From Entomortierella parvispora E1425 (Eukaryota > Fungi > Mortierellomycota): 64,000 nt of DNA. A program made the position numbers and the translations under genes. This document shows positions 1 to 64,000 of the stretch, in pieces. The notes under the pieces are model-generated. The model ran no database searches. It was not told the origin of the DNA and was given only the letters and a program-made list of their open reading frames with translations. How positions within the stretch are numbered: position 1 is the stretch's first letter; the number at the start of each line of letters is the position of its first letter. Location: assembly GCA_020891255.1 (NCBI GenBank), contig BQFW01000002.1, positions 620,001 to 684,000 of the forward strand, given 5' to 3'.

Positions 1-3000
1 ACGTACCCTCCATTATCAGCAAGGTTCTCGCCCAAGGTCAATCGTCCGTTGACGTGGTTCTCGCGTCCTTGAGGGTCCTTGACAGTAAAGTTGCCATACT
101 GATCCACAAAGCATTGAGATTTGGCCTTGAACTCTTCCAGAGTCTGTTTCGACCACCACTATTGGAGTAAAATGGTTGCAACTTGATGTTAGACGCTGTA
201 ATCTCTGTCTCGTCAATGGCATTTTGATCGCTCAAGCTTTGAAGACTTCTATTCATACATCCGAAAGCTTTCCGTGTGCATCATACTGTCTTCCTTCGTC
301 ATCGAAAGCATGCTAAGACAAGGAGATAAACAAAGATGTCAGCCTTCCCAGATCACTTCAAAAACCCCCTTTTTTTTTTCTTCAAAGCACGAGAAACAGA
401 CATACCGTAAGCTCATGACCAGCCACAACACCAATGCCTCCGTAGTTCAGGTACTCTGGGCTTTCGGAATGGAAGAATGGCTGCTGCAAGATACCGGCCG
501 GGAACACAATCTCGTTCACGGGAGGGTTATAGTAGGCGTTCACGGTTTGAGGACTCATCAGCCACTTGGCCTTATCCACAGGCTTGTCCAGATCCTTGAA
601 CACCCGATCGATCCTCCAACTCCTGGCTCTGACCTGGTTTCCAAAGTAATCCTGCTTGTCGACGCCCAAATCCTTGAAGTAATCCTCCAATGATTCTGGC
701 GACCGGACATCAGGCGACTCGACCGAGTATCCAATCTTTTGAATCAACAGATTCACCTTCTCGGTGGCATTCAACAAAGTCTCGTGGTCCAGCCAATCCA
801 AATGAGAAAGACCCTTCAAGAACGAGGACCTCAAGGAGGTGATGATACCGTCGGCCATCTCCTTGCTGTCACCCTTGAATGTCTTTTCAATGAAATAATG
901 TCCTGCCATCGCTCCCAAGGACTTGTCTACATCGCTCACACAAGTCTCCCAGCGAGGCGTGATCTGATCTGCAGAGACTCCTTGCAGTGCAGCCTTGAGC
1001 TGCTGCAACGGCTTACGGAACTCTACTCCAAGATCCGAGGATAGCGCCTGGATCAGACGCCAGGCAAAATAGTTCTGAAGAGTCATCACGGGAGTGTCCT
1101 TGAGCAGCGCATTCAGCTTCTCAAAGTACTCTGGCGATGAAATGATAATGGGCTCAGGGACGGCAGCGCCGGCGCCAAATAGTTTTTCAATCACCACAGT
1201 CCAGTCGATGGCTGGCAGGATATCCGCGATCTCGGCCAAGGTCCTCGGATTATAAGTCAATTCCGGGTTGCTAAGATCTTCCCTGTCGGAAGAGATGGCA
1301 GCCAAGAGCTTCTCAAACTCGACCACGTTCTTGGCCACCTCGGCCCAAAGGATCGGCTTTGTGATGGTCTCTGGCTCCAGAACGCCATCGTGGTTCTTGT
1401 CCTTGCCTTTGCCCATGACAATCGTAAACATTTCCTCAACGGTCGTTTGATAGATCCCGACAATCTTTTCTTCCGTGTAGTACTCCTTGGAGGGCAATCC
1501 CAGCCCACTTTCTTCCATTCGGAAAACATTCACGTCTGGGTTCTTTGGGTCCGCATCCACATCAAATTCGACCATGGTGGTGACCTCCAGCCAAGCAAGC
1601 TGTGCGATAGCGTGCGCAAGCTCTTCGCGTTCAGCTTGGACCATCAAAGCCTCCTGCTTTTTTTGTTCCTCAACGGGGTCTGCGCGCTTATTGATCTCAT
1701 CGCCCAAGAACGTGTCCACAGGCTCTGGAATAGTGTGCAAGTGGTCTTTGAGATCCGCAGCCACAGGCACGTGGAACTGTGCCTGGGCCTTTGGTGCTCC
1801 TGGGGCCTCTTCCTTGTCCAGCTCGGCCTCTTTCTTGTTCTGCTCCTGCATCTCCAGCCTCAAGATCGATGGTGGCTTGCCTCTAGAGTTCAGCCATTTC
1901 AAATTATCCATGGCGTCCTCCAGTGTGCTTTCGGACTGGGTATCGAGGACACTGTTGGGGGCAGGGAAGGTTTTGATCATCTTTTGAACGAGATCCGCCA
2001 GCGGCTTGACCCCGACCTCTGTCAGCTTTTTCTCGTCCATGCAGCTCTCGTACATGGACTGAAGCTTGATTAGGTTGCGGCGGGAGGCATCATCTTTGCT
2101 CCTGCTGTTGTCATTGGTGCTCTCGGGTGGAGAGAGGATGGCCTTGATTACCTCCTGGTTAAAGTGTAACAAAGGGGACGTCGGTTATTAATATTCAAGG
2201 GGGAGGTGAGAGTAGACAGAAGAAACAGTGCAACAGCATGCACGTCATAGCGACAGAATGAACGAAGTATTGATGACGTTGATCGACGACAAGGTGAGGA
2301 TGGATGGGGACAGATTGGGGATGCTCACCTGGTTGGACTTCTGGATCAAGTTGAAGTATCCGAACTGACCCTTGTCATCTGGAATCGGCACACGATCCAC
2401 GAATCCACCGCCTAACCAAAAAATAAATAAATAAAAAACAGAGTTCAGCGAAGGGGAATCGTTCGTCATTGTACATTCAACGTGGACACGATCCAAATCG
2501 GCGGGTACATTACAATTGAAGGTGAAAAAGTCGGTGCAAGGATCGACCTCTGGCTTCATATCCCGGAGGATATCTGCCGCTATAATCGTGCATTCTCTCG
2601 AAGTACAGATGCCCTAATTGAATTTCGTAAGATGTGGCAAAAGTAGGCATCAGTGCACTGTTAACCCTTTCCATGCTTCCCATCCACACTTTCCCGCATG
2701 CGAGATGCATTGGATAGGGTGAACAAGTTGCCCAAGTTGCCTAAAAATAAAACAAAGATCCTTACGTTCTTTCCGCTCGCAGGGATCTCCTCTCTGGCGC
2801 GTACGTACGCGCACAGGAGGCAGATCGACAGCACAAAGAAAAGGGCCGCGACCGCCATCCACTTCTTTTCAGTCTTTGAGTATTTGTTCTGGAACGAAAA
2901 ATAGGCCCTTCGACACGGGAAGCAACAGCAGCTGTAAAAGACTCTCTTTAAACCTGTTGGTCGATCCTGTCCAAAGAAGCGTTGTGCGTCCAAGTCTGCG

Positions 3001-3314
3001 TGGGAATGTAAACCCGATGGGGATCCTGGTCCGCCTGGGGGTGGGGGTCCGCTGCGTCGTCTGTAGCCGGCTCCGCCTGTGTTTTGATGACCGTAAGTGC
3101 TGGGGTCAGGACCAAGGATGTCCTCTGTCTCTTCTGACCAGTGTCTGCCGTTGGTATTATTGTTGGAGTGAGATGAATTGGCGGGCAAACTGGAGCTTAA
3201 GTGCTGACCAGGACTTCCAGAGGGATAGTTGCTATGCGTGGGTATAGAGGAAGAACGAGGAGGGTGTTGACCTGCGAGGAGGGGAGTGGTATCGGAAGAG
3301 GGAGATGGAGGCAT
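1..3314 (-). CDS. M13 family zinc metallopeptidase (neprilysin/endothelin-converting-enzyme-like), type II membrane protein; 3' end runs off the window start
   Basis: Spliced by eye, exons approx 3314-2766, 2613-2514, 2412-2327, 2157-406, 312-261, 161-7. Single N-terminal TM (WMAVAALFFVLSICLLCAYV), CTSREC...VDPCTDFF, VNAYY, GHELT|HAFD (HExxH across an intron) and GENLADNGG. Confidence 0.95.
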
Positions 3315-4016
3315 GGTCTTTTATTTGTTGCCGTCTGGCCCTGATCCTTTTTGTAGGGGTGAGGGTGAAATATGAAGCAAGTTGTGGCGCGAGGAATGGA
3401 CGGTCAAGGGTAGCGTCGGTTGGGAATAAGGACTAGCGAAGGTTTCCTCTGTTTCCAGGGGCGAGGTGGATTGTGCGCAGAGGAACGAAATAATGGAAGT
3501 GTATGTTTACTGTATTACGACAAGAGGGAAGAGTAAGGGTACGTATATGAGTCAATGGGTGTGTGTGTGTGTTGGTGAGTGAAGGTGAGTGAAGTTGAAG
3601 GGTGAAAGATGGAGGGAGAAGAAGGAAAGAAAAAGAAAAAGAGAAGGAAAAAGAAAAGGGAAACGAGGAGATGAAACGAAACGCACGTAATGCAAACGGA
3701 CAGACAGGCAAAGAGACGGTCCGGATCCCCGACTGGCGATGCCAAGCCTGAGCCAAGCCTTCATTTCCTTGCGTTGCGCCGATCCATGGTGACGAGAGTC
3801 GTTTGTGATGTGATTGAGACGAAGTCAGCCACCTTGGGACGATTGGATGAGCGATCGACCATGTGACCAATGTGGAACTCTCTATGTTCATTTCAAACAG
3901 AGGGCACGAGGAAGGCTCTAGCCCGTTTTGTCGATGTCATTGACGAGGAAGATGGTTCTGCTGCTATATGTAGAGAGAAAGGACTCGCGATCGCGACGCG
4001 TGTTTTTGTTTCTTGG

Positions 4017-4050
4017 GACAGACAGACAGACAGACGGACGGACAGACGGA
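4017..4050 (+). repeat. (GACA/GACG)n tetranucleotide microsatellite
   Basis: gacagacagacagacagacggacggacagacgga read directly. Confidence 0.9.
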
Positions 4051-4326
4051 CATGCGGACCAACAGGCACACAACAAACAGCGGAGTAGACAAAGGCAGCA
4101 CAGCTTATGAAATGAATTAGCCAAATAGACATTGTCCGCTCACCGAGTTTGTGCAACGTCAGGCAGATCCTTGGAGTTAAGTTCGATCATCGATGTCGCT
4201 CGATGCTGATCCAGGCCATGTACCGAGAAAGCTGAGAAAGCGGAGAATCCAGGCAAGGAAGGAAGGACCAGAAGGGAAGAAGACACGGATGGAACAAGAA
4301 AACCCGAAACCGAGCCAGTCAGTCAC

Positions 4327-4369
4327 TGTCTGTCTGTCTGTCCTGTCTGTCTGTCTGTCTGACTGTCTG
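4327..4369 (+). repeat. (TGTC)n tetranucleotide microsatellite, inverted relative to the 4017-4050 tract
   Basis: tgtctgtctgtctgtcctgtctgtctgtctgtctgactgtctg read directly. Confidence 0.9.
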
Positions 4370-4414
4370 CCAGGGATGGATGGGAGGTGAGATGATCGAG
4401 TCTGTTTTTGTGTC

Positions 4415-4487
4415 TGCACACTTCGCATGGTGCACACTGCAGCACATTGCACACACACACTGCACACAAGACAAGACTTGTGCACAC
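4415..4487 (+). promoter_or_regulatory. Cluster of five TGCACAC heptamers upstream of the ZIP transporter (candidate metal-responsive elements)
   Basis: TGCACAC at 4415, 4431, 4448, 4461 and 4481, about 280-350 bp upstream of ATG 4766. The motif fits the MRE core TGCRCNC; function is inferred. Confidence 0.4.
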
Positions 4488-4765
4488 CATCGAGCGAGTA
4501 CCCTCCCAGTCATCAAACATCTCCCTCTCCCTTCCCTTTCTCTCTTTCTCTCTCCCGATGGACAATCAGTCAAACGCACTGCATCGCATCGCATTCATCC
4601 ATCCCTTTTTCTCTTCTCTCTTCCTTCTTTTCTTCCGTCTTTTCTTCTCATCTTCCCTCTTCTTTCTTCTCATTGCTCCATTCTTGTCCACACCCCGCAT
4701 CTGATTCATTACCTCCGTCTCTTCTTTCATTCCAACGTTTGCCCTCTTCCTCTCTCTGTCCGACA

Positions 4766-7269
4766 ATGTCATTCACCAAAGACGGTGCTGGTGATGACTA
4801 CCAGGCTTGGGTCTTCACCCTCGCCTCGGCCCTTGCGTGCGTCTTTGGAGGTAAGCTTGCTCGCTCCTCACTCGAGCAACACCTCGGAAGGAATGATCTA
4901 CCGCTTAGCACTAACTTTCGTTTGCTTACTTTACCTTTTCTCTGCTACTTTTCAGCTGGATTGATCTTCATCGATACCATTGTGAAAAAGATTTTCGGAC
5001 GAGATGTCCACATCCTCCAAAACCACAAGTTTCTGGCCGGATCTCTTGGTCTTGGCTCTGGTGTCATGGTAGAGTTTCCTTCTTCCTCAACTGACTCCCC
5101 CTTTCAATCTCCTTTCAGCTTCGGAAATTGTGGAAAACAAAGAAGACGAGGAAAGGCCGCGCGCGCCCTTGTGATCAGTTGATTATGTGGATTTGCTTAT
5201 GTTTGCCTGTGCGCGGGGGTGGACGCAGCGGGAATATGGAATACACAAGGGATAGAGCAAAAGAGCCAATGGTTATTAACATGGTCAGTTGGACACCAGT
5301 GCCCTGCATGTCCTCAGGATGGTGTAGAACATGGTAGCACAGGAGCGACAAAAAGGATTGCAAAGAAAGATCCCGACCACACTAAAAGAAACCGACACGG
5401 GGGGAGAGTCCAGATCCCACGATAAGAAACTCAAGAGACAAAGACAATTTGCGCCATTTTTTTTTTGACCTCTTTTTTGTTTCTTGTTCATCTCAATAGA
5501 TCTTTTCCAGCTTCTACAACCTACTGCCCGAGGCAAAGGAGCAGCTGTCGTCCGAGCTATCCATCTTTTCCGGACATGCGGACGCCTACCTGATGCTCTT
5601 CTTCTTTTCTGGCGTGGGCATCATGGCCCTGATCCACTGGATCATGCATCGCTTCGAGTCTGGCTCCAACTCGCCTGGCATCGAAAACAGTGGCGCAATC
5701 GAGCAGTTTATGCAACGGGAGGCGCGTCAGAACGGAAGTGTACTTCCTCAGCACCAATCCAGTTACCAGCAACCACTTCCTTGTCAACAGGGACCCCCGC
5801 CACTCTATGGGCAACGTGTTCCCAAAGGATCGGCCTTGTCCGGTGCAGGAACAGCGATGACCGCATCTACCTCCTCGTCCGCGCATGCATGTGAGGGCTG
5901 TGTGCAAGAGGAGAGCGACGAGGAAGGGGGTGTGGATGAGGAGGAGCGCTACAATGACTCGGAATACGTGGACGACGAGGTTACGTCACTGTTGGACAAT
6001 GCCTTTCTGCAAATAGGAAAGACACCAACAAACGGCCGGATGGACGAGGCAACTCGAATCCGCCAGAACGGACGTGACCAGGAGAGTGAGGATGATGAAG
6101 GAAGCATAGAGGTTGTCATTTCTGACCAAAAGGACAAGATCTTGAGACGGACCTCGGACCATCACAGTGACTATGATCTGGATCTGGATTTGAATCACCA
6201 AGAGGATCTCCCTGACAAGCAACCAGGTCGAGGCGACTTTGGTTCGCGAAAGAGCTCTTGGTCATCCATTGCGACTCGACCCCAGAGACCTTTTGCGCCT
6301 GTGAGCAAGAGAAGGAAATCCGGGACTGGATCCAAATCCAAGGCCAAGGTGCCTCGGAAGGCCAAGGAGTGCCATTTGGGACATACCACTGACAGGAAGC
6401 ATCGTCAATACCATCACCACCCCTCCAACACCCATGCGCATACCCACACTCATACGCATACCCCACCTCCTACGAATACCACGAGCAAAAACTATGGAGC
6501 AGTTCCTTCCTTGAACTCGAGACCTTATTCTGTATTACCACCCCCCACACCTTACCAAAATGCAACCCATCTCAGACGGACGTCCTTCCCTAGACTGAAC
6601 CAGCGTCCAGGGCATGGCGTTTCATACTCGTCGCATGATAATCTGGACCATGCCGTTGCAGATGACCGGGAGCATGCCGACTTGACCGAGATTGGTATTC
6701 AAACGGCCTTGACCATTGCAGTCCACAAGTTTCCAGGTAACGTCTTAATTTCACACTGTGCTTTCGTCAGAAAACTGTCTTTTGTGGTGTTTTCTGAAAA
6801 CTCATATTCCTTCTTTGTCTAATGTCATGTTCTAATAGAGGGACTTATTACCTTCTTGTCAACGACGGCCGATCCGTGTTTGGGCTTGTCTGTGTTCATG
6901 GCGATTGCGGTCCACAACCTAATTGAAGGTTACTTGATTGCCTTCCCTCTCTTTATCGGATTACACTCGCGGACCAAGGCCTTTGCCCTGGCTGCTGCTC
7001 TCGGAGGACTCTCGCAGCCCATCGGCGCTGTCTTGGGTTGGTTCATCTTGCGAAAGGTTGCCAGCATGGGCTGGCAAGTATCGGCGACAGGATGCATCTA
7101 TGCCGTCGTGGCGGGTATGATGTCCTCGATCGCCGTCAATGGCATGTGGCCACAGGCAGTCAAATGTGTTGGACGCAAAAAGACAAAGGTTGTCCAGCTC
7201 TCGTTCTTTGCCGGTATCGCCATCATGGGCGCTTGTCAGGCGGTCATGGGCACACAGTGCGATTTCTAA
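4766..7269 (+). CDS. ZIP (ZupT/GufA-like) zinc/iron permease with a very long His/acidic cytosolic loop
   Basis: Exons approx 4766-4850, 4956-5068, 5500-6736, 6839-7269. TM4 AVHKFP|EG and TM5 AVHNLIEG, GGLSQPIGA, LGLGSGVM, multiple TM helices. Confidence 0.92.
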
Positions 7270-7578
7270 AGAATGAGAGGAGGGAGCCTTCCTACTGTAT
7301 CTTGTTTTTTTCCCTCTGGATGGAAAATCGTGCCACCCATTTTACCTCACCCATTGTAATTTTAGACCCATTTCACCCCCTCTCTTTTTTTTCTGCCATC
7401 TTTTGTACTTTTAACTGTGCTATGCATCAATCATAGTTTTATATAAAATATCGTACATGGCAGGGGCAAAGCTGTGTGGTGGATCAGTGGTAGTGAGGGA
7501 CGAAGCTCTAAATCCGGAGGGCTGCAGCTTTTCAGAGTCCTCTTTCGTCCTTGACTGGTTTTTGGTTCAAAGCTTTCT

Positions 7579-9294
7579 TTACAAAAAGTAGTGAATCGCA
7601 TCCTGAGTAGGGTCCATCCCCGCTGTTGTCAAGAAACTTGAGGCTCCGTTTCCGTTTCCATTTCCTGCAGCAGGAGAAGAAGTCATGGCTCCATTACTTC
7701 CTACACCACTGAACAATCCTGTCGGGATCCCGTTCGCAAACATGGCTGCGCGCTGAACCTCTGCAGCTGAAGGTCGCTCGTTCTCAGGTGCTGCCTCGAA
7801 TACATTGAAATGCCGTTCACCATCGACGCCAACCTCCAAAATCGACGCCAGGTTCCCGCAGCGGTAGCAGTAATTAGGCGCCGACCAAACAGTTGAAAGC
7901 TGGTCATCGAACAGGACCTGGAATCCTTCCATACAGAGCTGATGCGCTCGGAGGATATGGTCCATCCCGTTCTCATGTAAGAATTTCTCGACCACCAAGC
8001 TTCCAAATGTGTATCCAGCGCCTCTGGGCGACACTGCAAACTCTTCCCGTCCAGGATCAGGATCCGACCACACCAAATCCGCCATAGGTCCCTCATGTGG
8101 GATTTCTATATAAGATCGATACCGGGTTCCCGTCGGCAGGAAGTTTAGTCCGCGTTTCCAAAATAAAGAGATAAAAAAAAGGGGTAGAAATTCGTTTGGA
8201 ATTCAACAGTACCTTTGAACCGATCCATGACTTTGATCTGGTCTATCGTGTGAATCGACGGTGATAGTCCTGGATTGATGGCCAAGTAGAGAAGCAGTTT
8301 AGCAATGGGTCTTTGATTCGCACAAGGGAAAGCAATCATGGGAAAAGGTATATTACCTCCATGAACACAAAAGATCATGTTGTCAATGACAACTGAAAGC
8401 GTAAGATAATCGAATAGATCCGTAAAGTAATGCCAGACCTGTGGACTTCCATATTTCTTCATGCACTCGGTATAAAATCCATACGTCTAAAGGTCAAAGA
8501 AAAAAAAAGGAAAAACAGTTAGCCAGTTCGTGGTGCATCCTCCCTCTTCGTCCCAACCAGACCTATGTCGTCAGTTCGTTGTTGATTCATGTGCCTTGTG
8601 CTCGATACTGGTTGGGCGGTGGGGGGTTGTTGAAATTCGACCGTGACAAAAACCACAGTCTTCATTTGTTGTCCTCATTTTACCTGCGTCACGGCTCGAG
8701 ACTCGTGATTGCCTCGTACAAGTTGGACCCTGTCTGGGTACCGCAGCTTCAAGCAGGTCAAGATCGACATGGTCTCAACACTATATAATCCCCGATCCAC
8801 ATAGTCACCTAAAGACAGAAAAAGATGGGGAGGATTGTCAACATCTTTATCTTTTTTTTTTTTTTTTTTTTGCTCAAGCACAACGATCGCCAGAATAGAC
8901 ATACCTAAAAACAGATAGTTCGTGTCTGGACAGTACCCGCCAATCTTGAATATCTCGAGTAGATCATAAAACTGTCTAATGCATCCCAAGTATCATGAGA
9001 GTCGATGACGAGCGCGCGTTAGACAGAAAGAAAAAAAAATGAGCGCGTTTATCGTGCGGTGCGTGCTGTGTCTGCCTCTCGAAAAAAAACAAAAAAATAG
9101 ACAATGCGACTGCAATGCGAGGACGCTCACCCATGAATGTCTCCGACGACGGTAACAGGCGCGTTGATGTGAACGACATTGCTCTCGTTCATGAGCAACT
9201 CTTTGGTGCGTTCACAAATCTCCTTGATCACTGACTCTGCCAGCAGCTGTCGCTTGAAGAGTGATTCAATGCATCTGTCCAGGTCCAGTACCAT
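7579..9294 (-). CDS. PPG1: PP2A-family Ser/Thr phosphatase catalytic subunit, Ppg1 type
   Basis: Start [10 protein letters not shown] at 9294. Motifs [47 protein letters not shown] across six exons. Confidence 0.93.
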
Positions 9295-9741
9295 CGAAGG
9301 CTGCTGTGAGTAATGTCGAAAAAGGAGAGAATGAGGGGACGAAGGAGTTCGAGTGGAATCAAAGAGTCGTTTAGGCTTGATGGGGGAAGAGAAAGGGGAC
9401 GTTGGTCGAGAGTTGTGGGGAGAATGTCGAAAAGAGGGAGGAAGAAGGGGGATGCGCAGAGGCGAATGCGGTCCTCATTCTTCCCTTTTTGACCTTTGTG
9501 ACCCTTTGGGCCACACGCTGCCCCTGCTGCCATGGCTCTCACGCCGCCACGGGTTCACGCGCATGTGCCCTCCCTTCCTGCTTGCCTCTCTTCTTGGGGC
9601 CAATTCTTCTCCCGTGGCAACCTCTATCCCCGAGGCAACATCAGCTGAAGATAATAGCGTTCTCTTTATTATTAGCGCTGTCGCCGTTGGTGGGTACTGT
9701 TCTCATCCATTACTGTCCAGTCCCAATTCCAGACGAGTCAT

Positions 9742-10525
9742 TTAATCGATGAAGTACTCGAGGGGGGTGTCCTTGTCCCAGACAGCGCACTCGGGGGTGG
9801 TGTGAAGCATGTAAAAGTCAATCTTTCCTTCGTGGCTCTTGTGGGCACTATGTTGCAATACAGGAAATAAAGATAAGAGCGGACCATGGCAGGTTAGTCA
9901 TGCAGTTCCCTGTTTGTGCCTTGTTCCTGTTTTGCTCCCTTTGCTGCTCTATTGTCGTGTATCATCTCCCTTACCGAGCGTGGATGTACTTCTCATCACC
10001 CAGGTGAATCTTGGCAAAGTAGTTGCTAGAGAAAAAAAAGAGAACGGGGAGGAAAGAATACCGATTTAGCCTTTTTTTTCATGCATGTCTCCCTTGTCCC
10101 GTATCAGGCGCGTCAACATGAAACTTTCAAGCTTTACCGTCCAAAAGCAACATCCTCGGTGGCATAGAGAATGGGGTTGTAAGAAGAGATGTGCTTGACT
10201 AGAGGAAACATAAAGAAGTAAGAGTCAGACGAGAACAATACCAACTTTTATATTCCTGAAGCGATAGACTTACGCTTGTCCATCTCGTGCAATCCGTGGC
10301 GGTCATCCTCGCGGTTAAGGCGGTGGATCTCGTCCAAGACTTCGTCCTTGACCTTGCGGAAGACTTTTAAAGGAAGCAGAGAGTTGGAATGATTAGCTTT
10401 TTGTCATTGATTCATGAGACCATGGACACAAAAAAAAAAAAAAAAAGAAGAGCTGACATACCCTCGAAACACTCCTCGTCAGCAGGACGAGGCTTGGTCA
10501 TGGCGTTGTGCTTGGCGTCAGACAT
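9742..10525 (-). CDS. Stefin (type 1 cystatin)-like protein, 123 aa, five short exons (missed by the ORF track)
   Basis: Exons 10525-10462, 10363-10274, 10198-10138, 10025-9975, 9847-9742, all with GT-AG introns and consistent phases. Product MSDAKHNAMTKPRPADEECFEVFRKVKDEVLDEIHRLNREDDRHGLHEMDKLKHISSYNPILYATEDVAFGRNYFAKIHLGDEKYIHARAHKSHEGKIDFYMLHTTPECAVWDKDTPLEYFID. It resembles stefin B (GTNYFIKVHVGDEDFVHLRV...DELTYF). Confidence 0.85.
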
Positions 10526-10870
10526 GGCTGTTTGAAGGAAGGAGTTGATGAAACGGAGGGGAGGTGATTGATGAAGTGAAAAACAAATGAAAAGAGAGAA
10601 AAGAAGATGGGATGAGAGCACTCTCTTCTCGTCCCTTGTTGTCCCTCTTCGTCCGCTCTCGTCCCCTGCAGACACCACATGGCCCATCCTTCCCCCTGCA
10701 CGCGTCTGGTGCGCGCTTTTCTGTTGTGACCCCTTAAACTCTCTCATCTTCGATGCTGTTTTTTGCTTCTTTATGATAGCTTCGTGTTTCTATGGTGTCG
10801 TTGACATGGTCCCTAACCTACAGCCCTCTGGCGCTCTCCTTCTCTCCCTCTCTCTCTCTCTTACAGACCT

Positions 10871-12860
10871 TCAAGTCAGGCACCAGTGCCAGATGAACCC
10901 TTGACCACCACGCGTCGTCGCCTCCATCAACGTCGAGATATCGCACATGAACGTGCTGATCGTCTTGATCTTGCCCTCGTCCATGTCCCGCTGCACTTTG
11001 GGTTCCAGCACCTCAATCGCCTCCAGGTACTTTTCGTCCCCATAGATGTACCAGGCAATATTCAAACACTTCAAATAATCCGTCATATCAAACCCCTTGA
11101 GGTTCTCCACAGGCCAACCCTGGCCATTGGACAATGCATACGGCAACATGAAATCGATCGCCTTCTTGATCGATTGACCCTGAGGTCCCACATAGTTCCA
11201 CATGTCCACGCCCAAATCATCCCCCCATCGGGCCAATGTCATCAACGCCTGAAGGTTGAACACGGAATAGTACCAGGACGTCTTGCGCTCCAGCTCCTCG
11301 GGTTGACGACCATCAGGTCGGACTTGGGGGTCGATGCGGGTATGGAGCGATGAAAGCGCCACAGCTCGAGCGTCTGCCGTGCGACCAAGGAAGAGGTAGA
11401 TACCAATGATCTGAACGTCGAAATAAGTGCCGTGGTTGTTGTTGCCGGATCGCTCCACCTGCGCCAAGGTCGAAGTCTCGAGCCAGTGAACATAACGACG
11501 GAACCACTCTTGTAGGCCGGGAATCAAATCCTTGGGCCAACTCGGCTCCTGCTTCAAGTAGTGAAGCGCATCAAAGACTCTATAAAAAAAATTTGAATTT
11601 GAAAACAATGTCAGCAAGAAATATGACCACATCTTCCCAAACTAGCACTTGGCCCCCTAACAACCCCCCACCCCCACCCCCCCCCCTCTTTCTATCGAAG
11701 AAAACTCAAAAGGATGCAATACTACCTTACCGAAAGATGGTAAACATATCCAAAACGCCGGTTCTAGCGCCCAGTCGCTCGCCCTTGCGCAAAGATCCGT
11801 AATTGATGTTTGGGTTCATGTACGTGGCCTCGTCCAGGAACCACTCCTTCAACCGCATGGCGGCCTTGTCCGCAAAGTCCTTCCGACCAGTGAAATGATA
11901 GGCCATGCCCATCACATGGACCTCTCGGATCATAGTCCGCAGCAGTCGATAGTCCCGCACAGTCTCAATCTCTGGGTTGACCTGTCCATCGATCCGTTTG
12001 TAAGGCAACCCCTTGGGCTTGTTCTTGTTGGGCCAATAATACTTTGACAGGGACAGATAATCATGAATGTCATTCGAGGGAGCTGTCTGATCCTTGTTTG
12101 TCACAGAATACACTTCGGTCGAACGCAGGGCCAATTCTGCCTCCTTCACCATCAACGCAATCGCATAGTCCCGCTCACGACGGGTCGAACTCAACATCTG
12201 GGCATAGGTCACCGGGGATGCCTTCCGGGCCAGAGTCGCTGCCTGGAGCTCTGGCCATTCCTCGATGGAGTCGCCGAGCTCCAGAGTCGCATTGCCCTCG
12301 TCATCTGTCATGGGGGAGTCACCCATATATTTGCTGTTGCCCTCGCTGTCGCCATCGATATTGCTGCCTTCGTTGTTCACAGCCCTGTCGGGTCCTGGTG
12401 GGGCACCATTCAAGGGCTCAAGTTGAATCGCCGGTGCTTGTTGTCGTCCTGGTTGATTGGGAGCTTGTTGAGCAGGTACAGGGCCTAGTGGTCTTTCTTG
12501 ATGTTCCTGCATGCCCTGTTGTCTATCACCGACTGCAGCTCCACCACCTACAGGTGGTCCTGGTATCTGGATACCCTCATAAGGATCCCGTTCTTCATGT
12601 TTGACCACTGGGAATCCACTTCGACTCCCCCCTGCGCGAGCATCTTCTGGACCAAGGATAGTCGAAATGATGATGTAGACAAATAAAAGCCCTCCTGAAT
12701 AGAGAATGACCTTTCGTAATGTGATCCGACTGATGACGGAGCCTGGGCTGGAGGGAGAACCGATCCCGCCAGAGAGAGGCTTGTCCTTGAACTGTGGACC
12801 TGTCGTATTGCTGGTGTTGTGCGATGGTAGCACCGACCCAGAGCTTGGTCGCATGGCCAT
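10871..12860 (-). CDS. Polysaccharide lyase with alginate_lyase (PF05426)-type domain, PL38-like, N-terminal TM anchor
   Basis: Two exons with one intron at approx 11580-11730. Motifs HDYLSLSKYYWP..GLPYKRIDGQVNPE, WFLDEATYMNPN, NNHGTYFDVQ, QPEELERKTSWYYSVFNLQAL. Single TM near the N-terminus followed by a low-complexity stem. Confidence 0.88.
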
Positions 12861-13345
12861 ATGGTATCTTCTTTTTTTTCTTTATATCCGTGCTCTTTTT
12901 TTTTGATTGGGTCGAAAGATGAGGAAACAAGACTCGCAAGAGGTGAAAAGAGGAAAAGGGAGAAGAAGTAGATGGAGTGAAAGAGAAGAAAGAGAGGGAA
13001 AGTCTGAGAGAGAACAAAAAAAAAGGGATAACATGGACGCAGTCCTCAAAAAAAGGGAGACGGTATGAATGTGCAAACGAATGCGCAAACAAGACAGGGG
13101 CAAAGGTGTCATCAACTAAAACCTTGCACTCCTGGTCCTGTCAGCCACCATCGCCACAGCAAGCACCTTTTGGACTACGCACAGACAAAGAAATTCTCGA
13201 TCTTTGAAATAAGAATGCTCCATCGCTGCACATTGCTTCAACAACTAGTTTTCTTATTCCTTTTATTCATTTATTCTTTTTTTCACGATGATCAGGCTTT
13301 TGGTCCTGGGTATAAATTGTTTGTTAAAACCAACTCTTTAGTTCC

Positions 13346-15924
13346 TTAGTCTCTCCACTCAACATCCATGGCAGTAGCAATGAACGAGAACTGGTCAGTG
13401 ATCTCAGCAATGCGCTTGTCAATGGGCTTGCCGGCACCATGTCCAGCCTTGGTGTCGACACGGATCAACAAGGGGCTGTTGGTCAAAGGTCCAGCAGTGT
13501 GCTGCAACTCGGCAATGTACTTGTACGAGTGCAATGGCACAACACGGTCATCGTGGCTCGAGGTGAATAAGGCAACAGGGGGGTAAGGGTGGGAAGTCGA
13601 CACGTTGTGCAAGGGAGAGTAACGGCGCAAGTTCTCAAAATCTTCCTTGTTCTCGTCGGGCTTTCCGAAATCCGATTGCCAGGCGTGGCCGATGGTGAAC
13701 TTGTGGAAGCGAAGCATGTCCATCACTCCAACGCTGGCGACAGCTGCTCCAAAGAGCTCGGGTGCCTGGTTGACACAGGCTCCGACCAACAATCCTCCGT
13801 TAGATCCTCCGTGGATGGAGATACGACCAGCACGGGTGTACTTCTCCTTGATGAGGTGCTTGGCGGCGTACTGGAAGTCATCAAAGACGTTCTGCTTGTT
13901 CAACAACATGCCGGCCTTGTGCCACTCCTCTCCGTACTCTCCACCTCCACGCAAGTTGACAAAGACGCTGACACCTCCGAGGTTCTGCATGAAAACGATG
14001 GCAGAAGGAACGTACGAAGCCTGGATGGGGATCGAGAATCCACCATATCCGTAGAGGTACACGGGGTTGTTGCCATCGAGAACGAGACCCTTCTTGTGGG
14101 AGACGAACATGGGGATCTTGGTACCGTCCTTGGACTCGTAGAAGACCTGCTTGACTTCGAACAATTCAGGGTCAAAGTTGGTGACCTTGGAACTCTTAAA
14201 AATAGAAAGGTTCTTTGACTTGTCCTCAGTGGTGAAGTTGTAACGGTAGATGGTCGAGGGGTTGAGGAATGAGGTGAACGAGAAGAAGATCTCCTCGTCG
14301 ACACGGCGACCGGCAACGGTACCAATGGTACCAATTGGGATGGGGATCTCGTTCAAGAACTTGCCAGACTTCAAGTCATGGACGAGCAACACGGACTTGA
14401 CATCGTGCATGTACTCCATGATCAGCTTGTCCTCGTTGACAACCAAAGAGGAGTTAAGCACGTCCTCAGACTGGGGAACGATGTCAACAAAGCCCTCCTC
14501 GGGCTTGGACAAGTCGTAGCGGACAACCTTGTAACGGGGAGCATCCTTGTTGGTCTGGAAGTAGAACACCGTGCCGTCGTTGGTCAAGCTGATAATTGTG
14601 AAAAGAATACAATGATCAATAAAAGGTCGAATGATAAGCACGCACTGGTGGGCCGTCTGGTGAGAAAAAACTTACTAGCTGTAGAGAGCATCAAAGTTGT
14701 CGACGACCTTGGTCAAAGGAAGATCGTTGGTGATGACATTGCCAGCCTGCTCCAGATCGACAATGAACAGCTTGTTGACTGGATCACAATCAGCCGAGAT
14801 GGTGAGGAGGATATACTTTCCATCATCCGAAACGTTGGCAGAGGGGCTGTGGGTGGGGTTGGCGGTGTCGAGGTAGACAAGAACATCCTCTGACTGGGGG
14901 GTACCGATCTTGTGGTAGAAACTAAGCCCACGAACACGAACATGAGAACAACACAAAAAAAAAAAAAAAAAAAAAATCCATGCCAAGTTAGGAATCGATA
15001 AACGCCCAACCTCCAAATTCATTTGCCGATCGCATGAAATAGCTTCTGACACACTTACAGGCGCTTGTTGATGTTGGTGCCGGTCTCTGTTCCTGCCTTG
15101 CCCTTCTCGACATTGGGCTTTTCGTAGCTCTAATAGTGATGATTGCCGAAATCACAAACACGATCGTGAGTAAAAAAAAAATCGACAAGTCTTTTCCCCC
15201 CTGAATCACCATTCATTTTCCTTCTACTTACACCATAGAAGAATCCCTTGTCGTCATGGGTGAAGGATACGCTGGTGAACTTGGCCCACTCGATCACATC
15301 CTCCAACTTGTTGCCCTGGTTGTCCTGCAAGTAGATCGTGACCCAGTCTGATCCAGAGCGCGAGATACCGTAGGCGTACAACTTGCCGCTCTTTGAGAAC
15401 TTGTGCGTGGTCAAAGCTGCGGTACCATCAGCCTCCAAGGTGTTGGGATCCAAGAAGACACGGGGTTCAGAGATGAGGGTATCCTGCTGGTACAACACAT
15501 TCTGGGCCTGAAGACCAGAGTTGCGGAAAAAGTAGTAGTAATCGCCGCGCTTGAAGGGAGTCATGATGCGCTCGTGGTTGTATAACTCGGTCAAGCTGAG
15601 AAACAAAAACATAGCCAGTAAAACAGGTATTAGTCGGTCTGATTCTGGCTCATTTAAATAAGAAAAGAATCCATCTTTCAAAAGAAATTGATTTTACCGT
15701 TCGTTGAACTTTTGGCGACCCTCAAACTTGTTGAGGTAGGTGGCGGCCAAGGCGTTCTGGGCATCGACATAGGCCTTGGTCTCCTCAGCCTCGGGATCCT
15801 CGAGCCAACGGTAAGGATCGGCGACAGTAACGCCGTGGATGGTCTCGGTCACATCGGAACGAGGCGCGGCAGGGTACACAAAGTGACCGTCCTTGGAGGC
15901 GAGCTTGGTGGCAGCGTTGACCAT
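13346..15924 (-). CDS. PREP: Prolyl oligopeptidase (S9A), intact copy 1
   Basis: Start MVNAATK at 15924, VADPYRWLED, beta-propeller region, catalytic GGSNGG, DDRV and KAGHG triad motifs, spliced. Confidence 0.96.
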
Positions 15925-16722
15925 TCTGAACTGAACAAAGAGAGATGGAGGTGGTGGTTGTCGAGCGAAGAGGGGTGCAGAGACGAGACGTGAAAACTGG
16001 ACGGCGGGTCGAATACGAAGAGCTTGTTGAAACAGATTGAAGGGAACCGAGGAGAGAGGAAGGGAAACAAGGGAGGATGAGGGGAACGGCGAGGGTCCCC
16101 TTTTATAGTGCACAGCGCACATCGCACATCGTGACCCAAGGTTGTTCCTTGTCGTTCTTTCATTCGTGGGAAACCGTGGGAGGAGCAGTCGGCTAAAAGA
16201 AGATTTGAGCAATCACAGCAAGGACCTGTTCCCAGCACATTGCGAGTTGTACTCTTGGCAGTCGTGATTGGGGCGAGGTTGTCGTGATGTCTTTGCCCGT
16301 TGAGAGCACCTCATCTTTCGACTCAACACCCGCCCCATTTTGCCGCTTTTGGACTCGATGGGACGCGTGGGTCTTGCACTTTTTTTTTTCTCAATCCCAG
16401 CCTGGCTGGAGGTTGTGTTCGGCAGTGCCTCCCTTAACGGAGTTATAAAGACACCACCCTCTTCGTTGGCCCTTCGTTTATTTGTCAAGATCCCCTTCTA
16501 CTTCGCAATTGCGCTGCAAATATGAACAACTGGACACAAAGGCATGCCTTCTATCGTCCTCGCTTCACGTCCCGTCCGTGCTCACCACCACACGATGGGC
16601 GTTTTAAAACATCACGAGAAAAAAAAGTTCAGGACAATCTACTACGCCACTTCAAAGGTGCAATGAGTTTGCATTTAATGAGAAAAGAGCTAGATATCAA
16701 AACAACTCCTCTCAGTCATAGT

Positions 16723-19234
16723 TTATTCCCTCCATTCAATGTCCAATGCGATAGAAATGAACGAGAACTGGTCAGTGATCTCAGCAATGCGCTTGTCAAT
16801 GAGCTTGCCGGCACCATGTCCAGCCTTGGTGTCGACACGGATCAACAAGGGGCTGTTGGTCAAAGGTCCAGCAGTGTGCTGCAACTCGGCAATGTACTTG
16901 TACGAGTGCAATGGCACAACACGGTCATCGTGGCTCGAGGTGAATAAGGCAACAGGGGGGTAAGGGTGGGAAGTCGACACGTTGTGCAAGGGAGAGTAAC
17001 GGCGCAAGTTCTCAAAATCTTCCTTGTTCTCGTCGGGCTTTCCGAAATCCGATTGCCAGGCGTGGCCGATGGTGAACTTGTGGAAGCGAAGCATGTCCAT
17101 CACTCCAACGCTGGCGACAGCTGCTCCAAAGAGCTCGGGTGCCTGGCTGACACAGGCTCCGACCAACAGTCCTCCGTTAGATCTCCATGGATGGAGATAC
17201 GAGCAGCACGGGTGTACTTCTCCTTGATGAGGTGCTTGGCGGCGTACTGGAAGTCATCAAAGACGTTCTGCTTGTTCAACAACATGCCGGCCTTGTGCCA
17301 CTCTCTCCGTACTCTCCACCCCCGCGCAAGTTGACGTAGGCAATGATACCGTAAAAATTTTAAAATTTTGCATATAGACAATGTCGGATGGAAAATAGGA
17401 AGATTGAACGGGGATCGAGAATCCACCATATCCGTAGAGGAACACGGGCCGGTTGCCATCAATGACAAGAACTTTCTTGTGGGCGACAAACATGGGGATT
17501 TGGGTGCCGTCTTTCGACTCGTAAAAGACCTGCTTGACCACAAACAAGTCTGGGTCAAAATTGGTAACCGTTACTCTCTTGAAGACAGAAAGGCGTTGCT
17601 CCTCATCCTTGACAGTGAAGCTGTAACAGTAGATGGTCGAAGCATCCAGAAAAGAGGTGAACAAGAAGAAAATCTCGTCATCAGAACGACGACCGGCAGC
17701 AGTGCCAATGGTACCAATTGGGATGGGGATCTCGTTCAAGAACTTGCCAGACTTCAAGTCATGGACGAGCAAGACGGACTTGACATCGTGCATGTACTCC
17801 AAGACTACTTGTCCTCGTTGACAACCAAGGAGGAGCTGAGCACATCCTCAGTCTGAGGAACAACATCGACAAAGCCTTCTTCGGGCCTGGATAAGTCGTA
17901 GCGGATAATCTTGTAACGAGGAGCATCCTTGTTGCTGTGGAAGTAGAATGCAGTACCGTCGTTGGTCAAACTAAAAAAAAAAAAGGGTTAACAAGGGAAA
18001 ATGAGGGTACATGTCGATCATTCATCAAGTTGTACGTTGGCTGTTTCGGCTGTCATTGAACTTGCAAGCTGTAGAGAGCATCAGAGTCCTTGGTCATAGG
18101 AAGATCGTTGGTGATGACATTGCCAGCCTGCTCCAGATCAACAATGAACAGCTTGTTGGCTGGTTCACAGCCAGCAGAGACGGTGACGAGGATATACTTT
18201 CCATCATCCGAAATGTTGGCAGAGGGGCTGCAAGTGGGGTTGGCGATGTCGAGGTAGACGAGAGCATCCTCTGACTGAGAGGTACCAATCTTGTGGTAAA
18301 GACTACTCAATAGAAGGTTGGGAGAGAGCTCAGCTTCAAGTTTTCAATATATTCCTCACAAAACAGATCAGTACTCGATCCGCTTGTTAATGTTGACTTC
18401 GGTCTATGCTCCTTCCTTTCCCTCCTCGACATTGGGCTTTTCATATCCCTATTGTTCGCATGCACGGAAAGTCGCTTGTCAACCTCAATTCTGATCTACC
18501 ACAATCACATTCTCAATTTTTTTCTTCCAAGTTCTTACTCCATAGAAGAATCCCTTGTCATCGTGGGTGAATGACAGGTTCGTAAACTTGGCCCATTGGA
18601 TCACATCCTCCAGCTTGTTCCCCTGGCTGTCCTGCAAATAGATCGTAACCCAATCTGGTCCAGCCAGGGAAATACCATAGGCGAAGAACTTTCCACTCTT
18701 TGAGAACTGGATTGTATTCAAAGCGGCGGTACCATCGGCCTCCAAGGTGTTGGGATTCAAGAAGACACGGGGCTCAGAGGTGAGTGTATCCTGCTGGTAC
18801 AACACATCCTGGGCCTGGAGGCCAGAATTGTGGAAATAGTAATAGTAATCGCCAGCTCTCTCGGGCGTCTGGAAACGCTCGTGGTCCTACAACTCGGTCA
18901 AGCTAAAACGACAGAATTGATCCTTGTTAGAATGGATAGGTCGCTGTCCGTTTCCCACAATGAGAAGCATGGAATGGAGCATTTACCGCGCATTAAGATT
19001 TGGGCGGCCCTCGAATTTGCTGAGGTATGTGGCGGACAAAGCGTTCTGGGCGTCGACATAGGCTTTGGTCTCTTCAGCTTCAGGGTCCTCGAGCCAGCGG
19101 TAAGGATCGGCGACCGTGATGCCATGAGTGGTCTCAGTCACATCTGAACGAGGCGCGGCAGGGTACACAAAGTGACCGTTCTTGGAGGCGAGTTGAGCAG
19201 CAGCGTTGACCAGTGTATGATGAGTAGAGGACAA
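16723..19234 (-). pseudogene. PREP: Tandem prolyl oligopeptidase copy 2, disrupted
   Basis: Same exon layout as copy 1. The cognate ATG reads CTG (an upstream in-frame ATG exists at 19234). In-frame TAG at 18887-18889 where copy 1 has TAC. Single-base deletions at approx 17803, 17303 and 17183 (inside GGSNGG), and an 8-bp duplication at 17354-17369. Confidence 0.88.
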
Positions 19235-19763
19235 GGGTGTTTGAACACGAAGAGAAAGGGGGATGGGATGAGGGACAATCAGATGCCTCGTCTTTTATAT
19301 GCTCTGGTCCAAACCGGTTTGCTCTCTTTTTGCGTGATGGGAAGTGCTCACATCCTAGGTAAGACCAATCGTTCCTTCTCGTTGTCATGAAGCCAGGGCA
19401 GCCACCCACGCTGTTGGAACTGCGGGAGACTCAGTAACGAGGGCGAAGGCTGGTCCCCGATAAACTGTGGACAGCACCATCCACCGCATCCGTTTAAACT
19501 CCTAGATCCTTTTGTTCCTCGTTTGGGCTCGATCTACAAATGTGCTCAAGTTTGTGATCAAAGCGGTACTCCTTCCTGTTTGTTATGGAGACACCCCTCG
19601 GATTCCTGCGGTAGTTAACGCCCTTTTCTTTGACACTCTCTCGTAGATCGGATAAGGGGTTGACATCAGCTGTGTTTTATTTTGTCTGCTCTGGTCTTGG
19701 TTGCTCGCAAAAAAAAAACTACAAATCCCGGGCTATCCTTGACACCCGTAAGCCCTAGAATAT

Positions 19764-21105
<1,342 letters not shown>

Positions 21106-21530
21106 GGTTTATATAAGATATCGGATGCAGAGAAAGATGAGAAGGGAAGAGTGAAGTTGGACACGAAAGAAAGAACGAAAAGAAGGGTCTGGGCAACGAC
21201 AGAACAACACAACACACCGGGTCGTGCCCAGGCAAGGTGTGGTTAGCACGAAAAAAAAGCCCAACCAACCGAGCAAAACCGGATTCCATCGAAGCGCGTG
21301 TCGCGAGGGTGCAAGCTTAAGGGTTTTCGAAGTGGTTTCTCTGTCAAGCCTGGTGGAAGTCCATTCTGCAGGTCAGGTCGAGGGTCGTATTACATGGGTG
21401 GTTTTTGACTTCAAGGGCAAGTAAGAAGGCACAAGACAGAGAACGCCATGGTAATAAAAGTACTGTACATTTTTTGAGGAGTGGGGTAGGAAAGGTAGGT
21501 GGGATCTATTTGAAAGTCAGGCAGCCAGTG

Positions 21531-23509
21531 TTATTCTTGCGACAACATGTGCAGCACCACAATGTCGCCCTTGCTGGTGCCAATCACGATCACATCCTCA
21601 TCTACATCCATGAACGACGGTTTGAGGCCACAGCCTTCTAAATAGTGCGAGACTCCGTCTACTGGACTGGTCAACACTATCCCCGTATCCTCGCAAGCCT
21701 CGTCAAGGCTGATGGCCTCCGTTGTAGCAGCCTCCTGTTGCGGTCCTCCCGATGACTGTGGCAGCCTGTCCTGGATCAATCGCTCTCGTTCTTGCTCCAG
21801 ATATCGATCTCGGCGGTATGCAGTCGGGCACACGCGAATGGTGTCGTTCAGTGAAGGCCGATCTGCGTTTGTGGTCAGGACATGTGGATGTTTTCCTCCA
21901 ATGGCGATGGATGTGATAGTTGAGATAGGCGGTACTTTAGTCTTGTGGATATAGGGTGCTTTGTTCAAGTTGGGCGGCAGCTCAAAGCGGGTATCAACGT
22001 CGAGACGTTTGTGAGGTGATTTGCGAAGTGGCTCCCATTCCAGATGCAACAGGTGGTTGTCAGCAAGTAAGATCAAAGATCGGATATGAAAGACGCTGCA
22101 GTACGTACGGAGCGTTTCCGGAACTGGCAGTTTACAGGTCATCAGGATCTCCATCGAGTCCAAGGATACTACACGAATGGAGTTGCTGGTAGCCACTACC
22201 AGTGTGTTGTTTTGAATATAGATGTCCTTTAACTGTCAAGGAGAAAACGAGTTCTCAGCGTGATTAGTATGGCTGATCTATTTTTCATCCAAGGATCCGT
22301 CTTCACTTACTGTTTCGTTTCCTAAGGATGCGGCGCTCCGAAGCAACTCCCCTGTCATGAAATTCACGATTCGAATCTCACAGTCGCGCTCACCAAAGAC
22401 AAGATAGTTGTCGTCCATAGTCATACATACTACATCCGATGCAGTGCAACTATGAATGATCGTTTTCTTCCGTAGATCCCAAATGCGGCAAATGCTATGA
22501 GGACAACAATGAGGGCAATATTGTGAGTGACCTTAGCTCTTCAACCAAAAAGCTCTTTCTTCGCCCCCCAAACTTTCCCCGCTCCGCACGTGTCAGACTC
22601 TTCCATGGGGCTCTTTGGTATATCTGCTGCATGACGGCATTGGCATCCTGCTGCGAGGCCCGCCCCACAAAGGCCATTCGTATCCGTTGCAACCCAATTG
22701 TCTTGAGCAGAGACGTAAAAAAAAAGACAGTAGAGCATACCTAGTTCTTGATATGACAGTCATGACCATGGCAGCGGGACTGAAGTCAAGGAGCATGATC
22801 GGGCCATTGGACGCCTCAATGAGATCAAGACAGGCGTATGTGGTCGTATCCCAGATGGCAACACAACCAAACATATCTCCACTGAGTAGCATTCCTGGCT
22901 TAATCCGCAGCCGCGCGATTCCTCCTCGATGAACCGAAAGGGTCATCAATGACTGAATCTGACCCTTTGCCCAATTGCGGTCTGAGATCACTCTAGTCTT
23001 GCACTCTTGTTTCCAATCTCGCTCTGTTGCCACCATTGTTACTGATGTGTTTGTCGACTCGAAAGTGTCGTCTCCTTCCTCATCAATGTCCATGGAGGGC
23101 GTAGGCACAAATGTCGGCACCATGATGGGCAAAAAATCGGTTGTTGGGATAGCAAAAGGGCGCTCGTGCTCCAAGAAGATATTTTTCCATACGGATTGGT
23201 CCACTGTGATCCAATACCATTGTCGAGAGACCTACAAGCACAATAGCAAGGGTAGCAGAGGTAAGTCAATACAGGCTCCATACATGCAATGACATGCATA
23301 CGCCTACAGGTTAATGAGAAGACAAATGACCCTCTCATTGGAACTGCATTGTTGGGCGCAGCGCAGCTTCAATTTTTTTTTTCATTCATTACGAGTTGGC
23401 AAGTGGCGACATCGCTAATGTCGAGTTTGGCCAGGATTTGCAATGCAATCTCGGGAGGGACCCGGGAAAGGATATCCATGCGGGGGGTCCTGTTGTCTGC
23501 ACTGCTCAT
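21531..23509 (-). CDS. F-box/WD40-repeat protein
   Basis: N-terminal F-box (LSRVPPEIALQILAKLDISDVATCQLV), NWAKG..HRGGIARLRI..LLSGDMFGCVAIWD WD repeats, C-terminal VIVIGTSKGDIVVL. Multi-exon. Confidence 0.82.
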
Positions 23510-24551
23510 GAGGGGTGGGAGAGGGGAAGTAAGTGAGGGGAGAAGAAGGTGATATGAAGGAAGGAAGGAAGGAAAAAATGTGGAGGGAAGAACGGTCAAT
23601 CCAGTCAAAAATGATTGCAAATGAGTCGGTTGTGCTTTTGTTTGGCCGTGCTTTCTTTCTTGGGGACAGGGAGGGGCTGCTATTGTTTGCTTGCGCATGT
23701 ACGCTTTGTGCACACTGGTGACGATGCAGATGATCCAGCCTTGCTGCTCCCCCCTCTTTGTGCCTTTGTGTCTCCTTGCCAGCATGATATCGAGTCTGTT
23801 TGTGTCTACGGCTGGGACGGGCAACTACGAGAGCACGGCGTATCATCAGTCATCTTTCTTCCCCTTTTTGCACTCCTTCACCTGCATGGTCTGTGTGTCT
23901 TGTCCTTTGTTCACTTTCAGGCCGCTGCTCTGGAGCGAATAGAACTAGAGCGACACCTGAAAAGAGAGACCACCAGTGAACTTCTGAAGGACCCGACCCG
24001 AGGGCCGTCAGCCATGCAGGAAATTATCCTGCTGAGAGCACATCCTCTGATCCGCGGCCATAAGCTAGGCGTCTAGCGGGAAAAGTCAACTATCCTCAAA
24101 GTATACGGTAGGCATCGAGACAATGCTAAGGGCAGATGAAGGATGGGAGGAAACACCAGCACCCACAGCAGCAGGAGCAGGGGACAAGACTTCAGCTCAA
24201 TGGTGGAAGTGAATGGATAGTGGGATAGTTTGTTCGAGGCAGAGCGTTGGTCAATCCTGCAAAGAGGCAGAGAGACCAAAGGGCAGCAAAGACGACAGAT
24301 GAAAAGGCACGCAGTTGCCACCAACTTGGCGCGTCTAAACGCGATCATTTCAGCCCCGACAACAACAACTCAAAGAACAATAATAACACCACATGCATTG
24401 CATGTGTGTCTCCTCGCATTTACTTCTCGAATCCACATCTTTCTTTTCTCCCCTCCTCCTTCCCCTCCTTTTTTCTACCTCTTCTCTTAATCGCACTTCA
24501 TTGACTTGCAGCATTGACTACATCACACCTCATTTCTCACGCACAAGTAAA

Positions 24552-27167
24552 ATGTCTACGACCCATTCAGTTCGCGAGTTTCTAGACTGTGTGGAGATCT
24601 TCGAGCGCCATCGTCTTCCTCGGACAACCAAAATAGCGGCCACCACATTGATGACCACTCCTCTGAAACGTAGCTCATCTACATTATCCAGTCTCGCTAT
24701 TCGTACACCAGTAACACCACCTCGGAAAAAGAGCACGTCCTTGCCAAAGAGCCCCGGGGCCAAGATTAGGATCGTGTCCAGAACGCCACCAAACCCTGAC
24801 GTCGGGCGATGGTTTGTCCAGAGCGTCGAAATTCCTGTGAAAAGAGCAAAAGCATCACCAAAAGAGAAAACTGGTTTAGGTGGAGGTCTAGGAGGACACC
24901 ACGCTGTCCCCAACCTCAAATCTCGCGTCAAAGACTTATTTGGAAGCGACGAGAGTTCCGATGCAGGAGAGGAAATGGTCATGAAGGTTGCAAAGGCAGC
25001 TCCCTTAAGTCAGGCTGAAAAAGACGCTGAGAGGGAGAGGAAACAAGAAGCTCTTTTATTGGACATATTTGGTGGTGACGACGACGATCTTCTCTGGAAA
25101 CCCAAGGAACGACGACCGACTGAACCAGAAGATGCAAACGATACCGTCGTGTTTTCAAAATCCATCTTTGCATCAAAGAACCGAGATCACGATAGAATTC
25201 AAGAGGACACGAGGGAGATGAGATACCTGAAGCCAACCTCGCCCCATCATTTTCAACTGCCTTTAAAGAAGCCGCAACCGCGTCTGCAGCCCGCTGTACA
25301 GCCTCAGCAAAGTCCGTCGAAAAGAGTAACAAAACCTCCAAAGAAGACTGCCGCTATACCTTCCTCGTCATCAGAATCTGAAGATAGTGAGGGTCATCTC
25401 GGCAACCAAACCGTTGTTAACATCACTTCTTCAGCTCCTCGAGCTTTCCAGCAAAAAGAAAGAAAAAGGTCTATGGGATTTGATCAGAACCGAGCAGCAA
25501 CGTCGCAACCAGTCATTCCAACGCAGGCTAAACCGAAATCTACCAAAGTATCAAGCATCATGTCAGTTGCGAGCAACAAGTCTCGCGTAAGGACTCGCAT
25601 CCATTCAAGTGAGGACGACCTCCAGTCCGAGGTGAAGAGTTTGGCGAAAGGTGAGTTAATTAGTGAAATGTGCATCACGATTTTTATCTTTTTCTTTCTT
25701 TTTTTTTTTTTTTTTTTGCAAGGAATTCGACTTTAAGGATTCTTGTCTTTCACCGTTTTAGTAACACGTCTCACAAAACGACGTGCCATGCCCCAGAAGA
25801 ACAGGTTTACCAGGAATCTCGAGAAACTGAAACGCGCGCGTCAGTGAGCAAGCATATCGTACTTCGAACAGTTTGGGTATAGAGAGTGTGAACTCAAACT
25901 TTCTCTTTTATTGTTTTGTTTATAGGTCTTGGGCTTAGTCCTCTCCCATCTTCATCTGACAGTAGCGGCGGCGGCGGAAGCGACGATGATAGCGATGACG
26001 GCGACGGTTTCAATCTTGCTCAAAGGCAACGTATTCCAAACAAAAGGGACAAAGATTTCATTGTGGACGACATGGGCGAGGCAGAACATAACCTAAGCGA
26101 CATCCCAGGTAAGACGATACCTCACTCGTAATTTTTTTCATACATAGGGAGATCCATGCTCGATGTTTCTTAATACTCATAAGCTTTGTGTTGGTTGACT
26201 TCTGATGACAGATGAATTTCGCCTGAGCTCGCACCAGGACCTGGATACCGATTTCAAGATTTACATCCAATACCTTCTTAATTTATCCTTTGATTCTGAT
26301 TTCGAGCGGAAGCATGAAGATGGTATGTGGCGCCTGCTCTGTTACCAGTAACCTCTCAAAATACATGTTCAGGAACATGAACCCATGTCTAACCTGCTGC
26401 TGGTCGATAGACAAATATTTCAAGCACTCAGTCACACATGTTGTCAAAACACTTGGATCCTACCAAACGAGTATGACAGTTAGTCAAAAATGGAGTAAGC
26501 AGTTCCGGAGGCAACTGGATATTCGGCCTTATTACAAGAAGGAGTATATCCCGAGCATGGGGTTGCCATGCGACGCTTGTCAGGTAACCTTTTTATCCGT
26601 GGATGTTAAAAAAGGCGAGATGAATTACTAACCTATCATTTTCATGTACAGATCGTAACTCGACCTGCAACTCAACGTGTTGTAATCTACGGAGAGAAAT
26701 ATGTTTTACCAACGTCGTTGAGGGATGCGTCCTACCTTGAGGACTATGATCATAGCGACAGTGGTCACTCGTCTGAATCGGACTCGGACTCGGATGTAAA
26801 TGATTCTAATAAGAAGTCTGTTGAAACCACGTTCAATGTTGGCAAAACATGTTGCCAGCGAAGGTAAAATAACTCCAAGAGCATTTGTGGGAGCACTCTC
26901 GCATAGGTTCGATTCAGTGTTAACGCTGAGGATGTTCTCTCTCATTATGATAGCTATATCTACCACAAACTTCGACATTGGACGTATCATTGCGCACGCA
27001 AGATTGAAAAGGATATACCCGAAGTCCAAAGACAAGAGGCGACAAGGAAAAAGGTAGTCGATACCAATCTTCTGCTCGAGAAACTGGAGGAAAAAGGGGT
27101 AGTCAAGAAGGTACATATTGTCTTTCATCCTTTCGCGTCGGAAATGGGATGCATGTTTGTTGACTTT

Positions 27168-27198
<31 letters not shown>

Positions 27199-27281
27199 GG
27201 TGCCGGCGTCGTAAACAGCTCTTGAGCGAGTTCAAGCAAGCTTTGAACGAGGCTCGAGATTTGGAACACGGAAAGGACTAG
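24552..27281 (+). CDS. DUF4211/CCDC82-like protein with a long disordered N-terminus
   Basis: Low-complexity basic/acidic N-terminus, DFIVDD, and spliced C-terminal RRQLDIRPYY..CDAC..FNVGKTCCQR|SYIYHKLRHW. Stop TAG at 27279-27281. Confidence 0.65.
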
Positions 27282-27696
27282 AGTTTGCCTCATAGTTCAC
27301 TCATGAAAAAGTCGTACATTACTCGCCTTGACGGCATGGAACGACTGTGCGGACAAAATTACCTCTCTCCTTAAACCTCCCCCCCATTCACAGACATATA
27401 CGGGGAACATATTTTTTTGTATCCTTCTTGCATTTCATTGTTTGTTTCGAGTTGGTTGAGAACAGAAAGGATTGAAAGAAAAAAAAACAATCGTCTATAA
27501 AATGGATCAAAGGTTGAAGGTACAGAGCAGCGTTCGGGGATGGGCAAACACCTCTCGCCATTCTTCCTCTTCCGATATCTCTGATCCAGTCCTATTTTTC
27601 CTATCCGATCTCAATCTCGGCTCCTGCATCCCGACACAGGATCCGACGCTGACCACAGAACAAAGATTTCTTTTCTTTTTTTTCCCTTTTCTTTCT

Positions 27697-29591
27697 CTAG
27701 TCCTGGATGCGCGTGAAGCTTCGTCCACCCCTTGGCTTTTCGTTCAGCTTTGGGTTATTTTTCGTCAACAAGTCCTTGCCCATCTTTGCAAAGTCAAAAT
27801 CGCAGTCGTGCTTCGAGGACGCCTTGTGTGTGTCACAGAATACGAATTCTATCGTCAAAGAAATTAAATAATGAGGTCAGTGCAATTTCAGCAGCAAAAG
27901 TGGATATGGAGCGTTATTAGGTCATCTCCAAGCCGTTGTTGAGATGTCCAGTCGATTCTCTTACCACACCGGCACTTGTTAATGGCCTGCTTTGCCAGAG
28001 GGATCTATTTCAAGCCAAAAAAAAAAAAAAAACGAGTGAGGTTAGAGTCGGGTAGTTTTTGAGTTTTGCCTGCAGGTTGCAGGTGGGGTCTGTCTGCACA
28101 TGTGAGGTACTCCTCCTTCTCCTCTCTGCTGCATCATCACTGTTTCTCTGCACAAGAGCGCACAAGAGCGCACGAATCAGAGAAAAGGGACAAAAAGGGT
28201 CGAAAAAACAATGCAGCCCTTTTGTCGTCCCCCAAAGCAAAGAAAACGGCCGAAATAAACATTGGGCGAGAGTGAAAAGAGAACACCCAAAATTGCTCAC
28301 AGTTTCGGTCCCACTTCACTCCTATTTCCTCCTTTCCCCCCCCCCCCCAATGCTTTCAATCGACTGTTATGTCCAAGCCAGCCATGCGGATGTTTGTTGT
28401 TACCTTGGCTCGGCAAAGATAGCAGCGACCCTTGTTCACTTGTGGTGGACGCTCGCCAGGCGCACCCAGACTTTCTGGTGCTTCAGATGAGGTGGAGGAG
28501 GTAGGTGTGCTAACGCCACTGTCCGGCGTTGGTGTAGAGGCGTTGTTGGCAATTGGCGTTGAAGGTGACGAGAGTGCAGGAGAGGCGACAGAGGAGACGA
28601 CTGCTGGTGGTGCTGCTGTTGTTGTTGCTGAGGGTGCGGCCAGGTGGGGAGCAGGGGCCGTCATGGGCGTAGAGTTGGGTGAGAGTGCAGGTCCTTCGGA
28701 CGACTGAGTTGTTGTTGGCTTTTCAGAGAGTCGGGCGGTCGAAGACACAGCCGTACTGTTGTCAGCCGTCTGGAGACCGCCATTCTTTTGACTCAGTTCT
28801 TTGAAGCATTTGGAACAGAGATTGTTGTTGATGGGATTACTGTTCATAAACAAAAGACAGAGACAGTAGTAGACTGGTTAGCTGACATGATATTTTTGAG
28901 GACCAGCTGTTAGCCCTGGTCGCTGTCGCGGACAAAAAGAAACCTGGCATATCAGCACCAGTCAGAAGGGGGGAAGAGAGGGGACACGCAAGCGTTATGT
29001 TTTTCTCCTCCACTTGTTAGCATGGATGGGACGGGATGACCCCATGCTCTGAGGGTGTCGCCACCTGAATGACACAATAAAGGAGACGCATGCACCATGG
29101 ATTCAGACAAAGACTGCATGTCTGCATCTCGGAAGGGACATGTGCGACGACGCGAAGAAGGAGTGCAGCAGCAGAGCAGACAGGTAAATATAGACGTCTG
29201 TTGGTCTGGTCGATGCAGTCATCAGGCCACGTCTCCATGCGGGTCTCATGGTGCTGTTACGGTTGTTCTGGCCACGGGATGCTTGGTCTTGTCAGGAGAC
29301 AAACAGGAGGGAGGGAGAAGGGAGAGAGCATGTGTGATAGCAAACAAAGTCGTAGCAAAAAAGGAAGAGAAGAGAGAGAGAGACAGAAACAAGGAAACCA
29401 CAGACACAAGGGGGAGAAGGAGGAAGGAGAAAGGTCACGAACGCATGGTGCAAAGAACGCAGGAGGGATCCATGAGGGCATGCCATGCAGCAGAGTTGGA
29501 GAGAGCAGGAAGCAAAGAGGAGTCCATACCCGTAGTAGCCGCATCCATTGGCGCAATTGATGGGCATATTCTGAGCATTGTTGTCTTCCAT
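27697..29591 (-). CDS. A20/AN1 zinc-finger protein (ZFAND5/6-like)
   Basis: CANGCGYYG|..NNLCSKC (A20) and RCYLCRAK|..CRC|..FCDTH....HDCDFDF (AN1), spliced. Confidence 0.9.
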
Positions 29592-30018
29592 GGCGAAGGC
29601 GTGTATGTGTGCGCGAGAAGTTGCTGTTTGGGGTTACTATTGCTGCGGTGAGGGAGTAGTATGGAGCAATGGAGGGGATTACGAGCGGATGATTAGACGG
29701 AAGGAAAGACGGAAGGGAGGAAGGCGAGGATTAAAGGTTGGACAGAATGAAGAAATGTGAAGGTGAGAGAAAAAGAAAAAAAGAGAACGAAAGAGTGAAA
29801 AAATTCATTTTTATAGACCCTTGTTGGCTGCACCGCTTTGAGTGGACGGGGTCGGACTCAGTTCTGCACCGATCTCCTCGCTCGACTCGTCGACTCGGTT
29901 TGTCCAGTCCTTCCACCAGCATCCTCCTGCACGGGGTCTCCTGCATCGCGCCAGAGACCACGCCGATCAACCTGCCCCTTCTGTGCTCCAGGCCTGGCCA
30001 CACATGGTGGAAGGGCTC

Positions 30019-32181
30019 TCAATCCACGTTACCGGCGCCTAGTCCCCAGAATTGGACGCGATCCCCAACCGCAACCCAGATCCCCTGCTGATCAGGCGAG
30101 AACTTGAGGCTGCTTACCGCCGGCCCTTTGACTTCCAAATCCTTAAGGCGTTCTCCTGTCTTGATGGACCACAGCGACACTTTGTGTTCCAGATTATCAG
30201 CTGCCAACAGCGTGTCCTCCACGTTGATGTCCAACCGCACCTTCGAAAACTGGTCTTGAACCTTACCTCGAAAGTCGAGCACAGACTTTGTGTACCGGTC
30301 GCCACTTCTGCTTCGGTTGCCTGCTCCAGAGCCGCCAGCGCCGCCCACGAACCGTTTGTCCCACATCGAAATCTCGCCATTCGTGGCGCCAGTGATTAAG
30401 TAGTGCTCACCAACGCGCCTCAGCGATTGAATCGAAGACTCTCGATGTCCAATTCCCTCAAGAATCGACTTTGCTCGCTTCTCCCTCATAAAGGGCAAGT
30501 GCTCCTTTGGATCTGGTCCCGATGCGTAACTCCCCGGTTGACTCAAATCAAAGATTCTCACCGATCCGTTCCTGCATCCAGCGTATATTACGTTCTGATC
30601 TGTTTGAGGCTCGATTGCCAGAGAAAAAACATCGCTCCCAGTCCACAAGACTTGTGAACCTCTGCCTGTGCTCAAATTGCTGGGAGTTGGGCTACTGAAA
30701 GATGTTGTTTCCCAGTCGCGGATCACTACCACCTTCTGGTCAGCTCCGAGTGCGACTGTGTCCTTGTTCACCTCGCTTGTCCAGATATTTGACTTCATCA
30801 GTGGAAAGAGAGCGAGAGTACTGGTTCTTGGTTCCCGAGACCAAGGAGCTCCCATGGGTCCATGTTGGATATGAAGTGTTCCTGATCGCCCCATGTCGCC
30901 CAGGTATGTTGTTCTAAAATTATACAGTCAGCAAGCAGTTACATGATTGTCAGTTCAGTGAGTTCGCAATGGGCGAGCCCTTGCCATTGAATATGTCCTC
31001 CTTTTTTGTATTCCACTTACATTAGGTAGTTGTCTGGAGTCAAATGCAGTGATGACAGTTCGGACGAGGCACCATTCAAATTCATCCATTGGTATTTAGT
31101 CTCTAGCGTATTCTCCGATACGTGATATCGCCATAATTCCCGTTGCCGTGACCCCATGTAGAGATCATTGTGCACCGCGTCGATCTATTGGTCCCACCCA
31201 AAAGACAAAGGTCGCCATTAGTATTTTCCATTCCTGATCAAGCTAGCGCAAAGCTTACACAACTCACCTCCAAAAATGTATAAGTCCCTCCATTCTCAGC
31301 CAAGGTAGGCTCGACTCGCCTATTCCTCTTCCAACGCCTTACTAACATGGCATGAATGTCACTACAACAAAAAAAAGATAGTATGTTAACTCGCAGTGTC
31401 TGTAGGAGTATGCAAGAGTATAAATGCTGTACATTTCCGTGCACCTTACCACAGCTGCCTGCGAGGAGAGCCAACTATTCCAAACTGACGATCCTGTAGA
31501 TACCAGCCCAAGCGCCTGTAATGAGTCATGGCCATCGGGAACCGAGAGCCGGTTTTACGTTGAATCGGATCCAGCTTGGGCTATCATTGAAAGTATAACA
31601 CCCGGTCAGTAGGTGATAAATGAAAGAAATCACAACTCCAACTCGATCTTGAACAAGACCTTTGGCGTCGTCTTTTCTCGGATGCTCTGTTGACTGAACG
31701 GATGTTGGCTACCAAGGGTATGGTTGGCGGTGATCTTGAAATACTTTTTCTTCTCGGGATCATAGAAGAACCCGGGTATCTCTCTAACAAGAGGAGTCGC
31801 ATCCGCCGCTGCGAGGGTAGCTTGCGTTGTTGAAGTCGAAGTGGATGCAGAAGTGGACGATGATGAACGATCATGTATCCGGCCCGCACGATGGGTATTA
31901 TAGAAGCCGCGGCTTTGGTGGCCTCTGCCTTGCTGGCTAGATTGACCAGAGCGTGAAGATCCGCGCTGGCTCTCATTATAGCGCGCTCGTTTGTGAATGT
32001 CCGCGTCTTGAGCATGACCATGTCCATTGGCACTTCCATTGGAATTGAAGCGATTGTTGACAGCATTGCGATTGACATGTCCTGGTTCCTGCCGTGACCC
32101 TGCGGCTGAGTTGTGTGCTCTACCCCTGCGGTGGGCCCAGTCCTTCTTCTTCTTGCCCTTGCTGGTATGCGTGCCTTCCAT
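30019..32181 (-). CDS. WD40 protein, DCAF4/WDR21-like
   Basis: EIPGFFYDPEKKKYFKI motif near the N-terminus, and WD repeats (YAGCRNGSVRIFD, LITGATNGEISMWD, KVSLWS). Confidence 0.75.
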
Positions 32182-32387
32182 GAGCGTGCTGTCAATGAAC
32201 AATGAAAGAGTCGTGCATGCAAGTGCATGTCTCGCTTGATCACCCTTCAAAAAAAGTCCAAAAAAAAAAAAAAAAAAACGCCACCGAAAATGAAATTTCC
32301 CCATTCCTCGTCCCTCGTATTTATCCCCCTTCCCCTCTTTTCATCTTTCATCACATTCACTCTTCATTCACACTCCACACGTCATCC

Positions 32388-34047
32388 ATGTTGGGAAAGA
32401 ACATCCTCTTTGGCGCATTCGCCATTCTCGCCTCCCTCGCCGCCACTGTCGCTGCTGACAATGTCCTCGCCCTCACCCCCGATGACTTTGACAAGGCAGG
32501 TCACCACTCATCGTGTCTCCCCTGGACACAAGAAAACCCCCACCGTAACTCATCCTAACGGTATCTTTATGAATCTCTTCATCTCAATAGACCATTGGCT
32601 CGACCCCTGCCCTCGTTGAGTTCTATGCTCCCTGGTGCGGACATTGCAAGGTTAGCATGGATTGGCATCTCGAGGGACAGACATTGCTTCGCATCTTTTT
32701 GTTTCATCTCATCGATGACTAATGCTCTCTTTCCTCCGTTCTCTTGCCACGTATTCTCCCCCTATTAGAGCCTTGCTCCTGTAAGAAAGATCTGGCCTTG
32801 AACTAACCTCCATATCCTTACATATATGGTCAATCCTCTCCCTGTGAGAAGAGCACCTTCTGCCGAGGCCAATGGACGTCACCAACTGATCGTTCTATTC
32901 GTTATATAAAAATAGGTCTATGAAGAGCTCGGACAGGCTTTTGCCGGCAAGAACGACAAGGTCTTGATTGCGAAGGTTGATGCCGATGCTCACCGCAAGC
33001 TCGGTTCTCGTTTCCACGTCACGGGTTTCCCCACCATCAAGTGGTTCCCTAACGGTGTCAATGGCAATTCTGAAGATTACCAAGGTGGACGTGATCTTGA
33101 TTCCTTGGCCGACTTTGTCTCCAAGCAGTCCGGTGTCAAGTCATCAATTGTCAAGGTTAATCCCTCGGTCACTGTCTTGACCGATGCTACATTTGATTCT
33201 AAGGTCTTGAACAGCGGCAAGAGCGCCTTGGTTGAGTTTTATGCCCCTTGGTGCGGACACTGCAAGAACTTGGGTAAATGACGTGAAAGAAACGAATCTA
33301 CGATTTGCAGCTTTCAGCCGAACAATTGGTCCTAACGAACAATTGATATCTTTTCTCCCTTCTAGCCCCTACCTACGAGAAGGTTGCCCAGGACTTCCTC
33401 AACGAGGAGAATGTACGGCGACTCTGGAACGAGGACTAAATGAAAGCTCAATAGGAAGATTACAAGGAAAAAGTGCTAACAGGAACCCCTTCTTCATGAT
33501 CATTGTCAAATAATAGGTTTTGATCGCCAACTTGGATGCCACCGTTGAGAAGAAGGTTGCCCAGAAGTACGGAGTGACTGGATACCCCACTATCAAGTTC
33601 TTTGCCCCCGACGGTACCGTTGAGGATTACCTGGGTGGACGTACCCAGCAGGAATTTATTGACTTCATGAACAAGAAGGCTGGTACCCAGCGTGTTGCTG
33701 GAGGTCTTTTGTCTGCTGAGGTTGGTCGTATTCCCGAGTTGGATACCTTGGCCCAGAAGTTTGTTGCCACCCAGAACCAGAGCGAGAAGAAGACCTTGTC
33801 GACCCAGGGCATTGAGTTGGCTGCGACCTTGAGCACTGACAATGCCAGCGCCAAGTACTATGGACGTTTCTTTGAGAAGGCCTTGGCCACTCCTACCTTC
33901 CCTACCACGGAAGCTGCTCGTTTGGCCAAGATTATCCAGGGCAAGTCTGTGAACCGTGCTCGTTTGGATGACTTCTCGATCCGCCACAACATCATCTCGG
34001 TTTTTGCTGAGGCCACCACCGCCCCCTCTGGAAAGGATGAGCTGTAA
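32388..34047 (+). CDS. tigA: Protein disulfide isomerase, ERp38/TigA (P5-like) type
   Basis: Signal peptide, two EFYAPWCGHCK thioredoxin motifs, ERp29-like helical C-terminal domain, C-terminal KDEL. Includes a 12-nt micro-exon at 32769-32780. Confidence 0.93.
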
Positions 34048-34361
34048 AAAGACGAATGGTAGAAGTCGTATAGCAAATAAAAAATCGATCGTTACGTCGA
34101 TATTTAACCTTGGTCCACTTGGGGGAAACATGACATTATTGAACGGACCAATTGATCCGTTTACAACAATAGATAAAGTCCAAGGGTCATCATTGGCGTT
34201 TTTATGTTCAAGGTTTGTTGGTTTACTCAATAAAAATACAATGTAGGGGTGGGGAATGAAGACGCATGTCCTGCAAGACCAAAGGGAGATATCTTGGAGA
34301 GGGGTCTGGTTGGGATATAAGTTGTCAGAACAGAGCTACTGACAGAGAGGAGACCTCTTTC

Positions 34362-35135
34362 TTAACAGCATTGAGCCCAGTCTTGGATGGTGATGAATGG
34401 CTGTTCACCCTTGGAATCTTGTGCAGGCGAGAAGGCCAACAAGGTTGGAGTGGAAGGGTAAAGACCACCGGCCGAGGCTGAAGAAGGAGAGACTGGAGAA
34501 CGACGCTGGCTGGCGTTGGAGCACATGGTGGGCATGACGGAGGACTGGGTTGAGGTCGTAGTATCGATGCGAAGCTTTGATGAGAACTTGCCAACCAGCA
34601 AAGGGGCTGTCGCCGCTGCTACTGGGGAAGTAGGAGTAGCAATCTGGATAGCAGGAGAAGGGACCGAGGGCAGTTCCAGGATGACCATTTCTTCATCTTC
34701 GTCCATCTCTGTGTGTCCCAAGGGGGGCGATCCAGGGGGGGAGTGCAACCCAGTCTTGGCGGGGTCATTCTCGGCGGTGGCCTTGGTCTCGGGCAGGTGC
34801 AAGTAGTACCGATCCGAGTCCATGGACAACTCTGTGTGAGAACCAAAGTAGACCCTCAGGGGCGTTCTTGTCTTTGTGACCGAGTCCACAAAGAGGGTGT
34901 TGTGCAACGAGGCCTTGGCTCTTTGGGCATCAAATGTGGACTCGTAGACGACAAAGATACGGCGAAAGGTGCGGATCGGCGAGAAGAAGCAAATAGGACC
35001 GTAGGAGGCCGCCTTGGCTCGGAGCTCGTTCATGAAGTCGGCATTGTCGAAATGAGAAGGCTCAAAGTTGGTCAGGGTCAAGGTGTTGGAGGGGATGGCA
35101 GCAGAGGCCAAAGGAGCAGAGGTGTCAATAGACAT
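34362..35135 (-). CDS. RCN1: Calcipressin/RCAN calcineurin regulator (intronless)
   Basis: RRM-like N-terminus (SPIRTFRRIFVVY...LRVYFG), YLHLP, SPPGSPP motif, C-terminal PFITIQDW (PxIxIT-like). Confidence 0.85.
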   Translation of the reverse strand: MSIDTSAPLASAAIPSNTLTLTNFEPSHFDNADFMNELRAKAASYGPICFFSPIRTFRRIFVVYESTFDAQRAKASLHNTLFVDSVTKTRTPLRVYFGSHTELSMDSDRYYLHLPETKATAENDPAKTGLHSPPGSPPLGHTEMDEDEEMVILELPSVPSPAIQIATPTSPVAAATAPLLVGKFSSKLRIDTTTSTQSSVMPTMCSNASQRRSPVSPSSASAGGLYPSTPTLLAFSPAQDSKGEQPFITIQDWAQCC

Positions 35136-37478
35136 GGCGTGTATGAAGAGGTGCTGTATGGTATAGACTGAGTGCTGATAACGACCAAGGGTCAATTGAA
35201 AGAGCAAGAGTTGAGACAGTGTGGGGCGAATTGCAGTATCAGTGAGTAAAAGTCAGAGAAGGAAGGATGTGGGTGAGGGGAGAAAGGAGGTTAGGGCTGG
35301 TCCCTTTTATACTGGTCCGAAGTGATTACAGAAATAAGAATGGGAGTGAGGGATTAGCCGATCGAGGGTATCACGATACGTCTTTTTTTTTTTTTTTTTT
35401 TTTTTTGCTGTAGCCCATGCTAGAACCATGATGCAGAAGAGAAGGTATGATGCGGGTTGCAGTAAAGAGGAAGTGCAGTCGTAGCCCCTTTGGGAATAGC
35501 ACACGGGAATGGAAGTCAAGGAAGGGTCTGCGTGGAAGGACAGAAACAATCCTCATGTGGACGAAAAGAGAAGCCTTCTCCGTTTCTTTATTTGGACGCA
35601 CGCACAGGGATGGAACCAGACCCAGCACCCACGCCCCGCTTAACAAACAGAGTTAGCTGGGGTAAACGGCAGTAATGGCCCAGGGGGAAGATGCAAAAAT
35701 GTGCCCTTCATTGGTGCCAACGGGCTGCTCCTCAGGAATACAGGGACAGAGTGCTATGCTTGGCCAGCCCGGCACTGATGCGGCCGTGCTGTGCATACCA
35801 GACATGTGTCGGTTCATTTCAAGTCCCTGCCCACGCAGCCCAGGTCTCTGTGGGGCTGGCTCTGAGGGTATCACTCACTCTGCTGGACTTACCCCAAAAT
35901 CAGTATGACAGTCAGCTTCTAGCGGGTGGGGTGCATGAGTATGAGTGCTAGGTCTATTCCTGGTTCTCGCCTGTTGGATCAGCTTATTGGACCATTGGAA
36001 TCCAATCTCTTGGCAACCAAGAGTCGATGACAGCAGCAGAGGGCATTTTGTTCTATTTTTTTATTTTATTTTTACGACCCTGTAGTCTGTGGTGACACGG
36101 GGGTTCCATCGATTGCGTCCATTGCATTGTCTGCATTCGCATCGCATGTTGGGACCACAGTCTGACACCGCTGCCCTTCGACTCCGTCCTCTTGCCCTTC
36201 TTAGAGAAGGTTGGGAACGTCGTTTCTATCCATCATGTTCAGTTGTTCAATGGCAGACCACGTCTGCGGCGCAGACAGAGGCCGTGAGCTCGGAGAACAA
36301 GTTTGATCCTTCTTTTGTTCCACTTTGGACACCTTTGTGCGCCTGCAAGGAAAGATAGATTTTGGCTGTCTCCTGCCCTAGGAGATCGAGATAGCAGACA
36401 ATTGTCTGACACAGAGCTAGAAAGGCGACGGGGGCTCTATACAACTCTCTGATCCACTGGCGTTTCTTCTCAGCTTTCTTTGTCTTCCACGGGCACCATC
36501 TGTCTGTCCTGCAGCAGCTTCTTGGGCGTCTTTTTTATTTTTGGGTTCAACGATTTCCCCGACAGTGGAAAGAATGTGAAGAATACAACAAACAAAAGCT
36601 GGCGAATGTCCGTCCGGTGGAAAAAGAACTCTTCTCGGCTTTCTTTTCCTTTTCTCGTTTGTGGGGGAGAGAGCAAAGGAATGCAGGGACAGCCTTCTTT
36701 TTTGACGTTCTTCAATTGAGCTTACTTCGGCTCAACTCTCCCCCCACCCCCCCATTTCCTTTTGACATATCCCATTTCCTCGTCAAACCCTCTCCACGGC
36801 CATTCTCTCTTTTTGCATGAGCCTCTGTCTGTCCTGAACAGCGCTCATGTCCATCTTTGTCATGCATCCCCTCCTCCTTTCCCCCCTGCCTTTTAGTCCG
36901 GGTAAAAATATAATAAAATCCACTCCCCCTAGCAGCAAAAAAAAAAAAAAAAGATAAAGATGCTCACTCTCACGCAAGATTGAAAAAGAATTCTCTTGCG
37001 AAAAAGAACGGAAGCATGCCGAGTGGAGGATAGGTTCAAGAGGAAGACGGGAAGCACCAACCCAAATCCCTTTTCCACTCACCAAGGCACCCGGACCCCT
37101 CCGCCTCTTCTGGTCCCTTGGCCCCTGCTTGCTCTCCCCCCCATGCTTCCTTCCCTGCTCTCTCGGCTCTTGCTCGGCCTCAATTGCCGAATGGAACGCG
37201 GCCTTCTTTTTTTTACACTCTCACTCATTTGCCTTCTTTTTTACTTCCTGGGAAAATTGGAGGGTCCAATCACGCTATGGTCGTACAAGATATGCTTTCT
37301 CTTTTCATTCTCGCAGTAAGATTCAAGGGCAAACACTCTTTTTTTTGAAGATATTAGACGTGTTCTGTATATGAAAGTGCGCGAGGTATATTATGCAGGA
37401 AAGAGGGGGACATTAATATGAAGTTGAAGGATGAGGGAGGTTCGTTAACTGTCATCAGATGATAGCTCCTGAAGATCC

Positions 37479-38087
37479 TTAAAGGAGCATGGATCCAGCA
37501 GCCATGGTGAACAAGGCCGCAGTGGAGGCAAGGGCGGCCTTGACAGATCCTGAACCTGTACTGGTGCTCTTATCCTCCTTTCCAGCAGTTCCAGTGGTAG
37601 TCTCAGCAGGGGCGGTGGTGGTGGCAGTAGCAGTGGCGGGGTCGACAGCAGCTGTGGTGGTGACGGGAGCGACCACGACGGGATCCTCACCCTTGATAGT
37701 GAACTGGGCAGAGTACGACTGCAAGGGAACGGTGTTGACGTGCAACGAGTAAGTTGATCCGGTGGTCAAGCCCTTGGGGAGAGTGATCTTGGCAGACTTG
37801 TTCTCGAGGCAGTTCAAAGTACCGAGCGAACGGATGCCGGGAACGCGCATCTGATCAGTGCTGCCCGGAATGTGATCCTTGGACATGTAAAGGACAATGT
37901 CGAGCGCCTCCTTATTACCGGGCTTGCAGTAGTTGGACCAAGAAACGGTCTGAGTCTCACCAGCGGTCCAGACCGAGGCAGAGACGGGCTCGGAGTAGAA
38001 AAGGCGACCCTCATCAGGGGTGAAGTGTGCAGTAACAGAGGCGATAGCCATGGAGGCGACGGCGGCGATGAGAATGCAGAACTTCAT
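37479..38087 (-). CDS. Secreted, probably GPI-anchored Ser/Thr-rich cell-wall protein (Kre9/Knh1-like N-terminal domain)
   Basis: Signal peptide MKFCILIAAVASMAIASVTA, WTAGETQTVSW, YSAQFTI, Thr/Ala stalk, hydrophobic C-terminus. Confidence 0.8.
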   Translation of the reverse strand: MKFCILIAAVASMAIASVTAHFTPDEGRLFYSEPVSASVWTAGETQTVSWSNYCKPGNKEALDIVLYMSKDHIPGSTDQMRVPGIRSLGTLNCLENKSAKITLPKGLTTGSTYSLHVNTVPLQSYSAQFTIKGEDPVVVAPVTTTAAVDPATATATTTAPAETTTGTAGKEDKSTSTGSGSVKAALASTAALFTMAAGSMLL

Positions 38088-38729
38088 GTTTAGTTTGAGT
38101 ATGTAAAGGGAGGTGAAGGAGGGATAGTTATATGGTTGTGTCAAGAAAGTCGGCGACGATCAGGGTCGCCGTGCCTTTTTATAACAATGCAGACTTCGGA
38201 CGAACTGCCTGCCCACTCCCGCCGTTTACCACACGTCGGAAACGATGACCTTCGGTTTCTCGAATTCTCTCGACAGAAGCATCAACAAGAGCTTTAATGA
38301 GACACAAGAACGCGCTTCTTGCAATCTCCAAGGAAATCCAGCGCACTCGCGCAAATTGACCAGAAACCAGAGACGGTGGGTGTTCGACTGGCTCCCAACT
38401 TTTTTCTTTAAATATCGTTTTTCAAGCCAACAACGCACTCCAGGTAGTCTATTCATCACGGCAGCCGTGAAGAAACTAAATCCAGCCTATCTGCAGCAAC
38501 CAAAGGCAGCCCAGTTTATTTGACAAGGAGCTATACAAAATCATACCATACTTCAAGAGCAAAAATGAATGGAAGACCGCTGATTGTCTGATGGTGGTTG
38601 GTGGGTGGTATGAATTGAACATGATTCATGTTCGAGCAAAAAGAATTCAAAACGGTTCATTCTCCTACACGGCTTCGATCCGGCTGAGAGAGCTTGTACC
38701 AGGGCCATGTCAGGTCTCACTCCCAGCAC

Positions 38730-40574
38730 TTATTCTTCCATTTTCAGAGGCTCTTCTTGTTCCTGCGAGGTCTGATCCTGCGAGGTCTGATCCTGCGAGG
38801 TCTGATCCTGCGAGGTCTGGTCCTGCGAATATTGCTGATGTGAGGACTGTTCCTGTGAGGACTGTTCCTGTGAGGACTTTTCCTGTGAGGACCTGTCCTG
38901 CGAGGTTTGTTCCTGCAAGGTTTGTTCCTGCGAGGCTTGTCCCTGCGAAGCTTGTCCCTGTGAGGTTTGTCCCTGTGAGGTCTGTTCCTCCCAGGCTTGT
39001 TCTTGAGAGGCCTGTCCCTGCGAAGCTAGCTCTTGAGAGGCCTGTCCCTGCGAAGCTAGTTCTTGAGAGGCCTGTCCCTGCGAAGCTTGTTCCTGAGAGG
39101 CCTGTCCCAGCGAAGCTTGTTCTTGAGAGGCCAGCTCCTGGGACGAAGGCAAAGGTCGTGGTTTGTTGAAGTTGGAATCCCGCAGCTTGAAAGCTTCCCT
39201 TTTCTTCCTGATCAAATCCGAGGCAGCCGCGCTGATGCCGCAATGACCTCCATGAACTCTCAGTGCCAACTTTTCCACCTTAACTTCATTGTAAAGCCGC
39301 ATGGGAGGGCCGTTTCGATAGTGCGGGTTTTGGTGCACGGTGCATGGAAGCGTGTCCAAATCATCTGTCGTCAATTCGTATTGATCCAAAGCGCGAGTTC
39401 GTGTGATTCTGTTGACGTATCCATCGTTGGGATCCTTCTTTGCCCTCAGCTTCAGTGGATGCCGCCCATAGTAAGCAAGTCGGCAGTTCCGACAAAGCAG
39501 CCAGGTTAGATCATCGTCGTCCTTATCTTTAATTGGCAGTGTAACTTCGGACTTGGTCAGGCCCTTCATTGTCAGATCATGGCATCGGTCGCAGATGAAA
39601 TATGAGTACTTGCACGCAAGGGCCATAAACGTCTTGTACTTGCTTTTTGGAGGACCCAGGTTGTTCTTCTCGCAGATTGTTTTCCAGGCTGGGTAGGACC
39701 GGCAGCCGTCCAGCCACGTCGTGTTCACCAAGGAGATGACTGCAACCTGAGAGAGCGGTAGGTACGATAGTATGACATGCCACACCTCAGTCGGAACCCA
39801 AGCGCAAGGATTTGTTCCTTTGGGAGCTGCAGCCCGTATCTCCATAACAGATACAGCGTCCTGCTTGGTCTCCCCGTGTTGCCTCTTCGTCCTCTTGGTC
39901 GGTCTTGACTCTGGGTCCAGAGCTTTGTGTTCATCACCGTCTTCGTCCTCCTTCTTGACTTTTCGTTTTTTGCCCCCCACTCTAGGCTTTTCAGCCACGC
40001 TTTCAATCACAGTCGCAGTAGGGGCTTTCGTCTTTTTGAAGGACGTCGAGGCGGTGGAGGTCGACTTGGCTTTCTTGGTGGAGGCTTTGGCGGGGGTTTT
40101 GGCCTTTTTTGTGGGAGTCGTGGGGGTCGCGGTAGTTGATGGGTTGTCAGAGGTCAAGGAAGTCGTGGGAACTGGATGATGTTCAGGATCGACACCTTGT
40201 TTCTTCTTGAGAACCTTTTTCCTGGATTTGAGGTCCGAGCTATCTTTTGCCTTTAGAACGGGAACTTGCTTCGATGCCGCCGACTTCTTGGGGCCCATCG
40301 TGGTCGCGTCCCGCTTTGATTTGGACGTTTTTGTACCCGCGTTGGTCTCGGAGGTATCCATATCAGCGCCATCAGCAGTGCCATCACTCGTGCTGTGTTG
40401 CACCTTGGGCTGAATTCGCTTCTTCTTGGCTGAAGAAATGCGAGCCTTGGCGGCTTGCTGTGCCCTGAACGTGGCCGCCACCTCCGCCAGAGCTGCCCTA
40501 GCTTGCTCCTCGGCTAGTGCCTGTGCTTGTGCTTTCTCGGCCACCGCTGCCAATCGAGACGATGTTCGCACCAT
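38730..40574 (-). CDS. F-box protein with XPA-like Zn-finger/DNA-binding module and C-terminal SQ-repeat array (intronless ORF)
   Basis: Likely start MVRTSSRL at 40574. Basic disordered N-terminus, F-box VPTEVWHVILSYL, CDRC..CRNC, RITRTRALDQYEL..DL..NPHY..PMRLY..VHGG, then (SQxQx)26. Confidence 0.85.
   Translation of the reverse strand: MVRTSSRLAAVAEKAQAQALAEEQARAALAEVAATFRAQQAAKARISSAKKKRIQPKVQHSTSDGTADGADMDTSETNAGTKTSKSKRDATTMGPKKSAASKQVPVLKAKDSSDLKSRKKVLKKKQGVDPEHHPVPTTSLTSDNPSTTATPTTPTKKAKTPAKASTKKAKSTSTASTSFKKTKAPTATVIESVAEKPRVGGKKRKVKKEDEDGDEHKALDPESRPTKRTKRQHGETKQDAVSVMEIRAAAPKGTNPCAWVPTEVWHVILSYLPLSQVAVISLVNTTWLDGCRSYPAWKTICEKNNLGPPKSKYKTFMALACKYSYFICDRCHDLTMKGLTKSEVTLPIKDKDDDDLTWLLCRNCRLAYYGRHPLKLRAKKDPNDGYVNRITRTRALDQYELTTDDLDTLPCTVHQNPHYRNGPPMRLYNEVKVEKLALRVHGGHCGISAAASDLIRKKREAFKLRDSNFNKPRPLPSSQELASQEQASLGQASQEQASQGQASQELASQGQASQELASQGQASQEQAWEEQTSQGQTSQGQASQGQASQEQTLQEQTSQDRSSQEKSSQEQSSQEQSSHQQYSQDQTSQDQTSQDQTSQDQTSQEQEEPLKMEE
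38754..39143 (-). repeat. Coding tandem repeat, 26 x 15 nt (pentapeptide S-Q-E/G/D-Q-A/T/S)
   Basis: Units such as tcgcagggacaggcc, tctcaagaacaagct and tcgcaggatcagacc. Counted from the translation. Confidence 0.95.
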
Positions 40575-40824
40575 TCTGAGAGTAAATTTGGGATGGGATG
40601 GAAGATTGGCGCCTTGTGATGCGGTAACAGATGTCAGTTGTGGGGACGAATGTAAAGAGATAAAGGGTGAATGCGAGCAACTGAAGAAGACAATTGTCAG
40701 TGGAGTATGAAGTGAAAACATCATCACGGACCCTTGCAACAAATGATTCATCACGTGAATCGCAACATGATTCTTGTCAATCAGTGTTGCTGATTGAAAG
40801 TGATATGCTCCTGCAAAAAGCACC

Positions 40825-40831
40825 TATAAAA
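40825..40831 (+). promoter_or_regulatory. TATA-like box upstream of the Cys/Asp peptide gene
   Basis: TATAAAA about 50 nt upstream of ATG 40880. Similar boxes precede several other genes in the window. Confidence 0.45.
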
Positions 40832-40879
40832 AAGAACCATCGCCCTTCTACTGTAAAAACCCAGATCTCCATACTCACA

Positions 40880-41215
40880 ATGTTGGCCTTTACCTCCAAG
40901 AACACATGTCTCTGTGCAATTGTCCTCACCTTACTTTCGGTCATGTCGGCTGAACCTCTTGTTGCGGCATCAGGAACGACAGCCAGTGCCGCTGCTGCCG
41001 TCATCCCAGGCCAAGGAGCGATCGGTGGCATCCACAAAACGACCTCGACTTCTGTGTTTGCCTCTGGTTCAGGTGGCTCCCATCTGCCTTCTGGATCTCT
41101 ACACAAGCGCAGGGATCACGGCAAGAGCTGTTGTCATGACAACTGCGATGACTGTTGTGATGACTGTTGTGACGACCGCTGCGACGATTGTTGCGACGAT
41201 TGTTGCGACGACTGA
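40880..41215 (+). CDS. Small secreted precursor (111 aa): signal peptide, propeptide, KR(R) site, Cys/Asp-rich (CCDD)n peptide
   Basis: MLAFTSKNTCLCAIVLTLLSVMSA|EPLV...LHKR|RDHGKSCCHDNCDDCCDDCCDDRCDDCCDDCCDD*. Single exon with an upstream TATA-like box. Confidence 0.72.
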   Translation: MLAFTSKNTCLCAIVLTLLSVMSAEPLVAASGTTASAAAAVIPGQGAIGGIHKTTSTSVFASGSGGSHLPSGSLHKRRDHGKSCCHDNCDDCCDDCCDDRCDDCCDDCCDD

Positions 41216-41913
41216 CGGTCGCGACGACTGCCGCTGCCATTCACACGAGTCGCGTGGCGAATTGAACATCAACGCGTTCCTTCTGCTCCATGAACTCTTT
41301 TCACTTTTGGATTTGACCCCTCCTTCTTCTAGGAGTCAAAATAAAGCTTTCTTCGCGACAAATGTCGCGTTTCCTTTCACAAGCCCGGCTATCATTAACA
41401 TCAACATCGATAGCTCAGTTACATATCGTGTGTGCGTCTGTGTGTGTCTGTGTGTGCTTTGCTCCTTCCTCGGCCACTGCAAGAAAATCAGGCGCTCAGT
41501 GCTCTCAATCGACTCTTGTCATCACATCACTTCTTTTTGCCCTGGCTCAGCATGCTTAATTTTGTCCATTTGGTCGCATGTCCGTTGTTCGCTCTATCCC
41601 CTCTTCTTTCATTCTTTCTTTCTTCCATCTCCAAATCACACCACCCTTGAAAGTTAACTTCTGCCAAGCTTACTGCCCTCCGCATTCGTTCTCCATCATT
41701 CTCTCTCTCTCCTTCTGCCTCTGCGTTTCTTTACTCCTTCAACGCTCCTCCGTCTCTCATACCCAATCTAGAAAGCAGCAGTCTGCCATAAAATCGCAAT
41801 CGCCTAACGGTCTCCACAACCCTCGCCTTGTTTTTTCTGCCCCACTGTTGTCAATCAGCACTTTTTTTTTTGCTCCAAAACAAGGAATATCCCTCACACC
41901 TACATTCTCCACC

Positions 41914-43388
41914 ATGACCCTTGCGTCGATGTACAAAACAGACTATGTCCAGTCTTTGGATCAACAATCACAAACGAATCTGAACTCGGCCTGGTTAAAC
42001 GACAAAGGTACAGAGAGAATCAAGACGGAAGAAAAAAATCGTTCAGGATCCTCCCCAACGAACCGTTCCGTCGCCTTTATTTATTTTACGGTGGTACTAT
42101 CACGCGAGGTCAGGGCAAACAACAAAAGTGGAAAGAGACTGACTGATTCCTCCTCTTCATTGCCATTGGGCCATGCCCCTCACTTGTAGGAGTCTGGATT
42201 ACCAACTTCATTCTCATCTGCATGATCAAGTTCTTCTTCAGCATCATTCCTGGCATCACACCCGAGCTCTCATGGACCCTGACCACTCTCACATATAACG
42301 TCGTAAGTCTGCAGCACAGAAGAGCAAAAAAAGAACCTCCCTAACATGAAAGCGAAGGAGAGCAAGAAAGCTTTTTGGACTGCGGCGGACGGCACGTCGA
42401 CTGGACATCCGAGAAGATTTTCGTGACGAAGCCCAAAAAAAAACGTGAGCGTGATGAACGTGCTTGACGGACCCGACCCAGCTGAAGGAAACAGAAAGAC
42501 GACGTGTGTGATCATCTTGTGGGGGGAGGGAGGGGGCTGTCGAATCACAACAAAAGAGGGATGTGACAACAAGCACAGGGGCCCAAGGATGGCCAATGCA
42601 TCAAAGGAAAGAAAAACAGTTGGCAGTAACGAAAAGGGGAGAGGGCAAACCATTAACCTCGCTGACCCAAGGGTTGACAGGAGGTCGCGTGTGCTTCCTG
42701 TGCTCAAATGCCTGGGCACAGCGGCGGGGAGAGTTTAGAGAATTATTGTTTGTCATTCTTGAACCCATGTCCACTCTCTTACCAACTCTGAATTTTATCC
42801 ATATTTAGGGAAGCTACATTATGTTCCATGCCGTGACAGGTGTCCCCTTTGAGTTGTTCTCACAGGGTGCCTTTGACTATATCACGCTCTGGGAGCAGAT
42901 TGATGAAGGCGTCCAGTTCACAGCAACGCGAAAGTACTTGACCACTGTGCCCATTGTTCTGTAAGTAAGCCGTTCATTTGATAACTCTGAAAAAGTCAAG
43001 AGGATCGTGAGTTCAGGAGTAGGCAAGGATGGTGCACGGTCTGTCATGCATGAAAAAAACGGAACCTTTTTTTTTCTTTCTTTCAACAACATGCTGACGA
43101 CCCCACGGACACGCAGTTCCAACAAAGGCGGCTGGGCCAGGCAACTCAAAGGTCAAAAAGCTCATCAACATTTCATCCGACTCGAGAAACTGCCTGCTGT
43201 ACTCACTTCCTTTCTTTTCATGTCCCAATTGCTCTAGATTCTTGCTCAGCACACACTACACGCACTATGCTCCTTTTGCATTCTTTGTAAACTTGGTCGC
43301 GACGGTGATCAATCTGATCGCAAAGCTACCTGCCATGCACCAAGTGCGTCTCTTTGATATCAACCAGAAGATTGACAGTCGCGGATAA
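41914..43388 (+). CDS. ORM1: ORM1/ORMDL sphingolipid-synthesis regulator
   Basis: NLNSAWLNDK|GVW..SWTLTTLTYNV|GSYIMFHAVTGVPF..TLWEQID.GVQFTATRKYLTTVPIVL|FLLSTHYTHY..AKLPAMHQVRLF. Confidence 0.94.
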
Positions 43389-43550
43389 GTTGAAGGTCTT
43401 TTCATGATGCCTGTTCCACAAGATGCTCCTCCCACCAATCTCTTCAATTGCAATAAATACCACAAAATATGTGAACAAAGATGTCTGTTTCCTCCAAAAA
43501 CGATTTATTTAAGAGAGAAACGGTGTCTTAAGCCGATCGTGAAAGGCAGT

Positions 43551-44303
43551 TTAGTAGAAGTAACCCAAAACCTTTCCTCCGGTGTGGCGGCGACGGGCCT
43601 CCTCGTGGTCCATGATACCGGCGGAGGTGGTGAGGATGATGTAACCGAACTGGCGGGAAGGCAAGAGACGGGCAATCCACTTCTCGATCTCGTTCAACTT
43701 GATGTTGAAACGGGGGGAGATGACACCGGTCTTGTTGATGCGTCCGATGAGCTGGACGACGATCTTTCCGGAGCGGTGGTCATCGATCTCCTCGAACTCG
43801 CCGATGTAACCTGTATCAGAGACGATCCATTGAGAATGATTAGTAACCAATGAATTGATATCTTTGCAAAAATGACCACAGATCCCGAAATAAAATGAAT
43901 GGGAATTGGTAATAGGAATGTCTCCACCCTTTAAAGGCTAGAGGCCACTGTGAGAGTGCCAAAAGCTTGTAAGAAGTGTAGTTGTTCTTCCGGAGCCTTA
44001 AAAGATAAATATTGAGTCGTATGAAAAAAGTAGCGTGTCGAAATAAATCAATCGCCTTCAAATTTCAGCAATATACATCCAGTTATAACCCCGGTGTGCG
44101 TGTGTATGTATGTTGAATGGTTGTCGTATGGAGCAAAGAGTAATCAAAACTCTGATTTCCGAAAACCTACCGTGCTTCTGCATCAAGGACAAGAACTTGA
44201 CAATGACCTTGGAGGAAGGACGGATCAAGACCTGGCGCTTGCCACGCTTCTCAGCGTTGTTGATGTTGTTGAGGCAGTCGTTCAAGACGGAGATGCGGAC
44301 CAT
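43551..44303 (-). CDS. RPS22: 40S ribosomal protein uS8 (S22/S15a)
   Basis: [37 protein letters not shown]|[27 protein letters not shown]. Intron at 43811-44170. Confidence 0.98.
43916..44095 (-). ncRNA. snR44: Intronic H/ACA box snoRNA, snR44 orthologue candidate
   Basis: Two hairpins, H box AGAACA (43988-43983) and ACA+3 nt (43921-43919). Both pockets sit 14 nt from their box. Guides ATAACT/TTTAA and CTTCTTACA/TTTAAAG are complementary to the flanks of 18S U106 and 25S U1056 as recalled for yeast. Confidence 0.85.
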
Positions 44304-45115
44304 TTTGATAAATGCTGCTATATCGGAGAGTATACAAACAAAGCGAAAAAGGTGAGTCTTCCATGAAAATACCAATATCTCATATGAGTGTCGCCTTCGT
44401 CGCGCAGACCCTAATTGCTTCCTTGGAATCCAAGGTTACAAGAAGAGAAGGGAGAAGAGATTCATAAAGGAATCGGTCGTGTCCAGGCCAGTCTGCAACG
44501 TATCAGCTCAAGCATCCCTTCATAGACTCCCCGACCTGAACGATCCACTTTAGCCTCCGAAGAGGATAAAATAAAAAAGATCAGCGGTTCATCTCAAGAT
44601 TGCGAGAAGTGAGAGCAGTCTGACACTGTAATGGACAAAAGAAATGGTTGAAAGGAGAAAGTGTCCATGGTCGAGTGGATAGATGATGGCGGATCAAAAT
44701 CCTGAATTCATTGATCAAAGTTTTTTCTTTTCGAGATCTCATGGAATCCGACTGACGATGGCGAGTAGAAAAAGAAGAAAAAATCCCGGTCCTTCGTTGG
44801 TCGAGTGTATGTTGAGGGTTGATGCAATCACAGGTCCAAGCATTGTTGGTAGATGGATTCTCCGTGTCGATGGATGGATGGATGGGTCCTTGTCGGACGG
44901 ATCTCGGTCGTTGACGCTGCAACACACCTTTGAAAAGTTAGAGAAGGATCAGACAGGGATCGAGCGCGGAGATGAAAGATATGCGAAAATGTAATCTGGT
45001 CACGTGAAGAACCTCCAATGATCGCTTTTTCTGCATCTGACTGAACTGCATGAACCCTCCAGGAAGACTCACATTCCTCCCCAGCAACCCTGGTCCTCTT
45101 CCCCATAAAAAGGTC

Positions 45116-46485
45116 ATGCTTCGCGCTACATCCGCCCTCTTCTCTAAAGCATCCTCCATGTCTTCCTCCCTCGCATTCAAGCCCTGCAAGCTGGCATTAG
45201 TCCAGCTCGCCGTCACTGCTGACAAGAGCGCGAACCTCGCCAATGCACGCGCTCATGTTCTCGAGGCCGCCAACAACGGCGCCAACGTTATTGTTCTTCC
45301 TGTAAGATACCAGACGACCTGGACTCTCTTCTATACGGCGGTTGTCCGCATATTGCTCACTGTCTTCTTACTTTTAATAACGGTACTGGCTCTCTAGGAA
45401 TGCTTCAATTCGCCCTATGGCACATCCTTTTTTCGGGAGTACTCAGAGAGTATCAAAGACGGTCCATCTGTGAAGGCCCTCTCTGAAATGGCCAAGGTTC
45501 GCTCCTTCTCCTTCGTTCATGGTCGTTTACACCCACCTTGTAGCTCTTGAGGATAGATAAGTACCAACTCTCGACTGACATTCGATTCTTTTTAAAATCA
45601 TAGGAAGCGAAAGCCTACCTGATCGGAGGTTCTATCCCTGAACGCGACCCCACCAACGACAATATTTACAACACCTGCACTGTCTACAACCCCGCAGGAG
45701 AGCAAATCGCCGCTCATCGAAAGATTCATCTCTTTGATATTGATGTCCCTGGCAAGATCCGATTTCAGGAAAGCGAAACGCTGACCGCCGGCGAGTCGCT
45801 GACTCATGTCGATACAGGTAAGAAATCTTTGGTACTTGATCTCTGTTATTTTTCTCACGCCAATTGACCTTAAATATGATTTTTTTTCTTGGCTAGAATA
45901 TGGAAAGATTGGCGTTGGTATTTGCTATGACATCCGATTCCCGGAGCCGGCCATGATCGCTGCTCGCAAGGGTAAGAAACAATATTTCTAGCCTGAATCA
46001 TGGTTCGAAGTGGTGCATGACATTTAACGCCACTCCTCTCTCTCTCATGTCCCTCTGCTCTTAGGCTGCTTTGCTATGATCTATCCTGGAGCCTTCAATA
46101 TGGTTACTGGACCACTGCACTGGGAGTTGTTGCAAAGAGCTAGGGCTGTCGACAATCAGGTGTATGTGGCTGCCTGCTCTCCTGCACGCGATGTGACAGC
46201 TGGATACCACGCATGGGGTCACTCAACTGTTGTCGCGCCAACGGGCCAAGTCGTCGCAACTATGGAGGAAAACCAGGGCATTGTCTATGCAGACCTTGGT
46301 ATGATTGATTTCTATGCGCTGAGCTCCAGTAGTCATATTACCAGACCTTGCTAATAACCAACCAACCGCCTTCTTCTTTGTGCATAGATCCTCAAGCTTT
46401 GAACGACTTCCGTCAGAGTGTTCCTTTGTATGCTCAGCGTCGATTCGACTTGTATGCAGATGTTGCCAATACCAAGCCACAATAA
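45116..46485 (+). CDS. NIT2: Nitrilase-superfamily omega-amidase (Nit2/yeast Nit3-like)
   Basis: KLALVQL, LP|ECFNSPYG, HRKIHLFDIDVPGKIRFQESETL, GICYDIRFPE, LHWELLQRARAVDNQ, QRRFDLY. Confidence 0.93.
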
Positions 46486-46877
46486 ACTGTATACATCCAA
46501 CTGTCACCACAAGCTGCTTCACCATAGTCCTCCGAGGTATCTACGTAGTAGTTCATCTTCGGATTTCGCTGCTGATTTCTTTCAGATCTCGGTCATGGTC
46601 GCCCTCAATGGGTGTTGCTGCTTAAGACGTGCATTTATTATTGTATGTTTTTGCGTTGAGAAATGAGTGATTTGTACAATGGGGGGGGGATTCCTTTTTG
46701 GTTGGAGCATGGAGGCTAAAGTCGCCTAAAGACTTGACTGAGAGGAAAAAAAGAGAGAGGAGAGTAATGGTAAAAAGAGACGCCAGGGGCAATCTCCCAT
46801 ACAATCGAGGCAGGGAGGTGCCCGCCTTTTTCTCTCATCAGCTCCCTCCTTCTTCTTCCACTCTCATTGAGACTTAC

Positions 46878-48611
46878 TTACTGGTGGTAAGTAGACTCGG
46901 CACCACCGCGCCACGAGCGGACACCTCCCTGCAATCCAACGTTGTCGGAACCGATGAGCTGCTCGTGAACCTTCTCAATAGACTTGAAGTAGTTGACAGT
47001 CTTGACGTGGAGCTCCAATGTGGCATCCTCGTCGCAGACAACCATACCACGGGGGTGGAGCTGGATGGCGGAGACAGTCCACATGTGGTTGACACCCTCT
47101 TCAATGCACTTGGCCAAAGCCAAAGCCTTGTGGGCACCAGTGATGATGATGCAGACCTCGCGGGCATCCATGACGGTACTATTTGAAAGATTTTTTTTTG
47201 TTGAGTGGGAAAAAAGGAAAACGTTTAAGTTAGATAACAGTGTTTGTGCGACAAGGGAGGGATGGGTGAGGGGGGGCGGGGCGGGGGGGACACAACGAGG
47301 CAAGAGCCAGTTGGTTGTTTGCCCTCAATTGCTCGGTGTGTGTCGTTGTTTCTGTCGTTGCTGTTCCATTGCTCTTGGATTAGAACACAGTCAGTTGTTC
47401 TCCAGCAGGTTTTCGTCTGTCTGCTCAAAAAAACTCCGGCGTTCGCTCCAACCAGTCTAAATCCTGCAGGGAAACATCATTGATGGCAGGGAATCATAGA
47501 TCGACTCATATTTTGTGTCGACTTACGCAACACCGACGGTCAAGGCCAGGTTGGGGACCTTGGTGATATCGTTATCGAAGAAACGGGCATTGGCAACAAT
47601 GGTATCATAGGCAAGGGTCTTGACACGAGTGCGGGAGTTGAGGGACGAACCGGGCTCGTTGAAGGCAATGTGACCATCGGGACCGATACCGCCCAAGAAG
47701 AGCTCAATACCGCCAACTGCAGCAATCTTCTCCTCGTAGCGCTGGCACTCGAGATCCAAGTCGGTTGCGTTTCCATCGAGGATGTGAACGTTCTCGGGGA
47801 GGATATCAACGTGCTTGAAGAGGTTGCTCCACATGAACGAGTGGTAAGACTCGGGGTGGTCTCTACATGAAGGAAGGGTGGGAACAAAAAAAATCGATTA
47901 GAAAATGTATGGCTCAAATCACACAAACGGTCCAAAGTAAACTTGATCCCACCCCTCCTTCTCTTTCCTGTCGCCAACGACCTTTTTCGATGATCGAGAA
48001 TGAACGTCCCGAGTCATTCAACAGATCCATTCTCCCCCAACAACATGACGGTGCATCCAAAGGGGACTCTTATCCTTCACAAAGACTCATTGTGTTTGAG
48101 ACCTCCGAGAATCAAAGCGTGTGAGTTCCCGCTTTTTTGATTTTTCTTTTGTTCTATTTGCTTCTTTCCCAGACATCATCTTCCTCAGAAGAGACAGTGA
48201 AATAAAGCACTCTCGCCCTTCTTTTCTCTCTCTTGAACCCGCCGAATAAAGATGTGGCTTACCTGGGCAATCCAACGTATTCATCCATGTTGAAGGTGAT
48301 GATGTGCTGGAAGGAAAGCTCACCGGCCTGGTGGAACTTGACCAAGTTTCTGTAGACACCGACGGGGGAAGAACCGGTGGGGAGTCCCAGGACGAAGGGC
48401 TTGGAAGCGGTGGGGGCGAACTCCTTGATGCGCTCCTTGACGTACTTGGCTGTGAGAAAGAAAGAAAAAAGCGATTAGGGGAGTGATTCTCGATAAGAAT
48501 GGCAAAAGATGGTTGTCACGAAGATCGGGTGAGTGTCGTTCGTGTGGAGGCAAGAGACTTACCGACGTGATAGGAGACGGCCTCAAAGTCTTTGCGAATA
48601 ACTAATCTCAT
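46878..48611 (-). CDS. GNPDA: Glucosamine-6-phosphate deaminase (NagB/GNPDA)
   Basis: [65 protein letters not shown]. Confidence 0.96.
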
Positions 48612-50045
48612 GTTGGTATGTGGGTGTGGGGGAAGGTGGGGGGGAGTGGGTGATGGGGGGGGGGCTGAAGAAAAGAAAGAAAAGAGAAAAGAGAAAAGAG
48701 AGGGAAGAGGAGATAAAAGGAAGGTGAGAGCATCGGAGACGGGGACTGTGTCTGTCAGATACACAAACAGATTCAAAAAATCTTTTTCTATTGAGTTCGT
48801 CTGATTGAATCGATCTTGCTGACGCTGTAGGAGATTGTGGGGTTGACGAGGATGAAAGAACGAGGGTTCACTTACATCCTCTTGTTCCTCCCAGCCTTCC
48901 TTTGTTCCTGACTCTGACCGCCCTTGTCCTTGTTATCCTTTGTCCTTTGTCCTCTTGGGAGGCACCTCCACTCTGATTGACTCCGCCTTGGAGCAGATCT
49001 GTCGTTTCCTCTCGCTCCTCCTCTAATATTGAAACCCGTCCTAGACATCACTGGGCTGGGTTGTTTGTTCACAGTCTGACAAGGATACCGAAGTGTCCCT
49101 ACCACCACAATCATCTTGGAGGTGATTTACAAAAGGCAGAGTCAACCCATCACTCTGGCAGGTGCAATTGATGCAAAGGGGACGAGCAAAGATTACCGAG
49201 CGAGTAGAAGAGACATTGCTCCTGGAGGATAGGTCCTCATCCTGAGAGAGCGGTTCAACTGCAACACAGTTTGAGAAAGGTGGAACCAGTCAATAAGGAC
49301 GTGAGTGTGGGATGGAGTCAAGCGCGAAGGGTGGGGGGAAGGCTGAATGTGCCTGCCAGGAACAGTTTCTTTTAGCACCCAGCAAGGTGGAGAACTCAAG
49401 GACTCTTTGTTTCTTATCAGCCAAGATCGCAGCCCCTCATTGGCCGATGTGCCAAACCTTCTCTATTATCTCGAACTCTTTCTGCCGCCCTCGCTCTCTT
49501 CAATTCTCCTCTCCGCGCACTTGCAAGGCCCACGCTCTGAGGCCGTCCTGTCCTCTGTGTACTCTCAAGTCCCAAACTAAGGCTGGCCCATCTTCCCTGA
49601 TGGCCCATTCACTCTCTGCTGTTTTACTTTAGGTGCTCGGTCGTTGTTTCCTGCCAGCAGTGCTCCGAGGCAGCATGCGTCGAGGCTGTGACCCCAGAGG
49701 TCAGTAACGGTTGGGGCTGCCTTGCAAACCCAGCCAGTTTGATCTTCCTAAACCCGACCTGGCACCTCTCCTATCCAACCCACCCCATACCCTCTCAGTC
49801 TGCGACTGGTCTCAAAGCTGCTGAGGAACACTCATTTGTACTCTCCTCAACTTATGAACTCACGAAGTCGTCAATGTATTTGTTCCATTATCTCCTCGAT
49901 GTTGGAGTCATAAAAAGACACCGCCCGCAATAGTTTTGGTGGCTGCATTGACCTCGGCTCTCTCTGCAAAATAAAAAGCTTCCTTATCTCCCCTCGAGCT
50001 GCATGCAAATGAGTATTGATCTATGCACCTCGATCAACAAGAACG

Positions 50046-52569
50046 ATGGAGAAGAAGTTCCAGGGTCGTACAAGCGTCTCCCAAAAAAAGGACCAGGAAC
50101 TCCAGTGCACACGCCACCAAAACACTGAAAAGACAGCAGATGGCCGTCTGAACCCGCAACTGGACAAAGAGTGCACTGCTGTGGATCACCACAGTGATGG
50201 TGCGGATCATTCGTTGATATGCGTCCAAGTGTGGGCACCATGGAACAAAGAGTTCCCTTGTTCATTCACATGCTTTGCCTCCATTCCCCCTCTCGCAATC
50301 TCATTCGCTTCCCACAACTCATTCATGCGACCAGCATTCACAAGACAACATATGGCAACCAATCCCAACTTCCGTAAGAACTTGAATACCATGCTCTGAC
50401 AATGCACCTTTTCCCACTGTTAGCCAGTGTTCTAATCCTCCGCTCTACTTTCCTAGAGGAGTTCCTACAGGACGGAGACTATCTTGAAGAAGAATGGCAG
50501 CGCGTCTATGACCTCAGGTTCTGCACCATCTTGGTACCTCTGCCACCGCATCTTGCCAGTAGAGCCAGATCAACGGCTGTGAAAGATGACCAGCAAGTGG
50601 AAGGCACCCCAGAGGTTGGGGAAGAGCACGGCAGCGATGAGGCACACGTTCATGACCGACATTTGCCACTGACAGACATGTCAACGGAGGCGACGGAGGC
50701 CGACCTCCAAATTTTACCACCTTCTCCAGAGCCAAACAGTCCATCCCCAACACACTCACATCTGACAGACCTTCCTCTTCAAACCAGAGCGAGAAAGGCC
50801 GGAGCCACAAAACGATGTCAACTAACAAAGAGCAAAGGAGCCAGATCAGCCTCAAGGTAAAAAGTAGCGAAAAGTCTTTAAGTCTTTGGTTGCAACCGTG
50901 CTTACTCGTAGTCCCTTACGTTTCCCTCCTCCAGTGCGTCGTCGTCGCTTCAGCCTTCATCTTTATCTCTGGACACTGATCAATCTCGGGAATCAAGTGA
51001 GACTCCTCCCCATCAATCACAAGAACCTCCCGCCGACGATGATGGATACATGACAAATGTAACAACCAGCAAAGTCACGGTCGAGTTGTCGCAGCCGTCA
51101 TCCTCTACGAACACTGCCGAATTGGAAGGCGAGGACGAATTGGACCATATTCTCGTTCCTGTATCTGCGTGTGAAGGTTTGCTCCCCATGTCTCCACCCG
51201 AGTCAAGGTCCACTCCGGCCAAGCGAAAGCGATGGGAATTAGACCCGTCTCAAGGTCTTCTTCACCCCTGTCAACCCAGCAGCCCACCCAAGCGCGTTAC
51301 TCTCTCATCTCCGACTTCACCTGGGGGGATCACTACTGTCGGACGGACCCCTTCTAGTCTCTTGAAACCTCGATCCTATGAACCTTCTACGACACGGTCC
51401 TCTTCGTACATGTCACAAAGCTCCTTTGGAGGCGCTACAAGCTCCTCCAGTGATGGCTGTCTTTTCAAGTCTACGGTCCCACTCTCCTTGGAGGAGAGCG
51501 TGAGTGATGGTTGCGTATGGTCTAACGGGGACTGGAGGGGACTTAAGAAGGTTTATCTGGAGATGAACGGAGACACTCAATCCGAGGAAGGCCTAGGCCT
51601 GATTGCCGATCGGTTCCTTTTAGAAGATGCAGCGAGAAATGGAGGTGAATCGAGATGGGACAGGTAAGGAAACATGACTAAACCAAAACGGAGAAAACTT
51701 TTCGGTAATGATAACCCATGAATTTTTACTGTAAATAGGCCAAAGACTATGACACGTTGTATTGCTCTGCAGATGGTCGAAAGAGAAAGGCAGAGGCAAG
51801 CGCTTGTATACCCTATCAAGCTGCCTCCAACACCCTACACCCCACTCCTTTCTCCACTGCAGGTAACAAATGGTTGTGTCCCAGAGAGATTCGTCAGAGG
51901 AAAGACCTGTGCACTCAAATCCATCAAAAATACATTGATCTCTAGGCACATTCCGCACGGCGACAAGTTCGAACCACTGCTTCCCCTGCTGGACTTCAAC
52001 GCTCTAGAAACTCATCACAGCCTTACCCTACGCATCTGTTACGCGACAAAGCTACAAAATCCATCGACTCTAGGGCATCCTCAAGCACCACTATGACTTC
52101 CGTTGATAGCGACAATGCTGAAGACAGAGCATTCACAGGTGCAGCGCAATTGATAGCTGAACATCGCACTCAAAGAAATAGCCGCCTCAAGAAGCAAGAT
52201 CCAAACCAAGGTTCTCAATTGAAGTCGATTGTCAAAGCTCGGTTTGCAGAGGGCTTGGACAGCGTCCGACAGCTTCTGGGATTCTGGAAGGAAGTTGAGC
52301 AAGGGAATTCCGAAACAAAAGAGGACGTGCTGGTACCGCTTGTTCCCCTTCATCGCGTCCGGTCAGTTGTTGATGCGTTTGAATGTGGTAACATGGACCT
52401 GTCGACCTCTTCAGATTGTGCGGGATTAACGGATGAATCCTCGTCCCCTCGTACTATCAGTTCTTCATCCTGGGGCGCCGAGAGTACCACCATCAAAAAC
52501 TCGGACCAGGAAGAGTTGGCGCCCCTGGATCAGCCAGAGCAGGAGGACCAGCCAAACGCATCCTCATAG
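50046..52569 (+). CDS. Hypothetical multi-exon protein of unknown function
   Basis: Open frames join through GT-AG introns (approx 50374-50420, 50857-50934, 51665-51737, 51806-51945). S/P-rich middle and a WSNGDWRGLKKVY..IADRFL..ESRW..RCIAL block. Start codon and exon boundaries are uncertain. Confidence 0.5.
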
Positions 52570-52675
52570 TCTTCTATTTTTTTGCCACCAATTTTGCATG
52601 GAATTAAAGCAGTCCCTGAACTTGAAAAACACAGCATTCATGAATCCACCATTGTCCCCCATTTATTCCTCCAGG

Positions 52676-54647
52676 ATGGAACATGTCAATGCTGTCTGCG
52701 AAAGGGAGGGCTACCCTATTGTGGTCGAAAACAGCCCTACACTTGGAAATCATGCTATAGCTTCCAGGGATGTTCCTCAAGGCGAAGGGCTTCTGAGGGT
52801 ATATATATTTTTTTTCACTCTCTCTTTCAATTCAATGTTTGAATATATCGCATCGCGGTTCATACCCAGAGCGCTGAAGGCCGGACAGAGCCATTCTTTG
52901 ATGGCCCTCCATTGACGATTTTCACTTATCCCCCCAGGTTATACCCTATGCTGCAGAGGCCTTTGACAACTTCAAGAAGCGCATGTGCCAAGTGTGCCTC
53001 CTCTATTACAACCGAGGCGCCTACAGTTTTCGATGCCAGGATTGCGACCAAGTCTACTTCTGCTCCTCAGCCTGCAAGGATCTCGCCATGGATCCCCAAA
53101 TGGGCTGCCATTTGAAGATCTGTCGTGCCTTTCGGAAGTTGGCCACATGGAACTCGGACCGACATACCAAGAGTATCATCAAACTCTTATTACAAGTCCT
53201 AATGAACCATTGGAGAGAACGACAAGGATTTTTGACCGCATACCAGAATCGACAGTTGTTGCTGAGAAAAGCGGAAGAGGGCAAGGAACAGGGACTGGAT
53301 CGCGAAAGAGAGGAAAGGGCAGCCGAGGGAGTCGCAACAGAACTTTCGGCCATGGCGTTGGACTCAGAGGCTGAGGGGACAATAACACAGGCTGCTATCG
53401 GACAGAATACCCAGGACAACAGTTTCAAGGACGACCAACCATATCCCATTCTCTCGCCAGGTCATTCACCATCACCGTCAGAGCAGCAGCAGGAAAATGA
53501 TGGCCGGGACAGAATCCAAGAGCCAGTTGAAAATAATTTCTACGACTTTTTATTGCTTCAATCCCATTTCGAGGACTGGGATGAAGAAGACAACAAGGAT
53601 TGGAACAAGCAGTCTCAAATCGTGCTCTCATTACTGGACCTTGCAGGCCTGACCGAAGTTGCGATGGGGCGGGATGAGCCATTGAGACCCCTCACGAGTG
53701 CGGATATCAAAAGGATGATCAGTGCACTGGAAAGCAATGCTTTTGGGATGTTTGATCGGTCGAAAACAAAGCCTGTTTGCTTTGGTCGAGGTAAGGACAC
53801 AGAATCCTTATCCATTGCTGATATTGACGCGACGAGTTGAGACTGACGAAACCACTCTTTTCTATTGTCTAGCTGTTTTTCCGATGGCGAGTTACTTCAA
53901 TCACAGCTGCGACTGTAATGCAACGGCGGTGCAGGCTGACGGGTCCATGGAGGTGATTACGGGTCTAGACGTCCTCGGATTAGTTGACTCTGAAGCAGCA
54001 GACAAGGCAGGAAGGGAGAAGGCAGGATTGCCGTTGACCTCATTGTCTAACCAGGCGACCCCATCAACTTCGACTTCTTCTCTGTCATCCTCCCTTCCAC
54101 CCGATACCCCTCCTGTGGCAACTACAGTGGCGAGTACAGGAGACACCATGGGAGACAAGGATGAAGAGGGTGATGTTGTACCCGAACTTGTTGTAGATCC
54201 TTACGAGTCGAGAGTGGGCGAGTTCCGAATGATGACATTCTTCGCCACTAAGGATATTTCAAAAGGTATGAAGCACTGTCCTCCCATTTGTCTAAACCTG
54301 GCCTCTGGCTTAACATAGAATCTTTTTCCCCCTTTTCCCCCAATATTCTTCCTATATGGCGCTTCTCATTAGGCGAAGACATTACCATCTCATACATCGA
54401 CACTGAAATGCCTTTGCACGCCCGTCGACTAGCACTCTTGAGCGACTATCATTTCCATTGCTGTTGCGAGCGGTGTCTCAGAGAAGAGAAGCTAGGACCT
54501 TCTGGATCAGGAACTGGAGCTTCACCCATTTCTACCCCATCTAGCACTCCATCATCCCCTTCTTCGAAAAAGATGGCTGACAAAGGACCATCGAAAAAAG
54601 ACGTCAAGAAGGGAAAAAGGCATCAAGCACGAATCGCCAAAAAATAA
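52676..54647 (+). CDS. SET-MYND (SMYD-like) lysine methyltransferase
   Basis: GNHAIASRDV, MYND-type CQVC..CQDC..FCSSAC..CH..IC, SNAFG, ASYFNHSC, GEDITISY, post-SET CCCERC. Confidence 0.88.
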
Positions 54648-55302
54648 ACAGAGCCATCCATGCCAGTATTATGACTTTATGTATTGTAACTCTAGGACTG
54701 GAAAAGGTCGATCACAGACATCGAATCCGGATGCGATAAGTACTTCCACCTCGAAAAAATGGATGAAGGACTAGAAGGTAGACGATAAACGTCAAGATTA
54801 ATGAGGCCAGCATGGCTTGAGGTGTCCTTGTCAACTAGACCTTTCTCTTGATTTTTCGAGTTGAGTCCTGGATTTGGGTTGACTGCGATACAAAAAACAA
54901 AAAGACAGTTTGGGAAGAAAGGAAGATGCTTGTTGGGCAGATGACTCGCTTCTGCCCACTGTCTGTGGAGCGTGGACTTAGGATGGATCAACCCAACATT
55001 TCTGCAGACAGACAAGACACAACCACACCTCCGACCAAAGAGAGAGTGCGCCATGCATCCATTTCACGCTCTTATTCTGTTTTTCCACAAAAGAGCAGCG
55101 AACATCCCCTTTCGTAACTAAAATTACTTCATTATTTGATGCGTCATTTATTCAAACGCGAAAAGAATTGGGTATTGCTGTGAGGTAAAACACACTCATA
55201 TCATTCGATTGAAAGAAAGAATAAAGAATGAAAGAAAAAAACAATAGTCCACTTGGACTGGAGTCAATAGTTGACAGGAGTAGTGGGGTGGGATCCGTGA
55301 TC

Positions 55303-56919
55303 TTACTCCTCATCGCTCTCCTCGTCGCTGTCTTCCTCGCTCTCGGCCTCAGCGAGCCAGCGGAGGAAGGGCTCAACACGGGTGCGAACCTCCTTGGCCT
55401 CGTCACGGCTGACGTACTTCTTGCTAGGCTTCTCACCCCACTTCAAGATAACATCCTCCTCCAAAAGGTCGTTGTCGTAGAAAGCCTTCAAGATCAAGGG
55501 AGCCTTCAACATCAAAGTCTTGGAGGTGATCAACACGCGCTCCATGCCTCCCAAAAGAGCCTTCTGGTTCTTCTCATTGACAACAAACTAGGATTCAGGA
55601 ATGAATAGAAAGGTTAATAATCCGACTGAACGGTCAATTCCTGAAAAGTCAGTGGGTAATGCATAGTCCTTCTTCTTACCTTTCTCAACAAGGGAGTGCG
55701 GGTCTTAATCTCACGGGCCATGTCATCGGTGAAAATGCACTGGATCAGGACGGTGACAGCGCGAGACTTGGCAGTGACACCAAGTTCCTCAGCCTTCTCC
55801 AGGATCTCGGCCTCAGTGGCTTTGGGGTTCTCGTCCAAGTAATCACCAAAGAGCTCGTAGGGGTTCTCGCCATCGGCATCGCCATCCTCATCGTCATCCA
55901 AAGTCAACTGAGTCTTGACGCTGCCCTCCAGATCTCTCATTCTAGCGGCGGCTCCCTCAGCGGATGTGTCTACGGACCAGTCGTCACCCAAGGCAGACTT
56001 GTAGTTGTCAGCATCAGGGATAGCAGCGGCCTCCTCCTTGATCTTCTTGGTGAAGTCATCATCTTGATCCTCCTCTTCCTCCTCAGTGGGGGTGGCGGTA
56101 CCTCCGTTCTTCTTGCTCTTCTTCTCGGACTTGTCAGCCTTGTCAGCCTTCTCGATCTTGCTCTTCTTTCCATAGGCACCGTTGGCGGGAGGGTTCTTGA
56201 TGATGTAAGTCGAGAGCTTGTGAACGTTCTCACCCTTGTTGCGACGACCGCAAGCGTTGCAGTACATCTGAATAGTCTGGGACTTATCCACAATGATGTC
56301 GGTCTCGGGGTTGCCGCAGGATGGGCAGAGAACAAACTTCTGGATGAATCCGTTCAAGAGTTGCTGAAGCTTGGCGGCATCGTGGGCACCGTTGACAATG
56401 TAGCGATCGGTCTTTTCGTCACACTTGACCTGAGCGCCGAGCTCGCATCCAAAGTACTTGGTGGGGTCTATGTCGTAAAAATACAGGTTAATTACCATTG
56501 TTCGTTCTATAGAATGCCAAATATGAATCCATTTCATCGCAACGCAAACCATACAGGTGCTGGGACGGCAAAGAGCGCGGGCAATGTCTGCCATGTTGGG
56601 GATGACGGTCTTGATGCCATTTCCTTTGCCCTCGATCTACATAGGTTTGCATTTACAAAGGCCAAGTTAGTCACAGAGCCCAACAACACCGATCCGCAGT
56701 CGATATGAGCCGGTCCTTTCAAATGTTCCATTGCAGCAGAATCCATTAAGACAGTAATGCAGTGCTCCCTTCTCTGCCCCCTTCCATCCTTCGAACCACA
56801 CCACATTTCGGAACTCAATCTGGCCTGCAGGTGACAATAATTACCTTGGAGACGAGTCTGGGCATTTTGTAACGGTAAAAAGCATCGTCGCTTTGACCTC
56901 CAATGTTAAGATTAGCCAT
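55303..56919 (-). CDS. TIF5: Translation initiation factor eIF5
   Basis: [18 protein letters not shown]|..[34 protein letters not shown], and a W2 domain ending [12 protein letters not shown]. Confidence 0.97.
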
Positions 56920-57070
56920 GATGAATAAAAGTTGAGTGGTGTAAAAAGGTCGAGTTAAGATATAGTGGAGTCGAGTCTGCGGGCGAGAATTCGAATATCT
57001 GGTGGATGCGACGTTTTGGGCGAAGGGTGGGGGTGAAGGGCTTTTAAAAGGGCAGAGAAACTAGGCAAGT

Positions 57071-57148
57071 TCACGAGGAAATGACTAGAAGTTTAAAATT
57101 GGTTTTGGAGTGCGGAGAATCAGATATCGCAGGATGGTAACAAGGCAT
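57071..57148 (-). promoter_or_regulatory. Candidate upstream ORF (25 aa) with poor-context AUG in the eIF5 leader
   Basis: cttATGc (C at -3, C at +4) encoding MPCYHPAISDSPHSKTNFKLLVISS*. It is the only AUG in about 380 nt upstream of the main atcATGg. Confidence 0.5.
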
Positions 57149-58390
57149 AAGAATGCTTGGCAAGTTGAAGGATGGGGGGAGGAGGAGGGGTGGAGTTCCT
57201 TGAGAAAGAGCGGGGGGGTGTAGTTGTTGTTCGAGCTGTTGGACAGGGAATGCGCAGTTGGGATGTGGATGAATGAAGAAAGAAGGAGACCTTTGGGAAC
57301 AGCGCAACTCTGGATAAACAATTTGGCTTGTGGCTTGTAAACTTATCACGTGCGCGATCAAGTTTATTAGCACGTGACACGTTCCATCCAACCACGAATT
57401 GGGCCTTCGTCGCGCTTGCGCCAATGGAAGGCGATACCAAATGCAGTGGTGGCAAAACAAACCCACCCCTTGCCAATTCTCGGCTTTCGTGTGCCATCCC
57501 GACAAGCAACCAAGGCCAATCGCGAGACATGTCCATGTGTTCCCTAAACAAGTTGCCCCTGTCCAATCGCGAGGCCGAATTTTGTCCAAGAGCTGGGGGG
57601 TTTTTTTTTTTTTTTTTTTTGCATCGCCTCCTGTACTCCCCTGTGCTAATTTCGATTCTGATGGCGAAGGAACGCGTCAACTCTCTGGACGATTGAGATG
57701 GCGGAATGAATAGCGACCCTGCTCTCGAGATGAGGCAGATCAGTTTATTTTTATTTCGCTTACTTCAATTTTTTTGGCTGTCAACCTGAACAGCTCGACT
57801 TGTTGATGTAGAGCTTCGACTTGGTGCCGACTATCTTGACTGCACTCACAAGCGACCCGGGTAACTAGAGCCCCCCTTCTTCCCAACAAACAAGAAAAGC
57901 GTTACAAAAGAAAAGAGAAAAAAGTTAAACTTCAGAAAACAAAGCAATCGGTTGCCTTCCTCGGAAAGAACAGACGAAAAAGCGGCGCGTCGAACCAGGG
58001 CAAGTGGCAGTGCGCTGGTGATTTGTGAGCAAAGGAATGCCTACAAAAAAGTGCACGACACTGTGCCCCCTCTCCGAGATGGGTGCGTGCTTCAAAAGTT
58101 TAACGAACTGGATCACCAGTCGACTCCGAGAGTCAGGCTGACCCTTTCTGGGCGACGAACAACAACAAAAACGGCCAATGCTCCTCGGGTCTGAACAAGG
58201 CCCTAGCTGCCCTCCCCTGTATATAACTCGACTTCACTGGCGGCTCCTCCCCTCTCTCTCCCTCTTTTGTTCTCTTGCTTCTCCTTCTGCTCCCTGTGCC
58301 TCTTTCATCCCCCAACTTTTTTTTTACCTAAACCACCAACCCTTCGACTGCCCTTACCCTCCTACCTCCTTTGGCTTCTAATCACCAGCC

Positions 58391-59592
58391 ATGCGGTCCT
58401 ACATCAAAGCCGCCTCTTTGGTCGCTTTATCGACCTTTGGTCTCCTCGTCCAGTCTCAGGAAATCGTACAACACTTTGTCAAAGACGGTGCCGACGGCGG
58501 ATTCAAGGATTCTCTCAATGGTCTGAACACCTTGACAGTCGGACCCTATCCTCAAGTCAAGGTCGCCGCTGATGGTGTCACTCCCAACCCTGCAGCGTCG
58601 CTCATGGGTCTTGGCAAGCGCTACTATTACTGCAATTCTGGTTATTATATCTGCGGGTATGTTTTTTTTTTTTGCCAGGCAATTGATGAGAGCAGGATAG
58701 CTGAGTACGACGCTCTAACAAGTGCTGAACCTATTTTTTTGATATAGAAACGGATGCTGTCCCAATGGCGAAAACTGCTTCTCAAAGTACGGCAGATGCT
58801 GCCCCTCCCAGTACGATTGGATGTGTGGAGGCACCTATTGTTGCCCAGTAAGTCTTTTTCTTTGACCGCAAGCTTTCTCGTTCAATACCGTTTACTTGAT
58901 GACTGATATAGCATCTGACTTTCATTCCTCCTCTAGTACAACTCTTGCCTGTCTAACGGCCACTGTGGCTGTAATGACAATCTCTACAGATGTGGCAACT
59001 CTTGCTGCAAGTACGGATGCAATGCTTCTGGCGACTGCGGTTGTCCCTCAAATTACCCCGTTGATTGCGGCAGCTGTAAGTCAAATCCCATTCTCGAGCC
59101 CCACTCTAGAGCTATTCTCATACCCAGGATCATTATGTTGCAGGACAGTCCTTCTCATCCTTTCTCATCTTCAACTTTTGGTTGCAAAAACTAGCCAACA
59201 TCTGTTGCCCTGCTGGCAGCGTTTGTGTCAACGGCGGTAAGCAATGTCAAACTACCATTGGCGGAGGCGGCGGAGGTGGTGGAGGTGGCGGAACCTCACC
59301 ACCACCACCACCACCACCACCACCTCCACCTAAGCCTTCCCCATCTCCTGGCGTAGTCCCCCCTGTACCTCCTCCTGTGACTCCCCCTGTTACTCCCCCT
59401 GTTACTCCCCCTGTGACCCCTCCTGGTGGTGGAAGTGGCGGTGGCGGCGGAAGTGGAGGAGGAGGAGGTGGTGGCGGCGGCGGTGGGGTGATTGCTCCCG
59501 TGCCCGGCCCTTCGAGTGATGGAGTCAAGGAAGGAGCCTCGAGCCTCGCCATTGCCGTCACCATGGCGGCAATTGTAGCGTTGATCGCGTGA
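58391..59592 (+). CDS. Secreted Cys-rich protein with KR processing site, Gly/Pro stalk and GPI-type C-terminus
   Basis: Exons approx 58391-58656, 58748-58847, 58936-59076, 59195-59592. Signal peptide, GKR|YYYC, 24 Cys in CC-containing repeats, poly-G/poly-P/(VTPP)n, hydrophobic tail. Confidence 0.82.
59262..59490 (+). repeat. Coding low-complexity Gly/Pro repeats including (actccccctgt(t/g))n = (VTPP)4
   Basis: GGN and CCA triplet runs and 12-nt units read directly. Confidence 0.85.
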
Positions 59593-59836
59593 GGCCAGCT
59601 ATGAACTATCTCTTGTTATCTATCGCTAATAATGGACAGGAATAAACGAAGGTCCTCTGCCGTTTCTATCTTACTCTTTGACTGCAGAATCGCACAGCGA
59701 TTCATATTTTATTCAATGTGCAAGTAGTATATATGAAGGAGGAACGATATCCTTTCTTTTTTTTTTGGTTTCTCGCCAATGACATTCTTGGAAGCAACCA
59801 AGAGCTAGAGCTTGCATCTTTTACGATAATATTTTT

Positions 59837-61816
59837 TTAGCAAGCGCCACCATCCTTCCAGACAGTCCAGGAGACAGACGAGGGGGTGTCACCTTGGGTC
59901 CACCACTGGTTAGTCCACAAGTGGCCGCCATAAGTGACCTTCGTGCCGATAGTACCGTAGGCAGTAGTGCTAGACCAAGGAGCGACACCGGCGCAAGGGC
60001 CGGATCCAGGAGTTGTGGGTGAGGGGGTGGGAGCTGCCGTAATGGAAGTTGGGGCCTTCGTGGTTGATGTGGCAGGTGCAACGGTGCTTGTCACAGGGGC
60101 AACTGTGGTAGTGACTGGGTTGACGGGGCAGTTGGTGGTACAGTGAATGTTCTGAAGGACAGTGATCAACTCGCCATTGTAATCGTACGACATGTCCCAG
60201 AGCATCACACCCTTGACACCAGCAGCCTTGGCATGGTTGACCTTGATGGTGAGCGACTGAATATCATCGTATGAGACAAAGGTATTATCCGACTGGCGGA
60301 ACAACCAAGGAGTCTGGGTCTGATCATCCCAGTATCTGGTCCAGCCAGCAGCGGCGGTGGTGGGAGTGGTCAGAGCGGCAGCACGAAGCTCCTTCCACTT
60401 CCACATGCCAGAGTAAACGGAACCTTCGTTGCAGTAGAAGTTGACGTCGTTGGTATCGCTGGGACCACCCTTGGGGGTCACGTTGGTCTTGTTGACATAC
60501 ATGGTGATGGGGCTCTGGGTATTCATGTTGACGGTGGTGGTAACGGAGCGACCATAGAAAGCAGTGCCAACAACGAGCTGGTTCACGGGGAACTTGGCAG
60601 CTGTCCAAGAGTCGATGGCCTGGATAACAGAGTACTGATCAGCCTTGCCTGCAGGGCCGTTTTTGAAGGGGGCATTGGGACCAGTGGTGGCGCTCCAGGA
60701 TCCCATGATATCGTAGGCCATGATGGCTACATGCAAATTACCGGAATGAATGTAAACATTGTCAGCTCGCTTTTGATCATTATGAGAAGCGCGCACAGTA
60801 TTTCAGATCAAAACAAAAACGAACGTACCAACCCAGTCAAAGTACTGAGCAAAGGCAGAGACATCAGCCAGGGGTCCATTGGGACCATCGAAAGGCTGAA
60901 CACGAACAGCAGCGGTCAGCAACTTGCGGGTGTTTGGGAACTCAAGGTCCATCTGAGCACGCAATTCCTTCAACAGTACGAGGTAGTTGCTGGCGTCGTT
61001 AGGGGTGTAGACGTTGCAGATGGCACCAGCGCGTCCAGGATACTCCCTGTTCATGCAAAGGGCAGAGATGAGGTCCTTGTAAGAATGAGAGACTTCAAGC
61101 TTGTTCTTCCAAAAAGAAACAAAAAAAAAAGCGAACAACATACCAATCAAGATCGATACCATCCATGTTCCAGCCATCAGGAGTGGTCTCATAGGGGGGC
61201 AAGGTGTTGTTACGAACAAAGACCATGGCGTTGTTGATAAACTTCTTGCGGAGGCCAGCATCGGCAGCGATCGTCGAGAAGGTCTGGGAACCGGTCCATC
61301 CTCCGATCGACATCAAAATGGGAACACCAGCCTGATTTCCGCGAGTAACGAGCGCGCGCATGTTGTTGCCTATCGACATTCCACCGTAGAAATCAGAATC
61401 TCTGTGTTTTACGCCTCATCCTGTTGTCAACGTGGTAGAAAAAAAGGGGGTTAGCTATGCAGCTTACCGTCATAGTATCTGTCAAAAATGATGGTGGTGG
61501 GATCAGGGTTGGTCTTGACAGTGACGCCAAAACCGCTAGAAGAATCAAGTTGATGTCGATTGTTAGTCGTTTGAAAGTTTGCGAGGCATCAGGGGAGTAT
61601 GAACAGGAATCGTTTCGCAACTTCAAGATCCGGTACGAAAGAAACGTACTAGTTGATGTGGGTGTACTTGGTCATGTCGAGACTGGCGACGGGGACATTG
61701 CCCCAGGGAACCCAGTAACCAACGACAACGTTGTTGCTGGCAGCGCGCTTTTCAACTGGAGCTGCGGATGCTATAGCAAAGGCTGTGGCAGCCAAAGCGA
61801 TGAAAGAGAGTCTCAT
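59837..61816 (-). CDS. Secreted GH18 chitinase with Thr/Pro linker and C-terminal CBM5/12 (ChtBD3)-type chitin-binding module
   Basis: Signal peptide plus EKR, SIGGW, DGIDLDW|EYP (DxxDxDxE intact), IMAYD, MLWD, and C-terminal CAGVAPWSSTTAY..VTYGGHLWTNQWWTQG. Confidence 0.95.
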
Positions 61817-64000
61817 GGTGCGAGATGTGTGGTGATATGGGAGTAGCGAAGAAAGATAAGGCAGAGAGAGAAAGAGAGGGACAAAGAGAAGGTTGAGAGT
61901 GAGGATCAAATCTGAAGAATCGGGGCATTGGCACTCTTTTATAGTTGTGTGATTCAGTTCAGGGCAAGCCAGGTTGGGCAACCAAGTGTCGCCTCGAGGA
62001 TATTGAAGGAAACGCGCAACGGGGAATATGGAATAGAATTGGAATGAATGTGAAATGCGACCGATTTGTTGTTTGCACCTCCATGCACGACTGATTGAAT
62101 TGAAGTGGAGGCAAAGTGAACGACCAGCAGACACAAACAAAGGTGGGACACAGGCACACTTCGACCCCTGGAAACGGACAAACCAATTATTCAAAAGGCC
62201 CGATCTTGTCGACACTCGGTCCTCTTCTTCTTTGATGCAATTCTCGGTGCGTGGTTGTGTAAATACCATTCTGTGAATATATTACCAGAACTTCATCGTC
62301 ACTGTTACTGTCAGTGCGGCATTGCAATTGCACTGTTCGCTTTTCACTCTCACCATTTTCAGTAGCACCAATCACTAAGAGGAGACATGGCCAAAAAGGC
62401 AGCCAGAGGCTGATACTACTTGAAGGAATAATACAGCAGAGCTGGGATAGAGCCCTCCCTGTTGGCAGTGACATGGTTTGTGTTGTCTCTCTCTGTACCC
62501 ACCTCGACCATCTCCGCTAAACCGTAATCGATGATGAAAGATGACCCTAATATTCAATCTGGACAGACGAGTCGCGTTTGTACAACCATCGCGTGCACAA
62601 TCTCAAGAGCTTGATCATATCTTCAGGCCCTGATTGGATCCTTCTGGCACTCGGCCTCCTCCTTGTATACTTTCCTCCGTGTCAACAGGGTCTTCCCTCG
62701 GCATTTGTATGCATCTCCCCCCCTTACCCACGGAAAATCAATCGAGTTGATGAAAAGAGAATTCTCTCTTTTTTTTTCGTTTTTTTTGTGGACAGAGCCT
62801 ATGTCTTGCAGCGGTCTGCCGTACCGTACTGTACGCCCTTTCATCCGTGGGCGATAATGGATGAACCAAATGAGTTTCCGTGGGGCCAAACTAAAAGAGT
62901 GAGCAAACGAGACCCTTTTCGCCATCCCCAAAGCCCTGGCATCCACCTGACCTGAGGAACAAACATGTATCAGGCACTTGGCGCAGCCCACTTCAGACAA
63001 GCACAAACGAAAGCGGCCTTGGGAATCAGAACTCGGTCCTGGGATGGCCTGTGTGGGATGGATGAATGTTAGGTAGACACATCAAGTCAAGCCTATTTGT
63101 CGCTTCACATGAAAATAATGGGGTCTCTTCTGTTGTCTTCCGGTACTGCTGATGCAGGAGAAACTTATTCCGAAGCTGGAAGGACTCGTCTGACCCAGGC
63201 ACGAAAATGCATGCAGTGATCCTGGTTTGGTTAATGTTATCTAGGTCTAATCTCTTGATCGTACATCCATCGCCCCGTTTAGATGTACTGCCATTTTTGA
63301 TGCCCCCTAGATCTTATTAAGAGCGTGTCCCGTTTACAATACTGGCTATACTTTTCTCATCTTCTCATCCATGTGCAAAGGAAGGGGGTGTACATGCACA
63401 GTGCAATTAACAAAACAATGGTACAATCGACGGATAGGATCTCAGACAAGGTCAAGCGGTCCAAGACACATCGGTTCTCGGGTCATGTTTACTTTCGCAC
63501 TGTCGTGTTCGTCACAATCAAGTTCAACAATACAAACAAAAAGGCAAGGGTTCTTATCGACGCCACATCTTCCTTTCGTCTATGTTGATCAACAAAAGAA
63601 ACGGATTATCTGCTTCTCGCTGTTCCCGGGATTGAGCACTACTATGTCCGATTCCCGGGAATGGGTGAGAGGAGCAAGAAGTCTAGTCGAGAATGAATCC
63701 ATCCCACGTATTATCGCCATCATCATTATCATCATTGTTTCATGATAGAGGGGCTACCTGCATGTCAGAGTTCATAGTGTCCAGAAGGGTAGGCTCGTTC
63801 CATGGTCTCAAAAGCCCCTTGTTTGCTCATTCTCGTTCCCGTGAATTTACGGCTGGGGCAATTGAAAAAATAAACAAGAATGGAGTGATGTGAACTTAGC
63901 TTTGAAAGGAAGAGGGGAGCCCAATGCAAACACGAGCGCAGAGTTATCGCGCGAATCATCTGACAAAGCAGACGGCCATTGGGCATTCCAACAACTTTCT

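Follow-up and report, generated by a model that had tools for sequence, protein, structure and literature searches.

The open reading frame at positions 38730-40574 of the window, the 64,000-nucleotide stretch of Entomortierella parvispora E1425 DNA analysed here, encodes a 614-aa protein that is best explained, with a probability of roughly 55%, as a nuclear SCF (Skp1-Cul1-F-box) substrate receptor working on chromatin, and as the genome's only member of one F-box/XPA_C-like clade. Its C-terminal core contains a domain descended from XPA, but the protein is not the XPA of nucleotide excision repair. The element newly added by this analysis is a conserved N-terminal RxSxRL motif. The following features, all on the minus strand, were assigned, in order from the N-terminus:

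38730..40574, minus strand: complete single-exon coding sequence, 614 aa plus stop (P0001), from an uninterrupted translation
40545..40568, minus strand: HMGN-like motif RTSSRLAA, aa 3-10 (RTSSRL, aa 3-8), from family motif conservation
39813..40544, minus strand: Lys/Ala/Thr-rich disordered basic region, aa 11-254, net charge +25, with NLS-like KKRK-type patches
39663..39809, minus strand: F-box, aa 256-304, from profile, superposition and Skp1 docking
39456..39629, minus strand: linker helix and C4 zinc module Cx2Cx29Cx2C (C328, C331, C361, C364, then near-invariant R365), from conservation and model
39165..39440, minus strand: XPA_C-fold domain, aa 379-470, from profile, Foldseek and superposition
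38754..39143, minus strand: 26 pentapeptide units, aa 478-607 (15-bp minisatellite), 22 of them SQ-initial, from repeat analysis

A sequence-only reading of this locus had described a single reading frame carrying a basic N-terminus, an F-box, a C4 cluster, XPA-like motifs and pentapeptide units, and both the stop-free frame and the order of its elements were confirmed. An identical protein is present in the protein collection, with a precomputed Pfam assignment to PF05181. The true start is likely the ATG at 40574, since relatives start 1-8 residues ahead of the same RxSxRL motif, and since DNA similarity in more distant samples stops exactly at 40575. In a sample of about 93% identity carrying the same species label, the listed indels in the coding sequence (a 180-bp deletion and a 6-bp insertion) are all in frame. 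An origin of the frame as a repeat artefact was rejected, as the frame is conserved across genera; the repeat itself gives rise to the ORFs read in other frames over 38591-39243. The core was modelled with AF2 from a 66-sequence alignment at pLDDT 94.9 and pTM 0.87, superseding a run on aa 255-480 without alignment (pLDDT 35.5).

Relatives were collected by an exhaustive HMMER search, which was needed because word-indexed protein search was nearly blind to them, returning one relative with the whole protein and none with the excised domain. At E<=1e-3 this search gave 284 cluster representatives from Mortierellomycotina, Mucoromycotina, chytrids and Pucciniomycotina, all publicly named as hypothetical or automatically (in UniProt, 'XPA C-terminal domain-containing protein' or 'F-box domain-containing protein'). 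An XPA phylogeny of 2023 mentions an "F-box clade" in passing, as outgroup (PMC10810185); the 614-aa protein belongs to it and shares its F-box-Zn-XPA_C core, and stands out by an SQ array exceeding all others observed in length and regularity. The combination is not unique, being found across a widespread, automatically annotated fungal family, for which no function has been published. Core identity is 45-50% to proteins of Lobosporangium, Modicella, Dissophora and other Entomortierella.

The relationship of the C-terminal domain to XPA was established by profile and by structure. The motif string RITRTRALDQYELTTDDL...NPHYRNGPPMRLY...LALRVHGG, picked out from the letters alone, lies at aa 389-443. 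Sequence matches of the 614-aa protein in the PDB were to XPA only, and the family profile matched XPA (2e-10), Rad14 (5e-8) and SLC30A9 (1e-5). In a Foldseek comparison, which the sequence-only reading had proposed as a check on XPA likeness, the top 17 PDB matches were all XPA, Rad14 or SLC30A9; superposition gave Z 8.8 and 2.7 Å over 74 residues for Rad14, Z 8.0 for XPA and Z 6.1 for SLC30A9, and an exhaustive VIA structure search ranked Rad14 first, then XPA and SLC30A9, then F-box proteins. Shared with XPA/Rad14 are the alpha/beta fold of the C-terminal subdomain, about residues 138-210 of XPA, the motifs ITKT..Y.L...DL, NPH and M.LY, the aromatic-Gly turn, a basic helix after the domain and a CxxCR zinc knuckle upstream. 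Where the alignment places XPA K141, K167/K168, K179 and the basic helix at the C-terminal end, 43-80% of the family have K/R; in the 614-aa protein, R392 and R426 occupy the K141 and K179 positions. An HGGxxG motif is invariant or nearly so in the family. XPA W175, the beta-hairpin aromatic of XPA/Rad14, is replaced by Gly/Pro in the 614-aa protein.

The protein is set apart from XPA/Rad14 by the F-box fusion, by a Cx2Cx29Cx2C module 25 residues upstream and by a sub-cut-off score. Its match to TIGR00598 has E 2.5e-6 and 27.3 bits (30.4 bits for the locus), and its identification as the organism's own XPA/Rad14 was rejected, about 27 bits standing against a cut-off of 113.15 bits; a genuine Rad14 scoring 189.5 bits lies elsewhere in the genome (G000:C14:1443993-1444514). 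BLASTP of aa 320-480 against that Rad14 gave no alignment, and the kinship of the two is visible to profiles and structure only. RPA-, ERCC1- and TFIIH-binding regions were not detected, the rad14-model and XPA-chain matches covering the XPA_C-like domain alone.

The zinc module requires separate treatment. The CxxC...CxxC pattern pointed out earlier is present as C328/C331 and C361/C364; all 66 aligned family members have C328 and C361, at least 98% of them have C331, C364 and R365, and the region was modelled at pLDDT >90. The XPA zinc finger has the spacing Cx2Cx17Cx2C and lies 9 residues before the motif equivalent to ITxT, compared with 25 residues between the last Cys and ITxT in the 614-aa protein. 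HMMER placed the family's second CxxC on the first CxxC of XPA, and no superposition of the module on the XPA/Rad14 finger was obtained, structural alignments starting only at model residue 125. Because of this shifted register and the unaligned structure, the module is not called an XPA_N zinc finger. The F-box clade has likewise been reported to be without the conserved cysteines of XPA (PMC10810185). The XPA likeness first proposed is supported for the XPA_C-fold domain but not for the zinc finger, which differs in spacing and does not superpose.

The F-box is real, as had been claimed. The family profile matched the F-boxes of Skp2, FBXL5, Fbw7 and KDM2A at 3e-5 to 7e-4 (Skp2 and FBXL5 at 3-4e-5), and model residues 1-70 superposed on the F-boxes of Cdc4, Fbw7, FBXL5 and Skp2 with Z 5-6 and an rmsd of 1.7-2.7 Å over 41-47 residues; the precomputed Pfam list of the protein holds PF05181 alone and no F-box entry. 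In silico, a complex with the genome's own Skp1 (L012) scored 0.80, as against 0.00 for the best control, a result that favours Skp1 binding but may owe something to solved Skp1-F-box complexes already known to the model. The docking mark was calibrated on solved complexes, 51 of 78 of which reached it, and on mismatched pairs (2 of 108). Across three runs contact agreement was at least 64%, with a partner pLDDT of 61-63, and the predicted Skp1 contacts at aa 255-288 and 318-327 correspond to the canonical F-box surface, leaving the XPA-like domain free.

F-box proteins with DNA or chromatin modules include KDM2A/KDM2B and FBXL19 (CXXC zinc finger), the FBH1 helicase and yeast Dia2, and the F-boxes of FBH1 and KDM2A/B were among the structural and profile matches. 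By analogy, the 614-aa protein may follow the same concept, in which DNA or chromatin serves as the tether of an SCF receptor; to our knowledge the DNA-binding modules of those proteins are unrelated to it, and neither the XPA fold nor an HMGN-like anchor is used by any of them.

At the N-terminus the family consensus is R-[RK]-S-x-R-L-x-x-K-A. Of the top 50 matches 48 are full-length proteins, and 28 of these carry RxSxR[LIVM] within their first 45 aa, mostly at positions 2-9; elsewhere in these proteins the background is 0.004 per 45 aa. In samples of <90% identity 40496-40575 is the sole N-terminal DNA stretch still alignable. The motifs RRSARLSA of HMGN, RRSSRL of tardigrade Dsup and RRSARIAT of yeast Dot5 all bind the nucleosome acidic patch (PMC12487698, PMC13347269). 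RTSSRL matches this anchor at the level of the motif, with no homology claimed, and by that likeness a nucleosome-anchoring role is probable. In common with HMGN, Dsup and Dot5, the RxSxRL core is followed by a Lys-rich stretch and is N-terminal as in yeast Dot5 (aa 6-13), and in common with HMGN the C-terminal end is acidic; the difference is at the second position of RRSxRL, which is Thr in the 614-aa protein and R/K in 23 of 33 motif-bearing family proteins (R in 13). The NLS-like, basic character first noticed at the N-terminus holds for the Lys-rich residues 11-254 (net charge +25); this region is not alignable between relatives, and every relative has a comparable K/T/A-rich stretch. HMGN-nucleosome complexes are poorly modelled by AlphaFold 3 (PMC12487698).

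Taken as a mechanism, the chromatin-receptor reading would proceed in four steps. The F-box would dock Skp1, as homology, fold and the in-silico complex suggest. The rigid body formed by the F-box, zinc module and XPA_C-fold domain, as modelled, would present the XPA-derived surface as recognition element, and this surface, having basic residues at the XPA contact positions, may bind DNA or a DNA-bound target. The RxSxRL arginine anchor and the +25 Lys-rich region would keep the ligase attached to DNA and to the acidic patch of the nucleosome, by analogy with the characterised anchors (PMC12487698, PMC13347269). The acidic S/TQ-rich tail might be a fast-evolving regulatory or solubilising region, a possible substrate of Mec1/Tel1 that may also offset the basic N-terminus or add to the stability of the protein. 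Points counted against the chromatin-receptor reading are the Thr in RTSSRL, the Gly/Pro at the W175 equivalent, the degenerate paralogues, the unstable SQ array and the XPA_C-like domain of SLC30A9, which indicates that the fold does not always serve DNA repair.

The tail was analysed separately. The count of 26 pentapeptide units, 22 starting with SQ, was reproduced exactly; between 38758 and 39113 TRF reported 23.7 copies at a period of 15 bp, the 15/30-bp periodicity of the repeat going with 75-80% identity and with stretches in which successive units are identical. The net charge of the tail, aa 471-614, is -18. An S/TQ cluster domain (SCD) is defined by at least 3 S/T-Q within 50 residues, and the loose SCD definition takes in 25% of yeast proteins (PMC3564818); the dense SQ cluster described at the outset exceeds the definition many times over: 22 SQ fall in 130 residues as against 12.0 S/TQ expected from tail-composition shuffles, with 0 of 2000 shuffles reaching 22. 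The exact array is not retained in orthologues and its length is variable. The sample of about 93% identity lacks 12 units through its in-frame 180-bp deletion (38916-39097), about 8 are present in the closest homologue, whose core is 73% identical, and a search for a second genomic copy of the tail found none. Even sequences of close relatives do not align to the array.

These properties raise the possibility that the array is a neutral or near-neutral minisatellite in a disordered acidic tail, in which composition (acidic, Q/S-rich, soluble), if anything, matters rather than kinase sites. This has close to an even chance, falling a little short of it. The period and identical-unit runs, the variation in unit number and the looseness of the SCD definition all agree with it, as does the finding that STQ-rich disordered regions raise protein levels without need of phosphorylation (PMC7470947); in P0003, P0005-P0007, P0009 and P0010 the Q-rich tails have S/TQ not above composition, and other clade members are short-tailed. 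Against it, P0001, P0002, P0008, P0013, P0021 and P0027 have S/TQ above composition-matched shuffles in diverged, unalignable tails, with zero QS or QT dipeptides in those of P0021 and P0027, the listed indels keep the reading frame, and 22 sites in 130 aa is extreme. What does recur is an acidic tail rich in S/TQ or Q, and this in some members of the clade only.

A second alternative concerns the recognition surface. The genome contains a tandem cluster of 4-5 paralogues and many more distant copies, so the gene is not a one-off fusion. Most paralogues are without the ITKT, NPHY and PMxLY motifs and without a rad14-model match, and within the family in this genome that model still matches the 614-aa gene and one paralogue only. 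Such degenerate tandem copies suggest that evolution can turn the domain into a general surface for binding substrates, and the protein could accordingly be imagined as an SCF receptor whose XPA-derived domain recognises protein alone and binds no DNA, lineage-expanded and diversifying in specificity, with its chromatin features incidental. The tight packing of the F-box against the XPA_C-fold domain in the AF2 model (pTM 0.87) is consistent with this, as is SLC30A9 (ZnT9/GAC63), a non-repair protein whose N-terminal XPA_C-like domain (PDB 2enk) has the same fold, joined to a cation-efflux transporter instead of an F-box. However, the XPA-like motifs are retained in the clade of the 614-aa gene, as are basic residues where XPA contacts DNA, and the +25 basic region and HMGN-like motif point to chromatin or DNA, making recognition of protein alone a clearly less probable account than the chromatin-receptor reading.

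The sequence-only reading had favoured a damage-sensing SCF receptor, in which the XPA-like module reads damaged or distorted DNA and checkpoint kinases switch activity or stability via the SQ cluster. The XPA_C fold with arginines equivalent to K141 and K179, the extreme SCD and the precedent that SCD phosphorylation shields a protein from the proteasome (PMC7470947) speak for it; it is unlikely, given that the lesion-probing aromatic hairpin residue is absent, the zinc finger is unlike that of XPA and conservation does not extend to the SQ array itself. Slightly less likely again is the fullest combination, a nucleosome-seated SCF ligase held by an HMGN-type anchor, reading DNA structure or damage via the XPA-derived domain, and switched or stabilised by Mec1/Tel1 through the 22-site SQ array.

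The targets that SCF ligases mark for destruction are set by F-box proteins, and we know of no target for most fungal F-box proteins. The family reuses the XPA DNA-binding fold as a module of an F-box receptor, and for studies of XPA evolution, fungal XPA_C-like matches are not to be mistaken for Rad14. Were the fullest combination true, it would constitute a previously undescribed route by which checkpoint signalling reaches chromatin ubiquitylation, and its HMGN-like motif would be the first found in a protein that recruits an enzyme. If the chromatin-receptor reading is correct, the family would exemplify the HMGN-like chromatin binders whose "untapped realm" PMC12487698 predicts, and would provide a means of directing ubiquitylation to chromatin in early-diverging fungi.

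The gene under study (window 38730-40574, minus strand) was found by translation to be a single ORF of 614 codons without interruption, in a eukaryotic genome that was searched as 38.9 Mb on 20 contigs. Its product, P0001, is best read as a chromatin-tethered SCF receptor, at a probability of roughly 0.55. Every element of the layout described by the sequence-only reading was present:

Features of P0001.
aa 1-254, minus strand: basic low-complexity region, 53 K+R, net charge +25
aa 256-304, minus strand: F-box-like segment
C328/C331 and C361/C364, minus strand: Cx2Cx29Cx2C set
aa 389-443, minus strand: XPA-like motifs RITRTRALDQYEL...NPHYRNGPPMRLY...LALRVHGG
aa 478-607, minus strand: 26 pentapeptide units, 22 of 26 starting with SQ

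Long ORFs in other frames across 38591-39243 were rejected as genes, being by-products of the tail repeat. Just upstream, on the opposite strand, an ORF (40880-41215, plus strand) ends in repeated CCDD/CDD units (…CCHDNCDDCCDDCCDDRCDDCCDDCCDD), and the downstream neighbour (37479-38144, minus strand; 221 aa, signal-peptide-like start, Thr/Ala-rich stalk, hydrophobic C-terminus) looks like a GPI-anchored cell-wall protein.

The F-box was confirmed by a family profile matching those of Skp2, FBXL5, Fbw7, KDM2A/B and others (3e-5 to 1e-3), and by superposition of residues 1-70 of the model (aa 255-480) on F-box proteins (Z 5-6). Skp1 of the same genome, a single 159-aa ORF, was co-folded with aa 255-480, giving a score of 0.80 (best control, 0.00), a mark that 51 of 78 solved complexes attain, as do 2 of 108 mismatched pairs; with many solved Skp1-F-box complexes, this is likeness and no proof of binding. 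Three runs shared at least 64% of contacts, with a partner pLDDT of 61-63, and the predicted interface joins the C-terminal helices of Skp1 to aa 255-288 and 318-327 of P0001, which is the canonical F-box surface, with the XPA-like domain left free in the model. Three Skp1-like loci were seen in the genome (C2:2246726-2246851, C9:1403910-1404035 and C6:1654540-1654650; L012-L014, the co-folded ORF being in L012); the copy on contig C6 has an in-frame TAG within the match and is thus either a pseudogene or interrupted by an intron.

When P0001 alone was compared with all PDB sequences, XPA chains were the only matches (E 0.005); the precomputed Pfam assignment was PF05181, XPA_C, and the 66-member family profile matched XPA (2e-10), Rad14 (5e-8) and the XPA_C-like domain of SLC30A9 (1e-5). 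AF2 prediction with the 66-member alignment was very confident (pLDDT 94.9, pTM 0.87), the top 17 Foldseek matches in the PDB were all XPA, Rad14 or SLC30A9, and an exhaustive structural search (48,161 chains) ranked Rad14 first (Z 8.8, rmsd 2.7 Å over 74 residues; model residues 125-198, aa 379-452), then XPA and SLC30A9. Profile, Foldseek and superposition evidence bears out the proposed XPA-like module, and the structural half of the sequence-only reading, an F-box receptor with a module derived from XPA, has good support.

Likeness to the XPA zinc finger, also proposed from sequence, stood in part. The CxxC pairs are separated by 29 residues in P0001 versus 17 in XPA, the gap from finger to ITxT motif is 25 residues versus 9, and the module was absent from all structural alignments to XPA or Rad14; therefore, only the order zinc finger, then XPA_C, was treated as common. 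Across the family alignment the four cysteines, and the arginine next to the fourth, vary little or not at all, so the module is surely functional.

Putative DNA-contact positions were mapped using HMMER alignment to XPA and family column statistics. Of the 66 members, 43-80% have K/R in the columns aligned to XPA K141, K167/K168 and K179 and at several positions of the helix after the HGG turn. R392 and R426 of P0001 occupy the positions of K141 and K179, which are key to DNA binding by XPA; the aromatic equivalent to hairpin W175 of XPA is not conserved in P0001. That the XPA fold serves here as a protein-recognition surface is the main alternative. P0001 as the organism's XPA was rejected, with 27 bits (E 2.5e-6) against the NCBIfam rad14 model versus a curated cut-off of 113, and a bona fide Rad14 (189.5 bits) on a different contig.

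The chromatin-tethered receptor reading also draws on the N-terminus, whose 250 residues are not alignable across genera apart from a conserved stretch at the very start. Among the top 50 matches, 28 of the 48 full-length proteins have RxSxR[LIVM] within residues 1-45, mostly at positions 2-9 (background elsewhere in the same proteins, 0.004 per 45 residues), as RTSSRL in P0001 and RRSSRL, RRSTRL, RKSSRL or RKSARL in relatives, usually followed by x-x-K-A; DNA similarity with more distant samples covered only the core and 40496-40575 (the first 26 codons), ending at the start codon. The motif matches three nucleosome-binding cores: RRSARLSA in HMGN of vertebrates, RRSSRL in Dsup of tardigrades and RRSARIAT (aa 6-13) in yeast Dot5. 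In cryo-EM of HMGN2 and Dsup the first and last Arg insert into the H2A-H2B acidic patch and the Ser also makes contact, and arginine mutation in Dot5 abolishes nucleosome binding (PMC12487698, PMC13347269). In P0001 the loosely bound second Arg is Thr, and the two buried Arg and the Ser are kept. Viewed alongside the NLS-like patches, the Lys-rich region (net charge +25) and the acidic C-terminus, this motif gives the non-catalytic parts an apparent likeness, at motif level, to an HMGN-type chromatin binder; such a putative anchor on a ubiquitin-ligase adaptor is a new observation. Four Mucoromycotina proteins (P0057, P0062, P0074, P0094) carry a different conserved N-terminal motif, RPRR[SA]AAV[RT]A, which resembles RRSxRL but is without Arg at the anchor position. 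Public gene models of the closest homologue (P0002, P0152) begin at least 37 residues ahead of the conserved MVRTSSRL and are probably over-extended; in the equivalent in-frame stretch of the window (40575-40823), GTG is the only start.

The tail DNA is a 15-bp minisatellite (23.7 copies, 75% matches), and no second copy of the tail was found in the genome. Its 22 SQ compare with a mean of 12.0 S/TQ in shuffles of its own composition (22 reached in 0 of 2000). The array is unstable, because P0002 has a shorter one (about 8 units), a contig from another sample filed under this species label (about 93% identity) has lost 12 units through a 180-bp deletion that keeps the frame (and has gained 6 bp, also in frame, within the basic region), and the tail is not alignable at all in samples below 90% identity. 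As an orthologue-wide feature the SQ array thus held partly: the exact array varies, but unalignable tails of diverged relatives are often acidic and S/TQ-rich. The Modicella tail has 10 SQ in 94 aa, and S/TQ exceeded composition-matched shuffles in Mortierella sp. AD094, Dissophora ornata, M. alpina and M. polycephala (p 0.05 to <0.001), the last two with zero QS or QT dipeptides; tails of other clade members are just Q-rich, or short, and the C-terminus of other subfamilies is a Tyr/Asp-rich tail or a helical domain. The P0001 tail is an SCD by the stringent threshold of three or more S/TQ per 50 aa (PMC3564818), a threshold permissive toward disordered regions rich in Q/S. An SCD can protect its protein from turnover by the proteasome with or without Mec1/Tel1 phosphorylation (PMC7470947), which would be an attractive role for the tail of an F-box protein. 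Damage sensing and a checkpoint switch are hypothetical.

An exhaustive HMMER search returned 284 cluster representatives at E<=1e-3 (110 at <=1e-10, 47 at <=1e-30); the majority among the top ~50 matches cover the whole F-box-Zn-XPA_C core. Named members were found in Mortierellomycotina (Lobosporangium, Modicella, Podila, Linnemannia, Mortierella, Dissophora, Haplosporangium, Actinomortierella, Entomortierella), Mucoromycotina (Fennellomyces, Umbelopsis, Zychaea, Circinella), a chytrid (Phlyctochytrium) and Pucciniomycotina (Rhodotorula, Sporobolomyces), publicly named 'hypothetical' or, automatically, 'F-box domain-containing' or 'XPA C-terminal domain-containing'. ESM Atlas structure neighbours included Ascomycota F-box clusters; a giant-virus F-box cluster was a feature-space neighbour, and a cluster of 323-aa proteins, mostly Nucleocytoviricota, showed weak likeness to the Zn and XPA_C-like part (TM about 0.33 over 94 residues). 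The sole mention found in the literature is one sentence in an XPA phylogeny, where an 'F-box clade' with XPA_N/XPA_C matches, without XPA's conserved cysteines, served as outgroup (PMC10810185).

P0001 and P0002 (73-74% core identity, closest relatives) adjoin a 13-member Mortierellaceae clade in the maximum-likelihood tree with moderate support (84/76). Contig 1 of the genome holds a tandem cluster of 4-5 paralogues, besides further copies elsewhere; the tandem paralogues form a separate clade (100/100), have largely lost the ITKT, NPHY and PMxLY motifs, and no longer match the rad14 model, which the P0001 gene and one other paralogue do. Two in-genome paralogues have cores identical to Entomortierella parvispora GJJ68017.1 and GJJ67723.1, which makes that Mortierellaceae species, or a near-identical strain, the most likely source of the window. 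GJJ68017.1 (872 aa; cf. P0078), labelled 'alcohol-forming fatty acyl-CoA reductase', opens with a full F-box-Zn-XPA_C-like core identical to paralogue L002:2623-3306 (G000:C1:~1347009-1347641), and is probably two adjacent genes merged in one model; P0050 (Actinomortierella ambigua) and P0053 each carry two complete cores in tandem. The combination, for which the sequence-only reading knew of no characterised counterpart, is therefore not unique, and P0001 belongs to a fungal family that is widespread, multi-copy, auto-annotated and functionally unexplored.

Follow-up and report, generated by a model that had tools for sequence, protein, structure and literature searches.

Phytochelatins and the synthetic (Glu-Cys)nGly peptides (EC8-EC20) are short, disordered polymers of an acidic residue and Cys, which vary in repeat number and rely on composition over fold. 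Natural phytochelatins are made enzymatically, carry gamma linkages and reside in the cytosol or the vacuole, and the EC peptides are man-made. When displayed outside cells, alpha-linked synthetic (Glu-Cys)n peptides bind Cd, Zn and Cu (PMC4292183). Metallothioneins are small; about a third of their residues are Cys, spaced as CC and C-x-x-C, and aromatics are few. They have no signal peptide or pro-region, are not polyanionic, and their Cys positions are fixed within a family. The metallothionein-like Mmt1 of Magnaporthe resides in the cell wall and acts as an antioxidant (PMC9036806). A further design is that of fungal Kex2-processed precursors, namely the alpha-factor type and the Kex2-processed repeat proteins (KEPs), which follow the secretory route and in which a signal and a pro-region precede a Lys-Arg and then the peptide (PMC6339444, PMC7329392). 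KEPs are defined by multiple peptide copies, with a dibasic site bounding each. Defensin-like antifungal proteins, knottins and hydrophobins are small, secreted, Cys-rich and often lineage-specific; they are usually cationic or amphipathic and show an even, conserved Cys pattern and a confident fold. The zincophores Pra1 of Candida and AspF2 of Aspergillus are secreted, capture metal extracellularly and have Cys/His-rich C-terminal tails. Mortierellaceae rank among the commonest fungi in soil, and soils that are acidic or rich in metals often contain them in abundance; to our knowledge, little is known about how they handle metals extracellularly.

We analysed a stretch of 64,000 nucleotides from Entomortierella parvispora E1425 (contig BQFW01000002.1, positions 620,001 to 684,000), hereafter the window. 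The ORF at 40880-41215 on the plus strand is an intact, uninterrupted single-exon CDS of 111 codons followed by TGA, and its orthologues (94-155 aa) are also annotated as single-exon genes. Its start codon lies in the context cacaATG. The closest orthologue has no counterpart of the in-frame upstream ATG at 40805, which supports 40880 as the start. The TATA-like box reported in the initial annotation is present as TATAAA at 40825-40830 (plus strand), 55 nt 5' of the ATG, and we treat it as tentative; a TATAAA also occurs at -77 in the Gryganskiella orthologue and is absent from the other three promoters compared. On the same strand, an AATAAA read from the sequence at 41340-41345, 125 nt past the stop, is a possible polyadenylation signal.

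The initial annotation had divided the encoded protein into a signal-like N-terminus, a Ser/Gly/Ala-rich spacer, HKR-R and a Cys/Asp tail. Re-reading the ORF together with its hydropathy, we recover all these parts. The N-terminus contains one Lys, then a 13-residue hydrophobic core and then a small-residue c-region, and the Kyte-Doolittle 9-residue means peak at 2-3 across residues 8-16. We infer secretion from this profile, which is classical for a signal peptide; a basic n-region, a hydrophobic core and a small-residue c-region recur in all eight aligned family members. Hydropathy and alignment predict a signal peptide of residues 1-23 or 1-24 (40880-40948, plus strand) with cleavage near VMS|AEP. 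It is followed by a Ser/Gly/Ala/Thr-rich pro-region of about 54 residues (residues 24-77; 40949-41110, plus strand), delimited by alignment, which carries the family motifs PG-x-G-A and KTTSTS and ends in Leu74-His75-Lys76-Arg77, directly before Arg78. The predicted kexin (Kex2-type) site is Lys76-Arg77-Arg78 (41105-41113, plus strand). As for the cut point, the earlier reading HKR|R stands with respect to the basic site itself; the peptide had been taken to begin at Asp79. Arg77 is the invariant P1 arginine in the orthologue alignment, so the cut probably falls after Arg77 and the released peptide would start at Arg78, with 34 residues.

The tail, Arg78-Asp111 (41111-41212, plus strand), is polyanionic, with 12 Cys, 14 Asp, 2 His, five CC pairs and a net charge of -11. 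It is about 35% Cys and about 41% Asp, shows C-D-D-C spacing and contains no aromatic residue; this combination of Cys and Asp is unusual. As described before, the 33 residues Asp79-Asp111 hold all 12 Cys and 14 Asp in 12-nt units, of which we count seven. Tandem Repeats Finder reports a repeat encoding (C-C/x-D-D) units at 41144-41214 (plus strand; period 12, 5.9 copies, 84% matches). The synonymous variation noticed earlier is also there (TGT 8 / TGC 4; GAC 9 / GAT 5), and where repeat units differ, it is mostly by a third-position C/T exchange in the Cys/Asp frame.

An open frame is by itself weak evidence for a gene here, since the repeat leaves four of its six frames open. We therefore asked whether the ORF is a chance product of a microsatellite-like repeat of 12-nt units that lies in intergenic DNA, with the F-box/XPA gene on one side and ORMDL on the other. 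Besides the open frames, two database results suit such a non-gene. A word-indexed protein search with the window protein gave 748 candidates and none at E <= 1. A 15-billion-protein collection, which may omit records of this genome, held no exact match to the window protein or to its paralogue on C11 (see below). Separately, a metagenome scan with the single protein matched 600 pattern stretches and confirmed none. Performing a full phmmer/HMMER pass over 1.84 billion representative proteins, we find five relatives of the window protein (E 1.9e-22 to 3.6e-5); a sixth came from a profile search. Four of the relatives are named, from Linnemannia gamsii, L. elongata, Gryganskiella cystojenkinii and Mortierella sp. 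GBA35; all four are called 'hypothetical' and all belong to Mortierellaceae, which fits the earlier guess of a mortierellomycote source. The closest relative (E 2e-22, 65% identity) comes from soil metagenome contigs; the six contigs that bear it are identical in DNA and do not increase the population data. All relatives (94-155 residues) have a common layout of a signal-like N-terminus, a spacer with the motifs PG-x-G-A and (K)TTS, a basic site whose last residue is Arg, and a tail of Cys/Asp or Cys/Glu/Asp. The initial annotation had made its reading depend on homologues with a conserved signal/KR/CCDD layout, and these occur in at least three other genera.

The genomic position is conserved as well. 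In Gryganskiella and both Linnemannia species, the Cys/Asp gene lies directly upstream of ORMDL, Ribosomal_S8 (RPS22) and CN_hydrolase (nitrilase). A tblastn of the loci from these genomes against the window places the same genes at 41.9-45.8 kb. A divergent XPA_C gene lies upstream both in the window (38.7-40.6 kb) and in the contigs of the closest orthologue. Comparison with the closest orthologue gives a dN/dS of 0.25 at a dS of 0.93, with 0.26 for the part before the basic site and 0.16 for the tail, which shows purifying selection. Between genera, pN is 0.24-0.42 against a pS of 0.57-0.82, with synonymous sites largely near saturation. Orthologues, conserved synteny and dN/dS raise the ORF above chance, and we regard 40880-41215, with high confidence, as a real gene. 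The non-gene explanation is nearly refuted already and we hold it to be extremely improbable: four other genomes contain an orthologue at this position that keeps the frame and the layout, pN is much lower than pS, other annotators called the same single-exon model, and changes in tail length are always in whole codons. That the gene encodes a secreted pre-pro-protein is, in our judgement, very probable.

The conserved block extends further in some species. The order shared with Linnemannia over window positions 31300-45800 is a WD40 gene, a PDI-type gene, a small gene, the Cys/Asp gene, ORMDL, RPS22 and the nitrilase-family gene. The F-box/XPA gene lies within the conserved block in the window and in Gryganskiella and is missing from that of Linnemannia. 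The PDI-type gene encodes two thioredoxin domains and ERp29, and its nearness to a gene for a Cys-rich secreted peptide is probably a coincidence.

We compared the tails across the family. They range from 20 to 83 residues and contain 6-26 Cys, sometimes an odd number (12, 7, 10, 26, 6, 11 and 10), with variable spacing. The Cys residues stand mostly as CC pairs, and the net charge of the tail is -9 to -41. Several members have His or Trp/His clusters beside the Cys/Asp block, and some orthologues carry Trp or Tyr. Throughout these changes, C/D/E/H make up 69-90% of the tail residues in every member of the window's subfamily. Cys, Asp, Glu and His are the four classical metal-ligand side chains. 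Since length and Cys number vary while this fraction stays at 69-90%, the tails speak for a function that depends on composition and against a fixed scaffold of disulfides; judging from the aligned family, it is the composition of the tail that selection keeps.

Structure prediction and domain searches gave no fold or family. AlphaFold run with the family alignment returned a mean pLDDT of 47.7 and a pTM of 0.11, with no secondary structure and no fold, and the tail had a pLDDT below 50. A Pfam scan at E up to 10 found no family for the window protein, and the scan of paralogues and orthologues found nothing beyond chance compositional matches. Among the latter, a Keratin_B2_2 match in one orthologue reached 24 bits against a cut-off of 27, and a Trypan_PARP match also stayed below its cut-off; both are compositional. 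A PDB sequence search with the tail gave no match, and an ESM Atlas search with two proteins gave no usable match.

We set these properties against the systems introduced above. The tail shares with phytochelatins and EC peptides the short, disordered acid-Cys polymer of variable repeat number. It differs from them in being natural, ribosomal and Asp-based, with paired Cys, a signal peptide and a pro-region, and its metal binding is a prediction. The peptide is encoded in an ORF, whereas phytochelatins are non-ribosomal products of phytochelatin synthase with a gamma-Glu-Cys linkage. Twelve Cys in 34 residues, five CC pairs and the absence of aromatics are metallothionein-like in size and Cys content. 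Unlike the cytosolic metallothioneins, which have no signal, the whole family conserves a signal-like segment and a pro-region (54 residues here), and the searches found no Pfam family and no PDB match. The order of a predicted signal, a pro-region and a Lys-Arg resembles that of KEPs; we rejected a strict KEP identity because there is only one basic site, Lys76-Arg77-Arg78, and the 4-residue units lie inside a single peptide. We also rejected a fixed-scaffold Cys-rich peptide of the defensin, knottin or hydrophobin type: the window peptide is likewise small, Cys-rich, predicted to be secreted and lineage-specific, but Cys number and spacing vary in the family, some counts are odd, the charge is -11 and the pLDDT is 47.7. 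The zincophores Pra1 and AspF2 are folded proteins of about 300 residues, belong to a defined family and have a transporter-gene partner, and no such domain or partner is found here. What the window protein does share, feature by feature, is the design of an unnamed Mortierellaceae family of Cys/Asp-tail pre-pro-peptides, namely the signal, the spacer motifs, the Arg-ending site, a tail of >65% C/D/E/H and the position upstream of ORMDL. In the literature on Cys/Asp-rich secreted fungal peptides, Mortierella metallothioneins and KEPs in Mucoromycota, we found no description of this family, and the KEP survey describes no such family. It thus appears to be a new lineage-restricted family, so far seen only in Mortierellaceae, and a putative variant of kexin-processed secreted peptides and of Cys-rich metal-ligand peptides.

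The basic site was examined in the alignment of eight family members. The P1 Arg is invariant, P2 is K, R or N (mostly Lys/Arg), and P4 is Leu or Met. One orthologue carries a monobasic Asn-Asn-Arg in place of the dibasic site. The P1/P2/P4 pattern of the family agrees with kexin preferences, and Rockwell and Fuller (1998) reportedly found that Kex2 prefers an aliphatic P4. Kexin-type P-domain protease genes are present in the source genome. Taken together, the alignment makes kexin cleavage of the precursor a likely prediction. Two adjacent kexin-type P-domain matches lie at C4:2515437-2520041 on the minus strand. The second of them has in-frame stops in a six-frame read, which may be introns or mark a decayed copy.

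Performing protein and pattern searches of the same assembly (38.9 Mb, 20 contigs), we found three further genes with a signal, a basic site and a Cys/Asp block, two of them with His runs beside the block. The C11 gene (C11:1457996-1458541, minus strand; 1381-1926 of the extracted locus) encodes 182 aa with a signal, a conserved pro-domain, Lys-Arg, (CCDx)n and a Gly/Phe/His-rich end. Its pro-domain is strongly conserved, with the core motif ANTDIAPQVNVAPTIPIPY. Orthologues of this gene exist in Gryganskiella, Linnemannia and Haplosporangium; a Lys-(Lys)-Arg stands right before the Cys/Asp tail in four of five, and the Haplosporangium orthologue has no basic site at that position. No Pfam family was found for the C11 protein, and AlphaFold on the alignment of this second subfamily gave a pLDDT of 48.2 and no fold. 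A profile-profile comparison of the two subfamilies reached 97% probability over 26 columns only. Since this link covers only the KR site and the Cys/Asp stretch, common descent of the window and C11 subfamilies is plausible rather than proven. The C13 gene (near 2,600,800 on C13, plus strand; 1372-1827 of the extracted locus) encodes a signal, Ser-Lys-Arg, (CDDD)n, a His run and a Pro/Val/Gly-rich end. The C4 gene (C4:1795366-1796260, minus strand; 1498-2394 of the extracted locus) encodes a signal, a long Gly/Pro-rich body and a terminal (CDDD)n. These last two genes, predicted to encode secreted low-complexity proteins, suggest a modular set of Cys/Asp-block proteins in E. parvispora. Pattern matches at C4:1228571 and C13:311021 were rejected as family members, being antisense of poly-Gln tracts. 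The genome also contains two phytochelatin synthase (PF05023) genes, at C11:491530-492054 and C12:562012-562787, both on the plus strand.

The initial annotation had proposed either an extracellular metal chelator or biomineral nucleator, or a disulfide-stapled sink for cationic antimicrobials. That the tail consists almost only of metal-ligand residues favours the chelator version. The variable number and spacing of Cys, with some odd counts, argue against the disulfide-stapled one. In the mechanism that we infer, the signal peptide would route the precursor into the ER and the secretory pathway, and a kexin-type protease, most likely in the Golgi, would cut after Lys76-Arg77. This would release, or at least expose, the 34-residue intrinsically disordered, polyanionic, thiol-rich tail to the wall or the medium, where it would serve as a composition-driven ligand of metal cations. 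The carboxylates would draw cations and act as hard ligands, while the paired thiols and occasional His would be soft, high-affinity ligands. The dense negative field would be expected, on general chemical grounds, to raise the thiol pKa and slow oxidation. The tail might thus buffer, immobilise or scavenge metals at the hyphal wall or in the soil solution. We tentatively prefer this reading of a kexin-released metal-cation binder, akin to a secreted ribosomal phytochelatin or metallothionein, while rating it somewhat below an even chance; the prediction that metal binding is the main function of the tail is equally tentative. A bolder version is rather unlikely in our estimate. It holds that these would be the first natural, ribosomal and secreted phytochelatin-like chelators, a class of kexin-released (Cys-Cys-Asp-Asp)n metallophores or metal-immobilising peptides, whose polyanionic surroundings keep the thiols reduced and draw cations, and whose repeat number evolves fast by slippage to tune capacity.

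Several observations weigh against a metal function. The ER is oxidising, and Cys residues on this route normally end up in disulfides; metallothioneins and phytochelatins, for their part, reside in the cytosol or the vacuole. The two phytochelatin synthase genes are already present and leave no gap to fill, and the orthologue with Asn-Asn-Arg has no dibasic site. The promoters give no support either. The upstream regions of the window gene and its closest orthologue align poorly, and promoter footprinting across the 500-nt upstream regions of five orthologues found no shared 7-mer or longer. In the same five promoters, we found no conserved SreA-GATA, ZRE/ZafA, Mac1/Ace1, MRE, CDRE, Yap1 or STRE motif; known motifs for iron, zinc, copper, MRE, calcineurin or Yap1 are thus not conserved among them.

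The same oxidising secretory route, which favours disulfides, suits a polyanionic component of the wall or matrix that would cross-link by inter-chain disulfides, as keratin-associated high-sulfur proteins do, with its poly-Asp binding chitosan. Mucoromycote walls contain chitosan, which is polycationic. Variable and odd Cys counts would fit unordered intermolecular disulfides, one orthologue has the below-threshold compositional Keratin_B2_2 match, and the C13 and C4 paralogues fuse the Cys/Asp block to long, wall-protein-like Pro/Val/Gly-rich sequence. However, cleavage at the conserved basic site would detach a 34-residue peptide that has no anchor (no GPI signal, no Pir-type repeat), and thiolates form less readily in so negatively charged a tail, which slows disulfide exchange. 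We consider such a cross-linker unlikely. A further rival turns on the charge. Asp is 41% of the tail, the net charge is -11, paralogues have (CDDD)n and Asp runs of up to five, a C11 orthologue has a run of nine, and poly-Asp is known to bind calcium minerals. By binding Ca2+, or calcium oxalate or phosphate at their surfaces, the peptide might influence how crystals grow or dissolve, and its Cys residues would then be needed for cross-linking only. This leaves unexplained that Cys, usually in CC pairs, is conserved as much as Asp in every member, whereas typical mineral-binding proteins rely on Asp, Glu and phospho-Ser without Cys; nor was a conserved calcineurin-type motif found in the promoters. 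We give this reading little credence.

A bioactive peptide appears just as improbable. Such a peptide might be antimicrobial itself, of the anionic type, or divert cationic antimicrobials as a decoy; it might also serve as a signal or target Burkholderia-related endobacteria by analogy to legume NCR peptides. Many Mortierellaceae carry Burkholderia-related endobacteria. Strain E1425 itself hosts a Mycoavidus endobacterium (PMC8759367), and the design of signal, pro-region, KR and peptide is that of pheromones and other secreted peptides (PMC6339444, PMC7329392). Against this, a defined sequence or Cys framework is the norm for signalling and antimicrobial peptides, whereas here composition alone is kept and the length varies four-fold. 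No receptor or tailoring genes lie nearby; the neighbours are housekeeping genes in conserved synteny. We rejected a RiPP reading on the same ground, as these housekeeping neighbours in conserved order include no tailoring enzymes.

If the metal-binder reading is true, the family would represent a new kind of extracellular metal ligand in fungi, built on a phytochelatin-like principle of acid plus thiol. A family of so far unannotated 'hypothetical proteins' would thereby be explained, and bioremediation or metal sensing would gain a ready-made chelator that can be genetically encoded. Should the tail turn out to cross-link the wall or bind minerals, the family is still a clear case of selection on composition, not on sequence, in a secreted peptide.

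We also noticed conservation 3' of the gene. Window positions 41216-41710, which follow the stop codon, show about 67% identity to the contig of the closest orthologue over about 500 nt, which exceeds the expectation for a plain intergenic spacer. This stretch may be a 3' UTR or the promoter/5' UTR of ORMDL, and a (GT)n microsatellite lies inside it at 41428-41456.
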